From an uncultured Eubacteriales bacterium (GTDB taxonomy: Bacteria; Acidobacteriota; Aminicenantia; Aminicenantales; Saccharicenantaceae), in the NCBI GenBank assembly GCA_964551995.1, contig CAZKFD010000004.1, positions 45,762 to 109,761 of the forward strand: a stretch of 64,000 bases of DNA, read 5' to 3'. The notes under the pieces were generated by a model. That model was not told the origin of the DNA, did no database searches, and saw only the letters and a list, made by a program, of their open reading frames with translations. Positions 1 through 64,000 of this stretch are shown piece by piece. Both the position numbers and the translations under genes were made by a program. Each line of letters opens with the position of its first letter. Positions within the stretch are counted from its first letter, which is position 1.

Positions 1-686
1 AATCCATCGAGAAGAACCATCCCGAGATCTTCCTGATCGTCCTGCTAATTGCCGAGCGGCCCGAGGAGGTCACCGATTTCCGCAGGAGCGTCAACGGCGA
101 GGTCGTGGCCTCGACGTTCGACGAACCGCCGACCCGGAACGCCCAGGTCGCGAACGTTGTCCTCGAGAAGGCCAAGCGCCTGGTGGAGATCAAGCGGGAC
201 GTCGTCATCCTGCTCGATTCGATCACGCGGCTGGCCCGGGCCCACAACGCCATCGTCCCACCCTCGGGGAAGGTTCTGTCGGGCGGCATCGATGCCAACG
301 CGCTCCATAAGCCGAAAAAATTCTTCGGCTCCGCACGAAAAGTCGAGGAAGGCGGCAGCCTCACGATCCTGGCCACGGCCCTGGTGGATACCGGAAGCCG
401 GATGGACGAAGTCATCTTCGAGGAATTCAAGGGCACGGGCAACATGGAGATCAACCTCGACCGGCGGCTCGTCGACAAGCGGGTCTTCCCGGCCATCGAC
501 ATCAGCCGGTCGGGCACCCGGAAAGAGGAGCTTCTGATCGAGGAGGCGGACCTCAATCGTATCTGGGTCCTGCGCAAGGTCCTGAGCCAGATGAACGAGG
601 TCGAGGCCGTCGAGCTCCTGATCGACAAGCTGAGCAAGACCAAGACCAACCAGGACTTCCTGGCGGCCATGAGCAAGGCCCTCTGA
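1..686 (+). CDS. rho: Transcription termination factor Rho (C-terminal part; gene starts before the window)
   Basis: Motifs [72 protein letters not shown]; open frame from position 3 to TGA at 684-686. Confidence 0.97.
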
Positions 687-728
687 GGCCAGCCTCAGGC
701 CCCCCGGGGGTTTCCGCCGCAAGGCGGC
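683..728 (+). terminator. Short GC hairpins right after rho (CTGAGG-CCAG-CCTCAG; CCGCC-GCAA-GGCGG), possible terminator or stabiliser
   Basis: Inverted repeats seen directly, one with a GNRA loop; no clear U-tract. Confidence 0.3.
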
Positions 729-1076
729 TCGCCCAAAGATTGTGAATCGTTGGGGGAGGGGTCCGGTTTTTGGGAGCTCCATAATCGGATGCCGGGGAAA
801 AAACCCTCCGAAGAGCGGCTGACCGAAGTCGAAGCAGATGAAATTTAGGATCCGGGGAAGAGGAATCTGCTGTGGCTGGGCCTTACCGAGCCATAAGACA
901 GGCCGGGAAGAGGGACATATGGCGTGGCGGCGGGAAGCGGGCATGCCGTCGCGTGGAGGCCGTTCTCTCAAGCGACCTTTCCACAGTTGCACAAGGTTTG
1001 GTCAGGCCGGAATTCCACAGGATGAGGAAAAACGTATCTTATTGATCCGGAACCGGATTAGAGAAATGCCGGGATT

Positions 1077-1104
1077 GAGTCGCATAAGATATATTATGTA
1101 AACT
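1077..1104 (+). other. dif: dif-like XerCD recombination site (chromosome dimer resolution site)
   Basis: GAGTCGCATAA-GATATA-TTATGTAAACT has the 11-6-11 layout with inner CATAA/TTATG symmetry. The left arm resembles the E. coli XerC arm (GGTGCGCATAA) and the right arm matches the B. subtilis dif arm TTATGTAAACT. It lies in AT-rich intergenic DNA. Confidence 0.85.
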
Positions 1105-1208
1105 AATGCATGGCAGAGCCTAACCCATAATTATGCCACCGCGAAAAATTGCCCCTTAGTTCTCCTCACACCCTCCACAATCCCCACGCGCCTTTGATTT
1201 TATAAGGA

Positions 1209-2045
1209 TCAGTCCCGCGACTTCAGCTTCTGTATGATTTCTTCCAGGATCTGAATGATTTCCTGCTTGCTGACGGTCTGCTTCTTGAATTCAAGTCTCA
1301 TACGGTACTTGTCGCTATCTTCGGGGACGAAGTTATACACGTAGAATTTGATTTTCTTAGTCTTTCCCTTGAGATATTTGGCGAGGTCTCTCGTGTCTTC
1401 GCGTGTCAGGTGGCGCTCGGCGATCTCCTTGGCCAGCTTTTGCATGTCATCGGCCGTCTTCTGCTTAGCGATTTCAATGATGGTGGTCCGGCTGAACATC
1501 CCTGAGCCTTTGATGATGTCGCGAACGGCGGCCGGGATCTTGGTAATGGATAGGATTTCGGTTATGGTCGACCGGGCCTTGCCGATCTTCTCAGAAATCT
1601 GCTGGTGGTTGTATCCGTAGAGCGAAATCAGGGATTGGAGGCCGTCGGCTTCCTCGAAGATATCGAGGTCCTTACGCTGGAGGTTTTCGATGAGCGCGAT
1701 CTCCATGGCCTCGTTTTCCTGGACGTCCATCTCGATGCACGGGATTTCCCTGAGGCCGATATTCTTGGAGGCGATATACCTCCGCTCTCCGGCGATGATC
1801 TCGAAGCGGTTAGCCTTGGAGCGGACGAGGATGGGCTCGAGGATGCCCTTAATCCGGATGGAATCCATGAGCTCCTGGATATTGCCGAGTTCGCTTCGCG
1901 CCTGGTGCGGATTCGGGTCGATGTGCTCTATGGGGATCATGCGAATCCTCGGGCCCATGGAGCGTGAGGATATCAGGTCAACGAAATGGCCGTTGTGTTT
2001 CATGCCCACGGTTTCTGGAAGGCCGGATTTCTTAATTTTTTGCAC
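1209..2045 (-). CDS. parB: ParB/Spo0J-family CTPase partition protein (atypical N-terminus and recognition helix)
   Basis: PNPHQAR, GILEPILVR, IIAGERRY (CTP motif), ALIENLQRKDL and an HTH. GTG start at 2045 (VQKIKKSGLPE) overlaps the parA stop. Confidence 0.9.
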   Translation of the reverse strand: MQKIKKSGLPETVGMKHNGHFVDLISSRSMGPRIRMIPIEHIDPNPHQARSELGNIQELMDSIRIKGILEPILVRSKANRFEIIAGERRYIASKNIGLREIPCIEMDVQENEAMEIALIENLQRKDLDIFEEADGLQSLISLYGYNHQQISEKIGKARSTITEILSITKIPAAVRDIIKGSGMFSRTTIIEIAKQKTADDMQKLAKEIAERHLTREDTRDLAKYLKGKTKKIKFYVYNFVPEDSDKYRMRLEFKKQTVSKQEIIQILEEIIQKLKSRD

Positions 2046-2796
2046 GTTCCAATATCTCCTCGGCGACTTTCCGGTACTGCTCCGCGCCAATTGAGGCCGG
2101 AGCATAGGTGAAGATCGATTCCTTGTAGGCCGGGCTCTCCTCGAGCTTGACGCTCTTGGAGATGTAGGTCTTGAAAAGCTTGTTGCCGAAGACACGGCGG
2201 ATTCGCTCGACGACGTCGCGAGCCAGATTGGTACGCTTGTCATGAAGGGTGATCAGCACGCCCAGGATCTTGAGCTGCGGATTGGCGATCCGTCGGACTT
2301 TTTCGATTGTCTCCAGGAGGTCGTCTGTGCCTTCGAGGCACAAATAAGACGACTGGATCGGGATCAGGATCCAGGAGGCGGCGACCAGGGCGTTCAGAGT
2401 TATGAGCCCTAGAGTCGGCGGCGTGTCGATAAAAATATATTGGTACTTGTTCTTGATGGATTCCACAGCGTCCTTTAGGCGGAAATGGCCGTCGATTTCG
2501 CCCAGAAGAGAAGGCTCAAGCTTGGCCATGGAGATCTTGGCTATGGCCAGGTCAAGGCCGGGGATTGTTGAATGGACGATGACGCTGTCGATCTTCTCAT
2601 GCTTGTTCATAAGAACGTCGAAGAGGGATTTTTCGTACGAGGAAGGATTAGCCACGGTGGAGATCGTGCTGTGGGCTTGAGGGTCCATGTCGATAAGGAG
2701 GACCTTTTTGCCGATCAGCGCCAGCGCCGCTGAAATGTTGATTGATGTTGTGGTCTTGCCCACTCCGCCTTTTTGATTTGTGATCGCGATGATCAA
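2032..2796 (-). CDS. parA: ParA/Soj-family ATPase
   Basis: Deviant Walker A NQKGGVGKTT, LLIDMDPQ, IFIDTPPTLG, NALVAA. TTG start at 2796 follows a GGAGGGAGG RBS. Confidence 0.93.
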   Translation of the reverse strand: MIIAITNQKGGVGKTTTSINISAALALIGKKVLLIDMDPQAHSTISTVANPSSYEKSLFDVLMNKHEKIDSVIVHSTIPGLDLAIAKISMAKLEPSLLGEIDGHFRLKDAVESIKNKYQYIFIDTPPTLGLITLNALVAASWILIPIQSSYLCLEGTDDLLETIEKVRRIANPQLKILGVLITLHDKRTNLARDVVERIRRVFGNKLFKTYISKSVKLEESPAYKESIFTYAPASIGAEQYRKVAEEILERAKN

Positions 2797-2837
2797 CAGA
2801 CTGCCTCCCTCCGCGCCATTTTTATTCGGAGACAACA

Positions 2838-2866
2838 TTTATAGCCAAAGGAAATATCAATTGCAA
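2838..2866 (-). promoter_or_regulatory. Putative sigma70 promoter of parAB (TTGCAA-17-TATAAA)
   Basis: -35/-10-like hexamers at 17-bp spacing on the minus strand, about 40 nt before the start. Confidence 0.5.
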
Positions 2867-2893
2867 GGGAATTCTATAAAACGCAAGAACGGT

Positions 2894-2915
2894 AAATGTC
2901 GGCGTGCCGACATTT
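2894..2915. promoter_or_regulatory. Inverted repeat AAATGTCGGC-GT-GCCGACATTT; candidate non-canonical parS or parAB operator
   Basis: 10-bp perfect arms with a 2-bp spacer. The 16-bp core begins TGT and ends ACA like canonical parS (TGTTTCACGTGAAACA). Located just upstream of the parA promoter. Confidence 0.55.
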
Positions 2916-3505
2916 TCGATAAATGGTTGAAAAATAATAATAAATGCGGTCGCGAGGGATGATACATATAACACATGATAGAGCAGAAATCGGTCTGACC
3001 GAGATAAGATCTAGGAATAAGGAATCCGACGGGAGTTCGGGTCTGCGGCGACGCCAACAATCTGCATGGCCTCGTCAGGCGTTAATGGGCGGAAAGGAGA
3101 TTCATGGGGGCATAAGATATAGGATAAGAAAAAGAATTAAAATGGGAGAGCTGGGGAGACGAGCGAGTGTGCGGGGAAGTGCATAGTCACGAAGCAATCG
3201 GCAAACAGGGATGGTGAAATAATATATAAAAAATAGCGAATGATAGAAAAAACGGAGAATCGGCGACTCCCCTGCTTTTATGTGGGAGCGGTCGATCCTA
3301 GGGCAAAGAATATCAAGGAGCACAAGAGCTAAACAGAAACCAGGGTATCTGATTTAATATCAACGAGATAGTCGCTAATAAAAACGGCTCGATAGATTAT
3401 AAGTTATAGATAATAAAGGAAATACAAACAACGACAAGCCGATAAGGATGGTTAAAAAAAAGTTCCCCAGGCGGAAAAATTTCTGTAAAATGGGGCAGGT
3501 TGGAG

Positions 3506-4918
3506 ATGTGTGCCAAAGCGCAGGAAACTCAATTCGACCGCAGGATGAACCTTGCGGACACGGCGTTTCTTGTCGTAGGCGCGGTCGTCGGGTCGGGGAT
3601 ATTCTTGACGCCCGGCCTGATCGCGGCAAGGCTCCCTTCGCCGGGGCTGTTGCTCGGGGTTTGGGTCGGTGGGGGGCTAGTAACTCTTTGCGGGGCCCTC
3701 ACGTTTGCCGAGCTGGGGGCCATGTATCCACAGGCCGGCGGTCAATACATTTACCTGCGCGAGGCCTACGGGGCAGGCGCCGCCTTCCTCTTCGGCTGGG
3801 GCTTCTTTGGTTTCATCATGTGCGGAGGGCTGGCGGCGCTGGCCGTGGCTTTCGCCGAATTCCTGGGGTCTTTCATTCCCGCCCTGTCGACCACTGCGCC
3901 CCTTCTCAGGATGACGGTTTTAGGCCTCCCGTATTCCCTATCGGCCGGACAGGTCGTGGCTGCGGCGTCCATCCTGCTCCTGACGCTGGTGAACTCCTTC
4001 GGAATACGCTCCGGCATTGCGGTCCAGAACCTGCTGACCGTCTTCCGGATCGGCGCCGTCGTGGCCATCGTCGGGCTGGGCATCCTCATCGGGAAGAAAT
4101 CGGGCGGCGCGAACTTCAGCCATCTTTTCGGGGGTGGCCTGAGATGGTCGGAGATCCTCAAGCCTCTGGGGCTGGGCCTTGTCGCCGTGTTCTGGACTTA
4201 CGACGGCTGGTACTCGGTGAACTGCACGGCGGAGGAAATCCGGGATCCGGAAAGGAACATCCCCCGGGGCCTGATGCTGGGCGTGGCCATGGTCACCGTC
4301 CTCTACGTTTCGGCCAACCTGGTCTATCTCCTTGCGCTCCCGTACGATAAGATAAAGGGCGTCGTCAGGGTCGGCGAGATGGCTTCGACGGCCCTCTTCG
4401 GAGGGGACGTGAGCACGGCCATTTGCGCGGTCATCATGGTCTCCGTCTTCGGCTGCTTGAACGCCAACCTTCTTTTCGGTCCCAGGGTCTATTACGCCAT
4501 GGCCAAAGATGGGAGCTTCTTCCGTTCCATGGCCCGCCTCAGCCCGCGGTTCCGGGTCCCTTCGAGGGCGCTCTGGGGGCAAGCCGCCTGGTCCGCAGTT
4601 CTCTGTCTTTCAGGGACCTACGAGGCGCTTTATGAGTACATGGTGTTCGCTCTGCTTGTCTTCTTCGCGGCAACCGGCCTGTCGGTCATCGTCCTGCGCC
4701 GGACCCGGCCGCACCTTGGCCGGCCGTACAGGACATGGGGCTATCCCATCGTTCCCGCGGTCTTCATTTTGGTCAGCTTGGCCATCTTCCTGAACATCCT
4801 CTACTCCCAACCGCTCAAGTCCGCCGCCGGAGTCCTCCTCCTGGGGGCCGGGCTGCCGGCCTATCGTCTCTGGACCAGGCGGCGCCCGGACTTCTGCCGG
4901 GAAGCTAAAAAAGTATAG
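3506..4918 (+). CDS. APC-family amino acid/polyamine/organocation permease
   Basis: About 12 TM segments; VGSGIFLTP, FAELGAMYPQAGGQYIYLREAYG, WTYDGW, EEIRDPERNIP, RPYRTWGYP. Confidence 0.92.
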   Translation: MCAKAQETQFDRRMNLADTAFLVVGAVVGSGIFLTPGLIAARLPSPGLLLGVWVGGGLVTLCGALTFAELGAMYPQAGGQYIYLREAYGAGAAFLFGWGFFGFIMCGGLAALAVAFAEFLGSFIPALSTTAPLLRMTVLGLPYSLSAGQVVAAASILLLTLVNSFGIRSGIAVQNLLTVFRIGAVVAIVGLGILIGKKSGGANFSHLFGGGLRWSEILKPLGLGLVAVFWTYDGWYSVNCTAEEIRDPERNIPRGLMLGVAMVTVLYVSANLVYLLALPYDKIKGVVRVGEMASTALFGGDVSTAICAVIMVSVFGCLNANLLFGPRVYYAMAKDGSFFRSMARLSPRFRVPSRALWGQAAWSAVLCLSGTYEALYEYMVFALLVFFAATGLSVIVLRRTRPHLGRPYRTWGYPIVPAVFILVSLAIFLNILYSQPLKSAAGVLLLGAGLPAYRLWTRRRPDFCREAKKV

Positions 4919-4971
4919 GCGCTGCGGAGTTTTTGTTTTAAAATGATTCATCCCGCTGCGGGCGGCGCGAG

Positions 4972-6756
4972 ATGACGGAAATCACCTGCACTCTCAAGAT
5001 CCTTCCCGACGGCCTCACGGTCCGGGCGAAGTCCGGCGAGCTGCTCGCCGATGTTCTCGAACGGGCCGGCGTGTCGCTGAGCCTCTATTGCCACAAAAAA
5101 GGGCTGTGCGGGAAATGCGCCGTGCGGATCCGATCGGGACTTCTTCCCTTTCTCGACGCCCACGAGAAGGCCGTTCTCGAGAAGAGGGGTCTCAGCCCGG
5201 ACTACAGGCTGGCGTGCATGTTCCGCCTCGGGGGCGACACGGCCATCGAAACGCTTCCCGGGTCACGGTTGGGACGGGTGGCCGTCCTCGAGGCCGGAGT
5301 ATCCCGGCCGGTCGTTTTCGATCCCCAGGTCCGCAAGCTTTCCCTTGCCTTAGAGAAACCGCCACTCACCTCACCCGAGGCTCTGACGGAGAGTATGGCC
5401 GAGGCTCTCGGAACCGAGGGCCTCCGATTTCCGGGGGCGGCCTTGAGAAGCCTGGGGAGAATCGCGGCCGGCGGCGAGCCTCCCCGTCTGGTGACGGCGG
5501 TTCTCTACGGCGAGCAAGACATCCTGGAAATCGAAGAGGGCGACACCTCGGGACAGACCTACGGACTGGCCGTCGATATCGGGACGAGCACCGTGGTCGT
5601 CGAGCTCGTCGACCTCAACTCGGGGACGACGGTTGGGCGCGCGGCCTCCATGAACAGCCAGGCCTCCTACGGTGCCGACGTGGTCTCGCGGATCACGTAT
5701 GCCTTCCAGAATCCGGACAACCTGCAGCGCCTGCGGAAGTCTATCGTCCATCTGCTGAACGGCATCGTCGCCGACCTCTCGGAGCGGACGGGCGTCGCCC
5801 GGGAGCGCATCTATGAGGCCGTCGTCGCGGGAAACGCGGCCATGAACCACCTGCTCTGCGGCGTGAGCGTCGATTCGCTGGCCCTCTCGCCGTTCCATGC
5901 GGTCTTTTCGAGCCTCCCGCCGCTTCCTGCGGCGGACCTCGGTCTCGAGCTCCACCCGTCGGCCCGCGTGTTCATCGTCCCCAATATCCGCAGTTTCGTC
6001 GGCGGGGACATCACGGCCGGGCTGGCGGCTTGCGAACTCGCGAACGAGCCCGGTAACGCCCTGTTTATCGACATCGGGACCAACGGGGAGATCGTCCTCA
6101 AGAAGGGGCCGCGCTTCATGGCCACTTCGACGGCGGCGGGTCCGGCATTCGAAGGGATGAGCATCGGTTGCGGCATGCTCGCCGTCGAGGGGGCCGTGCA
6201 GAGGGTCGAGTGGCGCGACGGATTCCAGCTCCAGACGATCGGCGGCCTCCCTCCCCAGGGCGTGTGCGGGACGGGCCTCATCGACATCGTGGCGCTCGGC
6301 TTGGCCCACGGGCTGATCGGCCGCGGCGGCAAGATCTCGGCTCCAGGCAAAAAACTTCGTCTGACCGACGAGATCAGCCTCAGCCAACACGACGTGCGGG
6401 AGATCCAGCTCGCCGCCGGAGCCATTAAGACGGGGGTCCGGCTGATGCTCAAGGAGTTTCAGGTCCGCCCCGACGACCTGGAGGCCGTCTATGTCGCCGG
6501 CGCCTTCGGCAATTCGCTCGACATCGGCCACAGCCTGTCTCTGGGCCTTCTGCCGTCGATCGCCGGCGACAGGATCCGGTTCGCCGGAAATTCCTCACTG
6601 GCCGGGGCTCGCCGGCTCCTGGTCTCGGCCCCCGAGCGGGCGGCCGCGGAATCTCTCGCGAGGAGTGTCGACCATGTCTCGCTCGCGACTCGGCCCGACT
6701 TTCAAGACGAGTTCGTGCGCAGCCTCGAGTTCGGGCCGTTCTCCGGAGGTGAATGA
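4972..6756 (+). CDS. RACo-type ATP-dependent reductive activator of corrinoid proteins (2Fe-2S + ASKHA, DUF4445)
   Basis: N-terminal C-x5-C-x2-C...LAC ferredoxin motif; VDIGTST, YGADVVSRI, IDIGTNGE, AAGPAFEG, AGAFGN, GNSSLAGA. Confidence 0.92.
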   Translation: MTEITCTLKILPDGLTVRAKSGELLADVLERAGVSLSLYCHKKGLCGKCAVRIRSGLLPFLDAHEKAVLEKRGLSPDYRLACMFRLGGDTAIETLPGSRLGRVAVLEAGVSRPVVFDPQVRKLSLALEKPPLTSPEALTESMAEALGTEGLRFPGAALRSLGRIAAGGEPPRLVTAVLYGEQDILEIEEGDTSGQTYGLAVDIGTSTVVVELVDLNSGTTVGRAASMNSQASYGADVVSRITYAFQNPDNLQRLRKSIVHLLNGIVADLSERTGVARERIYEAVVAGNAAMNHLLCGVSVDSLALSPFHAVFSSLPPLPAADLGLELHPSARVFIVPNIRSFVGGDITAGLAACELANEPGNALFIDIGTNGEIVLKKGPRFMATSTAAGPAFEGMSIGCGMLAVEGAVQRVEWRDGFQLQTIGGLPPQGVCGTGLIDIVALGLAHGLIGRGGKISAPGKKLRLTDEISLSQHDVREIQLAAGAIKTGVRLMLKEFQVRPDDLEAVYVAGAFGNSLDIGHSLSLGLLPSIAGDRIRFAGNSSLAGARRLLVSAPERAAAESLARSVDHVSLATRPDFQDEFVRSLEFGPFSGGE

Positions 6757-7646
6757 TGAGCCTCTCGTTTCTCGATCTCGCGAAGCGCAGGATTGTATTA
6801 TTGGACGGCGCCATGGGGACGGAGCTCATGGCCCGCGGGCTTCCCCAGGGGGCCTGCCCCGAGGTCTGGAACGCGGAGAAACCCGGGCTCGTCCAGGAAG
6901 TGTACCGGGCTTATTTTGCCGCCGGGGCCGATGCCGTCTCGACGAACAGCTTCGGCGGCAGCCGGATCAAGCTGGCGGGACACGGGCTCGATACGCGGGC
7001 CTTCGAGCTGAACCGCTCCGCCGCGCGCCTGGCGCGCGAGATCGCGCCACCCGGCCGGGCTGTGGCCGGGAGCATGGGCCCGACGGGAAAATTCCTCAAG
7101 CCCCAGGGCGAGTTCACAGAGGAGGAATTCGAGTCTGCCTTTGCCGAACAGGCCCGGGGCCTCGCCGAAGGAGGGGCGGATGTCCTGCTCATCGAGACCC
7201 AATACGACCTCCGCGAGGCCCTCTGCGCCGTCCGCGGCGCCCGGCGGGGTTCCGTCCTTCCTGTCATGGCCACGATGACCTTCAATGCCGTGCCGAGGGG
7301 CTATTTCACTCTCATGGGGGACACCGTTTCGCGGTGCCTGTCGGAGCTCGAAACGGCGGGCGCATGCGCCGTCGGGGCCAATTGCACGCTGAACAGCGAA
7401 CAGATGGCGGGACTCGTCCGGGCCATGCGGCCCGAGACGGGGCTGCCTCTCATCGCCCAAGCCAACGCGGGAAAGCCCGCGCTCGACGCGGACGGCCGCG
7501 TCGTCTACTCCCAGAGCCTCGAGGACTACGTCCGGTTCGTGCCGGAGATCGTCCGGGGCGGCGCGAACATCGTCGGGGGCTGTTGCGGCACGACCCCCGC
7601 CTTCATCCGGGCCATGGCCGAAATTCTGGCAAGGAGTGAACGATGA
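6753..7646 (+). CDS. Stand-alone homocysteine S-methyltransferase domain protein (MetH Hcy-binding module)
   Basis: LLDGAMGTEL, AGSMGPTG, ADVLLIET; Zn ligands in GANC and GGCCGTTP. Confidence 0.92.
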   Translation: MMSLSFLDLAKRRIVLLDGAMGTELMARGLPQGACPEVWNAEKPGLVQEVYRAYFAAGADAVSTNSFGGSRIKLAGHGLDTRAFELNRSAARLAREIAPPGRAVAGSMGPTGKFLKPQGEFTEEEFESAFAEQARGLAEGGADVLLIETQYDLREALCAVRGARRGSVLPVMATMTFNAVPRGYFTLMGDTVSRCLSELETAGACAVGANCTLNSEQMAGLVRAMRPETGLPLIAQANAGKPALDADGRVVYSQSLEDYVRFVPEIVRGGANIVGGCCGTTPAFIRAMAEILARSER

Positions 7647-8299
7647 AGAGCTCAGAGCTTTTCGACGAGATGCGGCAGGCGATCATCGACGGCAACGGCG
7701 CCAGGGCCGGGAAGCTGGCCGGAGAGGCCGTCCGGGAGGGGCTCGACCTCCTTGAAGTTATTGAAAAGGGATATGTTCCGGGGATCGAGAAGGTCGGCGA
7801 TCTCTGGGAGGAAGGCGAGTACTTCCTGCCCGAGCTCATCAGCAGCGCCGAGGCCATGAAGGCGGCCATGGCCGTTCTCGAGCCCGAGCTCCAGCGCGGC
7901 CATCTCCAGGCTGCGACGGGCGGCCGGGTCGTCATCGGCACGGTCGAAGGCGACATCCACGACATCGGGAAGAGCCTCGTCGCCTCGATGCTTCAGGCCG
8001 GCGGCTTCGAGGTCTTTGATCTCGGCGCCGACGTCAGGCTCGAGCGCTTTATCGAGAAGGCCGAGGCCGTCGGGGCGCAGTTCATCTGCCTTTCAGCCCT
8101 GCTGACGACGACGATGGTCAACCAGAAGCGGCTGATCGCGCTCCTCCGCGAGAGGAACCTCCGGGACAAATACAAGGTCCTCGTCGGCGGCGCCCCGGCC
8201 AGCCAGAAATGGGCCGAAGAGGCCGGCGCCGACGGATACGCCGAGAACGCCGTCGCGGCCGTAAAGCTGGCGAAGAGCTTGGCGACACGGCGGCCTTAG
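7643..8299 (+). CDS. Corrinoid (B12-binding) protein, MttC/MtgC-like
   Basis: Cap domain (GEYFLPEL) plus GTVEGDIHDIGK (DxHxxG), SALLTTTM, VGGAP. Confidence 0.93.
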   Translation: MKSSELFDEMRQAIIDGNGARAGKLAGEAVREGLDLLEVIEKGYVPGIEKVGDLWEEGEYFLPELISSAEAMKAAMAVLEPELQRGHLQAATGGRVVIGTVEGDIHDIGKSLVASMLQAGGFEVFDLGADVRLERFIEKAEAVGAQFICLSALLTTTMVNQKRLIALLRERNLRDKYKVLVGGAPASQKWAEEAGADGYAENAVAAVKLAKSLATRRP

Positions 8300-8309
8300 G
8301 AGTGCTGCC

Positions 8310-9779
8310 ATGATCAAGACAAAGAGACCGAAAGTCGAGTTTCTGAGCCCCCGTCTCGTCGACAAGATCGTCGACGAGGGGCTGGCCTTGCTCGAAACGC
8401 AAGGGATTTTCGTCGAAAACAGGGAGGCATTGGAGCTCCTGACCGGCGCCGGGGCCCGCGCAGATGCCGCCTCTCAGCACGTCTGGATCGGCCCGGGGCT
8501 CGTCCGCGACTGCCTGGCCACCACGCCTTCTTCCGTGACCATGTACGACCGGAGCGGTGGCGCGGCTTACCGCGTTGGCGGCGACGAGGTCCACTTCGAT
8601 CCCGGCTCGGCGGCCGTCACCCTCCTCGACCACGACACGCAGGAGCAGAGAAAGGCGGGCACCCACGACCTCCTCGAATTCTATCGGGTCGTCGAGACGC
8701 TGGAACATGTCCATTTCCAGAGCACCGGGCTCATCAGCTCGGACGTTCCGCCGGCCGTTGCGGACTGCTACCGGCTCTATCTGGGGCTGCTCGCCTCCGT
8801 CAAACCGTTCGTCACGGGGACTTTCCGCGTCGAAGGCTTCCAGCCCATGAAAGACTTCCTGGTTGCCGTCCGCGGGAGCGATGAGGAGCTGGCCCGCAAG
8901 CCCCTGGCCATTTTTGACGCCTGCCCCTCCCCTCCCCTCAAGTGGAGCAACCTGACGGCGCAGAGCCTGATCGACTCCGCCCGCGCGGGTATCCCCTCCG
9001 AGCTCATCTCGATGGGGATGACCGGTGCGACCTCGCTCGTCACGATCGCCGGCACCCTCGTCCAGCACGTGGCCGAGAACCTCTGCGGTCTGGTCATCTG
9101 CCAGCTGGCCCGCCGGGGCGCGCCGGTCATCTTCGGCGGTTCCCCCTCGAGCTTCGACATGAAGAAGGGGACGACGCCGATGGGGGCCGTCGAGACCATG
9201 ATGATCGATGCGGCCTACGCCCAGATCGGCAAGCGCCTGAAACTTCCGACCCACGCGTACATGGCGTTGAGCGATTCCAAGATCAACGACGCGCAGAGCG
9301 GCATCGAAACGGCCCTGGGGGCCGCCCTGGCGGCCCTCGCCGGCGTCAACGTCATCTCCGGGCCGGGAATGCTGGATTTCGAGAGCTGCCAGAGCCTCGA
9401 GAAGCTCTGCCTCGACAACGAGATCTGCGGCATGGCCTACCGGCTCGCGGAGGGCATCGCCCAGCGGGATGAGCCCATCGCGCTGGAAGAGTTCAAGAGC
9501 TTCACTCCGGGCGGGTCCTTCCTGACCTCTCCCCACACCCGCCGGTGGTACAGGACCGAGCACACGCGGCCGCGGCTCATGGACCGCGACCGGTATCAGG
9601 ACTGGGTCCTCGCCGGGCGCCGCTCCGCCCTGGACAAAGCCCACCAGGACGTTCGTGAGAGGCTTGCAAAATACAGCCCGCCGCCGCTCTCCGACGGCCT
9701 GCGCCGGGAACTGGAAAAGATCATGAGGACTTACGCCGTGTCCCAGGGAGCCTGGCCCCTTCCGGACTCACAGTTCTAG
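8310..9779 (+). CDS. Trimethylamine methyltransferase (MttB) superfamily protein, non-pyrrolysine
   Basis: SPPLKW, GATSLVTIAGTLVQHVAENL, SDSKINDAQSGIE, AGVNVISGPGMLDF, LEKLCLDNEI. No in-frame TAG; Leu precedes SDSK at the Pyl-equivalent position. Confidence 0.9.
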   Translation: MIKTKRPKVEFLSPRLVDKIVDEGLALLETQGIFVENREALELLTGAGARADAASQHVWIGPGLVRDCLATTPSSVTMYDRSGGAAYRVGGDEVHFDPGSAAVTLLDHDTQEQRKAGTHDLLEFYRVVETLEHVHFQSTGLISSDVPPAVADCYRLYLGLLASVKPFVTGTFRVEGFQPMKDFLVAVRGSDEELARKPLAIFDACPSPPLKWSNLTAQSLIDSARAGIPSELISMGMTGATSLVTIAGTLVQHVAENLCGLVICQLARRGAPVIFGGSPSSFDMKKGTTPMGAVETMMIDAAYAQIGKRLKLPTHAYMALSDSKINDAQSGIETALGAALAALAGVNVISGPGMLDFESCQSLEKLCLDNEICGMAYRLAEGIAQRDEPIALEEFKSFTPGGSFLTSPHTRRWYRTEHTRPRLMDRDRYQDWVLAGRRSALDKAHQDVRERLAKYSPPPLSDGLRRELEKIMRTYAVSQGAWPLPDSQF

Positions 9780-11176
9780 TCCAGGGCTGTGGAGTCGAGG
9801 TATCTCGGGACGTCCACGTCCCATCCCCGTTCACGCCGGACCCTGTCGGCGAACCCCAGGGCCACCTCTTCGTCGCCGTGGGTGACGAACAGCCGGCGGG
9901 GGGGCGTCCGGAACCCGTCCAGCCACCTGGCCAGGGCCTTCCGGTCGGCGTGGGCCGAGAACCGGTTGATCTTGGCCACTTTGGCCTTGACGGGGAGCCA
10001 TTGGCCGTGGATTCTGACCGGGCTCTCCCCTTCCAGGATCTGGCGGCCCAGGGTTTCCCGCGCCTGGTATCCCACGAAAAGGACAGTGGATTCGGGCCGC
10101 GCGATGTTGTAGAGCAGATGGTGCTTGATGCGGCCTCCGGTGCACATCCCGGAGCCGGCCATGATGACCGAGGAGCCCTTGGCGGCGTTGATCGCCTTGG
10201 ATTCCTCGATGTTCTGCACGATGACCAGCCCCGGGAAGTCGAAGGGGTTCTTTCCCTCCCGGAACAGGGCCAGGGCCTCGTCGTCGAGGTCCTCGGGATG
10301 GCGTTCGAAGGCCGCCGTGACCTCACGGGCCATGGGGCTGTCCAGGTAGATGGGCAGCTCCGGGATGACCCCGTTCCGGACGAGACGGCTAAAATGGAAC
10401 ATGAGCTCCTGGGCCCGTTCGATGGCGAAGGTGGGGATGAGGACGTTTCCCCCGGAACGGACAGCGGCCCGCACGGTCTCCGCGAGGATCTCGCCGATCT
10501 CCTTGGGGTCCTCGTGGTCCCGGTCCCCGTATGTCGATTCCATCACGACGTAGTCGGCCCGATCGAAGAGCGAGGGGTCGCGGAGGAAGGGCTTGTCCCA
10601 TTGGCCGATGTCGCCGGAAAAAACGATGGTCCGCGGGCTCCCGTTCTCCCGGGCGGTGATTTCGACCATGGCCGAGCCGAGGATGTGGCCGGCGTCCCAG
10701 AAGCGGGCCGTCAGGGCGTCGCCCAGGGGAATCGTGTGCCCGTAGGCGGCCTCCTCGACGAGGGGCATCGTCCTCTGAACGTCCTGCACCGTGTACAGCG
10801 GGATCTCCGGATGAGCCCCCTGGCGGCCTTCCTTCCTGTGGCGCTTGGCCTTGTAGGCAGTGTCTTCTTCCTGGATCCGGGCCGCGTCCATGAGGGCGAT
10901 CGAAACGAGGTCGGCCGTTCCGGCGGTCGTGAGGACCGTCCCCGAGAAGCTCTCATGGACGATCTTGGGAATGAGCCCCGAGTGGTCCAGGTGGGCGTGC
11001 GTCAGGAGAATGACGTCGATATCGCCCGTCGGGACGGGAAACGGGCCCCAGTTCCGCTCAAGGAAGGGGCGCTCCTGGAACAGTCCGCAGTCGACGAGGA
11101 CCTTCATCCCGCCGGCCTCGAAGAAATAGCACGATCCGGTCACCTGTCTCGCGGCCCCGCAGAACGTGATGTTCAT
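9776..11176 (-). CDS. MBL-fold/beta-CASP ribonuclease (Ysh1/TTHA0252-like)
   Basis: VTGSC, DCGLFQ, THAHLDHSG, AGHILGS, MESTYGDR, AGSGMCTGGRI, FSAHAD, THG. Confidence 0.9.
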   Translation of the reverse strand: MNITFCGAARQVTGSCYFFEAGGMKVLVDCGLFQERPFLERNWGPFPVPTGDIDVILLTHAHLDHSGLIPKIVHESFSGTVLTTAGTADLVSIALMDAARIQEEDTAYKAKRHRKEGRQGAHPEIPLYTVQDVQRTMPLVEEAAYGHTIPLGDALTARFWDAGHILGSAMVEITARENGSPRTIVFSGDIGQWDKPFLRDPSLFDRADYVVMESTYGDRDHEDPKEIGEILAETVRAAVRSGGNVLIPTFAIERAQELMFHFSRLVRNGVIPELPIYLDSPMAREVTAAFERHPEDLDDEALALFREGKNPFDFPGLVIVQNIEESKAINAAKGSSVIMAGSGMCTGGRIKHHLLYNIARPESTVLFVGYQARETLGRQILEGESPVRIHGQWLPVKAKVAKINRFSAHADRKALARWLDGFRTPPRRLFVTHGDEEVALGFADRVRRERGWDVDVPRYLDSTALD

Positions 11177-11276
11177 GCCTGCACCTCGCTCAAGCGTCGG
11201 CTCGAAAACCCAACGGCCGCGGCGGGGATGCCTCCGCCGTCACAGTCCGGATAAAACCCGCGTATGCCCGGGACCA

Positions 11277-11729
11277 TTAGCCCTTCAGCCAGTTCTCCCA
11301 GGCCGCGCGCCGGGGAAAATACATGAAGACGAGGACGATGGAGACGAAGAGGAGGATATAAAGATCGATATACAAGCCCGCGAGGAGGAAGAGGCCGAGC
11401 CCCAGGATCGCCGGCACCTCTCCCAGCACGGTCGTCACGAGGGAAACCCTCTGGAGCCTGTGGAGCGCGGTCTTGAGAACCGCGCCCGGCGGCTCTTTGA
11501 GGAGGATGTGCCTGAGGACCCGGATCAGGATGACGGCCGCCACCGCCGCCCCGAAGAAGATGTAGCGCAGCCGCTGGACGTCGGTCACCGCGGCGAAGCC
11601 GTGAAACGGCCTCAGGCGGGCCCGGATGAACTCGGCGACGGCCAGGCAAATGAAGAGGCTGATGATCGTCGAAATGCCGACCAGCGAGACCGTCCTGAAG
11701 GCCCCTCTGATTTCATCCTGGACATCCAT
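11277..11729 (-). CDS. Hypothetical membrane protein (about 4 TM)
   Basis: ATG at 11729 after an AAGGAGG RBS; four hydrophobic stretches. Confidence 0.65.
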   Translation of the reverse strand: MDVQDEIRGAFRTVSLVGISTIISLFICLAVAEFIRARLRPFHGFAAVTDVQRLRYIFFGAAVAAVILIRVLRHILLKEPPGAVLKTALHRLQRVSLVTTVLGEVPAILGLGLFLLAGLYIDLYILLFVSIVLVFMYFPRRAAWENWLKG

Positions 11730-11885
11730 CTCGGCCTCCTTGACGAAAATGGCGGACCGGGTCGCGGGAGCCTCGCCCGTCCGGACGATTATATTTGAAA
11801 CTGAGCGCCGGGGCAATTGTCCCCGCGCCCTCGAAAGCCTATACTATCGGCGACATCCGACGGCCCGTGCCGGCGAGGTTGGCCC

Positions 11886-13250
11886 ATGACAAAAAGATTT
11901 TTTCCGGCATTCATGACGGTCCTGATCCTGGCTCCGTTCGTCTTCACGAGCTGCGCCAAAAACCCTGATCGTCAGACGGACCTGGCCAAGGCCCGCCGTT
12001 TCCTGGCGTGCCTCGAAGCGGGCGATTTCGAGCGTGCGGTCCGGGACTTCGACGAGACCATGCTCAAGGTTTCGGGCCCCGAGAAGCTGGCGACGTTCTG
12101 GAAAAAGCAGCTTCCGAACGAGCTCGGGGCCTTCAAGAAGGAGACGGGTTCGAGGCAGGAGAAGTCCGGAAATTACGAATTTATCTACCTCACCTGCGAA
12201 TTCGAAAAAAAGGCGCTGGACCTGAGGGTCGTCTTCGACATGGGCGGGCGGATCGCCGGCTTCCAGCTCGTGCCCGCCGGCCCCGTCAAGTATGCGCCTC
12301 CGGCCTACGCCGACCCGTCGGCATTCGAGGAGACCGAAGTCAGGGTGGGGGCCGGCGAATGGAAGCTTCCGGGCACACTGACAAAACCCAAGGGGCCGGG
12401 CCCCTTCCCGGGCCTGGTTCTCGTCCACGGCTCGGGGCCCAACGACAGGGACGAGACACTGGGCCCCAACAAGCCGTTCAAGGACCTGGCCTGGGGCCTC
12501 GCCAGCCGGGGGATCGCCGTTATCCGCTACGACAAGCGGAGCAAGGTTTATCGGGAGAAGATCATCGCCGATCCCAAAGTCGAGGCCTCCATGACGGTCA
12601 AGGATGAGACTATCGACGACGCCCTGGCGGCCGCGGCCCTCCTCCAGAAGACTCCTGAGATCGACGCCTCGCGGGTCTTCATCCTGGGGCACAGTCTCGG
12701 CGGCTATCTCATGCCCCGCATCGCCGTAGCAGCGAAGCCCCTCGGCATTGCGGGTTTCATCATGATGGCCGGCCTGACCCGGCCGCTCGCGGACACGATG
12801 CTGCGCCAGATGAACTATATCTACGGCCTGAACCCCGGCGCAGTGACGGAAGAGGACACGAAGAAGCTCGAGAGGATCGGGGAGACCGTCGAGAAGATCA
12901 AGGCCCTCAAGGACGCCGACCGCTCCTCCACCGTCAGGCTCCTCGGCGCAATGCCCGCCTACTGGCTTGACCTCAGGGGCTACGATCCGACGGAGCTCGC
13001 CCGGTCGGTCGGCAAGCCCATGTTGATCCTCCAGGGTGGACGCGATTATCAGGTGACGACGGCAGATTTAGAAAACTGGAAAAAGTCCCTCGGGACGCGG
13101 ACAAACGTCGAATTCCACCTCTATCCCCAGCTCAACCATTTTTTCTTCGAAGGGCAGGGTCCCATCACTCCGGATGAGTACATGCTGGTCCAGGGCAGCG
13201 TGGCCCCGTACGTCATCGACGATATCGCGGCCTGGATCAAAAAATACTGA
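11886..13250 (+). CDS. Lipoprotein with DUF3887-like domain and alpha/beta hydrolase
   Basis: Signal peptide with lipobox-like FTSC; LVHGSGPNDRDE, IRYDKR, GHSLGG nucleophile, QGGRDYQV, LNH. Confidence 0.85.
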   Translation: MTKRFFPAFMTVLILAPFVFTSCAKNPDRQTDLAKARRFLACLEAGDFERAVRDFDETMLKVSGPEKLATFWKKQLPNELGAFKKETGSRQEKSGNYEFIYLTCEFEKKALDLRVVFDMGGRIAGFQLVPAGPVKYAPPAYADPSAFEETEVRVGAGEWKLPGTLTKPKGPGPFPGLVLVHGSGPNDRDETLGPNKPFKDLAWGLASRGIAVIRYDKRSKVYREKIIADPKVEASMTVKDETIDDALAAAALLQKTPEIDASRVFILGHSLGGYLMPRIAVAAKPLGIAGFIMMAGLTRPLADTMLRQMNYIYGLNPGAVTEEDTKKLERIGETVEKIKALKDADRSSTVRLLGAMPAYWLDLRGYDPTELARSVGKPMLILQGGRDYQVTTADLENWKKSLGTRTNVEFHLYPQLNHFFFEGQGPITPDEYMLVQGSVAPYVIDDIAAWIKKY

Positions 13251-13275
13251 ACAGAAGCCTTTTTCCCGGGAGTCT

Positions 13276-14442
13276 CTAGTCGACGTAGAGCAGGAGCCCT
13301 TTGAGGTATTCCGTCTCGGGGTGGAAAATGTTGACCGGGTGGTCCGGAGCCTGGCGGTGCCTCTGGAGGATGCGCACGCGCCGGCCCGCCTCCCCCGCCG
13401 CCTGGAAAACCACCTGCTGAAAGAGCTTCTCGTCAACGAAATGCGAGCAGGAGAAGGTCAGAACGAACCCCTGCGGGCCGACCTTCTGGAGGGCCAGACG
13501 GTTGATGTCCTTATAGCCGCGGCAGGCCTGGACGACATCCGACCTTCTCTTGGCGAAGGCCGGCGGGTCGAGGATAATGAAATCGTAATCGGCGTCGGTT
13601 TCCCGGAGGAAATGAAAAACGTCCGCGGTGAAGAAGACGCCCGAGTCTGCCGACAGGCCGTTCGCCTCGAAGTTGTCCTGGGCCAGCTCGATGGCACTCG
13701 CGGAGGAATCCACGGAATCCGCCCGCTCGGCCCCTCCCTTGAGGGCGTACACCGAGAACGCGCCGGTGTAAGCGAAGGCGTTGAGGACGCGCCGGCCGCG
13801 GCCGAGGTCCCGGACGAGCTTCCTCATCTCCCGCTGGTCCAGATAGAACCCGGTTTTTTGTGAATGGACGATGTCCACCGAGAACGTCAGGCTTTCCTCC
13901 AGAATCTTAAGCGTGCCGGGCGTTTCTCCGAGGAGCGCCCCTTCGAATGACTCCAGACCCTCCTCGCGTCGGGCCGGCAGGTCGGATTTTTCGAAGACCG
14001 CCCTCGGCTTGACCCGGGAGACCAGAAGGTCGAGGAGGAGCGGCTTCAGCTTCTCCATCCCCAACGTCGCGATCTGAAGCACGAGGATATCTCCGTAGAG
14101 GTCGGCGACGAGTCCCGGGAGCCGGTCTCCCTCGGCGTTGATCAGGCGAAAGGCGTTCGTCACGGCGGTGTCGAAGAGCCGACTCCTGAGGCGAAGCGCC
14201 TGATCGACGCTCTCCCGGAGCGCGTCTTCGGGCGCCGTTTTACCGAAGCTCACCATCCGGCCGATGATCGCCGAACGCCGGTTGAAATAAGCGTAGCCCA
14301 GGATGTCCCCGCCGGCGCTCATGACGGGGAGAAGTTCTCCGTTTTCGAAATCGGGCATGGTCTCGACGGCGCCGGAGAAAATCCAGTGGTGCCGGTTCCG
14401 GACGGCCCTGTCCCTGCCCGGCTTGAGGACGACGCTGTCCAT
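13276..14442 (-). CDS. rlmI: 23S rRNA m5C1962-type methyltransferase (RlmI family)
   Basis: PUA-like HHWIFSG, RLINAEGDRLPGL, QKTGFYLDQR, FAYTGAFS, ILDPPAFAK, TEYLKG. Confidence 0.85.
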   Translation of the reverse strand: MDSVVLKPGRDRAVRNRHHWIFSGAVETMPDFENGELLPVMSAGGDILGYAYFNRRSAIIGRMVSFGKTAPEDALRESVDQALRLRSRLFDTAVTNAFRLINAEGDRLPGLVADLYGDILVLQIATLGMEKLKPLLLDLLVSRVKPRAVFEKSDLPARREEGLESFEGALLGETPGTLKILEESLTFSVDIVHSQKTGFYLDQREMRKLVRDLGRGRRVLNAFAYTGAFSVYALKGGAERADSVDSSASAIELAQDNFEANGLSADSGVFFTADVFHFLRETDADYDFIILDPPAFAKRRSDVVQACRGYKDINRLALQKVGPQGFVLTFSCSHFVDEKLFQQVVFQAAGEAGRRVRILQRHRQAPDHPVNIFHPETEYLKGLLLYVD

Positions 14443-14458
14443 GCTCATCCTTCGAGCG

Positions 14459-14905
14459 TCACCGGACGGCCGCGCCCGGGCCGGGGTTTCGGGCGAGGGT
14501 CCGCAGAAACCGGACGACGGGGCGGTCGGGCGGGCTAAAGAAGGATTCGTCCGCGCCGGCGGGGTCCACCCAGCGGAGTTCATCGTGGTCGACTGGCCGG
14601 AACTCGCCGGAGACCAGGTGGACCCTGTAGACGAGGAGCTCGATGGCGAGCGATGGGCCCCGGTGCGGGACAGAGAGAAGGAATTCGACGGCCCGGGTCC
14701 GCACTCCGAATTCCTCGCCGAGCTCGCGCTCGAGCCCCTCCTCCGGGGTTTCCCCGTCCTCGAGCTTTCCGCCCGGGAATTCCCAGAGTCCGCCGAAGCG
14801 GATCCCTTTACGCCGCCGGGCGGCAAGGACTTTTCCGTCCCTCTCGATGACCGCCGCCACGACCTTGCGGAGCGGCGTCGCGGGCCGAAACCCTTTCACG
14901 GTCAT
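14459..14905 (-). CDS. NUDIX hydrolase, MutT/NudG-like
   Basis: Nudix box WEFPGGKLEDGETPEEGLERELGEEFG. Confidence 0.88.
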   Translation of the reverse strand: MTVKGFRPATPLRKVVAAVIERDGKVLAARRRKGIRFGGLWEFPGGKLEDGETPEEGLERELGEEFGVRTRAVEFLLSVPHRGPSLAIELLVYRVHLVSGEFRPVDHDELRWVDPAGADESFFSPPDRPVVRFLRTLARNPGPGAAVR

Positions 14906-14918
14906 GTTTCTCCCTGCC

Positions 14919-14947
14919 ATCTTATGCCAACCGCCCCCGGTTGACAA
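14919..14947 (-). promoter_or_regulatory. Putative sigma70 promoter for the nudix-rlmI unit (TTGTCA-17-TAAGAT)
   Basis: Hexamers at 17-bp spacing, followed by a GGGAG RBS and ATG. Confidence 0.4.
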
Positions 14948-15029
14948 GCGCGCCGGGCTCGGCGCCGGCGCTCCTGTTGCGTGGGCCTTCTCCGATGCCG
15001 CGGTCCGGATGTGCTAGAATAGACGAATC

Positions 15030-16484
15030 ATGAAAATCGCATTCCTCGTTTCCGAAGCCACTCCGTTCGCCAAGACCGGCGGGCTGGCGGACGTCGCTGG
15101 CGCGCTGCCGAAATTCCTGTCCCACCTCGGTGTCGATGTCCGTGTTTTCCTGCCGTTCTACAGGGAGGTCCGGACGAAGGACCTGCCCCTTAGGACCGCC
15201 GTCGGCGGGGCGTCCCTCGAAATGGCCGAGGCCCGCGTCGCCTTCTCCGTGCTCGAGCACCGGACCGACGGCCTCTCCGTGTATTTCATCGCCCAGGATG
15301 GTTTTTATGACCGCGAGCATCTCTACGGCTCGCCTGCGGGCGACTATCCGGACAACGGAGAGAGGTTCGCCTTCTTCGCCCGGGCGTCCCTGGAGGCCAT
15401 GAAAGCCCTTGGCTTTTCTCCCGACATTATCCACGGCCACGATTGGCAGGCCGCTTCGGCCTTCGCTTTCCTGAGATTCCTCTACGGGTCGGACCCCTTT
15501 TTCCGCGACACGAGGTCTCTCTTCACCATCCACAACCTCGCCTACCAGGGCCTTTTCGGGCCGGAGGTCCTGGCCGCCGTCGGCTTGCCCGAGCGTCTGT
15601 TCAACATGAACGACCTCGAGTTCTACGGCAAGGTCAATTACCTGAAGGCCGGAATCCTTTACGCCACGGCCGTAAGCACCGTGAGCCCGCGCTACAGCCG
15701 CGAGATCCAGACGGCCGAATTCGGCTGCGGGCTGGACGGGCTGCTCCGGACGAGGTCGGAGGCCCTTTCCGGGATCCTCAACGGCGTCGATTACGCCGAC
15801 TGGGACCCGGCGACCGACCCCCTCATCCCGGCCAACTTCTCTGCGGCGCGTCTCAACGGGAAGGCCCGGTGCCGCGCCGGACTGCTCTCCGCTTTCGGGC
15901 TGGAGGAGGCACCGGACATGCCGGTCGCGGGGATGGTCACCCGGTTGGCCGGGCAGAAGGGTGTCGACATCGTCTGCGACGCCCTGGAGGGGATCTTCGG
16001 GCTCGGCTTCGCGGTCGTCATCCTCGGGACCGGAGACGAAAAGATCCAAGACTTCCTGAAAGCGGCCAAGAAGGCCCACCCCCGCCGGCTCGGCCTTCGG
16101 ATCGCCTTCGACGAACGGCTGGCGCACACGATCTACGCCGGGAGCGACCTCTTTCTCATCCCCTCGCGCTACGAGCCGTGCGGCCTCACCCAGATGTACG
16201 CCCTGAAGTACGGCACCGTCCCGGTCGTCCGGGCGACCGGCGGGCTCGACGACACGATCCTGGAGTTCGACCCCGTGCTCGGTACGGGAAACGGCTTCAA
16301 GTTCGGGAAGGCTTCTCCCGCCGAGCTGCTGTCGGCTCTGCGGCGCGCCCGGGACGCCCACTCCCGCCCGGACCTGCGGAGCACGCTCCGTCTCAACGGG
16401 ATGGCCGCAAACTTCAGCTGGAACCGGTCGGCGGGCGAGTATCTGACCCTCTACCGGAAACTCCGGGCGGAGCGGCAGGCTTAG
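15030..16484 (+). CDS. glgA: Glycogen synthase (GT5)
   Basis: KTGGLADV, HGHDWQ, FTIHNLAYQG, GILNGVDY, PSRYEPCGLTQ, TGGLDDT. Confidence 0.96.
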   Translation: MKIAFLVSEATPFAKTGGLADVAGALPKFLSHLGVDVRVFLPFYREVRTKDLPLRTAVGGASLEMAEARVAFSVLEHRTDGLSVYFIAQDGFYDREHLYGSPAGDYPDNGERFAFFARASLEAMKALGFSPDIIHGHDWQAASAFAFLRFLYGSDPFFRDTRSLFTIHNLAYQGLFGPEVLAAVGLPERLFNMNDLEFYGKVNYLKAGILYATAVSTVSPRYSREIQTAEFGCGLDGLLRTRSEALSGILNGVDYADWDPATDPLIPANFSAARLNGKARCRAGLLSAFGLEEAPDMPVAGMVTRLAGQKGVDIVCDALEGIFGLGFAVVILGTGDEKIQDFLKAAKKAHPRRLGLRIAFDERLAHTIYAGSDLFLIPSRYEPCGLTQMYALKYGTVPVVRATGGLDDTILEFDPVLGTGNGFKFGKASPAELLSALRRARDAHSRPDLRSTLRLNGMAANFSWNRSAGEYLTLYRKLRAERQA

Positions 16485-16502
16485 ACCCTGAGCGCGCGGC
16501 CC

Positions 16503-17531
16503 CTATTTTTTCCTTAGGAACCCCGCCGCCGTTTCCGGCGGGACCGGGTTGATATAATATCCCGTCCCCCACTCGAACCCGGCGACCTTCGTCAGGATCG
16601 GGAAGATCTCGAAGTGCCAGTGATAGTGCCGGTCGATGTCGGGCCATCTCTTCCTTGCCAGGACCGGATTCGGCGACTTGTGGAGAACGAGGTTATAGGC
16701 TGGATCCGAGAGCGTTTCCTTGAGCTTAATCAGGGTTGTTTTGAGCGTCAGGGCCAGGGATCCGAGTTCCTCTTCGTTGAGGTCGGCGAAAAACGGAGAA
16801 TGGCGAAGCGGAAAGATCGTCACCTCGAAGGGGAAGCGCGAGGCATAAGGCGCGATGACGACGAAGTGCCGGTTCAGGTGGACGACCCTCTCCCCCGACT
16901 CCCGCTCTTCCCGGATGATCCGGCAGAAGACGCACTTCTTGAAACTTCGGAACAGGCGTCGGGCGCCGTAGATCTCCTCCTCGATGCGCTTAGGCACGAT
17001 CGGCGTGGCCACGATCTGGGTGTGCGGATGACTGAGGGAGGCGCCGGCCTCTTTCCCCTTGTTCTTGAAGACCTGGACGTATTGATAGTGGAGCTCCTCC
17101 TCGATGGTTTTGATCCTCTGCGCGAAGACCCCGAGAATGTCCCGGACGTGGCCCACGGGGAGGTCGGCGAGCTCCTGGCCGTGCTCGGGGTTCTCGATGA
17201 TGACCTCATGGACCCCGACCCCCTCCATCCATTCGAAGATGCCGCCCCGTGTGTGCAGGGAGGCCTGAGTCCCCCGGTTGAGGGCGGGAAACTTGTTGGG
17301 CACGACGCGCACCCTCCAGCCCGGCGAATCCGCAGGCGTGCCGTCGTCCCTGAGGGCGAAGACCTCGGGCGGAGTCTTGCCTTCGTTCCCCCGGCAGAAC
17401 GGACAAAATCCTGCCGACGCCGGGGCCTCGCCGACGCCCCGCGCCGGCCGGAAATCGTCGGGCCGTTTGCTCCGCTCCGTGGCGATGATCACCCAGCGGC
17501 CGCTGATCGGGTCCTTTCTCAGTTCCGACAT
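16503..17531 (-). CDS. galT: GalT-family (HIT) hexose-1-phosphate nucleotidyltransferase
   Basis: ELRKDP..RWVII, CPFC, RVVPNKFPAL, GASLSHPHTQ, YHWHFEI, AGFEWGTG. Confidence 0.88.
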   Translation of the reverse strand: MSELRKDPISGRWVIIATERSKRPDDFRPARGVGEAPASAGFCPFCRGNEGKTPPEVFALRDDGTPADSPGWRVRVVPNKFPALNRGTQASLHTRGGIFEWMEGVGVHEVIIENPEHGQELADLPVGHVRDILGVFAQRIKTIEEELHYQYVQVFKNKGKEAGASLSHPHTQIVATPIVPKRIEEEIYGARRLFRSFKKCVFCRIIREERESGERVVHLNRHFVVIAPYASRFPFEVTIFPLRHSPFFADLNEEELGSLALTLKTTLIKLKETLSDPAYNLVLHKSPNPVLARKRWPDIDRHYHWHFEIFPILTKVAGFEWGTGYYINPVPPETAAGFLRKK

Positions 17532-17884
17532 TATCGGCCGATCAGTTCCTTGATCTTAGTCTTGAGCTCGTCCAGCGAGGACGACTTGACCACGTACGCG
17601 TCGGCGGCCCAGGTCATGAAATCCTCTTTGTAGCTCTGGTAGGCCGAGTTGATGATGATGGGGATATCCTTCCGGAGTCCCATGATCTGGGCGATGAGCT
17701 CGACGCCATTTTTCCCCGGCATCCGGATGTCCGTGATGATCAGGTCGAAGGACTTTTTCTTGAGCTCCGCCAGAGCCGCGTCCGCGTCATACGCCGCCGT
17801 GACGGCGTACCCCTCCTTGCCCAGCTCCTCGGCGTAGAGAAGGCAGAGGGTCTTCTCATCTTCGACGACGAGGATCTTCTTCAT
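17531..17884 (-). CDS. Single-domain response regulator (CheY-like)
   Basis: ILVVEDE, DLIITDIRMPGKNG, ADAYVVKS; no output domain. Confidence 0.92.
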   Translation of the reverse strand: MKKILVVEDEKTLCLLYAEELGKEGYAVTAAYDADAALAELKKKSFDLIITDIRMPGKNGVELIAQIMGLRKDIPIIINSAYQSYKEDFMTWAADAYVVKSSSLDELKTKIKELIGR

Positions 17885-19233
17885 GTCGAGTTCCCTCCTT
17901 CCCGGGTTTGAAAAGCGAGATTGAACAGGGCTCCCTTGCCGACCCGGCTCCGGACCTCGATCGTGCCGCCGCAGGTGTCCATCACCCTCTTGATGAACGG
18001 CAGGCCGAGGCCCATCCCCTTCTCCTTGGTCGTGAAGAACGGCCTGTACATCTGGGCCTTGTCCGGATTGGAGATGCCCTTGCCCGTGTCCCTCACCGAG
18101 AGGACAAAGGACGTTTTGCTTTTTCTGCGGGCCCGGACCGTGATCCTCCCCCCTGAGGGGGTTGCGTCGAACGCGTTGTCCAGGAGATTCCGGAGCACCT
18201 CGCCGAATGAAGTGGGATCACACAGGACCTGGGGCAGGCCGCTGTCGATCTTCACGTCCAGGGAGTAACTTCGGGCCCGGGCCTGGATCTCGGGGCTCTG
18301 CAGGACGGCTGCGATCATGGGCGTGACATCGAAATAGCCGGGCTCCTTGAGACTGACCTTGAGAAAATGCGCCATCTGATAGACGATGGTCTCTAGCCGA
18401 CGGATCTCATCCCGGATGATCTTGAGATTGCGGTCCCTCTTGTCCCTGCTGACCTTGGGCTGGAGGAGCTGGTCCGTGAAGCCGCCGATGGTCACGAGGG
18501 GATTTCGGAGCTGATGCGTTACGAACATGGCCATTTCGCCCATCGCGGCCATCTTCTCGGCTTCGAGGAGCCTCTCGTGCAGGGTCGCCGAGTATATGTA
18601 ATTGCTGGCGATCAGTCCGCAGAGGCTGGCGAGCTTGATGTCGCCGGGGCTGATGGGCACGTGGGTGAACGAATTGTCGAGGACGATCAGGCCGAAGACC
18701 TCGTCCCGGGCGACGAGAGGGATGCACAGGAATTCGTCCACCTCGATGATTTCGAGGAACTTCTTGTCGATCAGGGGCTCGCGGAAGGCGTCGCGCACCA
18801 GGTAGATTTCTTTGTGGCAGGCCGCGAGGGCGGGCACCATCTCGCAGGTCGGCTCGTTCATGACGAAGGCCAGGTTCTTGATCCGGTTGCTGAGAGTGTC
18901 CTCGTTCTTGCTGACGAGGGCCCGGTTGTGTTCGATGATCTCCACGTAGCCGATGCCCGGGGTCGAGAGGACCTCCCAGATGTAGCCGGCTTCCTCGGGC
19001 GTGCGCGGTCCGAGCCACATCTCGCCGCGGAGGCGGTCGCCCTCCTTGAGAAAGAGCATGGCCCGGTTGAACCCGACCCCCGACCCGGAGGTCAGGGCGG
19101 TCAGGATGACGAGCATGTTGTCCGCGAGGGAGAACGGCTGAAAAAAACTCTGCGAGATGATCGACAGGAGCATCATCTCCCGCGGAGAGTCCTTCTGGAA
19201 TTCCGAGGTCAGGAAATTGTATTTCTCGATCAT
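17881..19233 (-). CDS. GAF-domain sensor histidine kinase (probably soluble)
   Basis: GAF region (GFNRAMLFL...FLCIPL); H-box THQLRNPL, N-box NLLDNAFDA, G1 DTGKG, F/G2 PFFTTKEKGMGLGL. Confidence 0.9.
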   Translation of the reverse strand: MIEKYNFLTSEFQKDSPREMMLLSIISQSFFQPFSLADNMLVILTALTSGSGVGFNRAMLFLKEGDRLRGEMWLGPRTPEEAGYIWEVLSTPGIGYVEIIEHNRALVSKNEDTLSNRIKNLAFVMNEPTCEMVPALAACHKEIYLVRDAFREPLIDKKFLEIIEVDEFLCIPLVARDEVFGLIVLDNSFTHVPISPGDIKLASLCGLIASNYIYSATLHERLLEAEKMAAMGEMAMFVTHQLRNPLVTIGGFTDQLLQPKVSRDKRDRNLKIIRDEIRRLETIVYQMAHFLKVSLKEPGYFDVTPMIAAVLQSPEIQARARSYSLDVKIDSGLPQVLCDPTSFGEVLRNLLDNAFDATPSGGRITVRARRKSKTSFVLSVRDTGKGISNPDKAQMYRPFFTTKEKGMGLGLPFIKRVMDTCGGTIEVRSRVGKGALFNLAFQTREGGNST

Positions 19234-20414
19234 TCGGCCTTCCAGCCCTTCGGGACGACGCGGATGCCGCCCCGGCTGATCTTGAAATTCCGGCCGTCCT
19301 TCTCGGCGTTGAAGCCGATGTCGAAGCCGGCGGGGATGATGCTGAACTTATCGATGATGACCTTCTTGAGCCGGGCGCCCTTACCGACCTCGACCGCCTC
19401 GAGGAGGATGGAATCGGACACTTCGGCTTTTTCATGGATGCGGACACCGGGGGAGACGATGGAGTTGTCGACGCGGCAGCCGAGCAGGCGGCAGCCGGGG
19501 CCGACGATCGAGTTCTGGAAGGCACCGCCCCTGATGAAGGTCGGCGGGTATTGAGGCTTGTATGTCCGGAAAGGCCAGGCGGGGTCCTGGAAGATCGTCG
19601 GGGGCGCGGGCGAGAGGAAAGACATATTGGCCTTCCAGTAGGCGTCGATGGTTCCGATGTCCTCCCAGTAATCGTCGAAGGGAAAGGCGAAGATCCGGTG
19701 GTCGCGGATGAGGTCGGGGATGATGTTCCCCCCGAAGTCATGGGCGCTCGAGGGGTTCCGGGCGTCCTTGATCAGAGCCCGGATGAGGACCGGGGTCTTG
19801 AAGAGATACACGCCCATCGAGATCAGGCTCTTCGAGGGGTCCCAGGGGACGGCGCAGGGCTTCTTGGGCTTCTCGGCAAACTCGATGATGCGGCGGTCTT
19901 CGTCGACTCCGATGACCCCGAAGCGGGAGGCGTCCCGCGTCGGCACCACCCGCGTCATGATCAGGGCCTCGGCGTCGACCCGGGTGAAGAAGTCCAGAAC
20001 CTGCCGGTAATCCGATTTGTAGATGTGGTCGCCCGAAAGGACGAGCACGGCGTCCGGATTTTCCTGCTGGATGGTATAGATGTTTTGAAACACGGCGTCG
20101 GCCGTGCCCTCGTACCAGTGATCCCCGACGCGCCCCTGGGCGGGCAGGGAGATGATGTAATCGCCGCTCTCGGCGTGGAAGATGTTCCAGCCGTTCAGGA
20201 TATGGCGCTCGAGCGACAGAGACTTGTACTGGGTGAGCAGGGCGATCCGCCGGAGCCCCGAATTGAGGGCGTTCGAGAGGCTGAAATCGATGATCCGGTA
20301 GGTGCCGAGGAAGGGCACCGAGGGTTTGGCGCGGTCACGGGTCAGGGGATAGAGCCTTTCCCCCTTGCCGCCGCAGAGGACCATGACCAGCAGGTTACGC
20401 GACAACGGACCCAT
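19230..20414 (-). CDS. glgC: Glucose-1-phosphate adenylyltransferase
   Basis: GGKGERLYPLTRDRAKPSVPF, WYEGTADAV, LSGDHIY, FAEKP, SMGVY, HDFG, YWEDIGT; left-handed beta-helix tail. Confidence 0.95.
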   Translation of the reverse strand: MGPLSRNLLVMVLCGGKGERLYPLTRDRAKPSVPFLGTYRIIDFSLSNALNSGLRRIALLTQYKSLSLERHILNGWNIFHAESGDYIISLPAQGRVGDHWYEGTADAVFQNIYTIQQENPDAVLVLSGDHIYKSDYRQVLDFFTRVDAEALIMTRVVPTRDASRFGVIGVDEDRRIIEFAEKPKKPCAVPWDPSKSLISMGVYLFKTPVLIRALIKDARNPSSAHDFGGNIIPDLIRDHRIFAFPFDDYWEDIGTIDAYWKANMSFLSPAPPTIFQDPAWPFRTYKPQYPPTFIRGGAFQNSIVGPGCRLLGCRVDNSIVSPGVRIHEKAEVSDSILLEAVEVGKGARLKKVIIDKFSIIPAGFDIGFNAEKDGRNFKISRGGIRVVPKGWKAE

Positions 20415-22050
20415 CCAGCATGGCGATTTCCTCAAAGAGGCCGTCTTCGTTCTCGTAGACCTGAAGCCGGGCCTGCTCGGGGGCCCCGAGGCCGCGCCCG
20501 CCGCCGAGCCAGCCGGCGAGTTCGAGAGCCCGCGAATAGTGCTCGGCCGCCCGGTTCTCCGCATAATCCCTCGCCGTCCACGTCGAGATGAGGAAGGGCC
20601 AGTCGGAGCTCTCGAGAAGAAACTTCTCGCGGTAGAACTGCTTGAGGACCCTCCTGTCGAGCGCCGCGGCCCGGGGGCGGATTCCCGCTTCGGCTTCCTC
20701 GATCCGGTAGATATTCTTCCAGATCCAGGAAGTCTCTTCGTTGAGCCAGATCCAGTGGAAACCGCCCTGGCCCCAGGAGCCTTCCGGCAGCGAGACGATG
20801 TCGATCGGTGGCAGATTTTCCAGGCATCCGCTGGCCGTGAGCGGACGGACGGAGCTTCGGGCGAGTCTTTTGATCGTCCGGTAAAGCCACTCCGGGCCCT
20901 CGAACCACCAGTGGCCGAACAGTTCCGTATCGTAGAGAGCGACGACCACGCCCGACTCCCGGCCTTTGAGGGACTCCTCGACGACCGAGACGAAATGCGA
21001 AGCGTGGCCTTCCAGATGCTCGGCGGCGCGGACCGGATCGTAGACCTCCTTGGTGGCCAGGTCGGAGCCGCCCGAGGTGATCCTCCAGTAGCGCATCCCC
21101 CCGGGGAAGTGCTTTTTATGGAACTCCAGGTACGCCCCTTCTCCCGGATAGCCCATCTGCCGGCTCCACACCTGGGATCCCGAAACCTCGTCGCGGACGA
21201 AAAACGGCAAATTGGAGGGAAAGGCGAGATAGCCGGCATAGGGGTCGCCGGGATGGGTGTGGGCCGGCCTGTATTCCTTCCGGAATTTCTCCCACAGGAG
21301 TTTCAAACCCGGGAACCGGTCGATGTAGACGCCGCGGGCTTCACCTCCTTTGAGGAGATGAGAATCGACGAAGAAATAGCGGTACCCTTCCCCGCTCAGG
21401 ATCTCGTCCACCCCGAGGCGCGGATAGGGCTTGTCTTCGCCGAGAGGCGGCCTCCAGGAATAGGCCGGCCGATAAGCGCATTCGGGGATCCAAAAGCCTC
21501 TGGGGTCCCGGTCGAAAAAGCGCCGGTAAACATGGTGCCCTTGGAGGGCCTGATGGCGGATGCTCGCGTCGTTCTTCAAAAGCGGGAAATAGCCGTGGGT
21601 GGCCGCCGACGTCAAAACCTCGAGTTGGTCGCCGTCCTGGAGCGTCCGGAACCCGCCGATGATGTCGCCCTGGAATCTCTCCGTGAATTCGTGGAGGAGG
21701 CCGCGGTACCAATCCCCCCAGAACGCCGCGAGCGGCGTCCGGGGGTCTCCTGTCTTCCGGAAAAAAGCACCGTCCGCGTCGGCGATCTCCGCCTTCATCC
21801 GGAGATATCGATCGAAGCCCCGGACAAAGGTCGGCTCCCGGAGCTGAGCCATCAGAACGGGTGTGAAACTGATGTTCACCTGCGGCGCGATCCCCTCGGC
21901 CGCGAGGCGATCGAAGACGCCGAGGAGCGGAAGGTAGGACTCAGCGGCGGCTTCGTAGAGCCAGTCCATGCCGTGGGGCCAGCTCCCATGGTCGAGGACG
22001 TAAGGGATATGGCTATGGAGGACGAGGGAAAAATACCTATGCGGGCCCAT
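20395..22050 (-). CDS. GH57 1,4-alpha-glucan branching enzyme (DUF1957 type)
   Basis: LHSHIPYV, WLYEA..ESYLPL, ATHGYFP, GFWIPECAY, YDTELFGHWWFEG, ESSDWPF. Confidence 0.9.
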   Translation of the reverse strand: MGPHRYFSLVLHSHIPYVLDHGSWPHGMDWLYEAAAESYLPLLGVFDRLAAEGIAPQVNISFTPVLMAQLREPTFVRGFDRYLRMKAEIADADGAFFRKTGDPRTPLAAFWGDWYRGLLHEFTERFQGDIIGGFRTLQDGDQLEVLTSAATHGYFPLLKNDASIRHQALQGHHVYRRFFDRDPRGFWIPECAYRPAYSWRPPLGEDKPYPRLGVDEILSGEGYRYFFVDSHLLKGGEARGVYIDRFPGLKLLWEKFRKEYRPAHTHPGDPYAGYLAFPSNLPFFVRDEVSGSQVWSRQMGYPGEGAYLEFHKKHFPGGMRYWRITSGGSDLATKEVYDPVRAAEHLEGHASHFVSVVEESLKGRESGVVVALYDTELFGHWWFEGPEWLYRTIKRLARSSVRPLTASGCLENLPPIDIVSLPEGSWGQGGFHWIWLNEETSWIWKNIYRIEEAEAGIRPRAAALDRRVLKQFYREKFLLESSDWPFLISTWTARDYAENRAAEHYSRALELAGWLGGGRGLGAPEQARLQVYENEDGLFEEIAMLDGSVVA

Positions 22051-24001
22051 GAGTCGCTTTCAGATGGATCTCGAGCCTTTCCGTCTGCTTCCCTTCAAGT
22101 TTCAGCGCCCACAGCGGCATGAAACTGTAGCCTTGATGAATTATATCAAAACCCTCTTCGGATTGGGAGACCGTCTCGAGAGGCATGGTCCAGAGCTCGA
22201 CCGGGTCCTGGGGCGCGAAGACAATGCGTCCCCCGTAGAGCTTGGCCCAGCCCCGGCGGTGGAATTCGGCATCGTTCCGGAACGCCAGGAAGTTCCATTC
22301 CGAGCCGAACCTGAGAGAGAGGGCGGCAGTCCCTCGGTTCTGGATATCGTAAACGACCTTCAGGCCGGACGCCTCCGGCTCCAGGCTCTTGCGGACGAGC
22401 ACGTGAACACGCTCCCCCTCGACCCAGACCCCGCCTCGTCGCTCGAGGACGAGCCGGCCTCCCTCGAGGGAGGCCTCGTAGGGCTGATTGACGAAATCTC
22501 CCTGCTCTCCATAATCGATCCTCCGGAAGTCGTCCTCGTTGGAGTCGGGATGGATGAAATGGTCGAGGAGCGAATAGCGGGGATGCCAGTCGTAGCGCAT
22601 AAGCTCCTTCGAGCGGGACGGAAGCTTCTTGGTGAGCTCGTGGATGCTCCGCCCTTCCCTGGTCCCCTCTTCGAGCGCAAAGTGGTAGGCCTCGGGCCGG
22701 CGCGAGAGGACGTCGCTGAGATTTCTGGCTCCGGGGACGTCGTCGAGTTCGACCAGGCTCCCGCCGAACGAGGGCTTGACCAGAAGGTTGAACGTCTCCC
22801 CGCGGAGAAACAGCTCCTCCCGCCCATCGAGGTCGAAGTCCAGCTGGGTCCAGCGGCCGTCCGACGGGGTGCGTTTTTCGGCTTCGAGCAGGTGGCCGTA
22901 GGCGGACTCCCGGAGGTGAGGGAGGTAAAGGCCGCCGAAGACGCCGTGCCAGTACGGGTCGTTGCACTGGCCCCGGTAGAGATCCCGGACCGCTTCGCGG
23001 TCCGCGCCTCCGTCGCGGACTTCCCGGGAGACGAGGATCATCCTTTTATGGAGATTGTTCGCTTCCGGGTATTTCAGGAAGAACTCCTGGAACAGGCCGC
23101 CCCTGAGGAATCTCCGGCCGGCGGCCCCGGCTGTCTCCCTAAGCTTCTTGAAGGCGAGAAAGTCCGCGGGCTCGAGCACCCATTCCATCATCTCTTCGTA
23201 GGACGCGGGAGGAAGGTAGACCCGTCCCGCGGGAGGGCACTCGTCGAGGTATTCGGAACAGGTCATCATCCGGACGCCCTTATCCTCTATGAACGTAAGG
23301 AATCTGTCCAGCCAGCCGTCCTCGTAGACCCATTTCTTCGTTCCCGGCCAGACCCCGAACTTCTCTCCGTCGTCGCCGAGGATGGCCGTTCCGCCCGAGG
23401 AGCGGATCTCCTGAAAATATCCATCGAGTTGGTCCAGCGCCTGGAAGGGGATCATGTAGCGGAGCTTCTTGTCGATGGGCAGGACCCGCAGCGGCACGCC
23501 CTCCTCTTCGGTGATATACGAGGCGTAGAGATTGCGGACGCCGGCGTAGCGGAAATGCTCTTCATCGAGCATCGTATATTCGATCCCGGCGAGGGCCAGG
23601 GTCTTGGCCAGCCGCGGCTCCCAGACCCTTTCAGCCAGCCAGAGACCTCGAGGCCGGCGTCCGAAATTCGTCTCGAGGTAATCGCTCATCATCCCGATCT
23701 GGCCCTCCCGGTCCTGCTCCGGGATGATCGAGAGGATCGGCTCGTAAAATCCGCCCCCGAGGAGCTCGGCCTGGCCGCGGCCGGCCAGGGTCCGCACCAG
23801 CTCCCAGCAGGCCCGTTCCCGTTTTTCCATATACTCCCAGAGGGGGCCCGAGAAATGGAGGGAGAACTTGAACCCCGGATGCCTCGCCACCCGCTCGAGG
23901 AACGGACGGTAGCAGTCGGCGAAGGCCGAGGCGACGACGGAATCGAAATTACCGACCGGTTGGTGGTTGTGAACGGCGAAAAGAAAGCGCAGCTCGGCCA
24001 T
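22037..24001 (-). CDS. GH57 4-alpha-glucanotransferase/alpha-amylase
   Basis: HNHQPVGNF, GGFYEPIL, GLWLAERVWEP, GDDGEKFGVWP, QCNDPYWHGVFGGLYLPHLR. Confidence 0.92.
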   Translation of the reverse strand: MAELRFLFAVHNHQPVGNFDSVVASAFADCYRPFLERVARHPGFKFSLHFSGPLWEYMEKRERACWELVRTLAGRGQAELLGGGFYEPILSIIPEQDREGQIGMMSDYLETNFGRRPRGLWLAERVWEPRLAKTLALAGIEYTMLDEEHFRYAGVRNLYASYITEEEGVPLRVLPIDKKLRYMIPFQALDQLDGYFQEIRSSGGTAILGDDGEKFGVWPGTKKWVYEDGWLDRFLTFIEDKGVRMMTCSEYLDECPPAGRVYLPPASYEEMMEWVLEPADFLAFKKLRETAGAAGRRFLRGGLFQEFFLKYPEANNLHKRMILVSREVRDGGADREAVRDLYRGQCNDPYWHGVFGGLYLPHLRESAYGHLLEAEKRTPSDGRWTQLDFDLDGREELFLRGETFNLLVKPSFGGSLVELDDVPGARNLSDVLSRRPEAYHFALEEGTREGRSIHELTKKLPSRSKELMRYDWHPRYSLLDHFIHPDSNEDDFRRIDYGEQGDFVNQPYEASLEGGRLVLERRGGVWVEGERVHVLVRKSLEPEASGLKVVYDIQNRGTAALSLRFGSEWNFLAFRNDAEFHRRGWAKLYGGRIVFAPQDPVELWTMPLETVSQSEEGFDIIHQGYSFMPLWALKLEGKQTERLEIHLKATHGPA

Positions 24002-24490
24002 TCAGTTGTCATTCCGGTCCGCAACAGCCGGCTCCCGGAGTTTGAAAAAGAGCCAGGTCTTGTCTCCGCCCTCCCTGGCCTTGATGCGGATCAGTGCGAA
24101 CCTTCCGTTGAGCCTCCGCCCAGAAATCTCGACCGTCATCCTGTCCGGCCCCGACTCGAGCAAGCGATACTCTCCCCGGTCCCATATCTCGACGGTCCCG
24201 GCGCCGTACTCCCCTTTCGGGATCGTGCCCTCGAACCTTTCGTATCCGAGAGGATGGTCCTCGGTCCGGACCGCCAGCCGCCGGATCCCCGGCGTGTTCG
24301 GCGGAACCTTCGGGATAGCCCAGCTCTTCAGGACGCCGGCCTCTTCGAGCCTCAGATCAAAGTGCAGGTGCGAAGCCCGGTGCTTCTGGATGACATACAC
24401 GAGGCCGTCCTCCGGCTTCTTCTCCATCGAGACGCTCGGCTCTCGCGTCCGGGTGAAGCGGCGCTTCGCGCGGTACTCCTTAAGGCTCAC
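24002..24490 (-). CDS. Stand-alone LigD-type 3'-phosphoesterase (PE) domain protein
   Basis: LKEYRAKRRFTRTREP, YVIQKHRASHLHFDLRLE..GVLKSWAIPK, RLAVRTEDHP..Y..FEG.IP.GEYGAG.V.IWD.G. Confidence 0.92.
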   Translation of the reverse strand: MSLKEYRAKRRFTRTREPSVSMEKKPEDGLVYVIQKHRASHLHFDLRLEEAGVLKSWAIPKVPPNTPGIRRLAVRTEDHPLGYERFEGTIPKGEYGAGTVEIWDRGEYRLLESGPDRMTVEISGRRLNGRFALIRIKAREGGDKTWLFFKLREPAVADRNDN

Positions 24491-24542
24491 GCGGCCTCCG
24501 GATTTCGCGGCCGGGTCCCGGCGGGGTGCGTGCCGAGTCCGG

Positions 24543-25622
24543 TCAGCGGTGGAGAAAACATCTTTCGCAATCGATTTCTCCGGCCCTGCGGGTCACGATC
24601 ATGGCCAGGCCCAGCTCGTCAGCCTTGGCGATGACCTCCTGGTCCTTGATCGAGCCCAGGGGGTAGATGACCGCCGTGATCCCGTTCCGAGCGGCGAGCT
24701 CCACGACGTCGGGAAAGGGCATGAAAGCTTCGGAGGCCATCACGCAGCCCTCTGGCCCGTACCCCCGGCGTGCCAGGCGGATGGCGTCCGCGGCCGAATC
24801 GATCCGGCTCCTCTGTCCGGAGCCGATGCCGTGGGTCTTGTCGGACCTCCCGATGACGACGGCGTTGGAGCGCGTGAAGCAGGCCACCGTCCAGTTGAAG
24901 ATCGCGGCCCAGACTTCTTCAAGGGCTGGTCTCCGCGACGAAACGACCTCCACGGATTCCGGGGAAACGACCTTCGAGTCGAACCTCTTTTGAACGAGAA
25001 GCCCGCCGGCCACGCGCTTGATCTCGAACCCGTTGTCGAGGGACTCGGATTCGAGGGAGGCTCCCATCTTCACGACCCGGAGGACTTTCCGGCCGGCCAG
25101 GATCTCGAGGGCCTCGGGCGAGAAATCCGGGGCGTAGACGACCTCGATATTTCTCGGGCTTTCGACGAGAAGACGGGCCAGCGGAACCGTGACGGCATAG
25201 TTGAAAACATCGACGCTGCCGAAGTTCGAGAGCGAATCGCATTTCCAGGCCCGCTCGAAGGTCTCAACCGCGTCGTCCCCGAGGGCGACCCCGCTCGGCA
25301 TCTCATGCTTGATGAGGACACAGGCCTTGCGGCCCTTGAAGACCGCGGTGAGCTTCCGGGCCAGCCTCTGGCCGAGGTCCATGTCGCCGACGTTGATGTA
25401 GCTCAGGCCCTTGGTCCCTTCTTGGATGAGCTCGAGGCTGGCCATATTCGGACCGGACGCCGCGGACTCCCGGTAAAAAGCCGCGGGATATCCGGGATTC
25501 TCCCCGTAGCGCATCGGGAACTTTTTGACGAAATCGGAGCCCCAGAACGACAACCGCTCCGGGAGGTCCTCCTCGACCTTGGTGAGATATTGAGTCCGGG
25601 CGGTCCGTTCAGGCTTGTCCAT
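24543..25622 (-). CDS. purH: AICAR transformylase-domain protein (PurH lacking the N-terminal IMP cyclohydrolase domain; diverged)
   Basis: MRYGENP, KGLSYIN..D, IKHEMPSG, NFGSV, SNAVV, GSGQRSRIDS, ASEAFMPFPD, PLGSIKDQEVI. Confidence 0.82.
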   Translation of the reverse strand: MDKPERTARTQYLTKVEEDLPERLSFWGSDFVKKFPMRYGENPGYPAAFYRESAASGPNMASLELIQEGTKGLSYINVGDMDLGQRLARKLTAVFKGRKACVLIKHEMPSGVALGDDAVETFERAWKCDSLSNFGSVDVFNYAVTVPLARLLVESPRNIEVVYAPDFSPEALEILAGRKVLRVVKMGASLESESLDNGFEIKRVAGGLLVQKRFDSKVVSPESVEVVSSRRPALEEVWAAIFNWTVACFTRSNAVVIGRSDKTHGIGSGQRSRIDSAADAIRLARRGYGPEGCVMASEAFMPFPDVVELAARNGITAVIYPLGSIKDQEVIAKADELGLAMIVTRRAGEIDCERCFLHR

Positions 25623-25626
25623 GGTC

Positions 25627-26361
25627 TCAGGCCCTTTCATGCCGGTTGACGATGGCATAGAGGAAATCGGCGGGCCGGGCGAGGGAGGCGAAGACGCAAG
25701 CAACGGCCACACGGAAGTCCCTCCCCGGCGCGCGCGGCTCGAGGGCCTCGTAGACGGATTCGGCCGTTTCTCCGGGGGTCCGGCCTTCGACGGGAAGCTC
25801 CCGCGGGTCCCCCGAAAAGCCCGGCAGGGGGTCCCGGTTCGGGCCCTCGTAGGTCGCGATCATCCGGGCCTCGCCGGGCCGGAGCGGAAATTCGAAAAAG
25901 TCGCGCATCGTCACTCCTCCCGGGCCCCTCCGGACGAGACCCAGCCCGGCCCGGCCGTCGATGAGGCAGCCGCTGATGCGCGGCGTAAAGTTGGGGGCGT
26001 CGGGCTCGTAATCCCAGCTTTCGAGCGCTCCGGCCAGGACCTGGACAGGCCCTCCGCCCTCCCGCAAGCGGGCCAATATGTCAGCCGTCTGTCGGCCGTT
26101 CGACGCGGCGATTCCACGGGCCTCGAAGAGCACAGCGGGATAGACGAGCAGCTCCGCGTTTCCCGTATTCAGGACGTCCTCGTCGGTCGGCTCCACCCAG
26201 ATGCCCGCGTCCCGGAAGACGAGCTTCCGTGCCAGGCTCGACGGTGACCGTCCTGTGATGGCGTAAATGATAACGGCGCGCTCTGCGCTTGACTCCCGCC
26301 CCAGGGCAAGCAGGCGCCCCGGGTATTCGAATGTCGCGAGAGCTCCCGTCGGCCGCGTCAT
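25627..26361 (-). CDS. PurO-like IMP cyclohydrolase family protein (Ntn fold)
   Basis: YPGR..ALG, YAITGRSPSS, LLVYPAV, SNGRQT, YEPDAPNFTPRISG; lies directly upstream of the truncated purH. Confidence 0.8.
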   Translation of the reverse strand: MTRPTGALATFEYPGRLLALGRESSAERAVIIYAITGRSPSSLARKLVFRDAGIWVEPTDEDVLNTGNAELLVYPAVLFEARGIAASNGRQTADILARLREGGGPVQVLAGALESWDYEPDAPNFTPRISGCLIDGRAGLGLVRRGPGGVTMRDFFEFPLRPGEARMIATYEGPNRDPLPGFSGDPRELPVEGRTPGETAESVYEALEPRAPGRDFRVAVACVFASLARPADFLYAIVNRHERA

Positions 26362-26494
26362 GAGCGGTGTCCTCGAAGCCCTATTAGTAGCACATGGGAC
26401 GCGGGCAAGTCAAAACGCCGGCCCGGCTTGTGACGCGGCCGCCGATTTGCTAAAATCGTCGGCGGTCCGTTGGCTTTCGCGGCCCGAGGACGGC

Positions 26495-27238
26495 GTGAGC
26501 AGAATCGAACGCCCCGAGGAATATTACCTGGATCCTGGGTTCCTGGAGTCGGCGGAGGGCCGCACCCTGCGCATCCTGAGCGAGTATCTCGGACCCTTCG
26601 CGACGCTCGACAGGGCAAAGGTCAACAGCACGATCCTTTTCCTCGGCTCGTCCAAGGCCAATCCGATGGACCCGGAGTCCATCCTCTACCGATATTACTG
26701 GGAAGCGGAGGAACTCGCCTACCTCCTGGCCCGGTGGGCCGTTTCCCTGAAAAAGCCCAAGGGCAAGGATTTCGTCATCTGCACGGGGGCGGGGCCGGGC
26801 ATCATGGAGGCGGCCAACCGCGGCGCCTCCCGGGCGGGCGCCAAGACGATCGGCATGAACATCTCCCTCCCTCAGGTCCAGGAGGCCAACCCGCATGTCA
26901 CGCCCGAGCTCGCCTTCACCTTCCATTATTTCTTCATGAGGAAGTTCTGGCTGGTCTTCAAGGCCCGGGCGGTCATCATCTTTCCGGGCGGCTTCGGGAC
27001 CCTGGACGAGTTCTTCGAGATCCTGACCCTCCTCCAGACGAGAAAGATCGCAAAAACCGAACTCTGCCTTGTTCTCTACGGAGAGGATTATTGGCGGAAG
27101 GTGGTCGATTTCGACCGGCTCGTCAAGCTGGGGAGCGTGGCTCCCGGAGACCTCCGTCTCTTCAAATTCTCGTCGTCCCCCCGGGAAGCTTTCGGCTACC
27201 TGAAGAAGAAGCTTGCCGGGTCGCTCAGGACGAGATGA
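26495..27238 (+). CDS. LOG-family (TIGR00730) nucleotide monophosphate nucleosidase
   Basis: TGAGPGIMEAANRGA, IGMNISLP..QEANP, FHYFFMRKFW, PGGFGTLDE. Confidence 0.9.
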   Translation: MSRIERPEEYYLDPGFLESAEGRTLRILSEYLGPFATLDRAKVNSTILFLGSSKANPMDPESILYRYYWEAEELAYLLARWAVSLKKPKGKDFVICTGAGPGIMEAANRGASRAGAKTIGMNISLPQVQEANPHVTPELAFTFHYFFMRKFWLVFKARAVIIFPGGFGTLDEFFEILTLLQTRKIAKTELCLVLYGEDYWRKVVDFDRLVKLGSVAPGDLRLFKFSSSPREAFGYLKKKLAGSLRTR

Positions 27239-27873
27239 CGAAGGCCCTTCGCTCGTTTCCTTTCCTCCTCGTGCTGGGCGTTTCCTCGTGCGCCCCGCCG
27301 CCGAAGACCGTCCCTTCCGTGTTTCCGCCCGGGGGGGCCGAGGTCGGCCTCGCTTCGTGGTACGGGCCCGGCTTCCACGGGCGTCCGACCTCCAGTAGCG
27401 AGATCTACAACATGCACGACATGACGGCCGCCCACCCGACGCTGCCGTTCGGGACCTGGGTCATGGTGACGAACCTCGAAAACGACCGGACCGCCGTCCT
27501 CCGCATCAACGACCGCGGCCCCTTCGTCAAGGGGCGGATTATCGACCTCTCCCGAGCGGCCGCGAGCGTCCTGGGCATGATCGGGCCCGGCACCGCCCGC
27601 GTCCGCCTGGAAGTCCTGGCGGGCTATCATGAGTCGGCTTCGTCGCCGCCGCGCTTCTTGGCCCAGGTCGGGTCATTCTCCATCCAGGAGAATGCCTATG
27701 CCCTGAAGAGGCGGCTCGAGCCCCGTTATGAGAATGTCGTCGTCGAGACCTACCGGACGCCGAGCCGGGCCTATTACCGGGTCCGTATCATAGCCCGAAG
27801 CCGGGAGGCGGCCCTCCTCGCGGCCCGCCGCTTGGCCGGCGAAGGCCTGCCGGTCATCGTCCTGGAGGAATAA
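27235..27873 (+). CDS. rlpA: Septal ring lytic transglycosylase RlpA-family lipoprotein with SPOR domain
   Basis: Lipobox VSSC; ASWYG..FHG, TAAHPTLPFGT, INDRGPF, IIDLS; C-terminal QVGSF...YRVRI. Confidence 0.92.
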   Translation: MTKALRSFPFLLVLGVSSCAPPPKTVPSVFPPGGAEVGLASWYGPGFHGRPTSSSEIYNMHDMTAAHPTLPFGTWVMVTNLENDRTAVLRINDRGPFVKGRIIDLSRAAASVLGMIGPGTARVRLEVLAGYHESASSPPRFLAQVGSFSIQENAYALKRRLEPRYENVVVETYRTPSRAYYRVRIIARSREAALLAARRLAGEGLPVIVLEE

Positions 27874-27896
27874 GGCAGCGTCCCTGAGGCTGCTTT
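27872..27896 (+). terminator. Possible intrinsic terminator after rlpA
   Basis: AAGGCAGC...GCTGCTTT stem directly after the stop codon. Confidence 0.35.
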
Positions 27897-27899
27897 GCA

Positions 27900-28091
27900 A
27901 GCCGTCGTGAACGGCGTACTTTCCCCCTTCGGTGATTCCCGCCGAGCCGCCTACCAGGCCCGGAGCGGCCGCCGGCCGGCGAAGAAGCCAGCGGCCGCGC
28001 CGCGGCTTCCAGTCCGCCCGCGGCGAGGATCGACGAGGCGCCGAATCCGACTCCCTTCTTAATGACATCCCGTCGCGGATAATTCGGCCAT
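27900..28091 (-). pseudogene. Frameshifted remnant of a gene with a twin-arginine (Tat) signal peptide
   Basis: AAGGAG RBS plus ATG GCC GAA TTA TCC. After one extra base the sequence reads RRDVIKKGVGFGASSILAAGGLEAAA; that frame has no start codon of its own. The left boundary is approximate. Confidence 0.45.
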
Positions 28092-28175
28092 TCGTCTCGT
28101 GCTCCTTTCCTGCCGGATGGTTCTGCCGGCTAAAAATAGCGGATGTTACGAAGGGACGCAACGAGGGCCTGTCGA

Positions 28176-28204
28176 TTGACATCCCCGGACGCGCCTCCTA
28201 TGAT
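28176..28204 (+). promoter_or_regulatory. sigma70 promoter (TTGACA-17-TATGAT) for the MFS transporter
   Basis: Near-consensus hexamers at 17-bp spacing. Confidence 0.7.
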
Positions 28205-28228
28205 AAGAATCTTTATGATCATGATGAG

Positions 28229-29401
28229 ATGACAAACCGGATCCTCGTTTCCGCCTCCGTCTTTCACGCGCTCAACGACGCGACGACCGTCGTCGTCCCC
28301 ATGGTCTTCCCTCTACTTTACGGACAGAGCCGGCTCATCACGAGCTATTCCCAGATCGGATGGTTGTCCAACGCGGGCCTCTTCGCGACGCTGGTTGCCC
28401 AGTTCCTGATCGTCAAGATCTCTGTCCATGTCGAATACAAATCCCTCATGCTCCTGAGCATGCTGGGGATCTGCCTGTCACTCGCCTGCGTTCCGCTTGC
28501 CTCGTCGTTTCTGTCCCTGCTCCTCTTTTTCGTGTTCATGCGGGCCGTCACGGGCTTCTATCACCCGGTGATGATCGCCTGGATCGCCCGATCGCAGCCC
28601 GTCCGCTCTTTGGACCAGGCCATGGGTGTCCAGTCGGGCTCCGGGAATATGGGCGTGCTCCTGGCCTTTCTCTCGGTGGGCTACCTGGCCCAAAAATGGA
28701 ACTGGAAGACGCCGCTTGCAGCCTGGTCGGTCTTCGGGCTCGTCCTGGGTTCCCTCGGCGTAATGGCCATCCGGAGCGTCTCTTCAAAGACGGACGCCAG
28801 ACCATCGCTACACGTCTCCTCTTGGCTACGCATCCTGTCCCAGGTCCGGACTCTCATCCCCGGTTTCGTCTTCGGCGGCTTCGGCTGGACCGTGGTCGTT
28901 TTTTACGCCCCCTCCTTGCTCAACCATCAGTTCGACGTCCCCATGGGCCGGACGGGTCTCTATCTGTCTCTGTGGATCGCGCTGGGGACGGTCTCAGGGT
29001 ACGCCTACGGCTTCCTGAGCCGCTGTCTGGGGCGGCGGGTCGTGTTCCTGATGAGCATCGGCATGGGGGCTTTGAGCCTGACGGCCATGGGCCTCGCTCC
29101 GGGCCGGACCATGGCCGTGGCGGGACTGCTGGCTTTCGGCATCTTTCTTTTGATTACCTATCCCTCGCTCCACACGCTGGTGGGAAGCAGCGTCCCGCAC
29201 GGAGACAAGACCCAGGCGTTCAGCTGGGTGGCGAACGTCCAGATGGTGGCCGGGGCCGCGGTGGCCCTGGCGGCCGGGTTCCTCTCGGACCGCTTCGGGA
29301 TCCGCGCCCCCTTCGTACTTTCCGCGGCGCTGGCGGGCGCCTGTTTCCTATTTTATGTGTTTGCCCGGTTTCCCGAACCCGGGGCGGCGGAATCCCTCTG
29401 A
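28229..29401 (+). CDS. MFS transporter (Fsr-like)
   Basis: About 12 TM; HALND, GFYHP, GFLSRCLGRR, AGFLSDRFG. Confidence 0.85.
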   Translation: MTNRILVSASVFHALNDATTVVVPMVFPLLYGQSRLITSYSQIGWLSNAGLFATLVAQFLIVKISVHVEYKSLMLLSMLGICLSLACVPLASSFLSLLLFFVFMRAVTGFYHPVMIAWIARSQPVRSLDQAMGVQSGSGNMGVLLAFLSVGYLAQKWNWKTPLAAWSVFGLVLGSLGVMAIRSVSSKTDARPSLHVSSWLRILSQVRTLIPGFVFGGFGWTVVVFYAPSLLNHQFDVPMGRTGLYLSLWIALGTVSGYAYGFLSRCLGRRVVFLMSIGMGALSLTAMGLAPGRTMAVAGLLAFGIFLLITYPSLHTLVGSSVPHGDKTQAFSWVANVQMVAGAAVALAAGFLSDRFGIRAPFVLSAALAGACFLFYVFARFPEPGAAESL

Positions 29402-29455
29402 GCAGCGCTCTCCCTGCGGCCGCGTGAGGCTCCCCCGCCCGGGCCGAAGGGCCTC

Positions 29456-31816
29456 TCACTTTTCGAGGTTTTCGAGAAGTTGAACGAGGACGGTATGGTC
29501 TCCTTCGGGGACCCCGAACCGCGGGGAATCGCCCTTGAAGATGTCGACCTCTCGGCCGTCGACGAGGACCTGGTACTTCCCCTTGGTCAGAAGGTGCAGC
29601 CGGATCGTGCGCTTCCTCAGGGTCTTGATCTCAAAGGAGACCTGGGATTCGTTGTACAGGAAATGGCGGAATACGGCCCCTCCGTCCGCCCACACCAGCT
29701 CCTCCTCCTCTTCCCGGAGGGCCGTCGCCGAGTTGGAGACCTTGACCTCGTACTGGCGGCCCTGGATGGACGCACGGGACAGCGTTCCTCCGGTTTCGGG
29801 CTTGAGCACGCCAAAACGGAAGCCTTCCCAGGGAGTGAAGTCCAGGTATTCCTCGATGGCGGTCAGGGCGAAGAGCGGCCCCCAGCTCTGATAGCGCTGC
29901 CCCCCCGCCTCCCCGGTCAGCGAATCGAAGTTCTCTGGACAGAGGCCGAAATTCGTCCATGTCCGGAGGAACATCTCCGAGCTTTTCTTCGCGAACTCCG
30001 AGGCGACGGCGTCGAATCCATAGGCTTTGAGGCCCTGATAGATCAAATAGTTCGTCGGAGGCCAGATGGTCCCCCGCCAGTATTGCTGGTTCTCCGGCCG
30101 GAATGCCGGGTCGTCCCGCGAGATCGAGGGGACGACATAGTCCCCCCAGAATTGCTTGGGGTCGAGGAGATGCTCGAGCATGCGCTGCGCCTTTGCGATG
30201 TCGGGGATGCGGGCGATCAGGGGGAAGAAGCCGGAGGCAGCCTTGTGGATGGAAAATCGGCCGTCCCAATAACGGTCGAAGTAGAAGCCTTCCTTCTCGT
30301 TCCAGAGCTGGCTATTGACGAGGGCCTTCATCCTTTCGTATTCGGCCAGGTACTCATCCGAATCATGGTTCAAACCCAGTATGGAGGCGATCTGGGACAG
30401 GCACCACGAGTCCAGCGCGTAAAGGGAGTTGAGGTCGACACAGCCCATCATCAATGTTCCGGCCTCTTCGCTGAAGGGAGCGTCGTCCCAATTGGGCAGA
30501 TCGTCCTGGCCGGATTCCCAGGCGGCCCGGATCTTCCCCGGCGCATTCTTTTCCCAGGATGGGGCCTCCTTGGCAACGAGGTCGCTGTCCGATCCCCACT
30601 CGAGCAGGCCGTCGCCGTTCCCGTCGCGGCGGATGAAACCGTCCGGCTTGCGCGCCGTCCAGAAGCTGTGCCAGGCCCGGAGATGCGGATAGGCGAAGCG
30701 GAGGAGATCCATACCCCCGAGCTTTTGGAAGAGCTTGAGGACGACGTACGCTCCGACAGGAGGTTCGGAGCGGTCCGGCGTTCCCCCGAAGCGGCCGCGC
30801 CAGTTGGGGATGTTCCCGTTTGGGTACTGAGTTTCAAGGACCGCCTGGACCGCGTCGATGGCCAGTTTTGAACCCTCGACGGAAAGCTCCAAGCTGTTGA
30901 GAAAGGAGTCCCATTCGAAAATTGTCCAGTCGTCCTGGCCCCCGCCGGGCTTGGGGAACACCCACCCCCGTCCCGCCGGAGTGTACAGCCGGTCTTTTCC
31001 GGCCTGATAGAGGACCATCCAGTGAATGTTGTTGGTGAGAGCTTCGGCTGCGCCCTCGTGAAGGCCGCGGACCCTGACCCTCTTCTGCTCATACACGCGG
31101 CCCTCTTCGTCGATGATGTCGTCGATGGCGCTTTCGTTCTTGTAGCGGTAGATCCGGGTGGCGACCGTCCGGCTGTCTTCGCCGGCTCCGGCCACAAAGA
31201 AGATGTCCCGACCTTCGGAGGACGAAAACGTCGTCGCCAGGCGCCCCGCGGCGGCGGGAGCGGGTCGTCCCGGCCGGCTCGTCCAGAAGAGGTAATGTTC
31301 TGTCCGGGACCTGCCGCCGGTCCCCTGCACCTGGCCGTCGGGCAGCTGCCGGTATTCGCCGGAGAAATCCCACGGGAAGTAATGCTCGATCGTTAGTTGG
31401 ATGTTGTTCGGGCAGAGGATCCGGCCGACGACGGTCGTCTCATCGCGGCGGGACCATTCGAGCGTCAGGACCTGCTTTTTGGGGGGCGGCTTGAGCAGGA
31501 TCGGAGTGTCTCCCCCCTTCTTGAACGGAAGGCCGAGGTCGAACCGGACGCGGGCGTACTGCCCGTCGGGAGACTGGGGCCCGACTTCCGACACGAGGTA
31601 GAAGAAATCGCTCCCCTCGGCCGTCTGTCCCCCTTTTTCGACTTTGAGGACGAAGGCAAAGGCCGCGTCCCTGTTGAGAACGATGACGATCCCCGGCCAG
31701 GAAGGTCCGTGAAGGGCCCCGATATAAACGCCCTTCCAGGGATAAAAAATCTCCGCCCGCTGACACGGAGCGAGCATCAGGAGGAAGAGGAGAGCCAGAG
31801 CGCTTCTTTTTTTCAT
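29456..31816 (-). CDS. Secreted (alpha/alpha)6 glycoside hydrolase, GH63/MGH1/trehalase-like
   Basis: Signal peptide; FEWDSF, PDRSEPP, WESGQDD, VDLNS, YWRGTIWPPTNY, PENFD. Confidence 0.8.
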   Translation of the reverse strand: MKKRSALALLFLLMLAPCQRAEIFYPWKGVYIGALHGPSWPGIVIVLNRDAAFAFVLKVEKGGQTAEGSDFFYLVSEVGPQSPDGQYARVRFDLGLPFKKGGDTPILLKPPPKKQVLTLEWSRRDETTVVGRILCPNNIQLTIEHYFPWDFSGEYRQLPDGQVQGTGGRSRTEHYLFWTSRPGRPAPAAAGRLATTFSSSEGRDIFFVAGAGEDSRTVATRIYRYKNESAIDDIIDEEGRVYEQKRVRVRGLHEGAAEALTNNIHWMVLYQAGKDRLYTPAGRGWVFPKPGGGQDDWTIFEWDSFLNSLELSVEGSKLAIDAVQAVLETQYPNGNIPNWRGRFGGTPDRSEPPVGAYVVLKLFQKLGGMDLLRFAYPHLRAWHSFWTARKPDGFIRRDGNGDGLLEWGSDSDLVAKEAPSWEKNAPGKIRAAWESGQDDLPNWDDAPFSEEAGTLMMGCVDLNSLYALDSWCLSQIASILGLNHDSDEYLAEYERMKALVNSQLWNEKEGFYFDRYWDGRFSIHKAASGFFPLIARIPDIAKAQRMLEHLLDPKQFWGDYVVPSISRDDPAFRPENQQYWRGTIWPPTNYLIYQGLKAYGFDAVASEFAKKSSEMFLRTWTNFGLCPENFDSLTGEAGGQRYQSWGPLFALTAIEEYLDFTPWEGFRFGVLKPETGGTLSRASIQGRQYEVKVSNSATALREEEEELVWADGGAVFRHFLYNESQVSFEIKTLRKRTIRLHLLTKGKYQVLVDGREVDIFKGDSPRFGVPEGDHTVLVQLLENLEK

Positions 31817-31973
31817 CGCCGGAGGTTCGGTCCTTTCAGGCTCCCCGTTTAATGTATGGGAAAGCGGAGGCGAAATCAAGCGCCGCAGCCACGGTCCCGG
31901 GCGGAAAGAATCGGGATGAATTTATTCCCCGGCTGTGATAAATTAGAGTTCCACGGCGCGCCTGGAGAAGACC

Positions 31974-33104
31974 ATGGATTACAGACTCTATTTCCGCTCC
32001 CGGCAGGGAGAGATGATCCACCTACTCAAACAGGTCACGGCTCTGGAATCGCCCACCGACGACAAGAAAGCCGTCGACGCCTGCACGGCCTTTCTCGCCA
32101 AGGAGTTCAAGAGAATCGGGGGCAAGGTCACGACCCTGCCGCAGAAAGACATCGGTGACCTGACCGTCGTCGAATACGCCCCCGGCCGGGCCAAGGACGC
32201 CGATGACGAGGTGCTCGTCCTGACCCACGTCGATACCGTGTGGCCCGTGGGGAAGATCGCGAAGATGCCGTTTTATGTTTCGGGCGACAAGCTCTATGGC
32301 CCCGGGGTCCTCGACATGAAGGCCGGCCTCGTCATGCTCGTGTTCGCCCTGGCCACCCTGCGCAACCTGAACCTCAAGCCTCGGAAAAGGATCAACGTGT
32401 TCATCAATAGCGCCGAGGAGACTGGCTATCCGACGGCGAACGAGGCGATCCGCCGGATGGCCAAGAAAGCCTCTCATGTCCTTTGCTTGGAGCCGGCGCT
32501 CCCGGGCGGAGCCCTCAAGCTCGAGCGCAAGGGGCGTCTCGTCGTCCGGTTGGACGCCCGGGGCCGAGCCGCCCACGGAGGGACCCCGGAAAAAGGTGTC
32601 AACGCGATCGAGGAGCTGGCGGCGCAGCTCCAGCACGTGAAAAGGCTGAGGACTGGGGAAACGACGATCAACATCGGCCTTGTCGGCGGCGGAGAGAAGG
32701 TCAATATCGTTGCCGACCACGCCTGGGCGGTCTTGGATATCCGGTTCTGGAAAGTCAGGGACCGGGAGAAGATCCTGAGCGCGCTCAAGAACCTGAAGCC
32801 CGTCCTCCGCTCGTCGCGGCTGAAGTGCTCGGTCGAGAGCATGACGCCGCCGATGGAAAAGACGAAGGCCTCGCTGCGCCTCTTCGAGGAGGCCAGGGAG
32901 ATCGCCGCGTCCCTAGGCCTTTCCCTAAAAGGGGGCAAGTCGGGCGGCGGCTCCGACGCCTCGATCGCCGCCGGGCTGGGCATCCCGGCCCTAGACGGCC
33001 TTGGCCCTGACGGAGATGGGTTGCATGCAGAGAACGAGCATCTGCTCATCTCCTCCTTCGTCGAACGGACGGCCCTTCTGACCCGGTTGCTGGCGGGCCT
33101 GTGA
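31974..33104 (+). CDS. M20-family metallopeptidase (glutamate carboxypeptidase-like)
   Basis: HVDTVW, GPGVLDMKAG, SAEETG, LEP, GGGSDA, DGLG, LHAENE. Confidence 0.9.
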   Translation: MDYRLYFRSRQGEMIHLLKQVTALESPTDDKKAVDACTAFLAKEFKRIGGKVTTLPQKDIGDLTVVEYAPGRAKDADDEVLVLTHVDTVWPVGKIAKMPFYVSGDKLYGPGVLDMKAGLVMLVFALATLRNLNLKPRKRINVFINSAEETGYPTANEAIRRMAKKASHVLCLEPALPGGALKLERKGRLVVRLDARGRAAHGGTPEKGVNAIEELAAQLQHVKRLRTGETTINIGLVGGGEKVNIVADHAWAVLDIRFWKVRDREKILSALKNLKPVLRSSRLKCSVESMTPPMEKTKASLRLFEEAREIAASLGLSLKGGKSGGGSDASIAAGLGIPALDGLGPDGDGLHAENEHLLISSFVERTALLTRLLAGL

Positions 33105-33212
33105 GCCCGCCGTCGAATATGCCGATGTGCGGAGACGGCTATGAAAAAGGCCAGGACAAACTGCCGCGTTATCGATGAATTGCCAATCATAATGATCTGA
33201 AGAGGAGGAATA

Positions 33213-34358
33213 ATGATCAAGAAGTATTATCTTCTCTCCCCGGGGCCGACACCCGTGCCGGAGAACGTCCTTTCCGCCGCGGCCGAGCCGATCATCCATC
33301 ACCGGACGCCCGAGTTCTCCAATATCTTCATGGAAACGACGGAGGGGCTCAAAATCGTCTTCGGCACGAAGGAGGATGTCTATATCCTGACGTCGTCGGG
33401 CACCGGGGCCATGGAGGCGGCCGTGGCGAACCTGCTCAGCCCCGGCGACAAGGTCCTGACGATCAATGCCGGAAAGTTCGGCGAGCGCTGGGGGAATATC
33501 TGCAAGGCCTACGGCGTTGCCCATAGAGAGATCGTCGTCGAGTGGGGCCGCGATTACACCAAGGAGCAGCTGGCGGCCGAGCTCAAAGCCATGCCGGACT
33601 GCAAGGCCGTTTTCTGCCAGCTCTCCGAGACCTCGACCGGGGCCGTCTTCGACGTCAAGGGGTTCGCCGAGGTGGTTTCCCCCACTGGTGCCGTCATCGT
33701 CGTCGACGGCATCTCGGGCACCGGGGCCACTCCCTGTCCGATGGACGAGTGGCACATCGATGCTATGGTGTCCGGGTCCCAGAAGTCGTTCATGATCCCG
33801 CCCGGCCTGGCCTATATCTCATTCGGCCCGAAAGCCTGGAAGCTGGCCGAGACAGCCCGGTGCCCGCGCTTCTATTTTGATCTGAAGAAAGCCCGCAAGA
33901 ACCTGGCCGACAAGACGACCCCCTGGACTCCGGCTGTTTCGCTGGTCATCCAGCAGAAGAAAGCCCTCGACATCATCAAGGTCATGGGCCTCGAGAAGCT
34001 CTACGGGCATCACCGGGTCCTCGGAGACGCCACTCGGGCGGGTGTGCGGGCCATGGGCCTCGAGCTTCTGGCGCAAAGGCCGGGAAACATCCTGACCGCC
34101 GTCAAGACGCCGGCTGGCATCGAGGGCGGGAAGATCGTCAAGACGATGCAGAGCAAGTACATGGCCTACATCGCTGGGGCCCAGGACCCCCACAAAGGCC
34201 AGTTCTTCCGCATCGCCCACCTCGGCTACATGGGAGGGTTCGATATCGTCACGGCCCTGTCCGCCCTGGAGATGACGCTCATGGATCTCGGCTTCAAGTT
34301 CGAGCCTGGAAGCGGCGTCAGGGCGGCCCAGGCGGTTCTCAAGGAGGCGTGGCAATGA
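33213..34358 (+). CDS. Class V PLP aminotransferase (serine-pyruvate/AGT-like; probable alternative phosphoserine aminotransferase)
   Basis: PGPTPVP, HHRTPEF, SSGTGAMEAA, ETSTG, VDGIS, SGSQKS; coupled to a serA-like gene. Confidence 0.88.
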   Translation: MIKKYYLLSPGPTPVPENVLSAAAEPIIHHRTPEFSNIFMETTEGLKIVFGTKEDVYILTSSGTGAMEAAVANLLSPGDKVLTINAGKFGERWGNICKAYGVAHREIVVEWGRDYTKEQLAAELKAMPDCKAVFCQLSETSTGAVFDVKGFAEVVSPTGAVIVVDGISGTGATPCPMDEWHIDAMVSGSQKSFMIPPGLAYISFGPKAWKLAETARCPRFYFDLKKARKNLADKTTPWTPAVSLVIQQKKALDIIKVMGLEKLYGHHRVLGDATRAGVRAMGLELLAQRPGNILTAVKTPAGIEGGKIVKTMQSKYMAYIAGAQDPHKGQFFRIAHLGYMGGFDIVTALSALEMTLMDLGFKFEPGSGVRAAQAVLKEAWQ

Positions 34359-35254
34359 TGAAGATCCTCATCGCCGATTCCATGGACAAGGAGGCCCTCG
34401 ACGAGATGAGGGCCGTCCCCGGCTTTGACGTTACGGTGAAGACCGGCCTGAGCGAGGCCGATCTCGTCAAAGTGATCCCCGGCTACCAGGCGATGGTCGT
34501 GCGGAGCGCGACAAAGGTCACCCGCCCGGTGATCGACGCAGCCCGCAACCTCAGGCTCATCGTCAGGGCCGGCATCGGGCTGGACAACATCGATACGGCG
34601 GCGGCCAAGGAAAAGGGCGTGGCCGTGGCGAACACGCCGGCCGCGACCTCCATCTCGGTCGCCGAGCACACGTTCGGGCTGATGCTGGGCGTCGTCCGCA
34701 ACCACGGCAAGGCCGTCCTGTCGATGAAACAGCACAAGTGGGAGAAGAAAACGCTTGAGGGGACCGAGCTCTTCGGCAAGACGCTGGGCATCGTGGGCTG
34801 CGGCCGCATCGGCCTCGAAGTCGCCCGCCGGGCCGTCGCCTTCGGGATGAAGATTTTGGTCTACGACGTCGTCCCGATCAAGACCGACCTCCCGGTCAAG
34901 CAGGTCGCGCTGGACGAGCTCCTGGCCGTCTCGGACGTGGTAACCGTCCACGTCCCCAAGCTGGCCAAGCCTGTCTTGAGCGAGGAGGAGTTCCGGAAGA
35001 TGAAAAACGGAGTCGTCGTCATCAACGCGGCCCGGGGCGGGGTTGTCGACGAGAAGGCCCTGCTCAAGGGCCTCAACTCCGGGAAGGTGCGCGGAGCGGC
35101 CCTGGACGTTTACGACAAAGAGCCGCCCGTTGATTTCGCGCTTGTCGATCATCCGAACGTGACCCCGACCCCTCATCTCGGCGCGTCGGCCATAGAGGGC
35201 CAGAAACGGGCCGGGCTCGAGGTCGTCCGGATCCTCAAAGAGAAGCTGGGGTAG
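34355..35254 (+). CDS. serA: D-3-phosphoglycerate dehydrogenase-like 2-hydroxyacid dehydrogenase (short form without ACT)
   Basis: VRSATKV, RAGIGLDNID, SVAEH, GCGRIG, INAARGG, ALDVY..EPP, TPHLGAS. Confidence 0.8.
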   Translation: MMKILIADSMDKEALDEMRAVPGFDVTVKTGLSEADLVKVIPGYQAMVVRSATKVTRPVIDAARNLRLIVRAGIGLDNIDTAAAKEKGVAVANTPAATSISVAEHTFGLMLGVVRNHGKAVLSMKQHKWEKKTLEGTELFGKTLGIVGCGRIGLEVARRAVAFGMKILVYDVVPIKTDLPVKQVALDELLAVSDVVTVHVPKLAKPVLSEEEFRKMKNGVVVINAARGGVVDEKALLKGLNSGKVRGAALDVYDKEPPVDFALVDHPNVTPTPHLGASAIEGQKRAGLEVVRILKEKLG

Positions 35255-35342
35255 GAACGTTCGGAACGAGACGCTGCGGAGCGGGTCCGCCAGCCGAAAA
35301 AACCGGGGAGAAAGGCCGGACACAAAACCCCCGGGGCCGGCG

Positions 35343-35371
35343 TTGGCCTCTCCGCCGTGATTTGGTAAAAT
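35343..35371 (+). promoter_or_regulatory. Promoter (TTGGCC-17-TAAAAT with extended TG) 6 nt before the iscS ATG; likely leaderless mRNA
   Basis: Hexamer spacing; no Shine-Dalgarno sequence. Confidence 0.55.
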
Positions 35372-35377
35372 AAATCC

Positions 35378-36532
35378 ATGATTTATCTCGATCATAACGC
35401 GACGACGCCGGTCGACCCGGCTGTCGCCGAGGCCATGGCCCGGTTCCTAAAGGACCATTTCGGGAACCCGTCTTCCCTTTATCCCATCGGCCGGCAGGTC
35501 AAGGAGCTCCTGAGCGGGGCTCGGGAGCGTGTGGCCTGTGCGATCGGCGCCTCGCGCGGCGAGATCTTCTTCACGGGCTCAGGAACCGAAGCCGACAACT
35601 TCGCCCTCTTCGGCGTCCTGAACGCCCTCCCGGAGCGCGACGAGCTCGTCGTCTCCTCCATTGAGCACCCGGCGATCATGGAGTCCGCCAGATATCTGGA
35701 GCGCCGGGGCGTCAAGGTGACCTATGTCCCTGTGGATTCCTTCGGAACGGTCGACCTCGACGCCCTCCGGGACGCTTTGACACCGCGCACGGCGCTCATT
35801 TCGGTCATGCACGCCAATAACGAGATCGGGACGATCCAGCCCATCGACAAGGTCGCCCGCATCGCCCGCGAGCGGGGCATCCCCGTCCATACCGACGCGG
35901 TCCAGTCCTTCGGCAAGATCGACGTCGATGTCGACAAGCTCGGCGTCGATCTCCTGACGGTCTCGGCCCACAAGATCTACGGGCCGAAGGGCGTCGGCGC
36001 GCTCTACATCCGGAAGGGGACGAACATCCATCCGTACATCCACGGCGGACACCAGGAACGGCGATTGAGGGCCGGGACGGAAAACACGGCCGGGATCGTC
36101 GGTTTCGGAGAGGCCGTCCGCGTCCTCGAGGAGAAGGGCAAGAAAGAGCGGGTCCGCATCGAGGGACTAGCGGAAACCCTGAAAGCGGGCATCGAAGCCA
36201 AGATCCCGAAAGTCCGCTTCAACGGCCACCCGGAGAAGCGGATCAAGAGCACGCTCAATTTCGCTTTTCCGGGACTCGAGGCGGAAGCCATCCTCCTCGC
36301 GCTGGCCACCAAGGAGATCTACGTCTCGACGGGGTCGGCGTGCAGCGAGGAATCCGAGGAAGTCTCCCATGTGCTCCTGGCCATCGGGCTGAAGCCGGAG
36401 ATCGCCCGCTCCGCCGTCCGGATGTCCCTCGGCCGGGCCAACACGGACGAGGATATCGCCGTCATTCTGCGGGAGCTTCCCGGGATCATCGACAAGCTGA
36501 GAAAGATCACGGCCTTCAACCCGGACGCCTGA
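35378..36532 (+). CDS. iscS: Cysteine desulfurase (IscS/NifS type)
   Basis: YLDHNATTP, GNPSS, IEHPA, ANNEIG, HTDAVQ, SAHKIYGPKG, RAGTEN, STGSAC. Confidence 0.93.
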   Translation: MIYLDHNATTPVDPAVAEAMARFLKDHFGNPSSLYPIGRQVKELLSGARERVACAIGASRGEIFFTGSGTEADNFALFGVLNALPERDELVVSSIEHPAIMESARYLERRGVKVTYVPVDSFGTVDLDALRDALTPRTALISVMHANNEIGTIQPIDKVARIARERGIPVHTDAVQSFGKIDVDVDKLGVDLLTVSAHKIYGPKGVGALYIRKGTNIHPYIHGGHQERRLRAGTENTAGIVGFGEAVRVLEEKGKKERVRIEGLAETLKAGIEAKIPKVRFNGHPEKRIKSTLNFAFPGLEAEAILLALATKEIYVSTGSACSEESEEVSHVLLAIGLKPEIARSAVRMSLGRANTDEDIAVILRELPGIIDKLRKITAFNPDA

Positions 36533-36560
36533 TCCGGGCCGGCCGCGTCCCCGCGCCGTT

Positions 36561-37103
36561 TCAATCCGGGCTTCCCCGGAGCTGCTCCAGGTAGAGTTTT
36601 CGGAGGTCAAGGAAGAACCGCCGGTAACTATCCTGACGGAAGTCCGGATAGGTCCAATCCAGGAACCTGAGATCCGTCCTCGTGAACAGCAGTTCGAGAT
36701 GGGCGTAGATTCCGTGGGCCAGGGGGATCCGGTGGGTAAAATCCTTGGCCGTGGCCATGATCAGTGCCGAAGCCGTGAGGATGCCGGGGTCGATGTTGAC
36801 GGCCCGGCCGGGCATTGCCGCGTCCTCGCGGATCCTGTCCTCGAGGCCGTTAGTCTGGAGCTTGATCCCTGCCAGCCTCTCGGGCATGACCAGGCGGGCG
36901 AAGGCCATGAACCGCCGCCTCAGTCCGGGCCCCATCTCGTCCTCATAATAATCCGTCGCATCGAAGGCGAAGGCCGGGCTTTCGAGGTCCGCCGGCCCGT
37001 AGTCTCCGACGAGCCGTTCCTTTGCCCGCTCGTAGAACGTGTCCCGGCCGAAAATGACGCCGCAGACGAGCTTGGCCGGAGTGAATGATCTGGGCTGCGC
37101 CAT
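36561..37103 (-). CDS. DUF4416-family protein
   Basis: TDYYEDEMG..L.R.F, NIDPG, ATAKDFTHRI, WTYPDF. Confidence 0.8.
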   Translation of the reverse strand: MAQPRSFTPAKLVCGVIFGRDTFYERAKERLVGDYGPADLESPAFAFDATDYYEDEMGPGLRRRFMAFARLVMPERLAGIKLQTNGLEDRIREDAAMPGRAVNIDPGILTASALIMATAKDFTHRIPLAHGIYAHLELLFTRTDLRFLDWTYPDFRQDSYRRFFLDLRKLYLEQLRGSPD

Positions 37104-37178
37104 GAGAGCGACTCTTGCTCCTTATATCACAAGCGGGGTCGTCCGGGAATCCCGTCGGTCCGAGCTTCGCGAGGAGAA

Positions 37179-37207
37179 TTGAATAAACAAGGGGATTTAC
37201 CTATAAT
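37179..37207 (+). promoter_or_regulatory. sigma70 promoter (TTGAAT-17-TATAAT) 9 nt before the asnS ATG
   Basis: Perfect -10 at 17-bp spacing; no SD. Confidence 0.65.
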
Positions 37208-37216
37208 TGGGCCATT

Positions 37217-38509
37217 ATGGAGTGGGTCTATATCGAAGACATCGCCCGGTACGACGGCCGGGACGTAGAGGTGCGCGGCTGGGTATACAACAAGCGGTCT
37301 TCGGGCAAAGTCCGCTTCCTCCTCGTCCGGGACGGCACGGGGATCATTCAGTCGACGGCCTTCAGCGCCGAGAAGGCCCATCCCCTTTTCGAGAAATTCG
37401 ACGCTCTGACGCAGGAGTCCTCGGTCATCGTCCGCGGCCGCGTCCGGGAGGACAAGCGGGCCCCGGGGGGATATGAGATCGCGCTGTCGGACATCGAGAT
37501 CGTCCAGATCGCCCGGGATTATCCGATCACGCCCAAGGAGCACAGCACGCCGTTCCTCATGGAGCACCGCCACCTCTGGCTGCGCTCCTCACGGCAACAC
37601 GCGATCCTGCGCGTGCGGGCCGAGGTCGTCAAGGCCATCCGCGACTTCTTCGACGGTCGCGGCTTCCGGCTGATGGACACGCCGATCCTGACGCCGAGCG
37701 CGTGCGAGGGCACGACGACCCTCTTCGAAACCGCGTACTTCGACCAGAAGGCCTACCTCAGCCAGAGCGGCCAGTTGTACAACGAAGCCACGGCCATGGC
37801 CTTCGGCAAGGTCTATTGCTTCGGGCCGACCTTCCGGGCCGAGAAGTCCAAGACGCGGCGCCACCTGATCGAATTCTGGATGGTCGAGCCGGAAGTCGCT
37901 TTCGCGACGCTCGACGACATCATTGCCCTCGGCGAGGACCTCGTCCTCTTCATCCTGGAGCGCGTCCTCGCGAAGCGCAGGCCGGAACTCGAGACCCTCG
38001 AGCGGGATACGAAACCTCTCGAGAGCATCAAGAAACCCTTCCCCCGCTTGACCTACGACGAGGCCCTGCCCCTGCTCCGCGGGAAGGGCTCGACGATCGA
38101 ATGGGGCGGGGATTTCGGTGCCCCCGAGGAGACGATCATCTCCGAGATTTACGATTCCCCGGTCTGCGTCACGAACTTTCCCGCGGCCATCAAGGCCTTT
38201 TACATGCAGCCGGCCCCGGAAAGGCCCGAGGTCGTGCTGGGCGTGGATTTTCTCGCCTCTGAAGGCTACGGGGAAATCATCGGAGGCGGACAGCGCATCC
38301 ACGATCCGGCCCTCCTCGAGCAGCGGATCCGGGAGCAGGACCTGCCGCCGGAGGCCTATGCATGGTACCTGGATCTGCGGAAGTACGGCTCCGTCCCCCA
38401 CTCCGGATTCGGCATGGGGCTCGAACGGACGGTCTCCTGGCTCTGCAAGATCAAGCACATCCGCGAGACCATCCCCTTCCCCCGCCTTCTTTACCGGATC
38501 TACCCGTGA
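37217..38509 (+). CDS. asnS: Asparagine--tRNA ligase
   Basis: OB fold; [73 protein letters not shown]. Confidence 0.96.
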
Positions 38510-38549
38510 CCGATCGCACCTTCGGACGGAAGCAGCCGGCCTCATCTTC

Positions 38550-39869
38550 ATGAAGAACGTCGCTCTCATCAGTCTTGGCTGCGCGAAGAACCTCGTTGAC
38601 AGCGAGGTCATGCTGGGAGCCCTCAGGAAGGCGGGATACGCGTTCGTCGGCCGGGCCCGGGACGCGGACATCGTCATTGTCAACACCTGCGGGTTCATCC
38701 GGCCCGCCCGGGCCGAGGCCGAGAAAGTCCTCGCCGGCGCCCTCCGTCTCAAACGGCGGGATCCGCGCAAAACGGTCGTCGCCGCCGGTTGTTACGTGGA
38801 GCGCGACGAGGCGGCCCTCAAGCGACGGTTCCCTGAGGTCGACATCTGGACGGGGGTCCGGAGCTTCGACCGGATCGCCGACTTGCTGGCGGGACGTCCC
38901 GTGCCGCGCCCGGAGAGGACGTTTCTCTGCTCCGACGCGTCTCCGCGTGTGCTCTCGACACCCGCATCGTGGGCCTATGTCAAGGTGTCGGAGGGCTGCT
39001 CCCACCGGTGCGCGTTCTGCTGCGTCCCGCTGATCAAAGGGCCGTACGTCTCCCGCAGCCGGGCGTCGATCGTCCGCGAGGTCCGCGCCCTGGCCGCTCG
39101 CGGGATCAAGGAAGTCGATCTCGTCTCCCACGACACGACGTTCTACGGCCGGGACCGCGGCGGTCGGAACGGGCTGGCCGAGCTTCTCGAACGCCTCGTC
39201 CGCGTCGACGGGATCGAATGGATCCGTTTTCTCTATGGATATCCCGGAGAGATCACGGACGAGCTCCTCGACGTCATGAACGCGGACAAGGTCTGCCGTT
39301 ACCTGGACCTGCCCTTCCAGCATTGCGACCGGAAGCTTCTCAAGGCCATGAAACGCGCGACACCCGGAGACAAGGCCCTCGACATGCTAAAGAGAATCCG
39401 GGCCCGCGTCCCCGGTGCGGCCGTCCGGACGTCGCTCATCGTCGGCCTCCCCGGCGAAGGGCAGGCGGAGTTCGAGTCGCTCAAACGGTTCGTCGAGGAG
39501 GCGCGCTTCGACCACCTCGGCGTGTTCACATATTCGCCGGAAAGTGGCACCGGAGCGTCTTGCATGCCCGACACGGTCGGAGAGAGCGAGAAAGAGCGAC
39601 GCCGGGCGGAGATCATGGCCTTGCAGGCCGGGATTTCCACGGAAAAGAACCGATCCTATGTCGGCCGGAAACTCTATGTCCTCGTCGAGGGCCTGACCGG
39701 GGATTCCGGCCGGGCACTCGTCGGGCGGACGCGCTTCCAGGCGCCGGAGGTCGACGGGCGGGTGGTCGTGCGCTTCCCCGGCCGGCTCTTCCGGCTTCCC
39801 TCTCCGCTCGTCCGGGCGGAGATCTGCTCGGCCGGCACCTACGATCTCGGAGGGAGGCTTGTGCCGTGA
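38550..39869 (+). CDS. rimO: Ribosomal protein S12 methylthiotransferase
   Basis: SLGCAKNLVDSE, VNTCGFI, EGCSHRCAFC (radical SAM), APEVDG (TRAM). Confidence 0.93.
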   Translation: MKNVALISLGCAKNLVDSEVMLGALRKAGYAFVGRARDADIVIVNTCGFIRPARAEAEKVLAGALRLKRRDPRKTVVAAGCYVERDEAALKRRFPEVDIWTGVRSFDRIADLLAGRPVPRPERTFLCSDASPRVLSTPASWAYVKVSEGCSHRCAFCCVPLIKGPYVSRSRASIVREVRALAARGIKEVDLVSHDTTFYGRDRGGRNGLAELLERLVRVDGIEWIRFLYGYPGEITDELLDVMNADKVCRYLDLPFQHCDRKLLKAMKRATPGDKALDMLKRIRARVPGAAVRTSLIVGLPGEGQAEFESLKRFVEEARFDHLGVFTYSPESGTGASCMPDTVGESEKERRRAEIMALQAGISTEKNRSYVGRKLYVLVEGLTGDSGRALVGRTRFQAPEVDGRVVVRFPGRLFRLPSPLVRAEICSAGTYDLGGRLVP

Positions 39870-40315
39870 AGTGGGTCTACAGGGGCCTCTCGACATTTTT
39901 CGGACTGGGCTTCGTTCCCGTGGGTCCGGGGACTCTGTCGAGCGCGGCCGCCGTGCTTATCTACCGTCTGGCGCTCTACGGGCTTCCCTGGCCCTGGTAC
40001 ATGGTCATTTTCCTCGTCCTCGTCGCCCTGGGCACCGCCGCGTCCGGGGCGTACGCGGCTGAGCTCGGTCAAGCCGACCCTCAGCGGATCGTCATCGACG
40101 AGACAGCGGGCCAACTCCTGGCTCTCTTCCAGGTCCCCATCCGCTGGCTGCCCCTGACGCTCGCTTTTGTCTTTTTCCGTTTTTTTGATATCATCAAGCC
40201 CGGGCCGATCCGGAGCCTGGAGCGACTGCCCGGTGGCTGGGGGATCATGGCGGACGACCTCGGCGCGGGACTGGCCGCGGGCGCGCTGGTGCATGTCCTG
40301 CTCTTCTGGATATGA
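39866..40315 (+). CDS. pgpA: Phosphatidylglycerophosphatase A
   Basis: PGTLSS, DPQRIVIDE.AG, FRFFDIIKP.PI, GGWGIMADD. Confidence 0.92.
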   Translation: MKWVYRGLSTFFGLGFVPVGPGTLSSAAAVLIYRLALYGLPWPWYMVIFLVLVALGTAASGAYAAELGQADPQRIVIDETAGQLLALFQVPIRWLPLTLAFVFFRFFDIIKPGPIRSLERLPGGWGIMADDLGAGLAAGALVHVLLFWI

Positions 40316-40328
40316 GGTCTTATGAGCC

Positions 40329-41606
40329 ATGATAACCGAAATCATCGCCGTCGGCACGGAGCTTCTGACGCCGTTCTTCCAGGATACGAATTCGCTTTAC
40401 CTGACCGAACGCCTTGACAACCTCGGCATCGGCGTTTCGTTCAAGACGCTGGTCGGCGACGACGACCGCAACCTCGGTCGGGCCATCCGGACCGCGCTCG
40501 GACGATCGCGCCTCATCCTCGCGATGGGGGGCCTCGGACCGACCGAGGACGACCGAACGCGGGAGGCTTTTGCTCGCGCCCTCGGCCGGGCGCTCGTTTT
40601 CGAACCCAAGATCCTGGCGGCGATCCGGGAGCGCTTCAAACGTCGCGGTTTGCGCATGAGCGCCCCGAACCGGAAGCAGTGCTATGTCATCGACGGGTCC
40701 CAGATTCTCGAGAATCCCAACGGGACCGCTCCCGGCCTCTGGATCGAAACACGGCGCCACTTGATCGCGCTCCTGCCGGGGCCTCCGCACGAACTCCGCC
40801 CGATGTTCGATCATCACGTCGCGCCCCGGCTGTCCGCGTTCCGGAACGGGGTCACGCTGCGCCGGGTCCTCAAGCTGACAGGGATCGGAGAATCGGCGAT
40901 GGAGAGCCTGATCCGGGACCTCTATGGGAAAAGGCCGACAGAGGTCACCGTCACCACGCTGGCCAGCCCCGGCGACCTGGCTATTCATCTGGTCTATCGG
41001 GGGCGCGCCGACGCGTCCAGGGCCTCGGCCGTCCTGGACGGCGTAACTGCGAGGTTCGCGCGGCGTCTCGAGCCCTGGATCTATTCCCGGGAGGGCGAGA
41101 CCCTGGAGGCCGTCGTCGGGGGGCTCCTGAAGGCGCGCGGCCTGACGCTGGCCTGCGCCGAGTCGTGCACGGGAGGCTTTCTCGGCCACAGACTGACCAA
41201 CGTCCCCGGGAGTTCGGCCTATTTCCTGGAGTCGGCCGTCGTCTACGGCAACCGGGCCAAAATGCGGCGGCTGGGCGTTCCGGCAGCCTTGATCGCGAAG
41301 CACGGCGCTGTCAGCGCTCCCGTGGCCCGGGCCATGGCGGCCGGGATCATGAAAAACGCCGGCAGCGATTACGGCTTGGCCATAACCGGGATCGCCGGCC
41401 CCGGCGGCGGCACGGCCCGCAAACCCGTCGGCCTCGTCTTCGCCGCGTTGGCCAGGGCACGGGGGACGGCTGTCGAACGGAACATCTTTTGGGGGGGACG
41501 CGAAGGGGTCAAATTCCAGGCCTCCCAAAGGGCACTGGATATTTTGAGAAAAGACCTTATCAAAAGCGGCAAAAAAACCTACAATGAGCGACGAGGGTCC
41601 AGATGA
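40329..41606 (+). CDS. cinA: CinA (MocF-like domain + PncC NMN deamidase)
   Basis: IAVGTELL, DTNS, GGLGPTEDD, NPNGTAPG, LPGPP.E, AESCTGG, HGAVS, ITGIAGPGG. Confidence 0.93.
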   Translation: MITEIIAVGTELLTPFFQDTNSLYLTERLDNLGIGVSFKTLVGDDDRNLGRAIRTALGRSRLILAMGGLGPTEDDRTREAFARALGRALVFEPKILAAIRERFKRRGLRMSAPNRKQCYVIDGSQILENPNGTAPGLWIETRRHLIALLPGPPHELRPMFDHHVAPRLSAFRNGVTLRRVLKLTGIGESAMESLIRDLYGKRPTEVTVTTLASPGDLAIHLVYRGRADASRASAVLDGVTARFARRLEPWIYSREGETLEAVVGGLLKARGLTLACAESCTGGFLGHRLTNVPGSSAYFLESAVVYGNRAKMRRLGVPAALIAKHGAVSAPVARAMAAGIMKNAGSDYGLAITGIAGPGGGTARKPVGLVFAALARARGTAVERNIFWGGREGVKFQASQRALDILRKDLIKSGKKTYNERRGSR

Positions 41607-42157
41607 GAACTTTCGTTGCCATCGATCTCGAACCCGAACTCAAGAAGTCGCTCCAGGACCTCGTCCTAAAGCTCAAGAAGACGGGGGCGGACGTTCGCTG
41701 GGTCAATTTTCCGGGCATGCACCTGACGCTGAAATTCCTGGGAGAGATCGAGGGGGGCCGCGTGGCCGCAGTCGAGGCCGCCCTTAGAAAAGCCGCCTCT
41801 GGATTCTCCAAGTTCGCTCTCGCGCTGCGGGGAACGGGGACCTTCCCGGAAGGCAGGAATCCGCGGGTTCTGTGGGTCGGGATCAAGGATGAGCCCGGAC
41901 TTATGGCCCTGGCGGACGAGATCGAAAAGAGGCTGGAAGCGGAGGGCTTCCCGCGCGAGACAAGGCCCTTCCATCCTCACCTGACCATTGGCCGGGTCAA
42001 GAGCCCCTCCGGGATTCAGGCCGCCGTCCGGGAGCTCGAGAGATACCGGGAGACATCCTTCGGCGAAATGGCGGCCGAGAAGGTGGCCCTCTTCGAGAGC
42101 ATCCTGAATCCGCAGGGCGCCGAATACCGCGTGGTTTCGGAGTTCGGGCTGCGATGA
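41603..42157 (+). CDS. thpR: RNA 2',3'-cyclic phosphodiesterase (2H family)
   Basis: Two HxT motifs (HLTLKFLG, HPHLTIGR); typical position after cinA. Confidence 0.92.
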   Translation: MRTFVAIDLEPELKKSLQDLVLKLKKTGADVRWVNFPGMHLTLKFLGEIEGGRVAAVEAALRKAASGFSKFALALRGTGTFPEGRNPRVLWVGIKDEPGLMALADEIEKRLEAEGFPRETRPFHPHLTIGRVKSPSGIQAAVRELERYRETSFGEMAAEKVALFESILNPQGAEYRVVSEFGLR

Positions 42158-42744
42158 AGATCGTCCTGGCCCTCGCCTCCTACCTGCTTGGGTCTCTCCC
42201 GACGGGATACCTTCTCATGCGCATGACGGATCGGAGGGATATCCGCGAGCTGGGCAGCCAAAGCACCGGGGCGACGAACGTCCTCCGGGTCATGGGGCTG
42301 AGATTCGCTTTTCCCGTCCTGGTCGTGGACGTCCTCAAAGGCTTCGCGCCAGCCTTCCTGGCCATGCGCCTGTTCCGTTCCCCCGCTCTGGCCGTGCTCT
42401 GCGCCTTCCTGGCCACGGCCGGACACTGCTTCCCTTTCGCCATCGGCTTTCGGGGCGGGAAGGGAATGGCCACATCCATGGGCGCTTACGCCGCCCTGGC
42501 CTTCCGACCCTTCCTGGCGTGTCTGGCCGTTTTCGTCCTGGTCGTGGCCGTCAGCCGCTTCGTGTCTCTCGGCTCGATCCTGGGCTCGCTCGCGTTTCCG
42601 CCCTTCGTGCTGCTTACTCGCGGGCCCCGGGTGCTTTTCTTCGGCAGCCTAGCCATCGCCGCGCTCGTCGTTCTCAGGCATAAGGACAACATCGGGCGCC
42701 TCTGGGCTGGCACGGAGCGCCGGCTGGGAGCGAGAGCCTCATGA
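42154..42744 (+). CDS. plsY: Glycerol-3-phosphate acyltransferase
   Basis: YLLGSLP, DIRELGS.STGATNV.R, D.LKG, GHCFP...FRGGKG.AT, RHKDNI.RL. Confidence 0.94.
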   Translation: MKIVLALASYLLGSLPTGYLLMRMTDRRDIRELGSQSTGATNVLRVMGLRFAFPVLVVDVLKGFAPAFLAMRLFRSPALAVLCAFLATAGHCFPFAIGFRGGKGMATSMGAYAALAFRPFLACLAVFVLVVAVSRFVSLGSILGSLAFPPFVLLTRGPRVLFFGSLAIAALVVLRHKDNIGRLWAGTERRLGARAS

Positions 42745-43736
42745 GGGCTTCCGTCATCGGCGCGGGAAGCTGGGGCTCGGCCTTTGCCAGGTATCTCGGC
42801 CGGATCAAGATCCCGACGCAGCTCTGGGTCCGCGAGCCTGAGATTTTGCGGCAACTCGAAAAGAGCCGGGAAAACCGCATTTTCCTTCCCGGGTTCACCT
42901 TTCCGTCGCGGGTCCGGTTCTCGTCCGATCTGCGGGAGACCGCCCGTTCGGGGGACGTCCTCTTCATCGCCGTGCCGTCGCAATTCTGCCGGCGCGTGTA
43001 CTCGGAAATGGCCCCGTCGCTCCGCGACGAGCAGCTGGTCGTCAGCCTGACGAAAGGCATCGACCAGAGGTCTCTGAAGCGGATGAGCGAGGTCATGGAA
43101 GAGCTCTTCCGTCCGCACGCGCGTCCTCGTCTGGCCGTCCTCTCCGGACCGAGTTTCGCGCGGGACGTGGCCGCCGGGCACCCGACCGCTCTGGTGGCCG
43201 CCTCTGAAGACATCGAAACGGCCCGGACCTTGCAGCTGCTTCTCTCCAGCCAGACGATCAGGGTTTATCGGAGCCGTGACGTGATCGGCGTCGAGATCGC
43301 CGGCGCCCTGAAGAATGTCATCGCCATCGCCGCCGGCATCGTCGACGCCATGGATTTCGGCCTGAATTCGCGGGCCGCCCTCATCACCCGCGGCCTCGTG
43401 GAGATCACCGAGCTCGGCCTCACGCTCGGAGCGGCTAAGAAAACCTTCTCGGGGCTGGCCGGCATCGGCGACCTCGTCCTGACCTGTACGGGCGAGCTCT
43501 CCCGGAACCATTATGTCGGGTATCAATTGGGGAAGGGAAAAACCCTGAATGCCCTCGTGTCCCGGATGAAGATGGTGGCCGAGGGCGTCCACACGACAAT
43601 TTCGGCCAACCGGCTCTCCCGGATCCACCGGGTGGAGATGCCCATCACGTATCAGATCTATCAGGTTCTCTATCGGAACAAGCCTCCCCGCAAGGCTCTC
43701 GCGGAGCTCATGGCCCGGGAGCTGCGCGAGGAGTGA
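42741..43736 (+). CDS. gpsA: NAD(P)H-dependent glycerol-3-phosphate dehydrogenase
   Basis: GAGSWG, TKGI, LSGPSFA, GALKNVIAI, GIGDLVLTC...SRN, VAEG. Confidence 0.95.
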   Translation: MRASVIGAGSWGSAFARYLGRIKIPTQLWVREPEILRQLEKSRENRIFLPGFTFPSRVRFSSDLRETARSGDVLFIAVPSQFCRRVYSEMAPSLRDEQLVVSLTKGIDQRSLKRMSEVMEELFRPHARPRLAVLSGPSFARDVAAGHPTALVAASEDIETARTLQLLLSSQTIRVYRSRDVIGVEIAGALKNVIAIAAGIVDAMDFGLNSRAALITRGLVEITELGLTLGAAKKTFSGLAGIGDLVLTCTGELSRNHYVGYQLGKGKTLNALVSRMKMVAEGVHTTISANRLSRIHRVEMPITYQIYQVLYRNKPPRKALAELMARELREE

Positions 43737-43773
43737 ATACGAGGCCGGTCCGGCCGGCCGAAGGAGACGAGCC

Positions 43774-44544
43774 ATGCGAGTCAAGAACGTCCTCATCGTC
43801 CTTTTCTGCGCCAACTTCTTCTTCTGCGCCTCGGCGCAAGAAAAAGCCCTCAAGGAGCGCGCCAAGGACCCCAAATACCAGTACAACATGGGCGCGGCCT
43901 ATCTCGCGCAGGGGAACTTCGACGAAGCGATCAAGTTCTTCGTCAAGAGCCTTTCGCTCGACACCCAGTATTACCTGGCCTGGAACGGGATCGGTCTGGC
44001 CCAGTCGTTCAAGGGCAACATGCAGGAGTCGGCCAAGGCCTTCGAGAAATGCCTCGAAGTCAACCCCGGGTTCACGGAAGCCCACAACAATCTCGGGATG
44101 GTCTATCAGCAGCTGGGATTCTTGGACAAGGCGGAGGCGGAATTCCAGAAGGCCGTCTTGGACCTGACCTATCAGACCCGTGAGCTCCCCTACTATAACC
44201 TAGCCCGGCTGTACCTTCAGGAGAACCGTCTGGACCAGGCCTACGACAGCGTCCTGAAGGCCATCCAGGTCAAGCCGGGTCTGGCCATGGCCCGCAACCT
44301 GGAGGGGTCCATCCTCGAGCAGCAGGGCCAGCTTGATAACGCGGTGACCGCATACGAACAGGCGGTCAAGCTCGTCCCGGACGACGTGATGTTCAACTAC
44401 AATCTGGCCGTGGTGTATTTCAAGACGCACGCTTTCGCCAAGGCGAAGGACATTTTCAGCAAGATCTCCCCGCGTGTCACCGACGCGGGGCTGAGGAGAA
44501 GGATCGAAGAATACCTCAAGGCCATCGGCGGCCGGGGTAAATGA
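43774..44544 (+). CDS. Exported TPR-repeat protein (PilF/PilW-like)
   Basis: Signal peptide; about six TPRs (e.g. AHNNLG..Y, PYYNLA.LY). Confidence 0.8.
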   Translation: MRVKNVLIVLFCANFFFCASAQEKALKERAKDPKYQYNMGAAYLAQGNFDEAIKFFVKSLSLDTQYYLAWNGIGLAQSFKGNMQESAKAFEKCLEVNPGFTEAHNNLGMVYQQLGFLDKAEAEFQKAVLDLTYQTRELPYYNLARLYLQENRLDQAYDSVLKAIQVKPGLAMARNLEGSILEQQGQLDNAVTAYEQAVKLVPDDVMFNYNLAVVYFKTHAFAKAKDIFSKISPRVTDAGLRRRIEEYLKAIGGRGK

Positions 44545-44560
44545 TTCCCGGGAAATCCCG

Positions 44561-45817
44561 TCAGGTGCCTTCTTCCCACCCCGCGAGGTAGCTTTTCTGG
44601 GCGGGAGTTATGGTGTCGATGGGCGTCCCCATCGACTTCAGCTTGAGAGCCGCGATCCTCTCGTCGATCTCCCTGGGAACGGGATATACCGCTCTCTCGA
44701 GCTCGCGGCCCCGGCGGGCGATGTGCAAGACGCTCAGGGCCTGGTTGGCGAAGCTCATGTCCATGACCATGGCCGGGTGCCCCTCGGCCGCGGCGAGGTT
44801 GATCAGGCGTCCCTCCCCGAGGAGAAAGATGCGGCTCCCCTTCCGCAGCGAGTACTCGTCGACGAAATCGCGAACGCGCCGTTTGGACCGGGACAGGCTT
44901 TCCAGGGCGGGGATGTCGATTTCGACATTGAAATGGCCCGCGTTGGCCACGATCGCCCCGTCCTTCATCCGGAGAAAATGCTCGCGACGGATGACGGACT
45001 TGTTCCCCGTGACGGTCAGGAAGACGTCTCCGGCGCGCGCCGCCTCGGACATCGGCATGACCGCGAACCCGTCCATGACCGCCTCGATGGCCCGGATCGG
45101 ATTGACCTCGGTGACGATGACGTGGGCGCCCGCGCCGCGGGCCCGCATGGCGACCCCCTTGCCGCACATTCCGTATCCGGCGACGACGAAATTCAGGCCG
45201 GCGAGCAGGACGTTGGTCGCCCTCAGAATCCCGTCCAGGGTGCTCTGGCCGGTGCCGTAGCGGTTGTCGAAGAGGTGCTTGGTCTGGGCGTCGTTGACGG
45301 CGATGATCGGGTAGGCCAGGACGCCGGCCCGGGCCATGCTCTTGAGACGGATGACACCCGTCGTCGTCTCCTCGGTCCCGCCGAGAATCCCCCGCAGGAG
45401 GCCGCGGCGGCGCGAGTGGGTCGTGGAAACCAGGTCCGCCCCGTCGTCCATGGTGATGTGCGGGCCGTGCTCGAGGGCCTGGAGGATGTGTCGGTAATAG
45501 GTCTTCTGGTCTTCCCCTTTCTTGGCGAAAACGGGGATCCTGTGGTCCTTGACCAGCGCGGCCGTGATATCGTCCTGTGTACTGAGAGGATTAGAGGCGC
45601 AGAGCCGGACATCGGCGCCCCCGAGCTTCAGGGTCTCCATGAGGTTGGCGGTTTCGCTCGTCACGTGCAGGCAGGCCGAGATCCGGACGCGGCGCAGCGG
45701 CCGGTCCTTGGCGAAGGATTTCTTGATCATGCCGAGGACGGGCATGGTGCGCGCCGCCCACTCCATCCGCAGGCGGCCCATGCGGGCCAGGGTCAGGTCT
45801 TTCACGTCGTAGTCCAT
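44561..45817 (-). CDS. ahcY: Adenosylhomocysteinase
   Basis: [59 protein letters not shown]...GHP..MDMSF. Confidence 0.97.
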
Positions 45818-45881
45818 AGCTTCGACTCCCTATTCCGTTTGTCCGGCGGCCGGAGAACGCCGGGCTTGCCGGCGCCGCCGT

Positions 45882-47078
45882 TCAGCTGAGGCCGGCCTCC
45901 TTCTTGAGTCGGGCGGCCTTGTCGGTCCTTTCCCACGTGAATTCCGCTTCCGAGCGGCCGAAATGGCCGTATGCGGCCGTTTTTTGGTAGATCGGGCGCA
46001 GGAGGTCCAGATGCCCGATCATACCCTTGGGCGTCAGTGGAAAGTGCGCCCGGATGAGCTCCTTGATCAGGTCTTCGGAGACGCGCGCCGTCCCGAACGC
46101 ATTGACCGCTATCGAGACCGGCTCGGCGATTCCGATACAATAGGCGATTTGGATCTCGAGCCGGTCGGCGATCCCTGCGGCGACAAGGTTCTTTGCGACG
46201 TAACGTGCCATATACGAGCCGGACCGGTCGACCTTGGTCGGATCCTTCCCCGAAAAGCAGCCGCCCCCGTGACTGCCCACGCCGCCGTACGTGTCGACGA
46301 TGATCTTCCGCCCGGTGATGCCCGTGTCGGCGAACGGTCCTCCCTGCTCGAAGCGCCCCGTGCCGTTGATGAAAACGTTCTCCCACGTCTTCTTGTCCAG
46401 AAACTGGGACGGGATGACCGCGCGGATGACGGCTTCGCCGATGTCTCTGCGGAGATCGGCCATGCGGACCGCTCTGTTGTGCTGGGCGGCGATGACCACG
46501 GCCGCGACGCGGAGGGGCTTTTCCCCGTCGTACTCGACCGTCACCTGGGTCTTTCCGTCGGGCCGGAGATACGGGAGGCGCCGGCTCTTCCGGACGTCGG
46601 CCAAGCGCCGCGCCAACTTGTGGGCCAGCATGATCGGCAGGGGCATGAGCTCGGGCGTCTCCCGGCAGGCGAAGCCGAACATGATGCCCTGGTCCCCCGC
46701 CCCCTGCTCGTGATCGCGCCGCTCGTCCACGCCGAGAGCGATGTCGGAAGACTGCTCGTGGATCGATGAGAGGACACAGCAAGTCTTGTAGTCGAAGCCG
46801 TAATCGGCCTTCGTGTAGCCGATCTCGCGGACCTTGTTCCGGATGAGCTTCTGGAAATCGCAGTAGCCCCGCGTCGTGATCTCCCCGGCGACCAGGACCA
46901 AGCCGGTGGTCGTCAGGGTCTCGCAGGCCACTCGGCTGGCCGGGTCCTGGCGGATGAGATCGTCGAGGATGGCGTCGGAGATCTGGTCGCAGATCTTGTC
47001 CGGGTGCCCCTCGGTCACGGATTCGGAAGAAAACAGCCGTCTTCCGCCTCGGCTCATGGGCTTTTCTCCACGTGGCAT
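45882..47078 (-). CDS. metK: S-adenosylmethionine synthetase
   Basis: [57 protein letters not shown]. Start may instead be 47057. Confidence 0.97.
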
Positions 47079-47203
47079 ATCCCCTCCGAAAGGCCCAAAA
47101 ATAACACAAAAGGCCAGGGTTTTCAAACGGGAGACGGATTTGATATTCCTTTTTTGTTTATGCTATTGTTACTCTCCGTCCGGACCGCCGGCCCGAGATC
47201 AAT

Positions 47204-48544
47204 ATGAGAAAAGCCTTCGAGGGAGTTTTTGCCGCGGTCATCTTCGTGGGCGCCTTCACGGCGGCCATGGCCCCTCAGGCGGGCGTGCCGTCGGGATGGC
47301 GGTTCGAGGTCGAATCCTATACACTGAGAAATGGCCTGCGCGTCGTTCTCTCCCGGGACCCGTCGCTGCCCACCGTTTCGGTGGTCGTGGCCTACGGCGC
47401 CGGGTCGATCCGGGAACAGCCGGGCCAGGTCGGGCTGGCCTATCTCATGGAGAACATGATGTTCCAGGGCTCCGAGAACGTCAGCCCCCTGCAGCATATC
47501 AACTACATCCAGAAGATCGGGGGCGAGCTGAACGCCAACACCACCCTCGACAAGGCTCTCTTCTACGAGACTCTCCCCTCGAACCAGCTGGGCCTGGCTC
47601 TGTGGCTGGAATCCGACCGGATGAAATCACTCCTCCTCACTCCGGCCTCGGTCCAGAAAAGCCAGGAGGAGCTCTTCACCGAATATCAGAGCCGGCTGGC
47701 CGCGGAACCCTACCTCGAGAGCTATTCGGCCTTCGACACTCTGCTCTATCCGGATTTCCCATACGGCCATCCCTTGATCGACGGCTCCGAAGCCCTGGCC
47801 GGTCTTACGCCAGCGGCCGTCGAGGCTTTCCATGCACAATACTATGTCCCGAACAACGCCGTTCTGGCCATCGCCGGCAATATCCAGGCCGCGCGGGCAA
47901 AAGAGCTCGTGGCCAAGTACTTCGAATCGATCCCTCCGGGACCCGATGTGCCAGTCCCTCCCGTGCCGCACTTCGGCCAGCGTCAGGCGGTCGTGGAGAC
48001 GGTCAAGGCGGTCGCCGCGCCCTACGCGGGCTTCCACCTCGGCTATCGGTTCTATCCGCTCCAAACCAGAGACGCGTATTCCCTGAGGGTCATGGAGTAC
48101 GTGCTGGTTCGCGGCCAGACCTCCCGCCTCTACTCGCGGATCATGAGAAGGGACCTGACGGCCCAGTACATGACCGGGAGCTTGGAAGACCGCCACGGCG
48201 TTCTGGCGCTCAAAATTTTCGTCCTGGCCGTCAATGACGTCCTGGCGGAGCGCAGCCTGAAATCCCTGATCTCGGAGATCGAGAAGCTGAAAGTCAACCT
48301 TGTGTCGGAGGACGAGATCAAAAAGGCCAAGGATTTTTTCAAAATGGATTATTACGAGAGGATGTCGAACACTCTCGACCGCGCCCTGTACCTTGTCGAC
48401 GCGGCCTTCAGCGACGTCCCACTCGACGCCCTTTCGTCTGAGCTCGGAAAGTACATGCGGGTGACCCCTCAGAACCTCTACAGCCTGGCCAACCGCTTCT
48501 TCAATCCCCAAAACATGGTCATCCTGAACCTGGGGACGCGATGA
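47204..48544 (+). CDS. M16B (pitrilysin-like) peptidase subunit, exported, HXXEH motif degenerate
   Basis: L.NGLRV, Y.AGS..E..G..GLAYLMENMMFQGS, NANT, LESDRM, PYGHP, YYVPNNAVL.IAG. Confidence 0.85.
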   Translation: MRKAFEGVFAAVIFVGAFTAAMAPQAGVPSGWRFEVESYTLRNGLRVVLSRDPSLPTVSVVVAYGAGSIREQPGQVGLAYLMENMMFQGSENVSPLQHINYIQKIGGELNANTTLDKALFYETLPSNQLGLALWLESDRMKSLLLTPASVQKSQEELFTEYQSRLAAEPYLESYSAFDTLLYPDFPYGHPLIDGSEALAGLTPAAVEAFHAQYYVPNNAVLAIAGNIQAARAKELVAKYFESIPPGPDVPVPPVPHFGQRQAVVETVKAVAAPYAGFHLGYRFYPLQTRDAYSLRVMEYVLVRGQTSRLYSRIMRRDLTAQYMTGSLEDRHGVLALKIFVLAVNDVLAERSLKSLISEIEKLKVNLVSEDEIKKAKDFFKMDYYERMSNTLDRALYLVDAAFSDVPLDALSSELGKYMRVTPQNLYSLANRFFNPQNMVILNLGTR

Positions 48545-50025
48545 AGCGCTTTCCCCCGTGGCTCCCGCTCTCAGCCGTTCTCGTTTCGTCGGCCGTTGCC
48601 CTGGCGTCCACGGGCGCGTCGGCGGCCTCCGCCCAGGAAAGGTTCCGGAGGACGCCTCCTCTCCCCGATGCCTTCGAAGAGCTCCAGCTTCCGGCGATCG
48701 AAACCATCTCCTTGTCCAACGGACTCCGCGTCGCTGTCACCCGCCGTCCCGGCTCTCCTCTGCTCACGCTCCAGGTTGTGATTTCGGCCGGAGAAGTCGA
48801 TTCTCCGGCCAACCTGCCGGGGTTGGCGACCCTGACGGCGAGGATGATGGGCCGCGGGGGCCGGACATACTCCGCCGACGACATGGAAAACATGGTGGAA
48901 TCCATCGGCGGAGACTTCTCGGCGAAGGTTTCCATGGACTATACGGTCCTGACGCTCCATCTTCCAGACGAGTTTATGGACAGGGGCCTCCAACTCCTGA
49001 AATTGATGGTCCTCGAGCCGGATTTCCCCGAACTGGAGTTCCGGACCGTCAAACGGATCTATTATTATGAGCTCCAGGACAAGAAGAAAGACCCGGAATT
49101 CACGGGGCTCCGCGAGCTCCTGCGCATCCTTTTCGAGGGCCATCCCTATCAGACGGGCACTTACAACGAGGACGTCCTCAAGTCCATCACGACCAAGGAC
49201 CTGGCTGCATTCTATCGGCGTTTCTACGTGCCGAACAACTCCGTCCTGATCGTCTCCGGGGATATCGACGCGGCGTCGGCGGCCCTGAAAATCAGCCAAT
49301 ATTTCAATATCTGGGTCAGTCGGGACGTGGAGAGGCCCGTCCTGACGGCCCCGGACCTCCACTCCAAGCAGAGGGTTTGTTTCATCGATCACCCCGTTTC
49401 CCGGGAGGTGGTGATCTTCGTCGGGAACCTGGTCATGCCGCCCCGGGCCCCCGATTGTTATCCGTTTCTCGTCCTCAACCAGATCCTGGGCGGGACCACG
49501 GGAAGCCGGCTCTTCATGGACCTCCGGGAATCGAAGGGCTATGCTTACCGGGCCTTCAGCGGGACGGAGTTTTTCCGGGTCTGCGGGGTCTGCTGGGCCA
49601 AGGCGTGGGTGCCCATCGATAAGATCTACTTATCCGTCCAGGAGATTATGAAGATCCTCAACGACCTTTCTTCGGCCAAGGTCGAGCCGGCCGAGGTCGA
49701 GGAGGCCAAGTCGTATCTGATCGGGAACCTCCCGCTGCAGTTCGGAACGTTGGAGGGCTACGCCGCGCGGCTCGCCCAGGTCATGGCCCTTGGCCTCGGC
49801 GACGCCTTCTGGAACAAGACGACCGACAATCTCATGCTCGTCAACGCCGACGGAGTCCTCCAGGCTGCCCAGAAATACTTCCCCCACCCGCCGGTGGTCG
49901 TCATCGTCGGCAACAGGCAGTGGATCGGCGAGGCCCTCAGGGATTTTCCCGAGGTGGAGATCTACGACAGTTCGGGGGTTTTCAAGATGATCCTGCGCAA
50001 AGGAGCCGAACATGAAGCTCGTTGA
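48541..50025 (+). CDS. M16B peptidase partner (non-catalytic R/Y subunit), exported
   Basis: LSNGLRV, GLATLTA.MM, HPY, YVPNNS.L.VSGD, SRLFMDLRESKGYAY. Confidence 0.85.
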   Translation: MKRFPPWLPLSAVLVSSAVALASTGASAASAQERFRRTPPLPDAFEELQLPAIETISLSNGLRVAVTRRPGSPLLTLQVVISAGEVDSPANLPGLATLTARMMGRGGRTYSADDMENMVESIGGDFSAKVSMDYTVLTLHLPDEFMDRGLQLLKLMVLEPDFPELEFRTVKRIYYYELQDKKKDPEFTGLRELLRILFEGHPYQTGTYNEDVLKSITTKDLAAFYRRFYVPNNSVLIVSGDIDAASAALKISQYFNIWVSRDVERPVLTAPDLHSKQRVCFIDHPVSREVVIFVGNLVMPPRAPDCYPFLVLNQILGGTTGSRLFMDLRESKGYAYRAFSGTEFFRVCGVCWAKAWVPIDKIYLSVQEIMKILNDLSSAKVEPAEVEEAKSYLIGNLPLQFGTLEGYAARLAQVMALGLGDAFWNKTTDNLMLVNADGVLQAAQKYFPHPPVVVIVGNRQWIGEALRDFPEVEIYDSSGVFKMILRKGAEHEAR

Positions 50026-51694
50026 GTGTGTCCCGAATTTCAGTGAAGGCCGCGACCGGGACAAGATCCGGTCGATCACCCGGGAGATCGAAGCCGTTCC
50101 TCAGGTCAAACTTCTGGACGTGGACCCGGGTGAGTCCACGAACCGGACGGTCGTCACCTTCATCGGCCCGCCCGAGGCCGTGGCCGAGGCAGCGTTCCGG
50201 TCGATCGCCAAGGCCGCAGAGGTCATCGACATGCGGCACCACAGAGGCGCGCATGCCCGGCTGGGCGCCACGGACGTCTGCCCTTTCGTGCCGGTTTCGG
50301 GCGTGACCATGGAGGACTGCGTGCGGATGGCACACGAGCTCGGGGCCCGCGTGGCCGGCGAACTTGGGATCCCCGTCTACCTGTATGAGGCGGCGGCCCG
50401 GAAGCCGGAAAGAAAGAATTTGGCGACGATCCGGGCCGGTGAATACGAAAGGCTTCCCGAGAAGCTCAAGAATGCAGCCTGGGCCCCCGACTACGGCGAG
50501 CCCGTCTTCAACGCGCGGTCGGGTGCCACGGTCATCGGGGCGCGGGAGTTCCTCATCGCCTATAATATCAACCTCAACACCCGGGACCGGAGGCTCGCGC
50601 ATGAGATCGCGCTCGCCCTGCGGGAGAGCGGGCGGGTGAAACGGGACAAGAACGGCGACATCGTCAGGGACGCGAAGGGGCGGGCGGTTAAGCTCCCGGG
50701 AAAGTTCAAAGAGGTGAGGGCCGTCGGCTGGTACATAGAGGATTACGGCCGGGCCCAGATTTCCGTCAATTTCATCAACTACAAGATCTCGCCGCCCCAC
50801 AGGGTCTTCGACGAGGCCTGCCGGCTGGCGGACAAGCTCGGCCTTCGCGTGACGGGCAGCGAGCTGGTCGGCCTCATCCCGAAAGAGGCCCTCCTGATGG
50901 CCGGCCGCCACTATCTTGAGAAGCAGGGCAAGAGCGCCGGGGTTCCCGAAGACGAGCTTGTCCGGACGGCCGTCGTTTCGCTCGGCCTCAGCGATGTCGT
51001 GCCCTTCGACCCGGACAAGAAGATCATCGAGAACCAGTTCCGGGAAAAGGGCAAGAGCCTGGCCGCGCTGAGCGTCCGGCAGTTTGCCGACGTGCTGTCC
51101 ATGGATTCTCCGACCCCGGGCGGCGGCAGCGCCGCCGCCCTCTGCGGCGCCCTGGCCGCCGCCCTGGACTCGATGGTAGCGAACCTGACAGTCGGAAAGA
51201 AGGGCTATGAGGAGGCGGAGGCGGAGATGAGGGCGACCGCCGTCCGGGCCCAGGGTGTCAAGGACACGCTGGTCGAGGCCATCGACCGAGACTCTGCAGC
51301 GTTCGACAAGGTCATGGAGGCCGTCCGTCTTCCGAAGTCCACGCCCGACCAGGCCCGGGAAAAAGAGGAGGCGCTCGAAGAGGCGACGAAGGAAGCGACG
51401 CTCGTCCCGCTCGGCGTCCTGGAGAGATCTTTGGAGGCCGTGAAGCTATCGAAGGCCGTTTCGGCCCGCGGCTACATGAGCTCGCTCAGCGATGCCGGGG
51501 CTGCCGGCCTCCTCGGATGGTCGGCGGGCGGGGCCGCTTACTACAACGTGCTGATCAACCTGCCCGGCATCCGGGACGCGGGCTTCAAAGCGCAGGTCCG
51601 CAGACGCGCCGAAAAGCTCCATGCGGAGCTTGAGCGCGGCGCCGAGTCCGTGAGAAAGACGATTCGACGCCGGCTCGCCAAGCCCGCCGCCTGA
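50012..51694 (+). CDS. ftcd: Bifunctional glutamate formiminotransferase/formiminotetrahydrofolate cyclodeaminase
   Basis: LVECVPNFSEGR, NRTVVT, H.RLGATDVCPFVP, GAREFLIAYNINL, GSELVGL, SPTPGGGS, NVLINL. Confidence 0.93.
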   Translation: MKLVECVPNFSEGRDRDKIRSITREIEAVPQVKLLDVDPGESTNRTVVTFIGPPEAVAEAAFRSIAKAAEVIDMRHHRGAHARLGATDVCPFVPVSGVTMEDCVRMAHELGARVAGELGIPVYLYEAAARKPERKNLATIRAGEYERLPEKLKNAAWAPDYGEPVFNARSGATVIGAREFLIAYNINLNTRDRRLAHEIALALRESGRVKRDKNGDIVRDAKGRAVKLPGKFKEVRAVGWYIEDYGRAQISVNFINYKISPPHRVFDEACRLADKLGLRVTGSELVGLIPKEALLMAGRHYLEKQGKSAGVPEDELVRTAVVSLGLSDVVPFDPDKKIIENQFREKGKSLAALSVRQFADVLSMDSPTPGGGSAAALCGALAAALDSMVANLTVGKKGYEEAEAEMRATAVRAQGVKDTLVEAIDRDSAAFDKVMEAVRLPKSTPDQAREKEEALEEATKEATLVPLGVLERSLEAVKLSKAVSARGYMSSLSDAGAAGLLGWSAGGAAYYNVLINLPGIRDAGFKAQVRRRAEKLHAELERGAESVRKTIRRRLAKPAA

Positions 51695-51695
51695 G

Positions 51696-51713
51696 GGAGC
51701 CGCGGGCGGCTCC
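51696..51713. terminator. Hairpin between convergent ftcd and znuB (GGAGCCG-CGGG-CGGCTCC)
   Basis: 7-bp perfect stem; no U-tract. Confidence 0.3.
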
Positions 51714-51721
51714 GGCGCCTC

Positions 51722-52537
51722 TCAGTGGGCGGGGAACAGCCGTCTTTTCTTGGTCAGAGAAAAAATCCCGAAGATGAGGAAGCAGAGAAGGACGATCGCC
51801 GCCGAAGCCGGGATGTTCAGGGCGAGGGAAACGACCAACCCGGCGACTACGGAGACCAGGGCGACGAGCGACGAGAGGAAGACGGCCATGCGGAAGCTCG
51901 AGGCCAGCTGAAGTCCGGCCGCGGCCGGGATGACGATGAGCGCCGCCACCAGGAGGATCCCCGCGACCTTCATGCCGAGGACCACCGTCACTGCCGTTAA
52001 CGCCATTAGGAGCCCGTCCAGGCGGCCGATCTTCACCCCCGAGACACGCGCCGATTCGCGGTCGAAGGTCATGAACAGCAGCTGGGCGTAAAAGAGGACC
52101 ACGGTCAGAAGGACAGCGGCGGCCAAGCCGACGGACAGCCAGACCTCGAACGTGTCGATGGCCAGGACGTCGCCAAAAAGGTACCCCATGAGATCGACGC
52201 TGAAACTTCCGGCGAGCGTCGCCAGCAGGATCCCCAACGCGAGGCCGAGACTCGAGAAGATCCCTATGGCCGTGTCCCCATAGAGACCGGCGCGGTCCTT
52301 GAGCCGCATGATGCCGAAGGCCGCAGCCACAGAGACCGCCAAGGCCGCCGCCAGAGGGAGGACGTTCAGGAAGAGGCCCAGGGCGACCCCGGCGAAAGCC
52401 AGATGAGAGAGGCCGTGACCGATCATGGCGTCCTTTCGCAGGATCAGAAAGACCCCGAGAACGGCGCAGGCGGCGGCGATGAAGATCCCTGCAAGGAGGG
52501 CCCTCTGCAGGAAACCGTAGTGAAGGAGCGCCCCCAT
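51722..52537 (-). CDS. znuB: Zn/Mn ABC transporter permease
   Basis: ABC-3 family: F.QRALLAG, GLSH.AF.G, YLFGD, G..LV.AL..IP. Confidence 0.9.
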   Translation of the reverse strand: MGALLHYGFLQRALLAGIFIAAACAVLGVFLILRKDAMIGHGLSHLAFAGVALGLFLNVLPLAAALAVSVAAAFGIMRLKDRAGLYGDTAIGIFSSLGLALGILLATLAGSFSVDLMGYLFGDVLAIDTFEVWLSVGLAAAVLLTVVLFYAQLLFMTFDRESARVSGVKIGRLDGLLMALTAVTVVLGMKVAGILLVAALIVIPAAAGLQLASSFRMAVFLSSLVALVSVVAGLVVSLALNIPASAAIVLLCFLIFGIFSLTKKRRLFPAH

Positions 52538-52549
52538 GACCCCCGTCCT

Positions 52550-53293
52550 TCAGTGCTCGTGTGCGATCAGATGGTCACCCCGCGTGACCATATCCCGGAA
52601 GACCTCGGACCGGCAGAATTCCGCGTGGCTCCCGTGATAGACCATCCGCTGGTTCAGGCAGGCCACTTGCGTCACGTGCCTGTTGACGATCCCGATGTCG
52701 TGGGTGATCAGGACGATGGTGATGCCCCCCTCATTGTTGAGGCGGTCGAGCATATCATAGAAACGGCCCTGGGTATCGGCGTCGACGCCCGTTGTCGGCT
52801 CGTCGAGGATCAGCACCCGGGGCTCCGTCACCAGGGCCCTGGCGATGAAGACCCTCTGTTGCTGGCCTCCCGAGAGTTTGCCGATCTGCCAGCCCTTGTA
52901 GGGTTCCATGCCGACAAGGCGCAAGGCGCGCTGGACGGCCCCGGATGCCCGGCTGCGGGCGGGCCTGAGGATCTCCCGGTTCGAGAGCAGGGCCATCCCC
53001 ACGACCTCCTCGACCGAGGCCGGAAAAAAGGGATCAATGTGCGTGACCTTCTGCGGCACGTACCCGATCAGCCGCCATTCTCGGAACTCCGCGATGGGTT
53101 TCCCCATGATCTCGACGCTCCCGCCCGACGGCTGGAGCAGCCCTAGGAGGATCTTTATGAGTGTCGTCTTGCCCGAGCCGTTGGGCCCGATGATGGCCAG
53201 AAAGTCCCCCTCCGAGATCGTCAGGCTGACGTCCAACAGAACAGGAGTCTCGTCATACCTGAAGGTGACGCCGCGCGCCGCGATCAGTTTCAT
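52550..53293 (-). CDS. znuC: Zn/Mn ABC transporter ATPase
   Basis: GPNGSGKTT, IGYVPQ, LSGGQQQR, LDEPT, His-rich tail. Confidence 0.9.
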   Translation of the reverse strand: MKLIAARGVTFRYDETPVLLDVSLTISEGDFLAIIGPNGSGKTTLIKILLGLLQPSGGSVEIMGKPIAEFREWRLIGYVPQKVTHIDPFFPASVEEVVGMALLSNREILRPARSRASGAVQRALRLVGMEPYKGWQIGKLSGGQQQRVFIARALVTEPRVLILDEPTTGVDADTQGRFYDMLDRLNNEGGITIVLITHDIGIVNRHVTQVACLNQRMVYHGSHAEFCRSEVFRDMVTRGDHLIAHEH

Positions 53294-53297
53294 CGCT

Positions 53298-54218
53298 TCA
53301 CCGGCACCCCAAGCCGTCTCGGAGGCTTTTCAGGTTTTCTTCCATCAGACCCAAAAACGTGACGCCCCGCCGGATCTCGTCGCGCGTCAGGTTATGGCCG
53401 GCGGACAGGACGAGGACCCGCCCTTGGATCTCGGCCGCCAGCGTCGCGGCCAGGTCCGGCGAGATCGAGTTTTCATAGAAGACGGTCCGGATGCCCGCCC
53501 GGCGGCACTCGTCGATGATCTTCATCACCTGTCCGGGCGTGGGCTGGGAGTCGGGACTTATGCCGTAGAGCGCGGTTTGCACGAGGCCGTACCTTCTGGC
53601 CAGATAGCCGAAAGCGGCGTGTCCGGCAATGATGATCTGCCGTCCGGCGCAGTCCTTCAGGCCTTCCCGGAAACGGGCGTCCATCCGCCCGAGACGATCC
53701 TCGTATCTCTCCGCGTTCGCCCGGAAATAGCCGGCGCTGCTGAGGTCGAGGGCGGACAGGGCCTGGACGATGCGGTCGATGATCGTCCGGTCGATCTCGA
53801 AGTCGAGCCAGACGTGCGGGTCCCGCGGCCTGCGGCGGTGCCCGGCACCCGCCTCCCCCTCCGCTCCCCCGGGAGCCGGGAGCAAGGCGAGGCCCGCGCT
53901 GATCTCAAGCGATCGGACCCTGCCTGGAGGCACGGCTCGCAGGAGATCGTCGAGCCAGGGTTCCAGGCCCGAGCCGACCGAGATGAATAGGTCCGAGGAG
54001 GCCAGCCTCACGATGTCGGACGGACGCGGCTGCCAGGTGTGCACTCCCGCACCGGGCGGGAGGAGCAGAGAGACGTCCGCGCGGTCGCCGGCCACGGCTG
54101 CAGCGAATTCCTGAAGAGGGAATATGCTCGTGAGAACCCTGATCTTCGCCTGACCGGGCGCGGGAGCCGCGAGGAATGAAAGCAGGACGAAAACGGACGC
54201 CGCGCGGAGATTTTTCAT
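53298..54218 (-). CDS. znuA: Zn/Mn ABC transporter substrate-binding protein
   Basis: Signal peptide; HTWQP, DPHVWLD, HAAFGYL; TATAAT 15 nt upstream of ATG 54218. Confidence 0.88.
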   Translation of the reverse strand: MKNLRAASVFVLLSFLAAPAPGQAKIRVLTSIFPLQEFAAAVAGDRADVSLLLPPGAGVHTWQPRPSDIVRLASSDLFISVGSGLEPWLDDLLRAVPPGRVRSLEISAGLALLPAPGGAEGEAGAGHRRRPRDPHVWLDFEIDRTIIDRIVQALSALDLSSAGYFRANAERYEDRLGRMDARFREGLKDCAGRQIIIAGHAAFGYLARRYGLVQTALYGISPDSQPTPGQVMKIIDECRRAGIRTVFYENSISPDLAATLAAEIQGRVLVLSAGHNLTRDEIRRGVTFLGLMEENLKSLRDGLGCR

Positions 54219-54317
54219 CGAAGTCGGCATCTCATTATACGCGAAGACGCGGCCTTGAATCCAACCGAATTTTATGGCATGATTCCCGCCGGAAATATCA
54301 GCCCAAGGAGAAAGAGC

Positions 54318-55772
54318 ATGGCCTCGTCACTGACGGAACTCCGCCCTTCGCATCTCTGGACGCATTTCGCCAAGATCCTGACCATCCCGCGCTGTTCGGG
54401 AAGCGAGAAGCTGGTCGGCGATTATGTCGTCTCTGTCGCCCGGGGTCTGGGTCTGGCGGTCCAGAAGGACGCCGTCGGCAACGTCCTCGCGAGCAAGCCC
54501 GCGACCGCCGGCCACGAGAGCGCCGCCGGGGTCATCCTGCAGGGGCACCTGGATATGGTCTGCGAGAAGAACTCGGACGTCGTCCATGATTTTTCCAAGG
54601 ATCCTCTCGCCGCCGACATCAAGGGGGATTGGGTCCAGGCCCGGGGGACGACCCTCGGGGCCGACAACGGCATCGGCGTCTCGGCAGGCCTGGCGGTCAT
54701 GGAGGATTCCTCGCTTATCCACGGACCCCTGGAATTCCTCTTCACTGTGGACGAGGAAACCGGGCTGACCGGCGCCAACAGGTTCCGCAAGGGGATCCTC
54801 AAGGGGTCTCGGCTCATCAATCTGGACAGCGAGGAGGAGGGGACGTTCACCATCGGCTGCGCGGGCGGCGCCGATTCGGAAATCTCCTTCCCGACGTCCC
54901 GCAAAAAAGCGCTTTCGGGGACGCTCTTCCGGCTGAAGATCTCGGGGCTGCGCGGCGGCCATTCGGGTCTCGACATCAACCAGGGCTGCGCCAACGCCAT
55001 AAAGCTCGTCGCCCGGATGCTGCGGGAAGCGCGCAATTCGGCCCGCTTCGACCTCGTCGCCATGGACGGCGGGAACAAGCGGAACGCCATCCCGCGCGAG
55101 GCCTGGGCCGTCGTGGCCTGCCCCCCGGCGCAGGCGAAGGCCCTCGCCGGGCAGTTCAAGAAGTCTTTCGACCGGATCGTTCTTGAGATCAAGGCCGTCG
55201 AAAGCCAGGCGAAGTACGCCTTCGAGCCGGCTGACGGGGCCAAAGAGCGGGCCCTGACCGCCGAATGCCGGGACCGGCTGCTGGACTTCATCCTGGCCAT
55301 CCCCCATGGAGTCGTCGCCATGCACCCCGAGATCCAGGGGCTGGTTGAGACCTCCACGAACCTGGCGATCGTGCGGGCGGCCGGGGCCCGTGTCGATATC
55401 GTCTGCAGCACGCGGAGCTCGGTCGCGTCCGCCCTGGAAGCCACGCGCCTCGTCCTGCGGGCCGTGTCGGAGCTGGCGGGGGCGGCGATCGAGGTCAAGA
55501 ACGGCTATCCCGGCTGGAGGCCCAATCTGCAATCGCCCCTTCTCGCGGCCCTGAAGGCCGTCTACCTCAAGACCTTCGGCCGGAAGGCCGAAGTCGTCGC
55601 CGTCCACGCGGGCCTCGAGTGCGGGATCCTCGGGAAAAAGTACCCGGGGATCGACATGATTTCCTTCGGACCGACGATCGAGCATCCCCATTCTCCCGAC
55701 GAGCGAGTGCACATCGGGTCCGTCGAAAAATTCTGGCAGTTCCTGACCGCGGCTCTGGCCGAGTTGGTCTGA
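54318..55772 (+). CDS. pepD: Aminoacyl-histidine dipeptidase (M20C)
   Basis: [54 protein letters not shown]. Confidence 0.93.
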
Positions 55773-55807
55773 CCGCCGGCCCTCGCGCGAGAGGCGGCAC
55801 CCCGGAG

Positions 55808-56275
55808 ATGAACAGAAGGTCTTTCCTCGGCGCGCTCGCCGCATTGGGCGCCTTCGTCACCCGGCTGCGGGCCACGCCAACAAGGAGCGGAAAGATGAAA
55901 AAACAGGTCCAAACCGACAAGGCCCCGAAAGCTATCGGGCCCTATTCGCAAGCCATCGAGGCCGGGAGCTTCCTTTTCTGTTCCGGGCAAATCCCCATCG
56001 ACCCCGCCACGGGCAATCTCGTGCCGGGAACGATCGAAGACCAGACACGCCAGGTCCTCAAGAACCTTGGCGCCGTCCTTGAGGCGGGCGGCAGCTCCCT
56101 CGGGAACGTCGTCAAGGCCACGGTCTTCGTGCAGGACATGAACGACTTCAGCCGGATGAACGCCGTTTACGGGGAGTTTTTCAGGCCCCCGTATCCCGCC
56201 CGGGCCGCGGTCCAGGTGGCTCGGCTGCCGAGGGATGTCAAGGTCGAGATCGAGGCCATCGCCCTGGTCAAGTAG
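55808..56275 (+). CDS. ridA: RidA/YjgF-family imine deaminase with an in-frame Tat-like N-terminal extension (second start at 55895)
   Basis: [45 protein letters not shown]....VEIEAIA; upstream [14 protein letters not shown]. Confidence 0.88.
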
Positions 56276-56351
56276 CCGCCGGGCATCGATCGGAGGCGAA
56301 AAGACTTCAGGCGTTGGACCGGACCGGGACTTTCCGGTATAATGAAGGGCT

Positions 56352-56570
56352 ATGCCGATCTACGAATTCATCTGCAAGAAGTGCAGCCGGCGGTTCGAAT
56401 CCCTCGTGCCCATAGGCAAGGAGAAGGACGCGGCCTGTCCGGATTGCGGCGCCTCCGGGGCGCAGAAGATCCTGTCGTCCTTCGGGATCGGCGGCGGCTC
56501 GAGCCGCTTGAAGACTTCGTCGTCGAGCTGCACCTCGTGCTCGACAAAATCCTGCAGCACGTGCCACTGA
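56352..56570 (+). CDS. FmdB-family zinc-ribbon protein
   Basis: MPIYEFICKKC...FE...CPDCG...S.F plus a Cys-rich tail; TATAAT at 56338-56343. Confidence 0.88.
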   Translation: MPIYEFICKKCSRRFESLVPIGKEKDAACPDCGASGAQKILSSFGIGGGSSRLKTSSSSCTSCSTKSCSTCH

Positions 56571-56696
56571 TCCCGCCGGGCGGTCCGGCTTCCCCCATAT
56601 CTTTCTGACAGACGTCTTTCCGTACGGCGGCAGCCGGGATCTCTCGCCCCTTCAGCTCCTCGGGGGATCCTCTTTCTGCCTCTCCGGAAGTCCGCC

Positions 56697-56726
56697 TTGA
56701 CAATCCCGGGACAATGACGATTTAAT
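56697..56726 (+). promoter_or_regulatory. Putative promoter (TTGACA-18-TTTAAT) for the hydantoinase/oxoprolinase operon
   Basis: Perfect -35 and near-consensus -10. Confidence 0.5.
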
Positions 56727-56738
56727 AGGGGCCCGGCC

Positions 56739-58754
56739 ATGAGAAAGAGGGATGAAATCCGCGTCGGCGTCGACACAGGCGGCACGTTCACGGACTTCGT
56801 CATTTGGCAAGGCCGGCGCGTCTCCAACCGTAAGGTCCTCTCTACGCCGCGGAACCCTTCCCTGGCGGTCCTGGAAGGCCTTCGCGAGTTCCTTGGCCAA
56901 GGCTCAGGCCCCGTTTTCATCGTCCATGGGACGACGGTGGCCACCAACGCCCTTCTCGAAAGGAAAGGTGGCCGGATCGCCCTAATTACGACGGCCGGAT
57001 TCGAGGACGTTATTTTCATCGGGCGGCAGACGAGACGGAACCTCTACAGGCTCCAGCCCGAGGAGCGGCTTTTCCTCCTGCCGCCCCGCCGCGTCTTCGG
57101 CGTCGGGGAGCGGACGCGGGCCTCCGGACGCGTCGAAACCCGCGTCTCCCGGGCTGAGGTCCGCCGAGTAGTCCGCAGGATCCGGGCCGCCGGGGCCAAG
57201 GCGGTGGCAGTCTGCTTCCTGCATTCCTACGTGAATCCCGAAAACGAGCGCGTCGTGGCCGAAGAGCTGGACCGGGCCGGCCTCCTGTCGTCGGTCTCCA
57301 GCCGGCTTCTCCCCGAGCATAGGGAATACGAAAGGCTGACGGCGACGGCCGTCAACGCTTATCTGATGCCGGTCATGGACCGCTATCTCTCGGAGCTCGA
57401 CCGGCGGATCGGAAAGGCCGAACTCCGCATTATGCAGTCAAACGAAGGTTACATCTCTCCCGCGAAGGCCCGCCTCGAGCCCATCAAGACCGCGCTTTCT
57501 GGCCCGGCGGGGGGTGCCGTGGGGGCGCGGCACGTGGCCCTGGCCGCGGGCTTCCCGAACATCATCAGCTTCGACATGGGAGGGACATCCACGGACGTAT
57601 CCCTGATCGAGGGGGCCATCCGCCGGACGCAAGAGAGCCGCATCGGGGACTTCCCCATCCGCCTGCCACTCATCGACATCCATTCGGTGGGAGCGGGGGG
57701 CGGCTCGATCGCGTTCCGCGATCATGGGGGATCCCTGCGCGTCGGGCCTCAAAGCGCGGGAGCTGAGCCGGGTCCGGCGTGCTACGGGAAAGGCGATCTT
57801 CCGACCGTCACCGACGCGAACCTTTTCCTGGGTCGAATGGACCCGGAGTTCTTCCTGGGCGGCCAGATGAGGATCTACCCGGAGCGGAGCCGGGCTGCGA
57901 TCGGACGGCTCGCCCGGCTCATCGGAAAAAGCCCGAAGGAAACAGCGCTCGGTGTCATCGACATCGCCAACGCCAATATGGAGAAGGCCATCCGCGTGAT
58001 CTCTGTCGAGCGAGGTTTCGACCCGCGGAGCTTCGCCCTTTTTTCCTTCGGCGGGGCCGGGGGCATGCACGCCGCGGAGATCGCCGCCCACCTCGGGATG
58101 CCCACTGTCATCGTGCCCCGGAACGCCGGCGTGCTCTCGGCCTTCGGGCTCCTCGTGGCCGATTGCGTCAAGGACGCCGCGAAATCCGTCATGAAAACGG
58201 ATGACCGGGTGTCGCTCTCGGACCTGGAGAGGGAGTTCCTGCGGCTTGAGCGCTCGGGGCGGCGCGACATGGAGGAGGACGGCTTCGCCGGCCGGGACGT
58301 CCTGTTCGAAAGGTCACTTGACTGCCGTTATCTGGGCCAATCCTACGAGATCGCTGTCCCTTACCGTACGGCGCGAACGGCCGGAGAAGCCTACCTTGAG
58401 GCCTTCCACAGGCTCCACCAGAAGCTCTACTCCTATCATCACGCAGAAAGGACCGTCGAGATCGTCAACCTCCGGGTCAAGGCCGTGGCCGTCACGCCGA
58501 AAATTCCCTTCGTCCGGCGGGCCGAGCGCTGGTCCCTCGACCCCCGGGCGGTCGTCAAGCGGCAGAAAATGAGCACGGCCCGCGGCCAGAGAGAAGGGAC
58601 GATTTACGACCGCTCGCAGCTCGCCGCGGGGAACGTCGTCTCCGGGCCGGCACTGATCATCGACCCGGAGTCCACGACGTATCTCCCGGCCGGATACCGG
58701 GCGCGCGTCGACGGGCTGCTGAACCTGATCATCCGCAAGCCGGGGCCGCGATGA
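56739..58754 (+). CDS. Hydantoinase/5-oxoprolinase subunit A (ATP-binding)
   Basis: VDTGGTFTD, HGTTVATNALLE, SGPAGG, DMGGTSTD, GAGGGS, GP.SAGA.PGPACYG, DCRYLGQSYE. Confidence 0.93.
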   Translation: MRKRDEIRVGVDTGGTFTDFVIWQGRRVSNRKVLSTPRNPSLAVLEGLREFLGQGSGPVFIVHGTTVATNALLERKGGRIALITTAGFEDVIFIGRQTRRNLYRLQPEERLFLLPPRRVFGVGERTRASGRVETRVSRAEVRRVVRRIRAAGAKAVAVCFLHSYVNPENERVVAEELDRAGLLSSVSSRLLPEHREYERLTATAVNAYLMPVMDRYLSELDRRIGKAELRIMQSNEGYISPAKARLEPIKTALSGPAGGAVGARHVALAAGFPNIISFDMGGTSTDVSLIEGAIRRTQESRIGDFPIRLPLIDIHSVGAGGGSIAFRDHGGSLRVGPQSAGAEPGPACYGKGDLPTVTDANLFLGRMDPEFFLGGQMRIYPERSRAAIGRLARLIGKSPKETALGVIDIANANMEKAIRVISVERGFDPRSFALFSFGGAGGMHAAEIAAHLGMPTVIVPRNAGVLSAFGLLVADCVKDAAKSVMKTDDRVSLSDLEREFLRLERSGRRDMEEDGFAGRDVLFERSLDCRYLGQSYEIAVPYRTARTAGEAYLEAFHRLHQKLYSYHHAERTVEIVNLRVKAVAVTPKIPFVRRAERWSLDPRAVVKRQKMSTARGQREGTIYDRSQLAAGNVVSGPALIIDPESTTYLPAGYRARVDGLLNLIIRKPGPR

Positions 58755-60322
58755 AAAAACCCGTCGACCCGATCGAACTCGAACTCTTCAAGAACATCTT
58801 CATTTCCGTTTCCGAGGAGATGGCGGCCGTCCTGGGCCGGACGGCCCTGTCGCCGAACATCAAGGAGCGGAAGGACTTTTCCTGCGCCCTATTCGACGAG
58901 TGCGGCGAGACCCTGGCCCAGGGCTCCCACATCCCCGTCCATCTCGGGGCCATGCCCCTCTCAGTCCAGGCCGCCATCCGGGCGTTTCCGATCGAGGAGG
59001 GCGACCTTGTCGTCCTCAACGATCCTTACCGGGGTGGCACCCACCTTCCGGACATCACCTGCGTTTCGCCCGTTTTCGTCGGCGGTCGGCGCGCCTTCTT
59101 CGTCGCGAACCGGGCCCACCACGCCGACGTCGGCGGGATGTCTCCGGGGTCGATGCCGCTGGCCACGGAGCTTTTCCAGGAAGGCCTCATCATCCCGCCG
59201 CTGAAGCTCGTGTCCGGGGGGCGGAGGAACGAAGATGTGATGCGTCTGTTCCTCGCGAACGTGAGGACGCCCGACGAGCGCCGCGGGGACCTCCTGGCCC
59301 AGATCGCCGCGAACGAGGTGGGCCGCCTCCGGCTCCTCGAGACCGTCGGGCGCTACGGGCTGGCCAAGGTGCGGACCTATGCGGGGCTCGTCCAGGACTA
59401 CACCGAACGCTTCCTGAGGGCGACCATCCGGCGCGTGCCGGACGGGCGATATAGCTTCGAGGATGTCATGGACAACGACGGAATCACGGACAAGCCTGTC
59501 ACGATCGCCGTAGACGTGACCATCCGCGGCGATCGGGCGCGCGTCGACTTCAGCCGTTCTGACGGCCAGGTCGAAGGGGGGATCAACGCCAACTTCGCCA
59601 TCACCTCCTCGGCCGTGCTGTACGTCTTCCGTTCCCTCGTCGACGAGGACATCCCCTTTAACACGGGCCTGATGCGGCCGCTTGACATCGTCGCCCCGAA
59701 AGGGACCGTCGTCAATGCCGCTTTCCCCGCCGCCTGCGCCGCGGGCAACGTCGAAACGTCGCAGAGAATCGTGGACATCCTCCTCGGGGCCCTGGCCCGG
59801 GCCGTCCCCGAGAAGATCCCGGCGGCCAGCCAGGGCACGATGAACAACATCGCCTTCGGAGGACAGGACACGGCCGGAGGCTCGGCCTTCGCCTATTACG
59901 AGACAATCGGCGGCGGCATGGGGGCCGGGCTGACCGCGCCGGGGCTGAGCGGCGTCCACACACACATGACGAATTCGCTCAACACTCCCCTCGAAGCCCT
60001 GGAGAACTACCTGCCGGTGAAGATCCTGCGCTACGGCCTGAGAAAGGGCTCGGGGGGCCGAGGCGCCACGCGAGGCGGCGATGGGATCGTCAGGGAATAC
60101 GAGTTCCTGGTACCGGTGACCCTGACGATCATGTCCGAGCGGCGCACTCACGCGCCCTACGGCCTCCGGGGCGGCGAGGCCGGGGCCATGGGCCGCAACA
60201 CGCTCATCTCCGGAAACAGGAGGACAATTCTGGGATCGAAGGTCAACATCAGGCTGCGGCCGGGGGACGTCCTCCGGATCGAAACGCCTGGGGGCGGCGG
60301 CTACGGCCGGCGCCGCTCCTGA
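58751..60322 (+). CDS. Hydantoinase B/5-oxoprolinase subunit B
   Basis: SPNIKE.KDFSCALF, IPVHLGAM, NDPY.GGTHLPD, HHADVGG..PGS, GNVETSQR, HTHMTN, TPGGGGYG. Confidence 0.93.
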   Translation: MKKPVDPIELELFKNIFISVSEEMAAVLGRTALSPNIKERKDFSCALFDECGETLAQGSHIPVHLGAMPLSVQAAIRAFPIEEGDLVVLNDPYRGGTHLPDITCVSPVFVGGRRAFFVANRAHHADVGGMSPGSMPLATELFQEGLIIPPLKLVSGGRRNEDVMRLFLANVRTPDERRGDLLAQIAANEVGRLRLLETVGRYGLAKVRTYAGLVQDYTERFLRATIRRVPDGRYSFEDVMDNDGITDKPVTIAVDVTIRGDRARVDFSRSDGQVEGGINANFAITSSAVLYVFRSLVDEDIPFNTGLMRPLDIVAPKGTVVNAAFPAACAAGNVETSQRIVDILLGALARAVPEKIPAASQGTMNNIAFGGQDTAGGSAFAYYETIGGGMGAGLTAPGLSGVHTHMTNSLNTPLEALENYLPVKILRYGLRKGSGGRGATRGGDGIVREYEFLVPVTLTIMSERRTHAPYGLRGGEAGAMGRNTLISGNRRTILGSKVNIRLRPGDVLRIETPGGGGYGRRRS

Positions 60323-60348
60323 ACGTTTTCCGCAAAGGAGGGACCATC

Positions 60349-61458
60349 ATGAATCCCAAGGTGATGGCTTCGTTTCTGGTTTTCCTGCTGACGGCCGGCG
60401 CCGAGCCGGCCTTCGGCCGCGACGGAACGCACGCCGTATCCGCCCCGGCCATGGCCGTCCGCGGCGTCTGGGTCCACCCGGGCTTTTTCGGCCCCGATAG
60501 GACGGCCGCGATCGAAAAGATCCGGGCCACGCTCGACGAATACAAGACAGCGGGCATCAACACGCTTATCGTCCTGGTCAAAGACGGCTCCGGCAGAGTC
60601 TATTACAGGAGCCGGATTGCCGTTCGCGACCCGAGCTGGGATTGGGACTTCTTCGGTGTGTTTCTGTCCGAGGCGCGCCGGCGAGGAATGACCGTCCACC
60701 CCTGGTTCTGTGTCTTCCCCGAAACGTCGATCCTCGGCCGTGTCCGCGAGCACCCCGAATGGCTGATACGCAGCCCGCGGGGCGAGTTCGTGGGCTCGGC
60801 CAATCCGGCCCTCCCGGCCGTCCGCGAATACGAGCGAAGCCTCATGCTCGAGGTCGCCCGGGACTACCGCACGGACTGGATCCATCTCGACTATATCCGC
60901 TTTCCCTGCGAGCCGACGGAACCCTATTTCAGCTTCGATCCCGAGACGCTTCGGCTCTTCCAGGAGTTTTCGGGTGTGGACTTGGCGTCGGTCAAAGCCC
61001 ATGACTCAGGCAACATGATCTGGAACGAATGGCTTGAATGGAACCGGGACCGCGTGACGCAGTTCGTCCGCGAGCTCAGGGATTCGCTGAAAGCGGACGG
61101 ACGGACGGTCCGAATCAGCGCGGCGGTCTTTCCCGACGCGGAAAACGCGAAGGTCCTTATCGGCCAGGACTGGGCGGCCTGGGCCCGGGAACGGCTGGTG
61201 GACATGCTCTGCCCGATGCTGTACACGAACTCGGTCCGGTTCTTCGCCAAGTCCGTAAAGCAAGCCGTCGACACTGGGCGCGGGGCCTGCCTGGTGTGTC
61301 CCGGGATAGGGATCGGGACGTCCCACAACCAGAACACTCCGGAAGGCATGCTCGAGGAGATGGGGATCTGCCGCTCGCTCGGCGCCGACGGCGTGATCTT
61401 CTTTTCCTCGGGCAGCCTTTCGGGGGCCTTTCTCGAAAAGCTGAAGACGGCGAAGTGA
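60349..61458 (+). CDS. Exported GHL10 (YddW/DigH-like) glycoside hydrolase
   Basis: Signal peptide; VRGVW, VHPWF, NPALP.VR, IHLDYIRFP, ISAAVF, GQDW..W, PMLY. Confidence 0.85.
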   Translation: MNPKVMASFLVFLLTAGAEPAFGRDGTHAVSAPAMAVRGVWVHPGFFGPDRTAAIEKIRATLDEYKTAGINTLIVLVKDGSGRVYYRSRIAVRDPSWDWDFFGVFLSEARRRGMTVHPWFCVFPETSILGRVREHPEWLIRSPRGEFVGSANPALPAVREYERSLMLEVARDYRTDWIHLDYIRFPCEPTEPYFSFDPETLRLFQEFSGVDLASVKAHDSGNMIWNEWLEWNRDRVTQFVRELRDSLKADGRTVRISAAVFPDAENAKVLIGQDWAAWARERLVDMLCPMLYTNSVRFFAKSVKQAVDTGRGACLVCPGIGIGTSHNQNTPEGMLEEMGICRSLGADGVIFFSSGSLSGAFLEKLKTAK

Positions 61459-61491
61459 CGCGGCGAGCGCGGACGGCGTCCCGACCCGGGC

Positions 61492-61968
61492 CTAGATCTT
61501 CCTGAGCTTTTTCTTCTCGATGAGCAGCATGCCCTGGTAGGAGACGTAGTTCAGGAGGATCATGACCCGCTCCTTGTCGCTGGCCTCCTTCTTGAAGATG
61601 CCCTTGAGGCCCTTGAGCGGTCCCTCCATGACTTCGATCTCGTCGCCGGGACCCGGTTCCCGGCCGTATTTTTCGAGGACGATCAGCCCCTCCCGTTCGC
61701 GCGCCTTGAGGCCCCGGACGACCTCTTCGGGAATGGGGATCGGCCCGTCGTCGTTGCCCACGACCCGTTTGACGCCCCGGGTGTATTTCACCATCTGGTA
61801 CTGTTCGGGGAACTCAAAAGAGATGAAGGCGTAGCCCGGGAAAAACGGCTTCACCCGGCCGCTGCTTTCGTGTTTCGGGCAGTACACTGCGAACCCGCCC
61901 TCCTCGAAGAGCCGCTCCACCTGCCCCTCTTTTTTGGGCCGGGTGTTGAGGACGTACCAGTGGAACAC
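61492..61968 (-). CDS. NusG paralog (RfaH/UpxY/LoaP-like antiterminator)
   Basis: NGN domain WYVLNTRPKKE...PFFPGYAF...TRGV; KOW domain PGDEIEVMEGPLKGLKG. Confidence 0.85.
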   Translation of the reverse strand: MFHWYVLNTRPKKEGQVERLFEEGGFAVYCPKHESSGRVKPFFPGYAFISFEFPEQYQMVKYTRGVKRVVGNDDGPIPIPEEVVRGLKAREREGLIVLEKYGREPGPGDEIEVMEGPLKGLKGIFKKEASDKERVMILLNYVSYQGMLLIEKKKLRKI

Positions 61969-61970
61969 GC

Positions 61971-62816
61971 TCAGTCCTCGCCCGGGTCGTCGGTCAGACG
62001 GAGCTTACGGTAGACGCCGGGCCTTCTGTCCGCGAGAAAATGGCGCCCGGCGTGGGAATCGCGGTTGGCCGCGAAGTCGCAATCGGCGTAGAGGACTGCC
62101 TCCTGTCCCTCCGGGGCCCGGGCGATGACCGTTCCGCCGGGCCCGGCGACGAACGAGCCCCCCGCGAATTCGAGGCTCTCCTCCCGGCCGACGCGGTTGA
62201 CCAGGGCCGCGTGGTATCCGTTCTGGAAGGCCGCCGTCCGGACCTCGGCCTCGAAGAGCCCCTCCGGCCACTCCCCCACCGACCCGGCCTGGGGGATGAC
62301 GACCAGCTCCGCGCCGAGGAGGCGAAGACCGCGCATGTATTCGGGAAAGTGGCGGTCGTAGCAGATGGCCACGCCGACGCGGCCGACAGCCGTTTCGAAC
62401 ACGAAATCCGGGCCGTCTCCCGGCGTGTAATAGCCTTTTTCGTGAAAGCCCGGGCCTTCCATGATGTGGACCATGCGCGTGACGCCCAGCAGGCGGCCGT
62501 CCGCGTCGATGACCGGCGAGGAGTCGTAGGTCCGGCCTCCGTCCCGCTCGAACAGGTTGAGGACTGCCGCCACGCCGGTTTCCTTGGCCAGGCGGCTGAA
62601 CATCTCCGTGGTCGGACCTGGCACGGGCTCCGCCCCGAGCAAGCGCTCCGGACCCGCCGGGACCCGAGGGTAGAAAGGCGTAAAGGCCAGCTCAGGGAAG
62701 GCGACGAGCCGCGCTCCCGCGCGGGCCGCCTCCAGGAAGGCTTGCCTCCCCCGCTCCCTGTTCGCATCCGGGTCCGGCCCCGCGCGCTTTTGGACGAGGG
62801 CGATTCTCAGGCTCAT
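61971..62816 (-). CDS. Carbon-nitrogen hydrolase (nitrilase superfamily, ureidopropionase/carbamylase-like)
   Basis: IALVQ, FPEL, YDSS.VID.DG, HEKGYY.PG, ICYDRHFPE, NRVG.E..L.F.G.S. Confidence 0.88.
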   Translation of the reverse strand: MSLRIALVQKRAGPDPDANRERGRQAFLEAARAGARLVAFPELAFTPFYPRVPAGPERLLGAEPVPGPTTEMFSRLAKETGVAAVLNLFERDGGRTYDSSPVIDADGRLLGVTRMVHIMEGPGFHEKGYYTPGDGPDFVFETAVGRVGVAICYDRHFPEYMRGLRLLGAELVVIPQAGSVGEWPEGLFEAEVRTAAFQNGYHAALVNRVGREESLEFAGGSFVAGPGGTVIARAPEGQEAVLYADCDFAANRDSHAGRHFLADRRPGVYRKLRLTDDPGED

Positions 62817-62927
62817 GTTCCTCCGGTCAGGGACGCCCCGAGCGGCCCCGCCGCCGGCCACCAGGGCCCCGGACGATGGAAGCCCGCGATGGAGTCTCGT
62901 CGCCTCCGGGACCCGGCGCGTCTCCGG

Positions 62928-64000
62928 TCATCGGCGGCAGGCCTTCTCCACGTCGGTGACGGTCTTGGGGATGGGCGTCCCCAGGACCCGGTGCCCGTTC
63001 GCCGTGATGAGCACGTTGTCCTCGATACGGACGCCGCCGAAATCCAGGAATTTCTCCACCCTGTCGAAGGTGATGAAGTCCCGGTGCTTCCCCTCTTTTT
63101 TCCAAAGGGCGAAGAGGGCGGGGATGAAATAGATCCCCGGTTCGATCGTCATCACGTGACCCGGCCGGAGCTCCTTGGCCATCCTCAGATAGGCCAGTCC
63201 GAATTGTTTGCTCCTCTGGACCGACTTGTCGTACCCGACGAAATCCTCACCTAGACCCTCCATGTCGTGGACATCGAGGCCCAAGTTGTGCCCGAGCCCG
63301 TGGGGGAAGAAGAAGGCGTGCGCGCCGGCCGCCACGGCCTCGCCGACGTCGCCCTTCATCAGGCCGAGGTCCTTGAGCCTGGAGGCCATGGTCCTGGCCG
63401 TCTTCAGGTGGACTTCCTTGAACGGAATGCCGGGCCTCATAGCCCGAATGGCCGCCCCCTGGCCCTCGAGGACGATCTCATAGATATCTTTCTGCCGCCC
63501 ATTGAACCGGCCCCCGACGGGCACCGTCCTGGTGATGTCGGACGCGTAGTGCATCCAGGACTCCGCCCCCGCGTCCATGACGAGCATCCGGCCTTTCCGG
63601 AGCTCGTTGACGGCGCTCTGGCTGTGGAAGATCTGCCCGTTGATCGTCACGATCGGCGGGAAGGCCATCCGGCAGCCCACGGAATTGACTATCCCTTCCA
63701 TGGCTCCGATGACCTCGCATTCGATACGGCCTGGCCTGGCCAGCCTCATGCCCGCGAGGTGCATCTCGGCGGTCACGCTGAGGGCGCTCTCGATCTCCCG
63801 GATCTCCTCCTTGGATTTGGTCAGCCGCTGGTCGACGACGGCCTCGATGAACCGCCGGCAGGCATTGGCTTTGACTCTCTTTGCCGGCAGCCCGAGAAGC
63901 GAAGAAATCGCGAGCTCCGCCTCGGCTCTGTATGGAGGCAGATAGTACACCGTCCTCTTCGCCGCTCGGGCCTTCCTCACGTACTCGTCGAACGCCTTCC
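62928..64000 (-). CDS. pepP: Xaa-Pro aminopeptidase (M24B), 5' end outside the window
   Basis: DAGAE..HYASDITRT, PHGLGH.LGLDVHD, TIEPGIYF, GGVRIEDN. Confidence 0.9.
   Translation of the reverse strand, partial: KAFDEYVRKARAAKRTVYYLPPYRAEAELAISSLLGLPAKRVKANACRRFIEAVVDQRLTKSKEEIREIESALSVTAEMHLAGMRLARPGRIECEVIGAMEGIVNSVGCRMAFPPIVTINGQIFHSQSAVNELRKGRMLVMDAGAESWMHYASDITRTVPVGGRFNGRQKDIYEIVLEGQGAAIRAMRPGIPFKEVHLKTARTMASRLKDLGLMKGDVGEAVAAGAHAFFFPHGLGHNLGLDVHDMEGLGEDFVGYDKSVQRSKQFGLAYLRMAKELRPGHVMTIEPGIYFIPALFALWKKEGKHRDFITFDRVEKFLDFGGVRIEDNVLITANGHRVLGTPIPKTVTDVEKACRR

What the first reader, a model, noticed from the sequence alone, without database searches (positions are those of the whole stretch)
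1077..2915. Candidate terminus-linked ParABS system: atypical parAB and a parS-like palindrome next to a dif site
Seen in sequence: a 28-bp dif-like site ends 104 bp from the parB stop codon, and a parS-shaped palindrome sits upstream of parA. The unit lies in lower-GC DNA among ordinary chromosomal genes (rho, metabolic genes), with no rep, integrase or transposase in the window. Established: chromosomal parAB/parS usually lie near oriC (often with gidAB and dnaA), while dif marks the terminus. This ParB keeps the CTPase motifs (GERR, ENLQR). However, it lacks the usual LGRGL ParA-stimulating N-terminus (it has KKSGLPETVGMKHNGHFVDL), and its recognition helix (KARSTITEILS) differs from canonical parS binders. 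Inference: this may be a second, ter-dedicated ParABS that positions or segregates the terminus/dif region, a role handled by MatP or FtsK in model bacteria. I know of no characterised system of this type.
Basis: partly seen in the sequence, partly recalled or inferred. Interest (0 to 1): 0.92.

Follow-up and report, generated by a model that had tools for sequence, protein, structure and literature searches.

The report
Second ParABS system beside terminus dif
This bacterium, like its whole class and much of its phylum, carries a second chromosome-partition gene pair with its own binding site right next to the site where replication ends, which suggests an unstudied way of handling the chromosome terminus.

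Summary
Window 1077-1104 is a 28-bp XerCD dif site, unique in this 2.99-Mb Aminicenantes MAG. It lies 104 bp from the stop of a divergent parB ("parB2", 1209-2045, minus strand). parA2 (2032-2796) precedes parB2. A unique 16-bp palindrome, TGTCGGCGTGCCGACA (2897-2912), lies upstream of parA2.

A canonical parAB with a canonical parS-like site sits elsewhere, next to mnmG/mnmE/yidC and 38 kb from dnaA.

The order parS2-parA2-parB2-dif recurs in every Aminicenantes relative that has enough flank: 40 related genomes and 50 of 51 public loci.

In 4 closed Aminicenantes genomes dif lies 41-48% of the chromosome from dnaA. GC skew inverts at dif in the two genomes sampled. ParB2-like proteins occur in 113 of 201 Acidobacteriota genomes. 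In 5 closed genomes of other classes they also lie 42-47% from dnaA, while ParB1 lies 6-25 kb from dnaA.

ParB1 and ParB2 are separate clades (100/100 support). An IMEX origin is rejected, because the second partial dif copy is found only in this genome.

I also found about 100 bp conserved on the XerC side of dif, with DnaA-box-like octamers at fixed positions. The function, positioning or segregating the terminus, is inferred and not shown. Seven full-text searches found no description of such a system.

The parts
3..686 (+). 3' part of rho, convergent with parB2. This is chromosomal context on the XerC side of dif.
   Evidence: Pfam ATP-synt_ab 5.9e-16. 86-98% identical rho C-termini lie on the dif side in many relatives, at variable distance.
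978..1076 (+). Conserved block of about 100 bp on the XerC side of dif. It holds the DnaA-box-like octamer TTTCCACA at 978-985 (-99 from dif) and a one-mismatch copy, ATTCCACA, at 1012-1019 (-65).
   Evidence: T[AT]TCCACA occurs within 160 bp on the XerC side in 48 of 78 distinct loci, nearly always near -99 and/or -65, and twice or more in 20. Background is 0.006 per 160 bp. The position profile shows conservation on this side only. The same octamer forms the only cluster of three or more in the genome, directly upstream of dnaA.
1077..1104 (+). Chromosomal dif site: XerC arm GAGTCGCATAA, centre GATATA, XerD arm TTATGTAAACT. The XerD arm faces parB2.
   Evidence: Unique in the genome. Arms are conserved and the central hexamer varies in relatives. 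The site lies at the skew inversion about opposite dnaA in closed relatives. XerD, an XerC-like paralogue and FtsK with a gamma domain are encoded elsewhere.
1209..2045 (-). parB2: a divergent chromosomal-type ParB of 278 aa with a GTG start. It has a CTPase N-domain, an HTH and a small C-terminal beta-beta-alpha domain.
   Evidence: Pfam ParB_N + HTH_ParB. NCBIfam parB_part 140 bits, above its cut-off. Best solved relative is M. xanthus ParB 7BNK, 1.7e-35. AF2 model pLDDT 74; Foldseek hit to ParB-parS 6T1F, TM 0.86 on target length. 27% identical to this genome's ParB1 in the alignment (32% over the local match). ParB1 and ParB2 are separate clades with 100/100 support.
2032..2796 (-). parA2: a Soj-type short ParA ATPase of 254 aa from the TTG at 2796 (the ORF runs to 2838). 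It overlaps the parB2 start by 14 nt.
   Evidence: Pfam AAA_31 1.7e-55. 40% identical to ParA1. Lies directly upstream of parB2 in every locus that reaches it.
2897..2912 (.). parS2: the 16-bp palindrome TGTCGGCGTGCCGACA (arms extend to 2894-2915), about 100 bp upstream of the parA2 start.
   Evidence: Only exact copy in the genome. One exact copy per closed Aminicenantes genome, always at this place. Conserved upstream of parA2 in relatives. In 14 of 29 loci of other Acidobacteriota classes the same palindrome lies inside parB2.
3105..3132 (+). Partial second copy of dif. It shares GCATAAGATATA, the end of the XerC arm plus the centre. The XerD arm is not conserved. It lies in a non-conserved AT-rich spacer (about 2945-3500).
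   Evidence: Exact 12-mer at 3110-3121. Absent from 19 of 19 relatives examined. The spacer is not conserved in relatives. Unexplained, and not part of the conserved module.

Best explanation
The locus is a vertically inherited, terminus-resident ParABS system ("ParABS2") physically coupled to the chromosome's XerCD dif site.

**Shown**
- The chromosome has two complete parAB pairs, each with its own 16-bp palindrome.
- Pair 1 is canonical and lies near dnaA.
- Pair 2 lies at the replication terminus, with its single parS2 about 1.8 kb from dif and the operon reading towards dif.

**Inferred mechanism**
- ParB2 dimers load at parS2 as CTP-dependent clamps and spread over the few kilobases that include dif.
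- ParA2, bound to the nucleoid, positions this single complex in the way plasmid partition systems position their cargo. One copy would sit at mid-nucleoid, keeping dif at the future septum where FtsK and XerCD act.
- Once the terminus is replicated, and resolved if the chromosome is dimeric, the two copies would be driven apart.

In the order Aminicenantales a further conserved block of about 100 bp with DnaA-box-like octamers flanks the XerC arm. It may be an accessory or regulatory region.
For: **Two systems in one genome**
- ParB_N hits occur at two places only. ParA2 and ParA1 share about 40% identity.
- ParB1/ParA1 lie next to mnmG, mnmE and yidC, with a canonical parS-like site upstream and dnaA 38 kb away.

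**Module conservation**
- ParB2 orthologues are in 40 of 41 genomes of the order. The miss, G035, is 83% complete.
- dif lies next to the parB2 stop with the XerD arm facing it in 20 of 20 loci, 20 of 20 and 50 of 51 (the miss has 2 bp of flank).
- The palindrome is exact in 17 of 20 loci, with one mismatch in the other 3. Among 45 public loci with enough upstream flank it is exact in 43 and has one mismatch in 2.
- parA2 is always adjacent.

**Terminus location**
- The shorter arc from dif to dnaA is 48.2% (G039), 46.1% (G027), 43.0% (G025) and 40.7% (G043) of the closed chromosome.
- G039 skew is +0.011 on one replichore and -0.010 on the other (p = 0.014). Locally it is +0.018 left of dif and -0.017 right of it (p = 0.0013).
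- G115 skew is +0.029 and -0.019 (p = 0.0008), with the cumulative maximum 8 kb from dif.

**Phylum-wide pattern**
- ParB2-like proteins are in 113 of 201 genomes.
- In 5 of 5 closed genomes of other classes ParB2 lies 41.6-47.6% from dnaA and ParB1 lies 6-25 kb from dnaA.
- A dif-like site lies within 50-800 bp of parB2 in 10 of 15 further genomes.

**A working ParB**
- The CTPase motifs are invariant.
- The sequence and the predicted fold match chromosomal ParB clamps best.

**parS2 is cognate to ParB2**
- It is the same length as parS, and the same palindrome accompanies ParB2 across classes. In 14 of 29 loci of other classes it lies inside the parB2 gene, which argues for a loading site and not only a promoter operator.
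- There is one copy per genome.

**Xer machinery**
- XerD, an XerC-like paralogue and FtsK-gamma are present.

**Weak hint of expression**
- Exact contigs from one peat metatranscriptome library cover parts of parB2 and parA2.
Against: - No functional datum exists. Binding of ParB2 to the palindrome, CTP-dependent spreading, ParA2 stimulation and any effect on the terminus are all inferred.
- A partition system tends to separate sister copies, whereas XerCD needs sister dif sites to be synapsed. Timing would have to be controlled.
- The ParB2 N-terminal peptide differs from the canonical ParA-stimulating motif.
- 88 of 201 Acidobacteriota genomes sampled have no ParB2-like gene at E <= 1e-45, including whole families (0 of 16, 0 of 8). 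The system is therefore dispensable in some lineages.
- In 26 of 29 public loci of other classes no dif-like site lies within 4 kb of parB2. In one genus the neighbouring site is inverted or degenerate. Tight coupling to dif is thus not universal.
- GC skew on this genome's own contig is not significant (p = 0.29, maximum 21 kb from dif).
- Related genomes are not independent samples. Part of the conserved linkage in Aminicenantes could be inherited synteny, since rho is also often nearby.
- The RNA evidence rests on contigs from one library and cannot exclude DNA carry-over.
Confidence: 0.55

Rival explanations
1. ParABS2 acts on DNA transactions at dif and not on positioning. ParB2 clamps loaded 1.8 kb away would recruit, load or block SMC, FtsK, topoisomerase IV or XerCD. 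This would gate dimer resolution or decatenation, or set a terminus-side SMC loading or unloading point.
For: - parS2 lies within about 2 kb of dif, with a fixed orientation (XerD arm towards parB2), in all Aminicenantes loci.
- An accessory-like block is conserved on the XerC side only.
- From recalled knowledge, not tested here: canonical ParB loads SMC at parS, and XerD-bound sites unload SMC near the terminus in B. subtilis.
Against: - The distance from parB2 to dif varies (22-253 bp) and nothing is conserved between them, so there is no composite site.
- A full ParA2 partner is always kept, which a pure loader or roadblock would not need.
- Most ParB2 loci of other classes have no dif within 4 kb.
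Confidence: 0.18
2. The pair is a division-site or nucleoid-occlusion device that uses the terminus as a landmark, like MipZ-ParB, Noc or PomXYZ. ParB2 at the terminus would mark mid-cell, and ParA2 would regulate FtsZ or the divisome.
For: - ParA2 also scores on the Pfam MipZ model (2.7e-11).
- ParB2 scores 149.6 bits on the Noc model, and Noc structures are among the best fold matches.
- The terminus is at mid-cell at division in many bacteria (established knowledge).
Against: - The Noc score is far below the cut-off (315), and this genome's ParB1 scores higher (230.8).
- Noc binds many sites and avoids the terminus. Here there is one site per genome, at the terminus.
- ParA2 matches generic ParA models much better than MipZ. 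ParA1 hits the same MinD/BcsQ-type NCBIfam models.
Confidence: 0.12
3. The module couples termination to initiation control. DnaA-box-like sites beside dif, together with ParA2, would titrate or regulate DnaA once the terminus is replicated. ParA proteins regulate DnaA in B. subtilis and V. cholerae (recalled).
For: - T[AT]TCCACA octamers sit near -99 and/or -65 from dif in 48 of 78 distinct loci, against 0.006 expected per 160 bp.
- The same octamer forms the only cluster of three or more in the genome, directly upstream of dnaA.
Against: - The boxes were found only within the order. None of 8 loci from other orders and classes had them, yet ParB2 sits at the terminus there too.
- This window has only one exact box.
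- The motif could belong to another protein or to a promoter.
- No RNA structure or Rfam family explains it, and nothing shows that DnaA binds it.
Confidence: 0.08
4. The module is a remnant of an ancient plasmid or Xer-exploiting element (IMEX) that integrated at dif. It persists without a chromosomal role.
For: - parAB2 has lower GC than its flanks (15 of 16 loci).
- parABS, a dimer-resolution site with one-sided accessory DNA and DnaA-box-like sites together resemble plasmid maintenance regions (recalled).
- In this genome a 12-bp partial dif copy lies on the far side of parAB2.
Against: - The partial copy is absent in 19 of 19 relatives.
- The module is inherited vertically across an order, and the paralogue across a phylum. 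Identity falls with taxonomic distance and the catalytic motifs stay invariant.
- No close plasmid relative exists: all hits are under 60% identity, the listed ones 33-40%, and they cover only the central domains.
- No phage match to the spacer.
- An ancient integration followed by domestication is not excluded, but that is an origin and not a present function.
Confidence: 0.05

Closest known systems
Chromosomal ParABS (Soj/Spo0J-parS type)
   Same: - Short Walker-type ParA.
- ParB with a CTPase N-domain (GERR, ENLQR), an HTH and a C-terminal domain.
- A 16-bp palindrome beside or inside the genes.
- Best sequence and fold matches are chromosomal ParBs.
   Different: - It sits at the terminus next to dif, not near oriC.
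- It co-exists with a canonical ori-proximal pair.
- The palindrome differs from parS inside the shared outer TGT...ACA.
- The recognition helix and the N-terminal peptide differ.
- There is one site per genome.
Plasmid and secondary-chromosome ParABS (for example Vibrio ParAB2; equipositioning of low-copy plasmids)
   Same: A second, orthogonal ParABS with its own site specificity in one cell. The mid-nucleoid and quarter positioning of a single cargo is the model I borrow.
   Different: Here both systems serve one replicon, and the second marks its terminus. ParB2 is not close to plasmid ParBs (the listed plasmid hits are under 40% identical and cover central domains only).
MatP-matS (Ter macrodomain organiser of enterobacteria)
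   Same: A sequence-specific protein dedicated to the terminus region that holds dif at mid-cell. This is a functional analogy only.
   Different: An unrelated protein family with many matS sites over hundreds of kilobases and no ATPase motor. Presence of MatP was not tested here.
Noc (ParB paralogue, nucleoid occlusion)
   Same: A ParB paralogue with altered palindrome specificity and CTP-dependent clamping. It is among the best structural matches.
   Different: The Noc model scores below its cut-off (149.6 against 315). Noc has no ParA partner, has many sites, and avoids the terminus.
IMEX elements carrying parA/parB beside dif (for example the gonococcal genetic island; recalled)
   Same: parA and parB genes lie next to a dif site. 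In this genome a second partial dif-like repeat is also present.
   Different: The second repeat is genome-specific (0 of 19 relatives). There are no integration or transfer genes. Inheritance is vertical across the order and phylum.
Plasmid Xer sites with accessory sequences (cer, psi; recalled)
   Same: About 100 bp of conserved DNA on the XerC side only, with protein-box-like motifs at fixed distance from the core.
   Different: This is a chromosomal terminus site in a genome with FtsK-gamma. The motif resembles DnaA boxes, not ArgR or ArcA boxes. No binding or topology data exist.

Membership tests
ParABS partition system | ParA with deviant Walker A (KGGxGK[ST]) | tested here: met
   NQKGGVGKTT near the N-terminus. 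Pfam AAA_31 1.7e-55 and CbiA 6e-26.
ParABS partition system | ParB with ParB_N CTPase domain (GERR, ENLQR) and HTH | tested here: met
   Pfam ParB_N 90 bits and HTH_ParB 55 bits, both above cut-off. The motifs are invariant in 14 orthologues. The fold matches ParB clamps.
ParABS partition system | Cognate palindromic centromere near the genes | tested here: met
   The 16-bp palindrome is unique per genome and travels with ParB2 across classes. Physical binding is not testable here.
ParABS partition system | N-terminal basic peptide of ParB that stimulates ParA | tested here: inconclusive
   A conserved [KR][KR]-x-GLP-x4-MRHD-x-H-[FY]-V motif replaces the LG[RK]GL-type motif of ParB1. Its function is unknown, and no complex prediction was run.
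ParABS partition system | Origin-proximal location (typical of chromosomal systems) | tested here: not met
   40.7-48.2% of the chromosome from dnaA in 9 of 9 closed genomes. This is a typical feature, not a defining one.
XerCD/dif chromosome dimer resolution site | 28-bp site: two 11-bp arms with inner dyad symmetry around a 6-bp centre | tested here: met
   Window 1077-1104. The arms are conserved and the centre varies across at least 70 distinct sequences.
XerCD/dif chromosome dimer resolution site | Single copy, at the replication terminus | tested here: met
   Unique in G000 and in G039. Opposite dnaA, at the skew inversion.
XerCD/dif chromosome dimer resolution site | XerC, XerD and FtsK (gamma domain) encoded | tested here: met
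   XerD model scores 366 bits (C28) and 321 bits (C13). FtsK_gamma scores 99.6 bits (C15).
XerCD/dif chromosome dimer resolution site | Recombination by XerCD | not testable with these tools
   Needs an in-vivo or in-vitro recombination assay.
IMEX (integrative element exploiting Xer) | Element bounded by two dif-like sites, with patchy distribution | tested here: not met
   The second site is a 12-bp partial copy found only in G000 (0 of 19 relatives). parAB2 is present in 40 of 41 genomes of the order.
Noc (nucleoid occlusion protein) | Scores above the NCBIfam TIGR04285 cut-off; many binding sites that avoid the terminus | tested here: not met
   149.6 bits against a cut-off of 315. One site per genome, at the terminus.

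The most novel reading that the evidence does not exclude
Acidobacteriota chromosomes have two centromeres. One is the classical ori-proximal ParABS. The other is an ancient, orthogonal ParABS2 whose single parS2 marks the terminus. ParABS2 would actively place dif at the division plane and then pull sister termini apart, a motor-driven counterpart of MatP that no model organism has. In Aminicenantales the site has further gained a DnaA-box-bearing accessory arm, which would link termination, dimer resolution and perhaps re-initiation.
Probability: 0.4. Interest if true: 0.92.

Novelty: new variant of a known kind. Interest (0 to 1): 0.86.

Why it matters
Comparative surveys and all studied models place chromosomal parS sites near the origin. 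Active handling of the terminus is known only from unrelated, lineage-restricted factors such as MatP, or from FtsK pumping.

A conserved, orthogonal ParABS sitting on dif in a large and environmentally dominant phylum would be a new solution for terminus positioning and segregation. It would also give a natural pair of non-cross-reacting ParB/parS specificities within one chromosome, and a handle on how dimer resolution is coordinated with segregation.

It is directly testable, because closed genomes in the phylum sample carry the pair.

Tried and rejected
**IMEX hypothesis.** I first suspected that parAB2 was cargo of a Xer-integrated element, because GCATAAGATATA recurs at 3110-3121. I rejected this for three reasons. 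The repeat is absent from 19 of 19 relatives. The topology does not fit, because the good XerD arm is at the wrong end. The module is inherited vertically. The repeat itself stays unexplained.

**Non-coding RNA.**
- Rfam found no match in 600-3700 at E <= 1.
- RNAalifold on 55 of the 71 distinct upstream sequences listed found only dif's own dyad and no covarying pair.

**Mobile-element and database look-ups.**
- The AT-rich spacer 2920-3500 had no match in the phage collection and is not conserved in relatives.
- The plasmid collection gave only distant ParBs.
- An ESM Atlas search with the C-terminal part gave unnamed clusters, mostly Acidobacteriota, and nothing usable.
- Two homologue searches returned only generic "ParB family" names and no taxonomic breadth beyond the phylum.

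**Skew and dif patterns.**
- GC skew on the genome's own contig C4 is not significant (p = 0.29).
- dif pattern scans found nothing in G041 and G045, so I could not place dif there.
- G041 and G042 are not closed, so their ParB2-dnaA arcs are rough and are not counted.

**Reads.** Stretches of the window without RNA-contig cover in run X3 mean nothing.

**Not run.** Complex prediction (ParA2 with ParB2 is a textbook pair, and a pass would not address the open question), KOPS analysis, dN/dS, MatP search, and a test for rep or transposase genes across the window.

**Papers.** For all seven searches I saw only the listings with titles and abstract starts, and I read no paper. The statement that the system is not described rests on these full-text searches alone. 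Supplementary tables, for example of dif-prediction surveys, are closed and might list these sites.


Full report
**What is in the window.**
- rho ends at 686 on the + strand.
- At 1077-1104 lies GAGTCGCATAA|GATATA|TTATGTAAACT. It has two 11-bp arms with inner dyad symmetry around a 6-bp centre, the form of a XerCD dif site. The likeness to model-organism dif is recalled, not computed.
- 104 bp further on is the stop codon (1209-1211) of a minus-strand ParB gene (1209-2045, GTG start). It is overlapped by 14 nt by a ParA gene. The ParA ORF is 2032-2838, and its conserved core starts at the TTG at 2796, behind a GGAGG.
- About 100 bp upstream of parA lies the palindrome AAATGTCGGC-gt-GCCGACATTT (2894-2915).
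- Pfam gives ParB_N and HTH_ParB for the first protein and AAA_31/CbiA for the second.
- GC is 44-56% across about 1050-3500, against 62-69% outside.

**The genome has two parAB pairs.** The window is C4:45762-109761 of a 2.99-Mb, 35-contig assembly that is 92.7% complete.
- The ParB_N model hits two places only: this one and C13:106 kb. ParA2 finds its paralogue beside the latter at 39-40% identity.
- The C13 pair is followed by mnmG, mnmE and yidC. It has a near-canonical parS-like site directly upstream of parA1 and lies 38 kb from dnaA. The window's pair is therefore a second, divergent one.
- ParB2 is 27% identical to ParB1 in the alignment, and 32% over the local match.
- The dif 28-mer has no other match with 8 or fewer mismatches in the assembly, and the exact palindrome has no other copy.
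- XerD, an XerC-like paralogue and an FtsK with a gamma domain are encoded on other contigs.

**Conservation of the module.**
- A search of 41 genomes of the same order found a ParB2 orthologue (59-81% identity, full length) in 40. Each of the 41 also has a canonical ParB at about 30-37% identity. The one miss, G035, is 83% complete.
- In 20 of 20 loci of the family and 20 of 20 loci of the other families a dif site lies just beyond the parB2 stop. The XerD arm always faces parB2. The arms are conserved (GTCGCATAA...TTATGTMAACT) and the central hexamer varies.
- A scan of one genome per species returned 80 loci. The 51 closest are labelled mostly Candidatus Aminicenantes. 50 of these have dif 22-253 bp past the ParB2 match, and the exception has 2 bp of flank.
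- Some of these loci are the same contigs as the handles. At least 70 distinct sequences are involved.
- The 16-bp core TGTCGGCNNGCCGACA lies upstream of parA2. It is exact in 17 of 20 loci and has one mismatch in the other 3. Among the 45 public loci with enough flank it is exact in 43 and has one mismatch in 2.
- parA2 is directly upstream of parB2 in every locus that reaches it.
- Neighbours vary. rho is often convergent on the dif side, but at 0.3-4 kb. The parA2 side is variable.
- parAB2 is lower in GC than its flanks in 15 of 16 loci.

**It is the terminus.** In four closed Aminicenantes genomes the shorter arc between dif and dnaA is as follows.

| Genome | Size (bp) | dif to dnaA, % of chromosome |
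|---|---|---|
| G039 | 3,311,678 | 48.2 |
| G027 | 4,309,361 | 46.1 |
| G025 | 4,072,281 | 43.0 |
| G043 | 4,351,283 | 40.7 |

- ParB1 lies 47-56 kb from dnaA in G039, G027 and G025.
- In G039, forty 20-kb samples give a mean GC skew of +0.011 on the dnaA-to-dif arc and -0.010 on the other (Mann-Whitney p = 0.014).
- The 200 kb on either side of dif give +0.018 and -0.017 (p = 0.0013), with the cumulative maximum 38 kb from dif.
- The dif pattern is unique in G039. The exact palindrome occurs once per closed genome, always at parA2.
- On this genome's own contig the skew has the right sign but is not significant (p = 0.29).

**Beyond the class.**
- ParB2-like proteins (38-53% identity over nearly full length, E <= 1e-45, one per genome) occur in 113 of 201 Acidobacteriota genomes sampled, in 90 of 135 genera. 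Some families lack it (0 of 16, 0 of 8). Two of the 113 are unpublished genomes.
- In 5 of 5 closed genomes of other classes ParB2 lies 41.6-47.6% of the chromosome from dnaA, and the only other ParB lies 6-25 kb from dnaA.
- In G115 the skew is positive in 10 of 10 bins left of the neighbouring dif-like site and negative in 9 of 10 bins right of it (p = 0.0008). The cumulative maximum is 8 kb away.
- A dif-like site lies within 50-800 bp of parB2 in 10 of 15 further genomes fetched. That is 5 of 6 from other orders of the class and 5 of 9 from other classes, one of them in the opposite orientation.
- Only 3 of 29 public loci of other classes have one within 4 kb.
- In 14 of those 29 loci the same palindrome lies inside parB2, about 520-537 nt from its start. 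This fits a loading site better than a promoter operator.
- A maximum-likelihood tree of 18 ParB2 and 6 ParB1 sequences separates the two by a branch with 100/100 support. It has a midpoint root and no outgroup. The two are therefore old paralogues.

**The proteins.**
- GERR and ENLQR are invariant in ParB2.
- The best solved relatives by sequence are chromosomal ParBs and Noc, led by 7BNK at 1.7e-35.
- An AlphaFold model built on 14 orthologues (pLDDT 74, N-terminal 31 residues disordered) shows the ParB N-domain, the HTH and a C-terminal beta-beta-alpha unit. Foldseek's best hits are ParB and Noc clamps, including ParB-parS 6T1F at TM 0.86 on target length.
- The recognition-helix region reads GKARSTITEI[LI] where ParB1 reads GKDRTSVTNYIRLL. 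This fits a changed DNA specificity.
- The N-terminus carries a clade-wide basic-GLP-x4-MRHD-x-H-[FY]-V motif in place of ParB1's LG[RK]GL-type motif.
- Plasmid ParBs are distant.

**A further conserved element.**
- About 100 bp on the XerC side of dif are conserved across the order, while the XerD side is not.
- Within this block the octamer T[AT]TCCACA sits near -99 and/or -65 from the dif start in 48 of 78 distinct loci, and twice or more in 20. The rest of the same loci hold 0.006 per 160 bp.
- None of 8 loci from other orders or classes has it.
- In this genome the octamer is rare (67 in 3 Mb). Its only cluster of three or more is immediately upstream of dnaA, so it looks like this organism's DnaA box.
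- The window has one exact box (978-985) and one with a mismatch (1012-1019).
- No RNA family or consensus RNA structure explains the block. What binds it is unknown.

**Expression.** One peat metatranscriptome library holds contigs identical to 1544-1694 and 1725-1867 (parB2) and to 2625-2811 (parA2). This is a weak hint only: it rests on contigs, on one study, and DNA carry-over is possible.

**Interpretation.**
- Shown: there is a complete, conserved, orthogonal ParABS whose single site lies about 1.8 kb from the chromosome's dif, at the replication terminus. This holds throughout Aminicenantes, and the terminus location (not always the dif adjacency) holds across much of the phylum.
- Inferred: ParB2 loads at parS2 and spreads over dif, and ParA2 positions this complex on the nucleoid as plasmid systems do. 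One copy would be held at mid-nucleoid and two copies pushed apart. This would keep dif at the septum and then separate sister termini.
- Rivals are a role in Xer, FtsK or SMC transactions, a division-site landmark, a link to DnaA control, or an inert relic. The relic reading is the weakest, given the depth of conservation.
- The IMEX idea, prompted by the second GCATAAGATATA at 3110-3121, fails because that copy is private to this genome.

**Verdict.** The system is a new variant of a known kind and is of high interest.

Noticed in passing
window 978-1076: About 100 bp are conserved on the XerC side of dif only. DnaA-box-like octamers T[AT]TCCACA sit at fixed -99 and -65 in 48 of 78 distinct loci of the order. 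The same octamer clusters upstream of dnaA (C13:144370-144392). It could be an accessory arm of dif or a DnaA-binding site at the terminus.
   Followed up: partly
window 3105-3132: A partial direct copy of dif (exact GCATAAGATATA at 3110-3121, XerD arm not conserved) lies on the far side of parAB2. It is present only in this genome (0 of 19 relatives). It could be a scar of a past Xer-mediated event, or chance.
   Followed up: partly
window ~2945-3500: An AT-rich (42-48% GC) spacer of about 550 bp with no ORF lies between parS2 and the amino-acid permease gene. It is not conserved even in close relatives, and it matches nothing in Rfam (2945-3500) or in the phage collection (2920-3500).
   Followed up: partly
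L099-L126 (other Acidobacteriota classes), e.g. L123:1107-4849 and L099:1389-4846: In the two loci of other classes that I annotated, the parA2-parB2 pair follows a radical-SAM/TRAM methylthiotransferase-like gene (MiaB/RimO type) and a bifunctional-nuclease-domain gene. In 14 of the 29 loci of other classes the parS2 palindrome lies inside parB2.
   Followed up: partly
L176 (G218) and L177 (G227), ~100-150 bp from parB2: In one genus of another class the dif-like site next to parB2 is in the opposite orientation (G218) or has a degenerate XerD arm (G227). This suggests that the linkage is decaying there.
   Followed up: no
G000 C13:107450-107465: A near-canonical parS-like palindrome (14 of 16 positions) lies directly upstream of the canonical parA1. 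It is the only such site found in the assembly at 2 or fewer mismatches.
   Followed up: no

Follow-up and report, generated by a model that had tools for sequence, protein, structure and literature searches.

We propose that the inverted repeat lying upstream of a parA-parB gene pair in the DNA analysed here (the window, a stretch of 64,000 nt from an uncultured member of the Aminicenantales) is very probably the cognate parS-type site of the ParB encoded beside it. The site, the ATPase and the ParB, named here parS2, ParA2 and ParB2, would make up a second chromosomal ParA-ParB system tied to the terminus site dif. Comparison among relatives argues that the repeat behaves as a centromere-like (parS) element and not as a pure promoter operator, since its arms are invariant, it is tied to ParB2, its position is mobile and its copies cluster at the terminus. 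A first, sequence-only reading had put forward a non-canonical parS for a divergent ParB, and conservation near parAB2 now supports that proposal, with binding as a prediction; from sequence we infer binding by ParB2, CTP-dependent clamping, the interaction with ParA2 and the cellular role. The features on which the argument draws are collected in the table.

Features of the parAB2 locus and of the related loci discussed in the text (positions are those of the window unless a genome, contig or locus is named)
Feature	Position	Strand	Sequence or remark
Inverted repeat, candidate parS2	2894..2915	.	arms AAATGTCGGC (2894-2903) and GCCGACATTT (2906-2915), 10 nt each; 2-nt spacer GT
16-bp core of the repeat	2897-2912		TGTCGGCGTGCCGACA, TGTCGGC-GT-GCCGACA
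Promoter-like element of parA2	2838..2866	-	TTGCAA (2866-2861), 17-nt spacer, TATAAA (2843-2838)
IHF-consensus-like motif	2920..2932	-	TTTCAACCATTTA, one mismatch from WATCAANNNNTTR; 7 bp distal to core
parA2, Soj-type deviant Walker-A ATPase	2032..2838	-	ORF from ATG 2838; AAA_31, KGGVGKTT motif
parB2	1209..2003	-	264 aa; ParB_N CTPase-type domain, HTH, distinct C-terminal strand-strand-helix domain
dif-like site	1077..1104	+	GAGTCGCATAA-GATATA-TTATGTAAACT; 0 mismatches; 104 nt past parB2 stop
Near-canonical parS	G000:C13:107450-107465 (L010:7450-7465)		CGTTCCACGTGAAACC; in gidA 3' end, 21 bp upstream of parA1
Core sites of G220	1,260,076; 1,283,781; 1,297,742; 1,313,240; 1,340,758		last with one mismatch; control 0
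CACAGACT-NN-AGTCTGTG repeat	L075:2352-2369; L080:1397-1412, 1453-1470		

The two arms are fully complementary, as the sequence-only reading had claimed, and they stand in AT-rich DNA, again as described there, with a local GC content of 0.49-0.54 vs about 0.63 for the contig. A scan of the window returned one exact core and one match with two mismatches (14 of 100 shuffled windows had two or more matches at up to two mismatches), which bears out the remark that no second full copy is present. The draft genome (35 contigs, 2,985,355 bp, 92.7% complete) holds one exact core and one further copy with one mismatch, and at up to two mismatches the genome-wide scan that had been suggested yields 17 places, compared with 29 for the reversed-pattern control. 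Within this single genome the core is thus a singleton without enrichment, so that its significance rests on conservation in relatives and not on copy number.

Both genes next to the repeat encode recognisable partition proteins. ParA2, which has Pfam matches to AAA_31 (1.7e-55) and CbiA (6.1e-26), is the deviant Walker-A ATPase of the Soj/ParA type by which ParABS systems are recognised, and its closest matches among solved structures are ParA (8ray) and Soj (6iub and 1wcv), with E values of about 1e-51 to 1e-52. The ATG at 2838 overlaps the -10 element, and the true start is therefore probably the TTG at 2796-2794, after GGAGGGAGG at 2811-2803; alignments with the ParA2 proteins of relatives begin only at residue 10-15. 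ParB2 is matched by ParB_N (1.4e-25), HTH_ParB (1.1e-14) and the generic NCBIfam model TIGR00180 (140.5 bits), whereas its score with the Noc model TIGR04285 is 149.8 bits vs a cut-off of 315. It also matches PDB entry 7bnk (1.5e-35), and its predicted structure, with a pLDDT of 81.8, finds ParB, Noc and KorB in Foldseek searches.

An alignment of 20 ParB2 sequences with ParB1, the other ParB of this genome, shows P32, Q34, R36, G72-E73-R74-R75, E106, N107 and R110 to be invariant; ParB2 has the ParB_N domain with GERR and ENLQR boxes and the HTH that mark the ParB of a ParABS system. Throughout the order, ParB2 carries I, L or V in place of the third arginine of GERRxR that most ParBs have, a residue with a role in ParB. 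Q34 and E73 correspond to residues that we take to be catalytic in ParB proteins. They align with the positions of Myxococcus xanthus ParB that are mutated in 7bnr (Q52A) and 7o0n (E93A).

Alignments confirm the divergent ParB helix noticed earlier: the recognition helix reads RSTITEILS vs RSTVANALR in M. xanthus ParB, with the consensus GK(A/S)RSTITE-LS in ParB2, GKERSTVANALRLL in M. xanthus ParB and GKDRTSVTNYIRLL in ParB1, and the helix that follows it is divergent as well. The N-terminal peptide MRHDxHFV(D/E) is kept phylum-wide and is dissimilar to that of ParB1; it would presumably be the contact with ParA2 that gives the two Par systems their orthogonality. A strand-strand-helix domain made up of the last 45 residues is also dissimilar to its counterpart in ParB1. 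The best matches among plasmid ParBs are below 40% identity over 70-81% of ParB2 and leave the C-terminal domain uncovered, and with no close plasmid relatives a plasmid origin was rejected. Since, in addition, identity drops with taxonomic distance, the comparison argues that the ParAB2 system is old and vertically inherited. The gene is apparently frameshifted or split in one relative (G032:C4:1343871-1344615), where residues 15-184 and 181-262 of ParB2 match separately.

The genome has a second, canonical pair on contig C13, in the order mnmE-gidA-parA1-parB1, with ParB1 scoring 119 bits to ParB_N. The near-canonical parS just upstream of parA1 mirrors the place of the palindrome before parA2, and the same arrangement, with parS in the gidA 3' end before parA1, is found in four complete relatives. 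ParA2 and ParA1 are 40% identical and ParB2 and ParB1 32%; to judge from these values, the two pairs are distant paralogs.

On the far side of parB2 lies the dif-like site, which is single in the genome even at up to four mismatches; with the same pattern, none of 100 shuffles gave three or more matches. The genome encodes two Xer-type recombinases (Phage_int_SAM_1) and one FtsK with a gamma domain (FtsK_gamma). The site therefore has what a XerCD/dif system would call for, namely a single 11-6-11 sequence, Xer and FtsK-gamma partners and an antipodal position in relatives, with recombination itself as a prediction only. Given this site and its constant place in the order, the window probably spans the replication terminus. 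The cumulative GC skew of contig C4 has a weak maximum only, at about 48-66 kb, and was given no weight. ParB2 lies at about 43-50% of the chromosome away from dnaA in all eight single-contig genomes (G037, G039, G051, G057, G133, G153, G170 and G312; sizes rounded except for G170). The association with dif is constant within the order, where all 30 loci have the dif-like site next to parB2, at -1 to +220 nt from the stop. In G220, a Xer-type recombinase gene directly adjoins parB2 (G220:C1:1300850-1301092), and the dif-like pattern was not found within 15 kb of parB2.

A ParB2-type match of 59-82% identity was found in 58 of 61 order genomes; this count takes in the genome under study and two irregular copies, one partial and one split, and the three negatives are 83-92% complete. 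A canonical ParB, at about 30% identity, is present in each of the order genomes as well. Of 30 order-level loci, 26 have the exact core upstream of parA2 and one (L035) has it with one mismatch, while the remaining three end before the region; the core is also exact in five of six further order-level loci, with one mismatch in the sixth, and in all six named close relatives. The 7-nt arms of TGTCGGC-NN-GCCGACA are constant, the spacer may be GT, AT, GC, GG, AG or CG, and the flanks are merely AT-rich. The two core substitutions seen (L035 and L062) affect the outermost base and are uncompensated. In five of five near-complete relatives, the sole genome-wide match at up to one mismatch adjoins parA2, and the distance from the core to the parA2 start ranges across the order from about 29 to 305 nt. 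The sequence-only reading had named conservation near homologous parAB operons as a point on which its proposal would stand or fall, and such conservation is found here and, near parAB2, phylum-wide.

The wider distribution was examined in 301 sampled genomes of Aminicenantes/Acidobacteriota, which are related and non-independent, so that the counts carry no statistical weight; a ParB2-type match was defined by E <= 1e-45. Such a match, mostly full-length and at 37-53% identity, is present in 173 genomes and the exact motif in 130, against eight genomes for the reversed-pattern control. Both occur together in 127 genomes (125 without the unpublished G084 and G212), ParB2 only in 46, the motif only in three and neither in 125. 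Five ParB2-negative genomes scanned at up to one mismatch had no exact site and a single one-mismatch site, in G064. Some of the 46 ParB2-positive genomes without an exact core have one-mismatch or symmetric variants. In the GC-rich genomes with ParB2 and without the exact site, counts at up to two mismatches equal those of the reversed control, with the exception of G145. There, the only near-match is the symmetric variant TGTCGAC-AT-GTCGACA (TGTCGACATGTCGACA) at G145:C2:68257-68272, about 850 bp upstream of parB2, with the same base altered in both half-sites.

Family f42 is a case of its own, as no core was found within 1.5 kb of its ParB2 loci. An alternative palindrome near parB2 in L075 and L080, ACAGACTNNAGTCTGT, was considered as a switched site and rejected as a dispersed repeat: CACAGACT-NN-AGTCTGTG has 81-203 copies per genome in three of the five genomes scanned, the three being of family f42 (control 0-1), and looks like a REP or MITE-like element. 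A search of the f42 loci for shared half-sites or 11-mers returned the dif core and coding words only.

At the level of class and phylum, the place of the core is mobile. Of the 21 loci (L063-L083), 13 contain an exact copy, two only a one-mismatch copy and six none that was found. The core lies upstream of parA2 in L079 and, twice, in L081; at the parB2 start in L076; within parB2, at nt 476-503 and in frame as C-R-(R/L)-A-D, in L065, L073, L074, L077, L082 and L083; and 38-123 nt past parB2, toward dif, in L064, L068, L070 and L071. Since the core is found within or past parB2 in other lineages, it would not be a pure promoter operator. Canonical parS sites also vary in place, one parS lying within spo0J. 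Two of these loci, L067 and L076, have ParB2 and dif (L076 also the core) with no ParA2 match within 1.5 kb, and in some lineages ParB2 may work with no ParA beside it.

Copy number varies too, and in some complete genomes four to seven cores are grouped around parAB2, in a region of 80-130 kb that lies roughly opposite dnaA. In G220, whose contig C1 (2,659,040 bp) has dnaA at 391 and ParB2 at 1,299,280, five sites surround ParB2 and straddle the point opposite dnaA. In G170 (6,493,506 bp; dnaA at 3,998,789, ParB2 at 928,456), seven sites, five of them exact, lie between 875,554 and 1,005,002, with a dif-like sequence (928,250) flanked by two of these cores and two further one-mismatch matches away from the cluster. 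Clustering around dif, which the sequence-only reading had wanted checked, is thus seen both in the constant abutment of dif and parB2 within the order and in the five to seven copies around parAB2 in these two complete relatives. Twelve more genomes with several sites often have them as pairs or triplets 45-240 bp apart, and most of the copies that could be placed are less than 6 kb from ParB2; in G074 both copies lie off the contig that carries ParB2, as does one copy in several drafts.

In the window, 30 bp separate the core from the -35-like TTGCAA of parA2 downstream of it, a distance that had been estimated correctly at about 30 bp. The TTGCA-17-TATAA layout recurs in same-genus and other order-level loci when these are anchored on the palindrome. 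A consensus promoter scan did not list the TTGCAA/TATAAA pair, because it demands T as the final base of the -10 element. The contigs of the peat metatranscriptome run X3 include three that are identical to parts of the operon, two in parB2 (1544-1694 and 1725-1867) and one in parA2 (2625-2811); this is a weak hint that parAB2 is expressed, since DNA carry-over is possible and the contigs show neither transcript ends nor levels.

Next to the core, on the side away from parA2, stands a motif one mismatch from what we take to be the IHF consensus. A motif of this kind (up to one mismatch) is present 6-8 bp from the core, on that same side, in 21 of 33 order-level loci, with just two matches at any other offset or side, and none was found beside the in-gene and downstream copies of other lineages. 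The genome has two genes of the HU/IHF family, and IHF may be involved at the motif, which we offer as a lead only.

Further to the left of parAB2 are tig, lon and rho. To the right of the palindrome, an AT-rich gap of about 530-600 bp precedes genes for an amino-acid permease and corrinoid methyltransferases. The AT-rich stretch 2916-3447, between palindrome and permease gene, has no clear gene: its two small ORFs gave no Pfam match and the stretch no Rfam match. A degenerate AT palindrome lies within it, at 3389-3410. The region 4972-9779, beside the terminus locus, encodes a RACo-type corrinoid activase and homocysteine S-methyltransferase-like, B12-binding and MTTB-family methyltransferase proteins.

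According to the mechanism we propose, a ParB2 dimer would recognise the two TGTCGGC half-sites via its altered helix-turn-helix and would then close into a sliding clamp, as suggested by the retained CTP-pocket residues, spreading to neighbouring DNA that includes dif, about 1.8 kb away. The nucleoid ATPase ParA2 would act on this complex via the conserved N-terminal peptide of ParB2, positioning or segregating the terminus region. In this order, the complex would probably also feed back on parAB2 transcription, given the distance of about 30 bp from the site down to the parA2 -35. A conserved palindromic site near or inside the par operon is itself a feature by which ParABS systems are recognised, and the core is such a site.

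The alternative that deserves most weight, although we consider it unlikely, is that the site is only an autoregulatory operator through which ParB2, or ParA2 together with ParB2, represses the parA2-parB2 promoter, with no centromere-like role. Partition operons are commonly autoregulated, the core is close to the -35-like hexamer in the window, and genomes of the order have a single copy each. However, the spacing to the parA2 start varies about tenfold within the order, the site does not overlap the core promoter, the identical core occurs elsewhere within or downstream of parB2, away from any parA2 promoter, and copies lie 14-76 kb distant in G170 and G220. The operator function that the sequence-only reading had raised is therefore plausible as an added role in this order, but unlikely as the sole one, given the mobility of the site and its distant copies. 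It is more doubtful still that the binder is some other terminus-specific factor inherited along with the locus, such as a Xer accessory protein, and not ParB2. Even though the site is always near dif, and a Xer-type gene adjoins parB2 in G220, the motif is absent from 125 of the 128 genomes without ParB2, its 16-bp 7+2+7 geometry with TGT...ACA ends is in the style of the ParB family, and our reading of the tblastn and ORF tables revealed no third conserved gene in the locus.

Very little speaks for a structural element, whether RNA hairpin, bidirectional terminator or dispersed REP-like repeat. The palindrome can fold into a 9-bp stem (-12.5 kcal/mol, z = -2.3) and has T-runs on both flanks in the window, but no compensatory arm changes were seen across the phylum, the L035 and L062 substitutions break the outer pair without compensation, and the core is read in frame within parB2 in other lineages. 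Moreover, the palindrome was absent from the output of the terminator and consensus promoter scan, an Rfam search of positions 600-3600 of the window gave no match at E <= 1, and with one copy per genome the site is not a dispersed repeat. Hardly conceivable, in our view, is that the site belongs to a CooA-like regulator of the CRP/FNR family, a possibility raised by PMC545781, which gives TGTCGGCNNGCCGACA, a consensus identical to the 16-mer, as the CooA signal in front of the coo operons of Rhodospirillum rubrum and two Desulfovibrio species. No HTH_Crp_2 domain (PF13545) was detected at E <= 1e-5 in this genome, at its 92.7% completeness, or in four of five site-bearing relatives, whereas the search control was positive in all 14 named genomes; never multi-operon, the site tracks ParB2 and can sit in a coding region.

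With parS2 as the preferred reading, the system can be set beside those already known. It shares with canonical ParABS of the Soj/Spo0J type a Soj-type ParA, a ParB with a CTPase N-domain and HTH, and a 16-bp TGT...ACA palindrome beside or inside the par operon in one to several copies within about 100 kb; the genome's own parS likewise lies just upstream of parA1. It differs in the GC-rich interior of parS2, which is unrelated to canonical parS, in the recognition helix, MRHDxHFV peptide and C-terminal domain of ParB2, in its location at dif and the terminus instead of near the origin, and in sharing its chromosome with a canonical system. Noc, which has an N-terminal membrane helix and whose sites are scattered over the chromosome and avoid the terminus, offers a partial parallel. 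ParB2 is, like Noc, a ParB paralog beside a canonical ParB, with an altered HTH and a different 16-bp palindrome that it is predicted to bind, and Noc structures are among its best fold matches; contrary to Noc, it falls far short of the family cut-off and has its own ParA partner, and the one to seven parS2 sites all, or nearly all, lie at the terminus locus and are not dispersed.

MatP is a small, unrelated DNA-binding protein with no ParA partner or CTPase. MatP/matS resembles the present system, as a working analogy only, in combining a sequence-specific protein with sites confined to a dif-centred terminus, and has no homology with ParB2. The centromere of plasmid P1 is bent by IHF, and the IHF-like motif beside the core in many order-level loci recalls P1 parS. 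KorB, which acts at OB of RK2, is a ParB-family CTPase that is both partition protein and repressor (PDB 8qa8), whereas its match with ParB2 is weak (E 3.8e-11) and plasmid ParBs are less than 40% identical. The CooA operator shares its 16-bp consensus with parS2 (PMC545781) but is unlike it in that this genome has no detected CRP-type HTH and the site is tied to parAB2 and not to coo genes. A search of open-access papers and preprints revealed neither a ParABS next to dif nor any mention of the 16-mer as a parS.

Chromosomal ParABS systems are understood as origin-segregation machines, and terminus positioning beyond enterobacteria is little understood. A broader model is quite possible, though we advance it tentatively: the Acidobacteriota, Aminicenantes included, may carry a vertically inherited ParABS dedicated to the terminus, in which ParB2-CTP would clamp at parS2 and ParA2 would hold or move the terminus together with dif. 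A possible destination would be the division plane, the site of FtsK and XerCD action. If this is true, a second, orthogonal ParABS would have been fixed beside dif and kept across a large and ecologically dominant phylum, as a ParABS-built functional counterpart of MatP/matS that is orthogonal to the origin system via its site, its recognition helix and its ParA-contact peptide. The module of ParB-CTP clamp and ParA gradient would then have found a second use at the other pole of the replichore map. Such a system would also provide a new natural ParB-parS specificity pair for studying specificity switching, as well as an orthogonal labelling tool, and would make the coordination of terminus and division testable in cultured Acidobacteria.
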